Sequence record: SRR22947725_4314
Reading direction: 5' to 3' (one strand)
Length of the DNA stretch: 20,000 bases
The translations under genes were made by a program, and so were the position numbers. The number at the start of each line of letters is the position of its first letter. The stretch's first letter is position 1. The notes under the pieces were generated by a model. The model saw nothing but the letters and a program-made list of their open reading frames with translations. It ran no database searches and had not been told where the DNA came from. Of this stretch, positions 1 through 20,000 are shown in pieces.

Positions 1-278
1 ACCGCGCAGACCTGATGGATTCGCTTGCCCATCGAGCCAGGGAACCGATGAATCGCTGGCTTCTCACAGCAGATGCTGACGAAGTCGTCCTCGGGCATCG
101 CGGCGATCTTGCCCGGGTCGAGGTGCCCGAGTCGTTCTTTCAGTGTCGATGGGCCAGCGAAGGCCCATTCCATGGGAACCTGCTGGTCAAGCAACATGCC
201 CAGCAGCAGTGCATTGGCGTCAGTGTTGAGCAAATTGTCGGCGGCTGCGTCGCCGGTGATGTAGAGCGTTCCGGTCAC
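1..278 (-). CDS. HhH-GPD-type base-excision DNA repair family protein (actinobacterial TIGR03252-like), partial; runs off the left edge
   Basis: Manual translation from GTG at 278: MTGTLYITGDAAADNLLNTDANALLLGMLLDQQVPMEWAFAGPSTLKERLGHLDPGKIAAMPEDDFVSICCEKPAIHRFPGSMGKRIHQVCA. The GMLLDQQ..ME.AF.GP and PAIHRFPGSM motifs are typical of this family. Starts 5 nt after the aceE stop. Absent from the ORF track because there is no stop in the window. Confidence 0.85.
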   Translation of the reverse strand, partial: MTGTLYITGDAAADNLLNTDANALLLGMLLDQQVPMEWAFAGPSTLKERLGHLDPGKIAAMPEDDFVSICCEKPAIHRFPGSMGKRIHQVCA

Positions 279-283
279 CGGTG

Positions 284-3010
284 TCAGATGATGAACGGGT
301 CGATGGCGTCGGGGTCGATGTCGTAGCGCCGGATCGCGTCATCGACGACGGAGGCGTCAACGGCACCATCACGGAACAAGCCGGACAGCACTGCGACGAC
401 GACGTGGCCGGTGTCGATCTCGAAGTGGCGACGGAGGGCATCGCGTGTGTCCGACCGACCCATCCCGTCCGTACCGAGCGGAATGAAGGTTCGACCCGGG
501 AGGAAGCGAAGCACCTGTTCAGGCACTGACACCATGAAGTCCGAGACGGCCGTGATGGGGCCTTGCGCATCGGCGAGGATCTGAGTGATTCGAGGCACAC
601 GTTGTTCGCCCGAAGGATGCAGCCGATTGTGACGCTCGGCGGAGAGTCCCTCCTCGCGCAGCGCCTTGTACGACGTGGCCGACCAGAGTTCGGCCCCGAC
701 CCCGTAATGCTCAGCGAGCTCGTTGACCGCTTCGCGGGCAGCGCCCTGAGCGGACCCGGAGAACATGATTGTTGCCGGCTTCAGGCCTTCACCACCGGGA
801 GCGTCAGCCCATTTGTAGAGACCCTCGACGATTGCTTCGGCAATGCCCTCGCGGTCGGGGAGTTCTGGCATCTCGTAGTTCTCGTTGTACAGGGTGATGT
901 AATAGAAAACATCGGTCTCGTCGGGCGTGCCGCCGCCATACATCCGCTTGATGCCAGCATCGACAATGGCACCAACTTCATAGGCAAAAGCGGGGTCGTA
1001 TGCCTGCACCGCGGGCACGGTCGAGGCGAGCACAAGGCTGTGGCCGTCTTGATGCTGGAGCCCTTCACCCATCAACGTGGTGCGGCCAGCGGTGGCGCCC
1101 ATCAGAAAGCCGCGAGTGCGCATGTCGGCGGCCTGCCAAATGAGGTCGCCCACACGCTGGAAACCGAACATCGAATAGAACGTGTAGAACGGAATCATCG
1201 GTACACCGCGAGTGGCGTAGCTCGTGCCTGCGGCGATGAAACTCGACATGGCTCCAGCCTCGGTGATGCCCTCTTCGAGGATCTGGCCTTTCTTGGACTC
1301 AGCGTATGAGAGCAGAAGATCGTGATCGACCGGCTCGTACTTCTGGCCCTGCGATGCGTAGATACCGATCTCTCGGAACAGCGAATCCATGCCAAAGGTA
1401 CGTGCCTCATCGGGGATGATGGGGACGATGCGACTGCCGACATGCTCGTCGCGGGTCAGGCTGCGCAGCAGACGGGTGAAGCCCATCGTGGTCGAGACCT
1501 CTTGGCCGTTCGAGCCGGCCCACATCTCCTTGTACGTCGCCGGGTCGGGGAGTGACATCGGCTTGCGCACGTGTGTGGTGCGCTGCGGGACCGAACCGTC
1601 GAGCGCCTTGCGGCGTTCCATCATGTACTGGTATTCGATCGAGTCGGGACCGAGCTTGATGTAGGGCGGGTTCTTGTCGTCGACGAGGTGCTCTGGGATC
1701 TCCTCGTGCAGATGCAAACGGTCGCGCATCTCGAGCAACTGCTTCTTGGTCATCTTCTTGATCTGGTGCGTCGAGTTGCGACCTTCGAAGCCCTCACCAA
1801 GTGTCCAGCCCTTGACCGTCTTGGCCAAGATCACGGTCGGACGGCCCGAACCGAGATTGTCGGTGGCGGCCTTGTAGGCGGCGTAGAGCTTGCGGTAGTC
1901 GTGGCCGCCGCGCGGCAGGTTGCGGAGTTCGTCATCGGACAGATGCGACACCATCTGACGGAGGCGGTCGTCAGGGCCAAAGAAGTGATCACGGGCGTAG
2001 CTGCCTGGTTCGACGGCGTAGCGCTGATACTCCCCGTCGACCGTCGTGTTCATCTTGTTGAGGAGCACACCGTCTTTGTCTTGGGCGAGCAAGTCGTCCC
2101 ACTTCGATCCCCAGACGACCTTGATGACGTTCCACCCCGCACCACGGAAGGTCGCCTCGAGTTCCTGAATGACCTTGCCATTTCCCCGCACCGGACCGTC
2201 GAGACGCTGCAGGTTGCAGTTGACGACAAACACAAGGTTGTCGAGCTGCTCGCGAGAGGCCAACGAAATGGCTCCGAGCGTTTCGGGCTCGTCGCACTCG
2301 CCGTCGCCGAGGAAGGCCCAGACGCGGCTGCCGGAGGTGTCATCGATTTCGCGGTTTTGGAGGTACCGGTTGTAGCGGGCTTGGTACAGCGCCGTCAACG
2401 AGCCGAGGCCCATCGACACCGTGGGAAACTCCCAAAAGTCAGGCATCAATCGCGGGTGGGGGTACGAGCTGAGGCCGCGACCGTCCCGGCCGAGTTCGCG
2501 GCGGAAATGGTCCAGATCGTCTTCGGTCAGTCGGCCTTCGAGGAAGGCGCGTGCGTAGACGCCGGGTGCAGCATGGCCTTGGAAGTACACGTGGTCGCCG
2601 GGTGTGCCATCGTCTTTGCCGCGAAAGAAGTGGTTGAACCCGATTTCATACAGTGCAGCGGAGCTCGCAAACGTCGAGAGGTGGCCGCCGATGCCGTCGG
2701 CGGCCTTGTTGGCCTTGACGACCATCGCTGCGGCGTTCCATCGGATGAAGGCTCGGATGCGTCGTTCGATGTGTTCATCACCCGGGAACCACGGCTCTTC
2801 GTCGCGCGGGATTGTGTTGACGTACGGAGTCGACACGGTGGCCGGGAACGAGACCTGACTGGCCCGGGCCCGTTCCATGAGCCGCGACAGGAGATACCGC
2901 GCTCGGTTCTTGCCGTGGACATCGACGACGGCATCGAGGCTGTCGAGCCATTCCTCGGTCTCGACCGGATCGATATCGGGCAGCTGATGTACGTGGCCGT
3001 CGAAAATCAT
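284..3010 (-). CDS. aceE: Pyruvate dehydrogenase E1 component, homodimeric AceE type
   Basis: 908 aa. N-terminal DIDPVETEEWLDSL, GGHLSTFASSA, LSSYPHP, TPP-binding motif GDGECDEPE...NCNLQRLDGPVRGN, EEGITEAG, GEGLQHQDGHS. Confidence 0.98.
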   Translation of the reverse strand: MIFDGHVHQLPDIDPVETEEWLDSLDAVVDVHGKNRARYLLSRLMERARASQVSFPATVSTPYVNTIPRDEEPWFPGDEHIERRIRAFIRWNAAAMVVKANKAADGIGGHLSTFASSAALYEIGFNHFFRGKDDGTPGDHVYFQGHAAPGVYARAFLEGRLTEDDLDHFRRELGRDGRGLSSYPHPRLMPDFWEFPTVSMGLGSLTALYQARYNRYLQNREIDDTSGSRVWAFLGDGECDEPETLGAISLASREQLDNLVFVVNCNLQRLDGPVRGNGKVIQELEATFRGAGWNVIKVVWGSKWDDLLAQDKDGVLLNKMNTTVDGEYQRYAVEPGSYARDHFFGPDDRLRQMVSHLSDDELRNLPRGGHDYRKLYAAYKAATDNLGSGRPTVILAKTVKGWTLGEGFEGRNSTHQIKKMTKKQLLEMRDRLHLHEEIPEHLVDDKNPPYIKLGPDSIEYQYMMERRKALDGSVPQRTTHVRKPMSLPDPATYKEMWAGSNGQEVSTTMGFTRLLRSLTRDEHVGSRIVPIIPDEARTFGMDSLFREIGIYASQGQKYEPVDHDLLLSYAESKKGQILEEGITEAGAMSSFIAAGTSYATRGVPMIPFYTFYSMFGFQRVGDLIWQAADMRTRGFLMGATAGRTTLMGEGLQHQDGHSLVLASTVPAVQAYDPAFAYEVGAIVDAGIKRMYGGGTPDETDVFYYITLYNENYEMPELPDREGIAEAIVEGLYKWADAPGGEGLKPATIMFSGSAQGAAREAVNELAEHYGVGAELWSATSYKALREEGLSAERHNRLHPSGEQRVPRITQILADAQGPITAVSDFMVSVPEQVLRFLPGRTFIPLGTDGMGRSDTRDALRRHFEIDTGHVVVAVLSGLFRDGAVDASVVDDAIRRYDIDPDAIDPFII

Positions 3011-3098
3011 ACGAGTGCCATTGTCGCAGGGTTACCGCGCGGTACGCGACGGGTGATCGAAAGTGTTCACACTGACGTGGACACATGCCCCGGGGAGG

Positions 3099-3707
3099 TC
3101 AGGTGGGGCCGAGAGGGGTGGCGGCTGCGAGCCCCGGGCCTGGTGGCCGTGGGCCGAGCGGGTCGGCGAGGAGCGCCGAGATTCGATCGATGTACATCTG
3201 TGTGAACACCTTGACGCCCGTGAAGGTCTGGTGCACATGGTCGACAAACCAGTCAGGTCGTGATGCCGAGAGGTCGTGCCATCGAATGAGGGCGATGTAC
3301 GGATCCCGCGCAGCCCTGATTCCGATCGCAGTGTTGAACCAGCGTGAGGCATCCCACTGGCTGCGGTTGGCCACGGTGACCCAAGCAATTGGAACACCAG
3401 GACCGATCTCGGCGAGGAGTTGATCGATGATCTTGCCATCGAACGCAATGGGGTCAGGGCACCTGCAGTTGTCGACGACACCCAAGTCGTTGGTGCCCAA
3501 CTGGATGACCCAGAGTGCAGGTGAAACGCCGGCCGCCTTGAGTGACCGCACCCGTGCGACACCGGAGTCGCGACGTCCCAGGAAGTTGAACGACACAGCG
3601 ATGCGCCGGGCACTGAGCCCTTCGACCCGAACATTCAGCCCAGCGTTGCGCAGGGTTGGCCTGATGTAATCGACGTTTCGGCCGGTCAGGGAATCACCAA
3701 CGATCAC
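3099..3707 (-). CDS. SGNH/GDSL hydrolase (catalytic portion; the frame extends upstream through a signal-peptide-like segment to an in-frame TAG at 3822-3824)
   Basis: Block I VGDSL, block III QLGTND and block V DHVH are all intact. The true start is uncertain (see findings). Confidence 0.8.
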   Translation of the reverse strand: MIVGDSLTGRNVDYIRPTLRNAGLNVRVEGLSARRIAVSFNFLGRRDSGVARVRSLKAAGVSPALWVIQLGTNDLGVVDNCRCPDPIAFDGKIIDQLLAEIGPGVPIAWVTVANRSQWDASRWFNTAIGIRAARDPYIALIRWHDLSASRPDWFVDHVHQTFTGVKVFTQMYIDRISALLADPLGPRPPGPGLAAATPLGPT

Positions 3708-3859
3708 GGCGTCGGGTTGGCCTGGCGCAGCAGCGGCTTGCCGGCTAGCGCTGAGCGGTGCGATTCCCGCCAGGAGCGCTGCAGCGACGAAGCAGGAGAC
3801 GGCGACGAGTATCCGCCGTGGCTAATTCGCCATCATCAATCCGCTGCGCATCACCGGTG

Positions 3860-3883
3860 ATCTTATGGCGCACGCCGTAGCGT
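3860..3883. promoter_or_regulatory. Back-to-back -10 boxes of divergent leaderless promoters (SGNH gene / rnhA)
   Basis: Minus strand: TAAGAT (3865-3860), 5 nt before GTG 3854 and 8 nt before ATG 3851. Plus strand: TAGCGT (3878-3883), 7 nt before ATG 3891. Both fit TANNNT. Confidence 0.55.
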
Positions 3884-3890
3884 TGGATCG

Positions 3891-4340
3891 ATGCAGCGAC
3901 TCGAGATATACACCGACGGTGCGTGTCAGGGAAACCCTGGACCGGGCGGTTGGGGCTGGGCGGTGGCACCAGAAGGACAACCCTGCGGGTCAGGTGGTGA
4001 CCCCGACTCAACGAACCAGCGGATGGAGGTGTACGCAGTGATTGACGCACTGCGCACCTACTCCACGGTGGCCGACGAACACGGCGCCCCGCTCCCGATT
4101 GAGATCGTGTCCGACTCGACCTACGTGGTCAACTGTTTCCGCGACAAGTGGTGGGTCAAGTGGGAGCGCAACGGCTGGAAAAATGCCAAGAAGCAACCAG
4201 TTGCCAACGAAGACCTCTGGAAGCCATTGATCGAGCTCGTCAAGTCAAGCGACGTCACGTTCCGGTGGGTGAAGGGTCATAGTGGCGACCGAATGAACGA
4301 TCTCGTTGACGCACTCGCCGTCGCAGCAGTTCCGCGCTGA
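3891..4340 (+). CDS. rnhA: Ribonuclease HI
   Basis: 149 aa. IYTDGACQGNPGPGGWG, TNQRME, SDSTYV, NGWKN..K.PV.N.DLW and WVKGHSG..MND.VD; the acidic catalytic residues are intact. Confidence 0.96.
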   Translation: MQRLEIYTDGACQGNPGPGGWGWAVAPEGQPCGSGGDPDSTNQRMEVYAVIDALRTYSTVADEHGAPLPIEIVSDSTYVVNCFRDKWWVKWERNGWKNAKKQPVANEDLWKPLIELVKSSDVTFRWVKGHSGDRMNDLVDALAVAAVPR

Positions 4341-4385
4341 CTCCGGCAGGTGCAGGGCCTCACAACGCAGCTACGAACCTTGACT

Positions 4386-4412
4386 CGAGCTTGAGGGTTC
4401 TCCTCAAGCTCG
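4386..4412 (+). terminator. Perfect 11-bp stem hairpin after rnhA (probable U-tract-less terminator, or an operator)
   Basis: CGAGCTTGAGG-GTTCT-CCTCAAGCTCG, 45 nt downstream of the rnhA stop. Confidence 0.5.
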
Positions 4413-4491
4413 GGGCGTCTGATGTCGATACTCATAATAGATGACGGAGATGACGCCGTTCGGGCGTCTCTGAATATTACGGTTCGGTGAT

Positions 4492-7400
4492 ATGCGTACG
4501 ATGAGATGGAGTCGACTGGGCACGGCGCTGGCGATTGTCGCTGGCACCCTGGCACTGGGTGCGCCCGGTTCGCCGACCCCATCTGTCAGCGCTGCTCCAA
4601 ACGACATCATCGCCGTTGTCATCGACGGTACGGGCTACGGACATGGGCGCGGCATGAGCCAGTGGGGCGCCTATGGCTATGCGGTGGACCACGGGTGGGA
4701 CTGGAATCAGATCCTCGGCCACTACTACGGCGGAACCGATTCGAGCACCGTGCCCTCGGGGCAACGCATTCGCGTGCGGCTCACGGGCCTCGATGGGGCC
4801 GGAACCGTGGGAGTCGTGTCCTATGGCTCGCCGATCAACTGGAAGGGCTTTACCCGCGCCTCGATGTACGCGGAGGAGACATCCACGCCCGGCGCGTTCA
4901 GGGTCTACGGATCGACCGCACGGTCGTGCCCTGGCCAATCGACGCTGACCGTTCCGTCCGGCCTGCCGGAGATCGCGAAGGGCTCGCCGGACAGCGGCGC
5001 GGTGAACCAGATTCAGACCTTCCTCAAGCAGTACCAGTCGACGGTCATTGCCGTCGACGGCGACTTCGGCAACCAGACTCGCGGATACCTGATCGACTGG
5101 CAGAACGCCCAAAGCCTGACCGTCGACGGCATCTGGAACCCTGAGGACGCAGCTCGAGCTCGGTCGATCATCGATGCGGACTCTGGTGGGGGTTTCACCT
5201 TGCTTGGCACCGCGACCACAAGCGCCGGCAACCCGCTCAGCTTCACGATCGCCAACGGCGACACGTCCTCGATTGCGCCGAATCAGACAATCGGACTGTG
5301 CGCGCGAGACCGGACGATCACGCACTACCGCGGCAGCATCGACGTACTGAACATGTCATCCGGGAACCGGGTCGTCAATGACGTGAAGGTCGAGGACTAC
5401 CTGCGTGGCGTGCTACCGAAGGAAATCTCCGCCTCGTGGGCGAACGCCGGGGGAGGGGCGGGTGTCAACGCTGTGCGAGCCCAGGCCGTTGCTGCCCGCT
5501 CATACGGACTGCAGCAGGCGCGCAGCTACTTCTACGACGGTTCGTCGGCGCGCTACGCCACCACCTGCGATACAACCTCGTGTCAGGTTTATGGCGGTGC
5601 AGCTCGCCGGTCAACTGCGTCCGGTTCGTCCACATCAGTCGAGCATGTCCTCACCGATGCCGCTGCGGCAGCAACGGCCAATGTCGTCCGCCGCTGGCCG
5701 AGCGGGCATTCCAAGGGTGGACAAATCGTTTCGACCGAGTTCTCTGCGTCGAACGGTCCACGTACGGCGGGCGGCGAATTCCCACCCGTCGATGACATCG
5801 GCGACGACACGATTTCCAACCCGAACCATCGTTGGACTCGGGTCATTGACGCTGACACCCTCGAGTCGAGATACGGCCTCGGGCAAATCACCTCGGCGGC
5901 GATGACTGAGGCAGCGCAAAGCCAATATCGGAGCTACGACGGCATCTGGTTTAACGACATCGTGCTCACTGGCACAAGAGATACCGAACGGATGCAGGCG
6001 TGGGACTTCCGCCGCAGCTTCAACCTGCCGTCGCCGGGTTTCACCGTGCGGGTCATTCGCGAGAACACCACATTGAAATCCTTCGGGATGATCGGCGACT
6101 CGGTGGGGGAGAGCATTGCTGCTGGCGGGACCTCTGAATTCAACCGACTGATCGACGGAACATTCGCATCTGCGACGATCAGTACACGGGTGGGCCGATG
6201 CACGACACGTGTGTCCTGCCCCGGAACCAGCGGTGTCGAACAGGCGGCATTGCTGCCGACAGGCCTTGACCTGGTCATCGTCGAACTTGGCTACAACGAC
6301 ATCGCCAGCACGTTCGCCTCGGACATTGACGCCATGATGAACGCGCTCACTGCTCGGGGAGTAGCGCGCGTTGCCTGGGTCAACATGGCCGACATTCGAA
6401 CAACTTCGAAGGGTTCGACGTATGGCCCGATGAATGCTCAACTCTCGGCTGCCGAATCCCGATGGTCGACGCTCATGGTTCTGGACTGGAACGCAGCGAG
6501 TGCCAGCGGCGAGGCCCGGGCCCGCTGGTTCGCTGACGGCGTGCATCTGACGACCACCGGCCAAGCCGAATTCGCCCTTTGGCTGCGTGAGGCGGCCCTG
6601 GACCTGACCCCGAGCCATTTCCTCGCCCCGCCCAGGAAGCTTCGGATCCCGGTCGTTGGTCGGGAGCTGAAGACTCCCACCGGAGGGCCGATCACCGTCC
6701 CGGCGACGGCATCCGCGGTCGCATTGAATGTCACCAGTGTGAACACATCGGGCGACGGCTACGTCACCGTCTGGCCGTGCGAGACGGAACGGCGCGTCAC
6801 AGCGAACCTCAACATGTATCGCGGCAAGATCATCGGCAACAACGTGATTGCATCGATCGACTCGGCCGGGGAGATCTGCCTCTGGTCAAGCGTCGGGACC
6901 GACCTGGTCGTCGACGTGACCGGGTGGTTCGATGACTCCGGATCGACCTCGCCCTACGAATCGGTGAGCCCGCAACGGATTGTTGACTCGCGCGAAGGGT
7001 ACGGGGCGCCCCAGCGCAAGCTGAGTCCAGGGGCGCCGCTCGTCATCGATGTCGTCGGACGTAGGGCCACGCGATCTGATGGTTCGACCGCCACCGTTCC
7101 CGACGGAGTGAGCAGCGTCGTAATCAATCTGGCGGCCGTGAACGCTGTCGGGCCTGGGTTCTTCACTGTCTGGCCGTGTGCGGTCGACCGTGCAGTCACC
7201 GCCAGCCTGAACTACCGAGTGGGTTCGGCTGTGTCGAACGGTTTCCTCGCTGCCGTGGACGACAATGGTCAGGTTTGTGTGTACTCAGAAGTTGATGCTG
7301 ACATCGTCATTGACCTGCAGGGGTGGTTCGGTCCAACCGATCCGGCGTTCTCCGCCAGCGACCCGTATCGACTCGTCGACACGCGGATCGGGCGCGGAGC

Positions 7401-7794
7401 CCCCCAACAGCGGGTGGTAGAGAGCGCCCCGCTCGAGGTGCCGATCCGGGGCATCACGGTTCCGGTGAATGGCCGCAATGTCACTGTTCCAGATGGGGCC
7501 GTCGCCGCAGTCATCAACGTTGTCGCGACCGAGCCGGTGGGTGATGGCTACTTCACTGTGTGGGGGTGCGATGGTGCGTCGCCCCTCACGTCGAGCCTGA
7601 ACTATGGGCAGGGAGCCACAGTTGCCAACGGGGTGATTGCGCCCGTTGGACCCGACGGCTCAATTTGTATCTATACGAAGGCTTCGAGCCATGTCGTGGT
7701 CGATATCGCCGGTTGGGTGACCGACGGCTTAGTCGCTGTTACGCCGGAACGATTTGTCGACACCCGCTACGCAATTGGGCCCGCTCCGACCTGA
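4492..7794 (+). CDS. Secreted multidomain cell-wall protein: SpoIID/LytB domain with inserted peptidoglycan-binding domain + SGNH hydrolase domain + three C-terminal ~120-aa repeats
   Basis: Signal peptide MRTMRWSRLGTALAIVAGTLALG. SpoIID motifs GYGHGRGMSQWGA..ILGHYY (4633-), EDYLRGVLPKE (5392-), RAQAVAARSY and CDTTSCQVY. PG-binding-1-like segment KGS..GAVNQIQTFL..VDGDFGNQT..WQ..LTVDGIW (~4972-5148). SGNH motifs IGDSV (6091), ELGYND and DGVH (6535-6546). Repeats at ~6620-7720. Confidence 0.9.
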   Translation: MRTMRWSRLGTALAIVAGTLALGAPGSPTPSVSAAPNDIIAVVIDGTGYGHGRGMSQWGAYGYAVDHGWDWNQILGHYYGGTDSSTVPSGQRIRVRLTGLDGAGTVGVVSYGSPINWKGFTRASMYAEETSTPGAFRVYGSTARSCPGQSTLTVPSGLPEIAKGSPDSGAVNQIQTFLKQYQSTVIAVDGDFGNQTRGYLIDWQNAQSLTVDGIWNPEDAARARSIIDADSGGGFTLLGTATTSAGNPLSFTIANGDTSSIAPNQTIGLCARDRTITHYRGSIDVLNMSSGNRVVNDVKVEDYLRGVLPKEISASWANAGGGAGVNAVRAQAVAARSYGLQQARSYFYDGSSARYATTCDTTSCQVYGGAARRSTASGSSTSVEHVLTDAAAAATANVVRRWPSGHSKGGQIVSTEFSASNGPRTAGGEFPPVDDIGDDTISNPNHRWTRVIDADTLESRYGLGQITSAAMTEAAQSQYRSYDGIWFNDIVLTGTRDTERMQAWDFRRSFNLPSPGFTVRVIRENTTLKSFGMIGDSVGESIAAGGTSEFNRLIDGTFASATISTRVGRCTTRVSCPGTSGVEQAALLPTGLDLVIVELGYNDIASTFASDIDAMMNALTARGVARVAWVNMADIRTTSKGSTYGPMNAQLSAAESRWSTLMVLDWNAASASGEARARWFADGVHLTTTGQAEFALWLREAALDLTPSHFLAPPRKLRIPVVGRELKTPTGGPITVPATASAVALNVTSVNTSGDGYVTVWPCETERRVTANLNMYRGKIIGNNVIASIDSAGEICLWSSVGTDLVVDVTGWFDDSGSTSPYESVSPQRIVDSREGYGAPQRKLSPGAPLVIDVVGRRATRSDGSTATVPDGVSSVVINLAAVNAVGPGFFTVWPCAVDRAVTASLNYRVGSAVSNGFLAAVDDNGQVCVYSEVDADIVIDLQGWFGPTDPAFSASDPYRLVDTRIGRGAPQQRVVESAPLEVPIRGITVPVNGRNVTVPDGAVAAVINVVATEPVGDGYFTVWGCDGASPLTSSLNYGQGATVANGVIAPVGPDGSICIYTKASSHVVVDIAGWVTDGLVAVTPERFVDTRYAIGPAPT
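6619..7780 (+). repeat. Three tandem ~120-aa beta-rich protein repeats (P.R.vDtR ... VP.gA.AV.lNv ... GyfTVWpC ... lNy ... G.iC.y ... vvD..GW)
   Basis: Visible in translation: units end in DVTGWF, DLQGWF and DIAGWV, and each has two Cys (TVWPC/TVWGC and G.iC). Confidence 0.8.
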
Positions 7795-7879
7795 GTAACG
7801 GAGCGGCCGGACCTGATTGCGGTGTGCCCGATGGCCCAGAATTGCTGGCAGTCGACTCTGTCGGAATAGTTTCCTGTGT

Positions 7880-8656
7880 ATGGACATTTCTGGAGCAAGT
7901 GCAATCGTCACCGGCGGAGCGTCGGGCATCGGGGCCGCGTCGGCACGCATGTTGGCCGCCCGCGGCGCCAAGGTCGTCATCGCTGACCTGAACGAAGAGG
8001 CCGGCAACGCCCTCGCCGACGAGATCGGCGGCGCTTTCGCCAAGGTCGACGTCACCAACACCGACGACATCATCGAGGCCGTCGAGATGGCCAAGTCGAT
8101 GGGCCCCGTTCGGGTGCTCGTCAACTCGGCCGGAATCGGCTGGGCGCAACGCACGATTGGTCGTGACGGCACGGTCGAATCGGCGGCGAATCTCGACGCA
8201 TTCAAGAAGGTCATCGCCATCAACCTGATCGGCTCGTTCGATGCCATCCGCATCGCCGCTACGGCGATGAGCACCACTGAGCCAATGGAGCACGGCGAGC
8301 GCGGCGCGATTGTCAACATCGCCTCCGTCGCAGCGTTTGACGGCCAGATTGGGCAGGCCAGCTACTCCGCATCGAAGGGCGGTGTCGTTGGCATGACCCT
8401 CCCGATCGCGCGCGACCTGTCCGCCTCGGGCATCCGCGTCAACACGGTTGCACCCGGCCTCATCGACACGCCGATCTACGGCGAGGGCGAAGACAGCGAA
8501 GCGTTCAAAGAGAACCTGCAAAAGGGCGTCCTCTTCCCGAAGCGCCTCGGCGACCCAGAGCAGCTCGCTTCGATGGTCATCGAGTGCATCACCAACAGCT
8601 ACATGAACGCGGAATCCATTCGCGTTGACGGTGGCATCCGCATGCCCCCCAAGTGA
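7880..8656 (+). CDS. SDR family NAD(P)-dependent oxidoreductase, 3-hydroxyacyl-CoA dehydrogenase type-2 (HSD17B10)-like
   Basis: TGGASGIG, NSAGIG, ERGAIVNIASVAAFDGQIGQASYSASKGG and IRVDGGIRMPPK. Start placed at ATG 7880 (MDISG), preceded by TAGTTT-N7. Confidence 0.93.
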   Translation: MDISGASAIVTGGASGIGAASARMLAARGAKVVIADLNEEAGNALADEIGGAFAKVDVTNTDDIIEAVEMAKSMGPVRVLVNSAGIGWAQRTIGRDGTVESAANLDAFKKVIAINLIGSFDAIRIAATAMSTTEPMEHGERGAIVNIASVAAFDGQIGQASYSASKGGVVGMTLPIARDLSASGIRVNTVAPGLIDTPIYGEGEDSEAFKENLQKGVLFPKRLGDPEQLASMVIECITNSYMNAESIRVDGGIRMPPK

Positions 8657-8691
8657 CACCCGGCGCCTGCTCGCTGTCCAGCCGACTGCCT

Positions 8692-8730
8692 GCTCAGTTA
8701 CGTCGGGGTCGGGACCAGGTGTAACTGAGC
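8692..8730. repeat. Inverted repeat, 10-bp perfect arms, 19-nt spacer (terminator or REP-like element)
   Basis: GCTCAGTTAC (8692-8701) and GTAACTGAGC (8721-8730), 35 nt downstream of the SDR stop. Confidence 0.6.
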
Positions 8731-8760
8731 GGTGCTACGAGCTGATCGTTTCCGCTTTCG

Positions 8761-8787
8761 GGAACACCTCGATGGCTTGCAGGGTTG
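8761..8787 (+). promoter_or_regulatory. SigH/SigR-type ECF sigma promoter
   Basis: GGAAC (8761-8765)-N18-GTT (8784-8786) matches the actinobacterial GGAAY-N18-GTT consensus and lies 9 nt before ATG 8796. Confidence 0.65.
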
Positions 8788-8795
8788 ATCAGTCC

Positions 8796-9074
8796 ATGAA
8801 AGCTGTGCTGAATGGAACTGTTCTTGCCGAGTCGGACAACACGGTGGTCGTCGAAGGCAACCACTATTTTCCCGCCGACTCGGTGAAGTCCGAATACCTC
8901 ACCTCAACCGATCACTCGACGCACTGCCCCTGGAAGGGCGATGCGAGCTACTTCGACATCACCGTCGATGGCGCGACGCAGTCGAACGCGGCATGGTGCT
9001 ACCCGGCGCCGAAGGAGAAAGCGGCCGAGATCAAAGATCACGTCGCCTTCTACAGCGTCGTCTCCGTCGCGTAG
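8796..9074 (+). CDS. DUF427 domain protein
   Basis: 92 aa from ATG 8796: MKAVLNGTVLAESDNTVVVEGNHYFP...THCPWKGDASYF...NAAWCYPAPKEKAAEIKDHVAFY; CPWKG.A.Y is the family signature. Confidence 0.92.
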   Translation: MKAVLNGTVLAESDNTVVVEGNHYFPADSVKSEYLTSTDHSTHCPWKGDASYFDITVDGATQSNAAWCYPAPKEKAAEIKDHVAFYSVVSVA

Positions 9075-9095
9075 CCCGCGACCGGTGGGCCCGAC

Positions 9096-10268
9096 TCAGG
9101 TGGTGTAGTCGGCGTTGAAGCGGACGTAGGTATCGCTGAGGTCGCAGCCCCAGACGGTGGCAGACCCTGCGCCGATGCCCAGACTCACATGAATCACCAC
9201 GTGGTCGCCCGACATGTAGCTCGACAGCTCAGCCAGCGCCGCGTCGTCAAGCTGGCGCGGATAGACCTCATCGGATCCAAACCTGATGACGACAGCGTCT
9301 TGATCGATGCGCCGATCCTCGGGCTGCTCGCTGCACTTGCCGACGGCCATGGCCACCCGTCCCCAGTTGGGGTCGCCGCCGTGCACAGCGGTCTTCACCA
9401 ACGGTGAATTGACGACAGCCTTGGCAACCCGCTTCGCCTGGGCGGTATCGACGGCGCCGTCGACAACGACTTCGATCAGTGAGTTTGCTCCCTCGCCATC
9501 ACGGGCAATCTGCTTGGTCAGGTCAACGGCGACATCGAACAGCGCCGTTTCGAAGGCGGCGAGGTCGACGGTTCCCGCTGCGCCCGACGCCATCACGATC
9601 GATGAATCGCTCGTCGACGTGTCGGTGTCGATGCTCACGCAATTGAACGTGCGATCGACGACTCGCCTGAAGATCGCATCGAGATCAGCGGAGTTGATTG
9701 CGGCGTCGGTGAAGAGCATCGAGATGTGTGTTGCCATGTCGGGTTCGATCATGCCGACGCCCTTTGCCATCCCGATGATGCGTGCCTCGCCACTCGTCGA
9801 TGGAATGGAGGCCGTTGCCAGCTTGGCGACCGTGTCCGTGGTCATCATGGCGCGCGCTGGGCCGTCGGCATCGGTACCGGGCAGCGGCTGCGGGATCGAG
9901 ACGAGGCCTGCGGTGACTCGATCGATCGGATAGCGACGGCCGATCACGCCGGTCGACGTCAAGATGACGTCGTTGGGATCGCACCCGACCCGCTCAGCGA
10001 CGATGTCAGTGACGGTGCCGGCATCGTCGATCCCCGGTTGGCCTGTTGCCACGTTGGCATTCTTCGAGATCACCACGACGGCTTGGGCCATGCCGTTGGC
10101 GACGTGGCGGCGGCTGATTGTGACGCTGGGTCCGGCGAATCGGCTTTGCGTGAAGACTGCGGCGGTCGGCACGACAGCATCACAGGCAATCACGACGAAG
10201 TCGTCGGTCTCATCCTTGATACCCAGGTTCGTGACGTACGAACGGAACCCCGCAGGAAGATCGGTCAT
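9096..10268 (-). CDS. argJ: Ornithine acetyltransferase / glutamate N-acetyltransferase (ArgJ family, Oat2-like)
   Basis: 390 aa. NANVATG, STGVIG, MTTDT, AKGVGMIEPDMA|T (autocleavage Thr nucleophile), DTDTSTSD, RDGEG, NSPLVKTA..GDPNWGR and C-terminal YTT. Confidence 0.93.
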   Translation of the reverse strand: MTDLPAGFRSYVTNLGIKDETDDFVVIACDAVVPTAAVFTQSRFAGPSVTISRRHVANGMAQAVVVISKNANVATGQPGIDDAGTVTDIVAERVGCDPNDVILTSTGVIGRRYPIDRVTAGLVSIPQPLPGTDADGPARAMMTTDTVAKLATASIPSTSGEARIIGMAKGVGMIEPDMATHISMLFTDAAINSADLDAIFRRVVDRTFNCVSIDTDTSTSDSSIVMASGAAGTVDLAAFETALFDVAVDLTKQIARDGEGANSLIEVVVDGAVDTAQAKRVAKAVVNSPLVKTAVHGGDPNWGRVAMAVGKCSEQPEDRRIDQDAVVIRFGSDEVYPRQLDDAALAELSSYMSGDHVVIHVSLGIGAGSATVWGCDLSDTYVRFNADYTT

Positions 10269-10319
10269 GGCGCCGAGGCTACGAGTTGGAGTGCGATGGT
10301 CAGCGGATGATTTGCCGCG

Positions 10320-10811
10320 TCAGTCAGCGCCGTCGACGGCTTCTGCTTCGCTGGCCGCCAGACCGTTGGCAATCGACGTGAAGATCGACGCCATGGCCGC
10401 AACTTGATCTGCGTCGAGGTGATCGAACACCCGTCGACGAACACTGTCCACATGGTGGGGAGCAGTCCGCTCGAGCAATTCGCGCCCGGTGGCAGTCAGT
10501 GACCCCATCATCACGCGACGGTCAGCGGGCGAGCTCTGGCGCGAGACGTATCCGTCAGCGACCAGCCGATCAAGGCGGCGAGTGAGACCGCTCGGCGAGA
10601 GTTGGAGAATGTCCGCAAGATCACACATCCGCATTGACTGATCTTCGGCCTCGGAGAGGTACACGAGGACCTGGTAGTCCCCGAGAGTGAGGCCACGGCT
10701 GGCGAGGTCTCGCTCGATCGCATTGATCAGATCACCCTGTACCTCGATGTAGGCCCGCCAAGCATCCATCTCACGTGAGGTCAACCAGTTACCCACAGAC
10801 GTTGTGCTCAC
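10320..10811 (-). CDS. MarR family transcriptional regulator
   Basis: WL...E..AWRAY, GLTLGDYQVLVYLSE, MRMCDLA..LQLSPSGLTRRLDRL..DGYV.R, DRR and LT..G. Start placed at GTG 10811, preceded by TATCCT-N6. Confidence 0.92.
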   Translation of the reverse strand: MSTTSVGNWLTSREMDAWRAYIEVQGDLINAIERDLASRGLTLGDYQVLVYLSEAEDQSMRMCDLADILQLSPSGLTRRLDRLVADGYVSRQSSPADRRVMMGSLTATGRELLERTAPHHVDSVRRRVFDHLDADQVAAMASIFTSIANGLAASEAEAVDGAD

Positions 10812-10873
10812 GCTTCCAGGATATCGGAAGGCCGTCACGGGACACGACGGCGTGGCCCCAGTGACGTCGATGC

Positions 10874-12094
10874 TCAGGCAATCCGTTCCGCAACGGCTTG
10901 GGCGCACCGCCGACCGGAATACAGTGCCCCTTGCGTCGATGCGGTGTCGCGATGGTCACCGCACACGAAGCGGCCGTCGGTCATCGCAACCGCTTGCTTG
11001 GGTGAGAACGGAGGCTGTTGCCCAGGCTGGCCATGGGCGATCCGGTACGTGTCGATGTGGTCCCAAGTGTCGACCTGTGCGCCCCACCAAGATCGGAGCT
11101 GCCGGCGAGCCACCGTCGCCAGGTCGCCATCAGCATGGCCGGGCATGGCTGCAGCGATGAGGTGGCGTCCCGCTGGAGCGTAGCTTGGCGCAACGTTGCT
11201 GATCACGGCCACGTTGAGGACTGGGCCGGTACCCGTGCCATCGAGAATGACGAGCTTGGTGTCGGTCGGCGCCGCGTCAGCGGCGAAGTAGACACATCCG
11301 ACTGCCTTCGATGCGACGGTGGGCAGACCGAGCAGTGCTGATGCGGCGGGACCCTCGGTCGCGACCACAACGGCGTCATGCTCGACGTGGACCCCACCGT
11401 TGATGGTGACCGAGTTGGCAGTGGCAGAGGCCACCGGCGTTTCGAGCCGAATGGTTTCGGCAGGCAGGCGAGCAGCAAGCTGGTCCGGGATTGCCTGCAT
11501 GCCAGCGGCGGGGACAACCGAGTCGCCGTCAGCAAGCATCCGGAAGATGATGTCGAACATGCGCCGACTGTCGCCAAGATCAGGGTCGAGCTGAATGCCG
11601 CCGACCAGTGGCGTGAAGAATCGCTCGATGATGCGGTCAGAAAAGCCGAACTTGGACAACGCGTCGTGTGTGGTGATGTCGTCGTTCTGCAGCAGCTTCG
11701 ACGGGTGCACGCTTCGAACGCGGTGACGCAACTGAGCAATGCGCGCCTTGTCGAGCAGCGATCCAATGGGCGCGGTCGCGGTCGCGAAGGTCGCGCGGGG
11801 CATCCGGAACGGATCAGCAACAACTGACCCTTTGCCATTCCGCCAAACCAGGGCGCCGGGATCGAAAGCCTGGAGGTCGAGAGCCTCTATGTCGAGCTGT
11901 CGATGCATCTCGGGATACGCGGTCAACGCCACTTGGAATCCGCGATCCAAAGTGAAGCCATCGACGATGTCACTGCGAACTCTGCCCCCGACGCCGTCAC
12001 TCGCCTCGTAGACGGTCACGTCCACTCCGGCGGCATGCAATTCGTTGGCACAGGCGAGGCCGGCCAGTCCGGCGCCGATGATGGCGACAGTCAC
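10874..12094 (-). CDS. FAD-dependent oxidoreductase (flavin amine oxidase / protoporphyrinogen oxidase-like superfamily)
   Basis: IIGAGLAGL..A..L, EASDGVGGRVRSD..DGFTLDRGFQV and C-terminal CGDHRDTASTQGALYSG. 4-nt GTGA overlap with the upstream gene. Confidence 0.9.
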   Translation of the reverse strand: MTVAIIGAGLAGLACANELHAAGVDVTVYEASDGVGGRVRSDIVDGFTLDRGFQVALTAYPEMHRQLDIEALDLQAFDPGALVWRNGKGSVVADPFRMPRATFATATAPIGSLLDKARIAQLRHRVRSVHPSKLLQNDDITTHDALSKFGFSDRIIERFFTPLVGGIQLDPDLGDSRRMFDIIFRMLADGDSVVPAAGMQAIPDQLAARLPAETIRLETPVASATANSVTINGGVHVEHDAVVVATEGPAASALLGLPTVASKAVGCVYFAADAAPTDTKLVILDGTGTGPVLNVAVISNVAPSYAPAGRHLIAAAMPGHADGDLATVARRQLRSWWGAQVDTWDHIDTYRIAHGQPGQQPPFSPKQAVAMTDGRFVCGDHRDTASTQGALYSGRRCAQAVAERIA

Positions 12095-13008
12095 CGGCCC
12101 AGGACCGCGCGCAGAGCTGTCTCGAGGTCAGGGTGCTCAAATGTGAAGCCGGCGTCATCCTGTAAGACCTGTGGGAACACCTTCTGGCCAGTGAAAAGCA
12201 GGTTCTGGGCTAGTTCGCTTCCGAGCAGCAACTTCGGCCCGAATTTCGGCGTCGGCAGGAACGTCGGACGCTTGAGCACGCTGCCCAGCGTGTTGGCAAA
12301 GTCTGCCTGCGTCGTCGGCTGTGGTGCGGTCAGGTTGACGGGGCCAGCGATGTCGCCGGTGAGGAGATGGGTGATTGCCCGCACCTCGTCGTCGATGGAG
12401 ATCCAACTCCACCATTGCTCACCCGAGCCGATCGTGCCGCCTGCACCGAGCTTGAATAGCGGCAACTGCTTCTTGAGAGCGCCGCCCTTGGCCGAGAGCA
12501 CGATGCCAGTTCGGAGGAACACCACGCGGACTCCGGCCGCGGTTGCGGGCTCGGTGCACTGTTCCCACTCGACGGTGAGGTCGGCGAGGAAGCCTGTACC
12601 CGGCGTCGAAGTCTCGTCAAGGTCTTCGTCGCCTCGCGCGCCATAGACGCCGACCGCTGAGCCCGACAGCAGCACCTTCGGGCCGTTGCTGCATGCAGCG
12701 ATGGCATTGGCGAGCAACGCTGTTCCTTTGGTTCGACTTTCGACGAGGACTCGCTTGTAGTCGTCCGACCAGCGTTTGTCGCCGATTCCAGCGCCCGCAA
12801 GGTGCACCACAGCATCGATCCCCTCCAACTGGGCGGCGAGATCTGCGACGGCAGCTTCTTGGTCAGCTGTGCCGTTCGGTGACCAACTGATCTCGTTGTC
12901 GCCGGCCACGCGGCGGACGACTCGGACAGGGGTGTGGCCGACGGATTCGAGATGGGTCATCAGAGCAGTTCCGACAAGGCCTGAGGATCCGGTAATTGCA
13001 ACGCGCAT
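12091..13008 (-). CDS. TIGR01777 family (YfcH-like) NAD-dependent epimerase/oxidoreductase
   Basis: ITGSSGLVG, VVHLAGAGIGDKRWS, SGSAVGVYG, GFLA.L..EWE, LRTGIVL, GSGEQWWSWI and GPVNLTAP. Confidence 0.93.
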   Translation of the reverse strand: MRVAITGSSGLVGTALMTHLESVGHTPVRVVRRVAGDNEISWSPNGTADQEAAVADLAAQLEGIDAVVHLAGAGIGDKRWSDDYKRVLVESRTKGTALLANAIAACSNGPKVLLSGSAVGVYGARGDEDLDETSTPGTGFLADLTVEWEQCTEPATAAGVRVVFLRTGIVLSAKGGALKKQLPLFKLGAGGTIGSGEQWWSWISIDDEVRAITHLLTGDIAGPVNLTAPQPTTQADFANTLGSVLKRPTFLPTPKFGPKLLLGSELAQNLLFTGQKVFPQVLQDDAGFTFEHPDLETALRAVLGR

Positions 13009-13125
13009 ACCAAGGACAGTACGACCCGTTCGCGCCGGAGACCACTTGTGAGTCCGAATCGCGTGTGTTCTCGGGTCAGAGCCCGATCAGCAAGATGCGG
13101 ACTGTCGCGACGAAGTCGAGACGGC

Positions 13126-13755
13126 TCAGGCTTCAGAGATGATTTGATCGAGCAACGCGCCGTTGACGGCGCCGGCAACCGATTCGATCGAGCCGTCGGT
13201 CTTCACGATCGCCATGGCGGGCTGGAACGCCACGTCGAATCGGTTGTAGATAACGCCAGGGTCATCGTTGATCTGCGGAAAAGTCAGACCGTGCTTGTCG
13301 ATGAACCCCTGGAATGACTCATCGTCGCCGGTCCATGCGATTCCGATGAAGTTGACGGAGTCACCGAACTTTGCTGCTGCCTCCTCGACCGAGGGGGCTT
13401 CACGATTGCAGGTGCTTCAAGTGGGAGCCCAGAACCAGAACACTGTCGGTTTGCCGGCCAGGGTGGTGGCATCGAGTTCGCCACCGCCAACGAGTGGAGC
13501 GCTGAACTGCAGCGCGGCGGGGGCGGCGGACGCATCGCTGTCAGATATCGCATCGTCGCCGGCTGCTGCATCACCAGTTACCTCAGCGGCAGGAACCTCT
13601 GCAGCGGGCACCTCGGTTGCTGGCTCGACCGCGACCTCCCTCGCCGGTGGCGCTGTCTCGTTCTCCGTCGCCGAGTCGGTGGCTGACCCACCGCTACACG
13701 CCGTCAACAGCAGGCTGCCCGCAGCGATGGCGCCAAGCACCCGTGTCGACTTCAT
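13126..13755 (-). CDS. TlpA/DsbE-type thioredoxin-fold lipoprotein with UxxC motif; predicted selenoprotein (TGA 13419-13417 = Sec), 209 aa
   Basis: Lipobox LLLTAC, acidic Ala/Pro linker, then LAGKPTVFWFWAPT-TGA-STCNREAPSVEEAAAKFGDSVNFIGIAWTGDDESFQGFIDKHGLTFPQINDDPGVIYNRFDVAFQPAMAIVKTDGSIESVAGAVNGALLDQIISEA-stop (13128-13126). The frame stays open for 96 codons past the TGA and completes the redoxin fold. Confidence 0.88.
13379..13398 (-). promoter_or_regulatory. Candidate bacterial SECIS hairpin
   Basis: mRNA GCCCCCUC-GGUC-GAGGAGGC: 7 pairs plus one C.A mismatch, G-led 4-nt apical loop starting 26 nt after the UGA. Confidence 0.7.
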
Positions 13756-13947
13756 GCCGGCACGCTAACGCTGGCGCCAGTGGGTGACGGCCCGTGCCTC
13801 CTAGGTTTCGCGGACGTTTCGCGGTCATCACGATCACCGTCACCATCGCCATGACCGTCACCATGGCGACCAGTATCCCGATCAGCGTGCTCCAGCGAGC
13901 GGGATGCGCGCTCGCACCCGCAGATCCGGCCCGTAGCCTTTCTGACG

Positions 13948-14373
13948 ATGAAGACGCGGACCCTGTTGCTGCTTTCGGTCGGGACAGCACTGATGATCTT
14001 GCTCGCCGGTGGTGCGCTGCTGTTCCAGTTGTCCAACCAGGAGTCGACGGGCGCCTCGCTCGCGTTCGGGCAGGCAACGACTGTTGGCGACGTCGAGGTG
14101 ACCGTCAATGGATCAGACGTCGTCGCCGACACGCTCGTCGTTTCGGTGGCAATCTCCGGAGTGGACGACATCGACGGTATCGAGAGCTTCCGTCTCGTCA
14201 CGGGCGATCGACGGCTGGACCCCATTGCTGCACCAGCAGCAGGTCGTTGTGCCGAGATCACAGTTGCCGTGCAAGAGTGCGCCATCGAGTTCGACATCAG
14301 CGCCAGTCAAGGCACGAGCCGAGTCCTGGTCTTGCGTCGTGGTGAAGATCAAGCGACATGGCGGCTCAGCTGA
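13948..14373 (+). CDS. Hypothetical membrane-anchored/secreted protein, 141 aa
   Basis: N-terminal MKTR plus hydrophobic helix, beta-rich ectodomain with two Cys, TAGCCT-N8-ATG upstream, and no overlap with better-supported genes. Confidence 0.75.
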   Translation: MKTRTLLLLSVGTALMILLAGGALLFQLSNQESTGASLAFGQATTVGDVEVTVNGSDVVADTLVVSVAISGVDDIDGIESFRLVTGDRRLDPIAAPAAGRCAEITVAVQECAIEFDISASQGTSRVLVLRRGEDQATWRLS

Positions 14374-14520
14374 CCGGTTTGGCGACGACTGCAGAACCCA
14401 CCGCACAGCCCCTCGCACAACGCCTGTCGATCGCCATTCCCGCGTGCCTGGTGGCCGGACCACTGGTTACCGGCGGGTACCGCGGGACGGGTGGCCAGGA
14501 TGGCGCTACCGTGCTGGACG

Positions 14521-15924
14521 ATGAGTGATCAGTTTGACGTCATAGTGATCGGTGGGGGCCCAGGTGGGTACTCCGCAGCCCTGTACGGAGCATCCGCCGG
14601 GCTCAACGTGGCCCTGGTTGAAATGGATGCACTGGGTGGCACCTGCCTCAACCGTGGCTGCATTCCGGCCAAGGCGTTCCTTGAGACCGCCGCGGTGAAA
14701 CGACACGTCGACCATGCGGCAGAATTCGGTATCAATCCCGGCGGCCCGGCGACGGTCGACTTCGCACGGACCCAGGAGCGCAAACAGGGCATCGTCGATG
14801 GTCTCGTTGGCGGCATCGCTGCGATGTGCAAGGGACGCAACGTTGAAGTGTTCAACGGAACCGGCTCGCTCGGTCCAGGTCGCACCGTCGGCGTTGCGAT
14901 GAACGACGGTTCAAAGGCGATCATCACGGGAACCAACGTGATCCTCGCCACCGGCTCAGTACCACGCACCATTCCCGGCTTCGACCGAGGTGGCCCCATC
15001 ATGACGAGCGACGAGGTGCTTGACCTCGACTACGTCCCGTCGCGTGTCGCGGTCATCGGTGGCGGAGCCATCGGCTGCGAGTTCGCTTCCACGTTCGCCG
15101 ATCTCGGTGCCGAAGTCACCATTCTCGAGGGAGCTCCGAAAATCCTGCCAGGCCTCGACAAGGACGTCGCGAAGGTCGTCGAGCGCTCGTTCAAGAAGAA
15201 AAAGATCGCTCTGAAGACCGGGATCATGGTCAATGGACACGAGCCGAACGACTCCGGTGGCACGAAAGTCAACTTCGGTGACGGCGAGAGCGTCGAGGTC
15301 GATGCTGTGGTCGTATCCGTGGGCCGCCGACCGCTGGCCGATCATCTCGGTCTCGAGGGCACCGCCGTTGTCGTTGACGAGCGTGGCTTTGTGCAGATCA
15401 ACGAGTTCTGTGAGACCGGCGAGCCTGGCGTCTACGCCGTCGGCGACTTGATCAACACCCCGCAACTTGCGCACGTCGGCTACGCCGAGGCGATTCTCAC
15501 CATCAAGCACCTGCTCGGCGAGTCACCGATGCCAGTGATGTACGACAAGGTGCCTTGGGCCATTTACTGCCACCCCGAAGTTGCCTGGGCCGGGCCGGGC
15601 GAACAGCAGGCGAAGGACGCCGGCCACGACGTCGTCGTCGGCAAGCACCCGTTCAAGTTCAACAGCCGCGCTCAGATCGTTGGCGAGACCGAAGGCCTCG
15701 TCAAGGTCATCGCCAAGAAGAATGCTGATGGCACCGCTGGCCAGATTCTCGGCGTTCATATGGTCGGCCCCTGGGTCACCGAGCAACTGTCCGGTGGCTA
15801 CCTGGCCGTCAACTGGGAAGCCACCGTCGACGACGTCGCGGAATTCCTGCAGCCTCATCCGAGTTTGAGTGAGTTGTTCGGCGAAACCGTGCTCTCTCTC
15901 ACCGGCCGCAATTTCAACGGCTGA
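14521..15924 (+). CDS. lpdA: Dihydrolipoamide dehydrogenase (E3)
   Basis: IGGGPGGY, GGTCLNRGCIP redox disulfide, IGGGAIGCEFA, GD..NTPQLAH and C-terminal HPSLSE. Start placed at ATG 14521 (MSDQFD), preceded by TACCGT-N8. Confidence 0.96.
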   Translation: MSDQFDVIVIGGGPGGYSAALYGASAGLNVALVEMDALGGTCLNRGCIPAKAFLETAAVKRHVDHAAEFGINPGGPATVDFARTQERKQGIVDGLVGGIAAMCKGRNVEVFNGTGSLGPGRTVGVAMNDGSKAIITGTNVILATGSVPRTIPGFDRGGPIMTSDEVLDLDYVPSRVAVIGGGAIGCEFASTFADLGAEVTILEGAPKILPGLDKDVAKVVERSFKKKKIALKTGIMVNGHEPNDSGGTKVNFGDGESVEVDAVVVSVGRRPLADHLGLEGTAVVVDERGFVQINEFCETGEPGVYAVGDLINTPQLAHVGYAEAILTIKHLLGESPMPVMYDKVPWAIYCHPEVAWAGPGEQQAKDAGHDVVVGKHPFKFNSRAQIVGETEGLVKVIAKKNADGTAGQILGVHMVGPWVTEQLSGGYLAVNWEATVDDVAEFLQPHPSLSELFGETVLSLTGRNFNG

Positions 15925-15981
15925 TCACGCCGGCCTAACTCTTCAGCACGACACCAGTTACGACTTCAGTAAGGACACCCC

Positions 15982-17388
15982 ATGGCAGACGTCATTCTTC
16001 CTCAGCTCGGCGAGACCGTCACCGAAGGCACGATCACACAGTGGTTCAAGAGCGTCGGTGACACCGTCGCCGAAGACGAGCCGTTGTTTGAGGTGTCGAC
16101 TGACAAAGTCGACACCGAAGTGCCGTCGCCAGTATCGGGCACGCTGACCGAGATCCGCGTCGAAGAAGGCGACACCGTCGATGTCGGCACCGTGATTGCC
16201 GTCGTCGGAGATGCTGACGGAGCCGCACCGGCAGCTCCTGCTGCAGAACCCGCCGCTGCAGCCGCTCCGGCTCCCGCTGCGGCTCCGGCTCCGGTCGCAG
16301 CCCCGGCTCCTGCTCCTGCTCCCGCTCCGGCCGCGGCTCCCGCTCCGGCTCCGGCGCCTGCTCCGGTCGCAGAGTCGACCACCGCTCAGGCGGGCGACAA
16401 TCGCCTGCTCTCGCCGGTCGTCCGCCGACTCGTCAACGAGAACGGCCTCAACCCCGACTCCATTGCCGGAACGGGTCCCGGAGGTCGCATCACTCGCGAT
16501 GACGTGCTCGACCACATCGACGCCAAGAGCACCGGAACCGCTGCCGCAGCACCGGCTCCGGCAACGCCCCCACCCGCCGCGCCCGCTGCAGCAGCGCCCG
16601 CTGCAGCGGCGCCTGCTCCCGTCGCGCCGGCTGCCGCAGCACCCGCTGCTGCCGCACCCGCAGTCGCAGCTGGCGAACGTGACGGCTCGGTCCGTCTGTC
16701 CAAGATCCGCCAGCTCACCGGTGCTCACATGGTGATGAGCAAGGCCGTCAGCCCGCACGCCTTCAGCGTGGTCGAAGTGGACTTCGCCAACGTCGACGTC
16801 GTCCGCAACAAGGTCAAAGCCGACTGGAAGGCACAGCACGGTTTCAGCCTCACCTACCTGCCGTTCATCTCGCGTGCGGTCATCGACGGTCTGCGTGAGT
16901 TCCCGCATCTCAACGCGAGCGTGGGCGACACCGATCTCGTCGTGCACAACTTCATCGATCTCGGCATTGCCGTCGACCTCGACTACGAAGGCTTGCTCGC
17001 GCCGGTCATCCGTGACGCTGAGACCAAGCGCCTCGGTGCTATCGCGAGCGAGATCTCCGACCTTGCAAACCGTGCTCGCGATCGCAAGCTCAGCCCCGAC
17101 GAGATCTCCGGCGGCACCTTTACGCTGTCGAACAACGGCTCGGCTGGCTCGGTGCTCACGATGCCGATCATCAACCAGCCTCAGGTCGGCATCATCTCGA
17201 CCGACGCAATCGTCCGCAAGCCGGTCGTCACGAAGGGGCCGGACGGCGGCGAAGCGATCGCCATCCACCCGGTCGGCAACCTCGCCATGAGCTGGGACCA
17301 CCGTGCCTTTGACGGCGCATACGCCGCTGGATTCCTCAAGCGGGTGAAAGAGATTCTCGAGACCAAGGACTGGTCAACCGAGCTGTGA
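15982..17388 (+). CDS. dlaT: Dihydrolipoamide acyltransferase (E2) of 2-oxoacid dehydrogenase, one lipoyl domain
   Basis: Lipoyl domain EVSTDKVDTEVPSP, Ala/Pro linkers, subunit-binding domain SPVVRRL..GTGPGGRITRDD, catalytic GGTFTLSN and DHRAFDG. SD-like AAGGA upstream. dlaT versus sucB naming is uncertain. Confidence 0.93.
   Translation: MADVILPQLGETVTEGTITQWFKSVGDTVAEDEPLFEVSTDKVDTEVPSPVSGTLTEIRVEEGDTVDVGTVIAVVGDADGAAPAAPAAEPAAAAAPAPAAAPAPVAAPAPAPAPAPAAAPAPAPAPAPVAESTTAQAGDNRLLSPVVRRLVNENGLNPDSIAGTGPGGRITRDDVLDHIDAKSTGTAAAAPAPATPPPAAPAAAAPAAAAPAPVAPAAAAPAAAAPAVAAGERDGSVRLSKIRQLTGAHMVMSKAVSPHAFSVVEVDFANVDVVRNKVKADWKAQHGFSLTYLPFISRAVIDGLREFPHLNASVGDTDLVVHNFIDLGIAVDLDYEGLLAPVIRDAETKRLGAIASEISDLANRARDRKLSPDEISGGTFTLSNNGSAGSVLTMPIINQPQVGIISTDAIVRKPVVTKGPDGGEAIAIHPVGNLAMSWDHRAFDGAYAAGFLKRVKEILETKDWSTEL
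16221..16371 (+). repeat. Low-complexity GCTCCG-type coding repeat (Ala-Pro linker of E2); a second Ala/Pro tract lies at ~16540-16670
   Basis: Repeated gctccg/gctcct/gctccc hexamers encoding (AP)n. Confidence 0.85.
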
Positions 17389-17397
17389 TCGTGCGCC

Positions 17398-19077
17398 ATG
17401 GCTGATCCGCTGCGCGTCCGCTGGTTGGGCACCGTGCCCTACCGCGAGGCGCTGGCCGTCCAAACCTCACTGTTTGAACACGGCACAGGGCAGCACCTGT
17501 TGCTGCTCGAACATCCGCACGTGTTCACCTACGGCCGCACCGCTGATCTTGCGACCAACCTGAAGTGTGAGCCTGCGACGGTCGGCGCTGAACTCGTTGC
17601 GGCCAAGCGCGGTGGCGACATCACGTATCACGGCCCCGGTCAGCTCGTCGGGTATCCGATTCTGAACATCGACAACAAGCTCGGGGCTACCGGCCACGTC
17701 TGTGGCGTCGAAGGCTTGATCATCGACGTGCTCACCGAACTCGGTGTGCCGAACGCTGGGCGACTCGAGGGGTATGCCGGAGTCTGGCTCGATGCCGGCA
17801 CCGAACGGGAACGCAAGATCTGTGCAATCGGGGTGCGACTCAAGAAAGGGCGCACGATGCACGGTTTTGCGCTCAACGTGGCGACGGACCTGGCGTTCAT
17901 GCGCGAACACATCGTGCCATGCGGCATTGGGGACAAGCCGGTCACGTCGCTCGCCGAAGAAGGCATCGACGTCACGATGGAACAGGTTGCCGCCGTTGTC
18001 GCCCGCTGTGCAGCAGACCGGTGGGCTGCTGGCGTGGCAGAACGACAGGACGTGGCATGGCGACACGCTGCCAACGGGCGCGACCTCACCGCGTTCTCAC
18101 GCGGTGAAGGCCCTGGTGAGCAAGTCAAACTTGTGTCCAACCGTGCCGCAGTTCGCCTCGAAGATGCCGGCGTCGACGTGGCAGCCGGCTTGTCGATCGA
18201 GACACGCAAGCCCGACTGGTTGCGGCCAAAGGTCGAACTCGGCGCCGAGGTCATGGAGCTGAAGAAGACGATTCGCTTGCTCGACCTCGTCACCGTGTGT
18301 GAGGACGCCGGGTGTCCGAACCTGTCCGACTGCTGGTCGGACGGTACGGCGACGTTCATGGCGCTGGGGGAGCGGTGCACCCGGGCGTGTGGCTTCTGCC
18401 TGGTCGACACCCGCAAGCCGATGCTGCCCGCCAGCGACGAGCCGGAGCGTGTGGCCGAAGCAATCGATCGGATGCAGCTCGATCATGCCGTGCTGACGAT
18501 GGTCGCTCGCGACGACCTCGCCGATGGCGGCATGGCGCACGTCGCGGCCTGCGTCGAAGCGATCCGGCTCCGACGCTCGACGGCCAACATCGAGACCCTG
18601 ATTTCGGACGCCAAGGGCGACGAGGCGTCTCTTGATCTGTTGTTTGCGGCACGTCCTGACGTAATGAACCACAATGTTGAAACGGTCGCGCGCCTCCAAC
18701 GAGCGGTCCGCCCGTCAGCGGGTTACGCCCGGTCGCTTGGCGTGCTGGCGCGAGCCAAGAAGGCAGGCCTCGTCACGAAGACCGGCTTCATGGCGGGGCT
18801 CGGTGAGACCGACGACGAGATTGTCGGTCTGCTTGCTGACCTCGCCGACCTGGGCGTCGACATCGTCACCATCGGCCAGTACCTGCGCCCGACATCGAAT
18901 CATCTCCCGATTGCCCGCTACGCCGAACCCGCCGAGTTCACGCGGTGGAAGCAGATCGGCGAGTCCTTCGGCATCGGCCACGTTGAAGCCAGCCCGCTCA
19001 CCCGCAGCAGCTACCACGCCAAGTCGGCTGCAGATGCAGTCACCCAGCCAGTCGCGGTGTCGTTGACGCGAGGGTGA
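17398..19077 (+). CDS. lipA: Fused octanoyltransferase (LipB) - lipoyl synthase (LipA)
   Basis: 559 aa, uninterrupted. N-half LipB: LLLLEHPHVFTYGR, RGGDITYHGPGQLVGYP, KICAIG, HGFALN, IVPCGI. C-half LipA from RKPDWL (18205): CEDAGCPNLSDC (CX4CX5C), CTRACGFC (CX3CX2C), NHNVETV, TIGQYLRP, RSSY. Confidence 0.95.
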   Translation: MADPLRVRWLGTVPYREALAVQTSLFEHGTGQHLLLLEHPHVFTYGRTADLATNLKCEPATVGAELVAAKRGGDITYHGPGQLVGYPILNIDNKLGATGHVCGVEGLIIDVLTELGVPNAGRLEGYAGVWLDAGTERERKICAIGVRLKKGRTMHGFALNVATDLAFMREHIVPCGIGDKPVTSLAEEGIDVTMEQVAAVVARCAADRWAAGVAERQDVAWRHAANGRDLTAFSRGEGPGEQVKLVSNRAAVRLEDAGVDVAAGLSIETRKPDWLRPKVELGAEVMELKKTIRLLDLVTVCEDAGCPNLSDCWSDGTATFMALGERCTRACGFCLVDTRKPMLPASDEPERVAEAIDRMQLDHAVLTMVARDDLADGGMAHVAACVEAIRLRRSTANIETLISDAKGDEASLDLLFAARPDVMNHNVETVARLQRAVRPSAGYARSLGVLARAKKAGLVTKTGFMAGLGETDDEIVGLLADLADLGVDIVTIGQYLRPTSNHLPIARYAEPAEFTRWKQIGESFGIGHVEASPLTRSSYHAKSAADAVTQPVAVSLTRG

Positions 19078-19140
19078 ACGGGGGGAGACCTCGCGCCGTC
19101 AGCCCGCAAGATCCGTCGGCGTTCGCCAGTGAGTTGCGTG

Positions 19141-19947
19141 TCAGGGTGTCACGAAGTCAGCGACGACGGCACAGTGATCGCTGGGCCACACGCTGACACC
19201 GTCGACCTCGAGGGGCTTGGTCGCCACATTCCAGACGCGAGTCGGATTCCCGACCGGCTTTGGCCGCGGCCACGACGTGAGGAGGTAGTCGAGACGACGG
19301 TTCGGCCAAGCGCTGTCGGTCGAGTACGGGTTCTCGGCACGCCATGTGTGACCCGGTCCATTGCCGACCTGCTCCCACACATCGGTGAACACGATGCCGT
19401 CGACACCCGGGCTGCGGCCGGTGAGCAGCCGCACCTCGTCACTGTCGGGCACGGCATTGAGGTCTGCGCCGACAATCACCGGCAGATCCGATGTCGGGTC
19501 GCCTCGCCACTCGATGCCGAGTTCCAGCAGATGACGGATCTGGCCCTGGCGTGAGGCCGAGGCGTCGAATCGGTGATCGAGATGCGTCGAGGCGATCGGC
19601 CACGGGCCCCACGGCGTCGCCACCTCCGCCGCTACGACTCGGCGATGGCCGGGTTCGCCAGCTGCGTTCGGCAAAGGGAGCGAGGCGATCCGTTCGACCG
19701 GCCAGCGGGCAAGGATCGCATTCCCGAACGATTCACCATTCCACACGACCGGATCGGTCCGCACGGCGTGCAGACCGAGCGCCGCTGCGAGTTCATCTGC
19801 AACGTCGCGGTCGCCGTTGCTCCACACCTCCTGGAGGCAGACGATGTCCGGATCAACGGATCGGATCGTCTCGATGATGGCGGCGAGGCGTTGCTCGAAT
19901 GGTCCGAACCGCCACCAAAGATTCCATGTCATCACGCGCACGGTCAC
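19141..19947 (-). CDS. Endonuclease/exonuclease/phosphatase (EEP) family protein
   Basis: VMTWNL, DIVCLQEV, GNAILARWP, THL, GADLN, RLDY and PSDH motifs. Confidence 0.9.
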   Translation of the reverse strand: MTVRVMTWNLWWRFGPFEQRLAAIIETIRSVDPDIVCLQEVWSNGDRDVADELAAALGLHAVRTDPVVWNGESFGNAILARWPVERIASLPLPNAAGEPGHRRVVAAEVATPWGPWPIASTHLDHRFDASASRQGQIRHLLELGIEWRGDPTSDLPVIVGADLNAVPDSDEVRLLTGRSPGVDGIVFTDVWEQVGNGPGHTWRAENPYSTDSAWPNRRLDYLLTSWPRPKPVGNPTRVWNVATKPLEVDGVSVWPSDHCAVVADFVTP

Positions 19948-20000
19948 ACGCTCATCCTGGCAGACCTCTGTCGGTTTTCATCCCACATCAGTGCGAGAGA

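What the first reader, a model, noticed from the sequence alone, without database searches (positions are those of the whole stretch)
13126..13755. Hidden selenoprotein: exported TlpA/DsbE-type lipoprotein with a UxxC active site
Seen: the ORF track stops at FWFWAPT*, but the TGA (13419-13417) is followed in frame by STCNREAP and 96 sense codons completing a thioredoxin fold. The N-terminus is a lipoprotein signal (LLLTAC). Established: TlpA/DsbE/DsbF proteins have WAxWCxxC here, and bacterial redox selenoproteins carry Sec at the first Cys. Inference: this is a lipid-anchored extracytoplasmic Sec-dependent thiol oxidoreductase that pipelines would split or call a pseudogene. Thioredoxin-like UxxC proteins are known from metagenomes, but an exported, apparently leaderless one in an Acidimicrobiia-like host is poorly characterised. 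It implies a Sec decoding system elsewhere in the genome.
Basis: partly seen in the sequence, partly recalled or inferred. Interest (0 to 1): 0.9.

Follow-up and report, generated by a model that had tools for sequence, protein, structure and literature searches.

The report
Unannotated selenocysteine DsbE/DsbF-like redox lipoprotein
The apparent stop codon inside this gene almost certainly encodes selenocysteine in the active site of a membrane-anchored, exported redox protein that gene callers cut in half, but this kind of bacterial selenoprotein is already known.

Summary
The minus-strand gene 13755..13126 has an in-frame TGA (13419-13417) where thioredoxin-fold relatives carry the first Cys of CxxC. 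Reading through gives a 209-aa lipoprotein with a U-S-T-C site.

I read the TGA as selenocysteine for these reasons:
- The same TGA is found in 99 of 151 genomes of the same bacterial family, and in 30 of 31 sequences inspected by column.
- A GGUC-capped hairpin starts 18 nt downstream. It has near-frozen synonymous sites and compensatory pair changes.
- 96 of the 99 genomes with the TGA form have selA.
- The nearest held genome has selA, selB, selD and tRNA-Sec. The window's own genome is not held.
- Two independent metagenome contigs bridge the TGA unchanged.

The closest solved relatives are the M. tuberculosis secreted oxidoreductases DsbE/MPT53 and DsbF. A conserved TAnnnT 6-8 nt before the start codon, with no Shine-Dalgarno motif, supports a leaderless mRNA.

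Public records truncate the gene to a "hypothetical protein". UxxC TlpA-like "thiol-disulfide isomerase-like" selenoproteins have been catalogued since 2005. This scan had already found the same family three times on other DNA. It is real but not new: a new member of a known kind. Redox direction, partner and substrates remain unknown.

The parts
13126..13755 (-). Complete selenoprotein gene: 209 codons (Sec at codon 113) plus the terminal TGA stop at 13128-13126
   Evidence: sequence and read-through translation. (Pfam domains span the TGA). (orthologues of the same architecture).
13762..13767 (-). TAGCGT, a -10-like TAnnnT hexamer 6 nt upstream of the ATG. Probable promoter of a leaderless mRNA (inferred).
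   Evidence: TAnnnT at offsets 6-8 in 20 of 27 sequences and at any other offset from 0 to 38 in only 1. No GGAG/GAGG/AGGA at -4..-16 in 0 of 27. The sigma-70 consensus scan found nothing.
13696..13755 (-). Signal peptide with lipobox (MKSTRVLGAIAAGSLLLTA|C). Cys20 (13698-13696) is the predicted lipidated residue.
   Evidence: Read directly. My lipobox pattern matched 27 of 31 sequences. There is no twin-arginine motif (sequence).
13522..13695 (-). Low-complexity Ala/Pro/Glu/Thr/Asp-rich linker (aa 21-78), variable in length
   Evidence: in-frame 27-nt and 3-nt length differences against G001. (linker length 34-79 aa among orthologues).
13129..13521 (-). Thioredoxin-fold catalytic domain (aa 79-209), DsbE/DsbF (MPT53)-like
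   Evidence: Pfam. (1lu4 1.1e-26, 3ios 6.4e-24, aligned over aa 76-198). (alignment of 36 sequences; Q178-P179, the candidate cis-Pro, is invariant).
13417..13419 (-). UGA read as selenocysteine (U113), aligned with the first Cys of CxxC
   Evidence: TGA in 30 of 31 sequences, TGC in 1. (Cys in paralogues and in the PDB relatives). (no variant at this place in the two bridging contigs, X1 record 1 and X8 record 20).
13408..13410 (-). Cys116, the resolving cysteine of the U-S-T-C motif
   Evidence: Invariant in 36 of 36 aligned sequences (column C38).
13379..13398 (-). Candidate bacterial SECIS hairpin starting 18 nt after the UGA: an 8-position stem with one internal mismatch and a GGUC loop (13390-13387)
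   Evidence: 30 sequences; loop invariant; RNAalifold finds the same 7 pairs. (synonymous sites frozen). (same hairpin with two further compensatory pairs in another family). (no variants listed between 13342 and 13440 in four runs).
13948..14373 (+). Divergently transcribed 141-aa membrane-anchored protein with an invariant Cys pair (C101, C111). It is a conserved neighbour; any functional link is only inferred.
   Evidence: found next to the gene in 26 of 30 loci. (27 sequences, both Cys invariant). (no Pfam or NCBIfam family). (not found next to the homologues in 8 loci outside the family).

Best explanation
This is one intact gene for a selenocysteine-containing, exported, lipid-anchored thiol-disulfide oxidoreductase of the actinobacterial DsbE/DsbF (MPT53) branch of the TlpA-like thioredoxin fold.

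Proposed mechanism:
- The mRNA is probably leaderless.
- At UGA113 a SelB.GTP.Sec-tRNASec complex is recruited by a GGUC-capped hairpin that begins 18 nt downstream inside the coding sequence. Sec is inserted instead of terminating.
- The true stop is the next in-frame TGA, which has no such hairpin.
- The precursor is exported unfolded through the Sec translocon. It is lipidated at Cys20 and held on the outer face of the membrane by a flexible linker of about 58 aa.
- In the thioredoxin domain Sec113 is the exposed attacking residue and Cys116 the resolving residue. Together they cycle between selenol/thiol and selenenylsulfide while exchanging with cysteines of envelope proteins.

Shown here: the reading frame, conservation of the UGA and the hairpin, co-occurrence with selA, homology to DsbE/DsbF, and the lipobox.

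Inferred: actual Sec insertion, lipidation, leaderless start, and the chemistry. The redox direction (oxidant, as reported for Mt-DsbE/F in vitro, or reductant), the recycling partner and the substrates are not determined.
For: - Frame and domain.
- TGA conservation: the TGA is kept at the same column in 30 of 31 inspected sequences. By my tally of the rows listed, it is kept in matches from 99 of 151 family genomes. It is also kept in four genomes of other families of the class.
- Translation downstream of the TGA: orthologues are 55-98% identical to the window's domain, and 12 of 18 invariant columns lie after the TGA.
- Hairpin structure: 88.8% of cells are paired, against 37.5-68.1% when partners are slid. 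The loop GGUC is invariant. Pair 30-45 is C-G in 25 distinct sequences and U-A in 4. Cells changed on both sides number 4 against a shuffle mean of 0.5 (0 of 500 shuffles reach it). RNAalifold predicts the same helix on its own.
- Independent origins: the U-A sequences sit in three separate places of the tree.
- A more distant sequence: L053, from another family, keeps the hairpin at the same distance with two more double changes (C-G to U-A, U-A to G-C).
- Synonymous sites: the majority-codon share is 0.95 in the 8 hairpin codons against 0.74 in 63 other columns. TCG is used 30/30, GTC 30/30 and CCC 27/27.
- Sec machinery: tRNA-Sec (65.1 bits, cut-off 47), selD (376 bits, itself with an in-frame TGA), and adjacent selA (404.7 bits) and selB (287.1 bits) in the nearest held genome G001. 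G001's orthologue is 95% identical.
- Co-occurrence: 96 of 99 genomes with the TGA form have selA. The 3 exceptions are 78, 90 and 86% complete. Apart from those 3, none of the 26 genomes without selA has the TGA form.
- TGA is the ordinary stop here: all 11 confident genes of the window end in TGA and no other has an internal one.
- Reads: independent contigs (X1 record 1; X8 record 20, from an RNA library) bridge the TGA with no change.
- Homology: 1lu4 MPT53 at 1.1e-26 and 3ios DsbF at 6.4e-24.
- Activity of the relatives: Mt-DsbE/F oxidatively fold hirudin in vitro (PMC3853704, passages read).
Against: - The window's own genome is not held, so its selABCD genes are inferred from relatives.
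- The hairpin alone is not thermodynamically unusual: the single-sequence fold has z = -0.37, and 61 of 200 shuffles fold as well.
- Only one of 8 pairs covaries within the family. Two of the five covariation measures are not above shuffles: pairs with a double change, 219 of 500 shuffles reach the value; further pair types, 500 of 500.
- The hairpin codons also encode a conserved peptide (EAPSVEE), and the Cys paralogues keep a similar peptide. Part of the nucleotide conservation is therefore protein constraint.
- In two more distant Sec forms (L054, L055) the minimum-energy fold does not place GGUC in a loop.
- No Rfam family matched.
- There is no protein-level evidence of selenium.
- The NCBIfam ResA, DsbE (CcmG) and TlpA models score far below their cut-offs.
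- A CcdA/DsbD-type partner was not found in G001, so the recycling route is open.
Confidence: 0.88

Rival explanations
1. Sec is real, but the enzyme is mainly an extracytoplasmic peroxide-reacting enzyme. It could be a peroxidase, or a peroxide-driven disulfide oxidase in which Sec-OH is resolved by Cys116, rather than a plain thiol-disulfide exchanger.
For: The best Pfam hit is AhpC-TSA. JGI labels relatives 'peroxiredoxin'. The higher reactivity of Sec is described in the review PMC13188914 (passages). No CcdA/DsbD_TM or VKOR was found in G001.
Against: The closest solved relatives are the CxxC oxidoreductases DsbE and DsbF, not peroxiredoxins. The motif is UxxC. The PxxxTxxU/C peroxiredoxin motif (review passage) does not fit, because the residue three before U is Ala. 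DsbB is present in G001 and in 4 other family genomes tested, so a conventional oxidising route exists.
Confidence: 0.08
2. The TGA is a true stop. Either the gene is a pseudogene, or it encodes only a 112-aa lipoprotein, with an untranslated remnant of a thioredoxin domain downstream.
For: The table-11 ORF ends there. Public records annotate only the N-terminal fragment, for example P0037.
Against: A remnant would decay. Instead, the downstream 96-99 codons stay open and conserved at 55-98% identity in 30 orthologues, with 12 invariant columns. The TGA itself is invariant. It co-occurs with selA.
Confidence: 0.02
3. Sequencing or assembly error, or a strain-specific nonsense mutation.
For: None found.
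Against: The same TGA is present in G001, in 29 other loci, and in contigs of independent public runs that bridge the site.
Confidence: 0.005
4. The organism reads TGA as a sense codon throughout (Trp or Gly, as in codes 4 or 25).
For: One public prediction (P0002) reads W at both TGAs of an orthologue.
Against: All 11 confident genes in the window end in TGA, and none except this one has an internal TGA. P0002 runs past the conserved C-terminus into unrelated sequence. tRNA-Sec and selA, selB and selD are present in the nearest genome.
Confidence: 0.005

Closest known systems
'Thiol-disulfide isomerase-like protein' selenoprotein family (UxxC; TlpA-like cd02966). It was first predicted from the Sargasso Sea metagenome (PMC1088965, tables read) and is listed in Table 1 of the 2026 review PMC13188914 (passages read).
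   Same: A thioredoxin-fold, TlpA-like protein with Sec at the first position of UxxC and widespread Cys homologues, found in marine bacteria.
   Different: I could not compare sequences. Whether the four Sargasso sequences are this DsbE/DsbF-like lipoprotein subfamily is therefore unknown. Neither paper, in the passages I read, mentions a lipoprotein anchor, Actinomycetota or Acidimicrobiia (0 occurrences).
Mycobacterium tuberculosis DsbE (MPT53, Rv2878c; PDB 1LU4) and DsbF (Rv1677; PDB 3IOS)
   Same: These are the closest solved relatives (1.1e-26 and 6.4e-24 over the whole domain). They are also exported actinobacterial single-domain thioredoxin-fold proteins. They share the W-F-W-x-P-x-C/U-x-x-C-N/Q-x-E-A-P context and the Q-P cis-Pro motif.
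   Different: Those proteins have Cys-x-x-Cys; this one has Sec-Ser-Thr-Cys, and Thr replaces the Trp before the first Cys. Their in-vitro oxidase activity (PMC3853704) has not been tested for this protein. The long low-complexity linker is specific to this lineage.
'Prx-like thiol:disulfide oxidoreductase' selenoproteins (PF00578, UxxC/UxxU; review Table 1)
   Same: PF00578 is the top Pfam hit here, and the motif is UxxC.
   Different: This is a different catalogue entry. Its example comes from a deltaproteobacterial-type lineage, by recall of the accession context, not tested. Which of the two entries fits better cannot be settled without their sequences.
ResA / CcmG (DsbE) / TlpA cytochrome-c-maturation thioredoxins
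   Same: The same TlpA-like fold, an extracytoplasmic location and a membrane tether.
   Different: The NCBIfam models score far below their cut-offs (ResA 51.9 against 170, DsbE 24.7 against 123.15, TlpA 19.4 against 230). There are no cytochrome-c maturation genes next to the gene.

Membership tests
Bacterial SelB/SECIS-dependent selenoprotein gene | In-frame UGA aligned with Cys in homologues, with conserved coding sequence on both sides | tested here: met
   (TGA in 30 of 31 sequences, TGC in 1). (Cys in paralogues and in 1lu4 and 3ios). (12 of 18 invariant columns lie downstream).
Bacterial SelB/SECIS-dependent selenoprotein gene | Stem-loop shortly downstream of the UGA with conserved G/U in the apical loop (bacterial SECIS; the spacing rule is recalled, not from a call) | tested here: met
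   The hairpin at 13398-13379 starts 18 nt after the UGA and has an invariant GGUC loop. Compensatory changes are seen and synonymous sites are frozen. Caveats: the single-sequence z-score is not significant, and L054 and L055 are unclear.
Bacterial SelB/SECIS-dependent selenoprotein gene | selA, selB, selC (tRNA-Sec) and selD in the same genome | tested here: inconclusive
   The window's own assembly is not held. All four are present in the nearest held genome G001. selA is present in 96 of 99 family genomes with the TGA form.
Bacterial SelB/SECIS-dependent selenoprotein gene | Selenium actually incorporated at the UGA | not testable with these tools
   This needs 75Se labelling or mass spectrometry.
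Thiol-disulfide isomerase-like selenoprotein (UxxC, TlpA-like cd02966) | UxxC redox motif in a TlpA-like thioredoxin domain | tested here: met
   The motif is U-S-T-C. Pfam AhpC-TSA, Redoxin and Thioredoxin_8 score over their cut-offs. cd02966 itself is not in the libraries on hand.
Thiol-disulfide isomerase-like selenoprotein (UxxC, TlpA-like cd02966) | Sequence relatedness to the family's published members | not testable with these tools
   The example accession in review Table 1 and the Sargasso sequences could not be fetched.
Actinobacterial DsbE/DsbF (MPT53) oxidoreductases | Full-domain sequence homology to Mt-DsbE and Mt-DsbF | tested here: met
   1lu4_A at 1.1e-26 (aa 81-193) and 3ios_A at 6.4e-24 (aa 76-198). 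The next best hit is ResA at 7.1e-8.
Actinobacterial DsbE/DsbF (MPT53) oxidoreductases | C-x-x-C active site and cis-Pro loop | tested here: inconclusive
   The second Cys and the Q-P motif are invariant. The first Cys is replaced by Sec, so the protein is a Sec variant rather than a canonical member.
Actinobacterial DsbE/DsbF (MPT53) oxidoreductases | Export to the extracytoplasmic side | tested here: met
   The signal peptide and lipobox are read from the sequence, and the pattern matched 27 of 31 sequences. No signal-peptide predictor was available.
Actinobacterial DsbE/DsbF (MPT53) oxidoreductases | Oxidative protein-folding activity in vitro | not testable with these tools
   [quoted passage not shown] This protein has not been assayed.
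ResA / CcmG-DsbE / TlpA (NCBIfam NF002854, TIGR00385, NF047696) | Score over the curated cut-off | tested here: not met
   51.9 against 170, 24.7 against 123.15, and 19.4 against 230.
Peroxiredoxin (Prx) | PxxxTxxC/U peroxidatic motif (motif as quoted in PMC13188914) | tested here: not met
   The sequence around U113 is F-W-A-P-T-U. The residue three before U is Ala, not Thr. PF00578 is nevertheless over its gathering score.

The most novel reading that the evidence does not exclude
The selenoprotein may work as a dedicated pair with the divergently transcribed 141-aa membrane-anchored protein of no known family (13948-14373). That protein's two cysteines are invariant in all 27 sequences aligned. 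The Sec enzyme would form or break that one disulfide. Alternatively it uses it as its redox relay, possibly driven by peroxide rather than by a CcdA-type electron donor, which was not found in the nearest genome. That would be a small, self-contained, selenium-dependent redox module on the cell surface of abundant marine Acidimicrobiia.
Probability: 0.1. Interest if true: 0.55.

Novelty: new member of a known kind. Interest (0 to 1): 0.3.

Why it matters
Gene callers stop at the UGA. The public records I inspected hold only a 112-122-aa "hypothetical protein" or a mis-translated form. A conserved cell-surface redox enzyme of a widespread marine actinobacterial family is therefore missing from annotations and from selenoproteome counts.

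The compact, highly conserved UGA-plus-18-nt GGUC hairpin gives a lineage-specific search pattern for other hidden selenoproteins in Acidimicrobiia. It also implies that envelope thiol chemistry in these bacteria depends on selenium supply. None of this changes what is known about selenoproteins in general.

Tried and rejected
- Single-sequence folding of the region after the UGA was not distinguishable from shuffles. It is used only as a caveat.
- An Rfam scan of 13250-13500 gave only a chance snoRNA hit at E = 6.1.
- The sigma-70 and terminator consensus scan of 12950-14000 found 0 sites.
- The window holds no tRNA.
- NCBIfam has no model that claims this protein.
The binding question is untested. 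No structure model or fold search was used in this report.
- tblastn of the 141-aa neighbour against 8 loci around homologues outside the family found nothing credible. The pairing is therefore known only within the family.
- The Sec/Cys tree (36 rows, domain only, Sec column dropped) has an unresolved backbone: 15 of 33 inner branches are open. The direction of Sec-Cys change cannot be read from it.
- Partner search. DsbD_TM (PF02683) and VKOR (PF07884) were not found in G001, which is 97% complete, and are patchy or weak in five relatives. DsbD_2 is weak. DsbB is present in 5 of 5 genomes tested. This does not decide between an oxidising and a reducing role.
The RNA-library contigs that were laid do not prove transcription.
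- Literature searches for this protein gave nothing on point: 'selenocysteine + Ilumatobacter' (2 papers, listing only, neither relevant by title or abstract); 'selenoprotein + DsbE + selenocysteine' (1 unrelated paper); 'selenoprotein + Acidimicrobi' (3 papers). Of the last group, the Actinomarina preprint (passages read) reports Sec machinery and about 5 mostly uncharacterised selenoproteins per genome in another order of the class. The words redoxin and thioredoxin do not occur in it.

Full report
**1. Observation**

On the minus strand an ORF begins at ATG 13755-13753 and reads MKSTRVLGAIAAGSLLLTAC...KPTVFWFWAPT. It then meets TGA at 13419-13417. Read through, the frame continues with STCNREAPSVEE... 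for 96 more sense codons to TGA 13128-13126, giving 209 residues.

Pfam AhpC-TSA (2.1e-13, aa 81-191), Redoxin, Thioredoxin_8 and Thioredoxin all match across the TGA. The two halves are therefore one thioredoxin-fold domain, and the TGA sits where the family has the first Cys of CxxC.

**2. Is the TGA conserved?**

- The window's own assembly is not held. The nearest held genome, G001, shares 43% of sampled 31-mers. It has the same gene with the same TGA, and two in-frame length differences (27 and 3 nt) in the linker.
- I searched the read-through protein against 151 genomes of the same family, a search that reads through stops. 138 genomes gave matches at E <= 1e-10.
- Tallying the listed rows with E <= 1e-20 and a TGA inside the match gives 99 genomes. 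This tally has limits: 108 weaker matches were not listed; G083's TGA row covers only residues 119-209; and G147 and G049 carry extra stops. One of the 151 genomes, G090, is flagged unpublished. It had no TGA form and no selA, and it enters only these tallies.
- In the window plus the 30 loci fetched, the codon at the active-site column is TGA in 30 and TGC in 1 (L042, a Cys paralogue). The motif is FWFWAPxUxxCNREAPSVEE, and 96-99 sense codons follow.
- The domain is 55-98% identical between the window and the 30 locus-derived rows (the 29 Sec orthologues and the Cys paralogue L042). 12 of 18 invariant columns lie after the TGA, including the second Cys and a Q-P motif.
- A class-level sample of 251 genomes found matches at E <= 1e-20 in 30. 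21 of these are among the 25 sampled genomes of this family and 9 lie outside it. Of those 9, 4 have a TGA and 5 do not.
- I checked 6 of the 9 by eye. G356, G220, G266 and G217 have TGA at the same column. G333 and G159 have Cys.

**3. Recoding signal**

- Eighteen nucleotides after the UGA lies a 20-nt hairpin (13398-13379). Its stem has eight positions with one internal mismatch, and its loop is GGUC.
- On its own it does not fold better than shuffled sequence (z = -0.37).
- Across 30 Sec-form sequences (29 distinct) the loop and most stem positions are invariant. 88.8% of cells pair, against 37.5-68.1% when the partners are slid. Pair 30-45 is C-G in 25 sequences and U-A in 4.
- Cells changed on both sides (4, against a shuffle mean of 0.5) and the covariation score (0.079 against 0.048) exceed all 500 shuffles. 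The counts of covarying pairs (1) and of further pair types (3) do not.
- RNAalifold predicts the same helix without being told.
- The four U-A sequences lie in three separate parts of the protein tree, so this was not one event.
- L053, from another family of the order, keeps the hairpin at the same distance with two further double changes. L052 has a 7-bp GGUC-capped hairpin 9 nt further on. In L054 and L055 the minimum-energy fold does not show it.
- Codon usage gives the clearest signal. In the eight hairpin codons the majority codon is used by 95% of the sequences that share the residue (Ser TCG 30/30, Val GTC 30/30, Pro CCC 27/27). The figure is 74% over 63 other columns.
- Part of this conservation is protein constraint, because the Cys paralogues keep a similar peptide. 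Their nucleotides, however, differ (L042).
- Rfam has no matching model.

**4. Decoding machinery**

- G001 has tRNA-Sec (65.1 bits against a gathering score of 47), selD (376 bits, itself with an in-frame TGA), and adjacent selA and selB (404.7 and 287.1 bits), all over their cut-offs.
- Across the 151 family genomes, selA is found in 125.
- 96 of the 99 genomes with the TGA form have selA. The three exceptions are 78, 90 and 86% complete.
- 29 genomes have selA without the TGA form, and 23 have neither. Kin are not independent, so I give no statistic.
- TGA is the normal stop in this organism: all 11 confident genes of the window end in TGA, and only this gene has an internal one.

**5. Reads**

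19 of the 23 listed public runs, from 13 studies, hold the stretch or a part of it. 8 of them, labelled marine or aquatic metagenomes, hold half or more of its sampled words. I laid contigs of four runs. X1 record 1 (13000-13584) and X8 record 20 (13000-13690, from a metatranscriptomic library) bridge the TGA. No run shows another letter at 13417-13419, nor anywhere between 13342 and 13440, while variants are listed on both sides. Contigs from an RNA library do not prove transcription.

**6. What the protein is**

- The closest solved structures by sequence are M. tuberculosis MPT53/DsbE (1lu4, 1.1e-26) and DsbF (3ios, 6.4e-24), aligned over the whole domain. ResA follows at 7.1e-8.
- The NCBIfam models for ResA, CcmG-type DsbE and TlpA are far below their cut-offs.
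- My lipobox pattern matched 27 of the 31 sequences. One of the four others is cut by a contig end.
- The linker varies from 34 to 79 residues.
- TAnnnT lies 6-8 nt before the chosen start codon in 20 of 27 sequences, and at any other offset from 0 to 38 only once. None of the 27 has a GGAG/GAGG/AGGA word at -4 to -16. This is the pattern of leaderless actinobacterial genes (established knowledge, recalled). An in-frame TAG four codons upstream leaves no earlier start in the window.
- In G001 I found DsbB (69.4 bits) but not DsbD_TM or VKOR. Relatives are patchy for the latter two. The redox direction remains open.

**7. Surroundings**

- Downstream on the same strand are a YfcH-like epimerase (Epimerase + DUF1731), a flavin amine oxidase, a MarR regulator and ArgJ.
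- Upstream and divergent are a 141-aa ORF without any family, then lipoamide dehydrogenase, an E2 acyltransferase and a LipB-LipA fusion.
- The 141-aa protein has an N-terminal membrane anchor. It lies next to the gene in 26 of 30 loci, and its two cysteines are invariant in 27 sequences.
- It was not found beside the homologues outside the family.
- A test of binding could not be run.

**8. What is known**

- The Sargasso Sea selenoproteome paper lists a new 'Thiol-disulfide isomerase-like protein' family with UxxC, containing 4 sequences and with widespread Cys homologues (PMC1088965, tables read).
[quoted passage not shown] It does not mention Actinomycetota, Acidimicrobiia, lipoproteins or export.
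- I could not compare sequences with those entries.
- Public protein records truncate the gene. P0037 ('hypothetical protein [Ilumatobacter coccineus]'), P0034 and P0019 end at ...FWFWAPT. P0002 reads W at both TGAs (I inspected 11 of 119 hits).
- This scan's earlier notes describe the same family three times on other genomes, with the same verdict. My evidence was gathered independently, and my reading had been formed before I read them.

**9. Verdict**

This is a real, intact, mis-annotated selenoprotein gene. It encodes a Sec-containing DsbE/DsbF-like lipoprotein with its own conserved recoding hairpin, and it is a core gene of this marine actinobacterial family. It is a new member of a known kind. 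Interest is modest (0.3). The open questions are its redox direction, its partner, and a possible link to the neighbouring two-cysteine membrane protein.

Noticed in passing
window 17398-19077 (+): A single 559-aa ORF fuses an octanoyltransferase LipB domain (aa 3-214) to a lipoyl synthase LipA domain (aa 266-548). It lies directly after the lpd and E2 genes. It scores far below the NCBIfam LplA-LipA fusion model's cut-off (323 against 800), so it is a different kind of fusion.
   Followed up: partly
window 13826-13864: A six-base tandem repeat (consensus CATCAC, 6.5 copies) lies in the 192-nt divergent intergenic region between the selenoprotein gene and the 141-aa gene. G001 appears to carry a longer run of related GGTGAC/GGTGAT-type units upstream (its 5' overhang), and contigs of public runs differ here (table 5c).
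   Followed up: partly
window 13948-14373 (+): A 141-aa protein with no Pfam or NCBIfam family has an N-terminal membrane anchor and two invariant cysteines (C101, C111). It is conserved as the divergent neighbour in 26 of 30 family loci.
   Followed up: partly
L009 (G001:C28:2288-3211): The selD gene of the nearest genome itself contains one in-frame TGA. It is probably also a selenoprotein.
   Followed up: no
G001:C24:1642-1935; also G079:C9:564897-565508, G111:C1:213309-213866, G119:C7:234244-234759 and others: Weaker thioredoxin-fold matches (27-35% identity) also carry one in-frame TGA. They may be a second, unrelated UxxC-type selenoprotein family in the same genomes.
   Followed up: no
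G115:C45:5035-6244; G036:C154:60502-61728; G142:C248:1382-2690; G083:C26:133720-135066: In four genomes a Cys-form paralogue (WAPWCxxC) sits directly beside the Sec form, a tandem Cys and Sec pair. In the tree the Cys forms fall inside the same unresolved radiation.
   Followed up: partly
window 13414-13422 and 13399-13401 (-): Codons flanking the UGA are also frozen in the orthologues: Thr-1 ACT 19/19, Ser+1 AGC 24/24 and Glu+6 GAA 29/30. This is despite a G+C-rich third-position preference elsewhere. It suggests a sequence context requirement beyond the hairpin.
   Followed up: no
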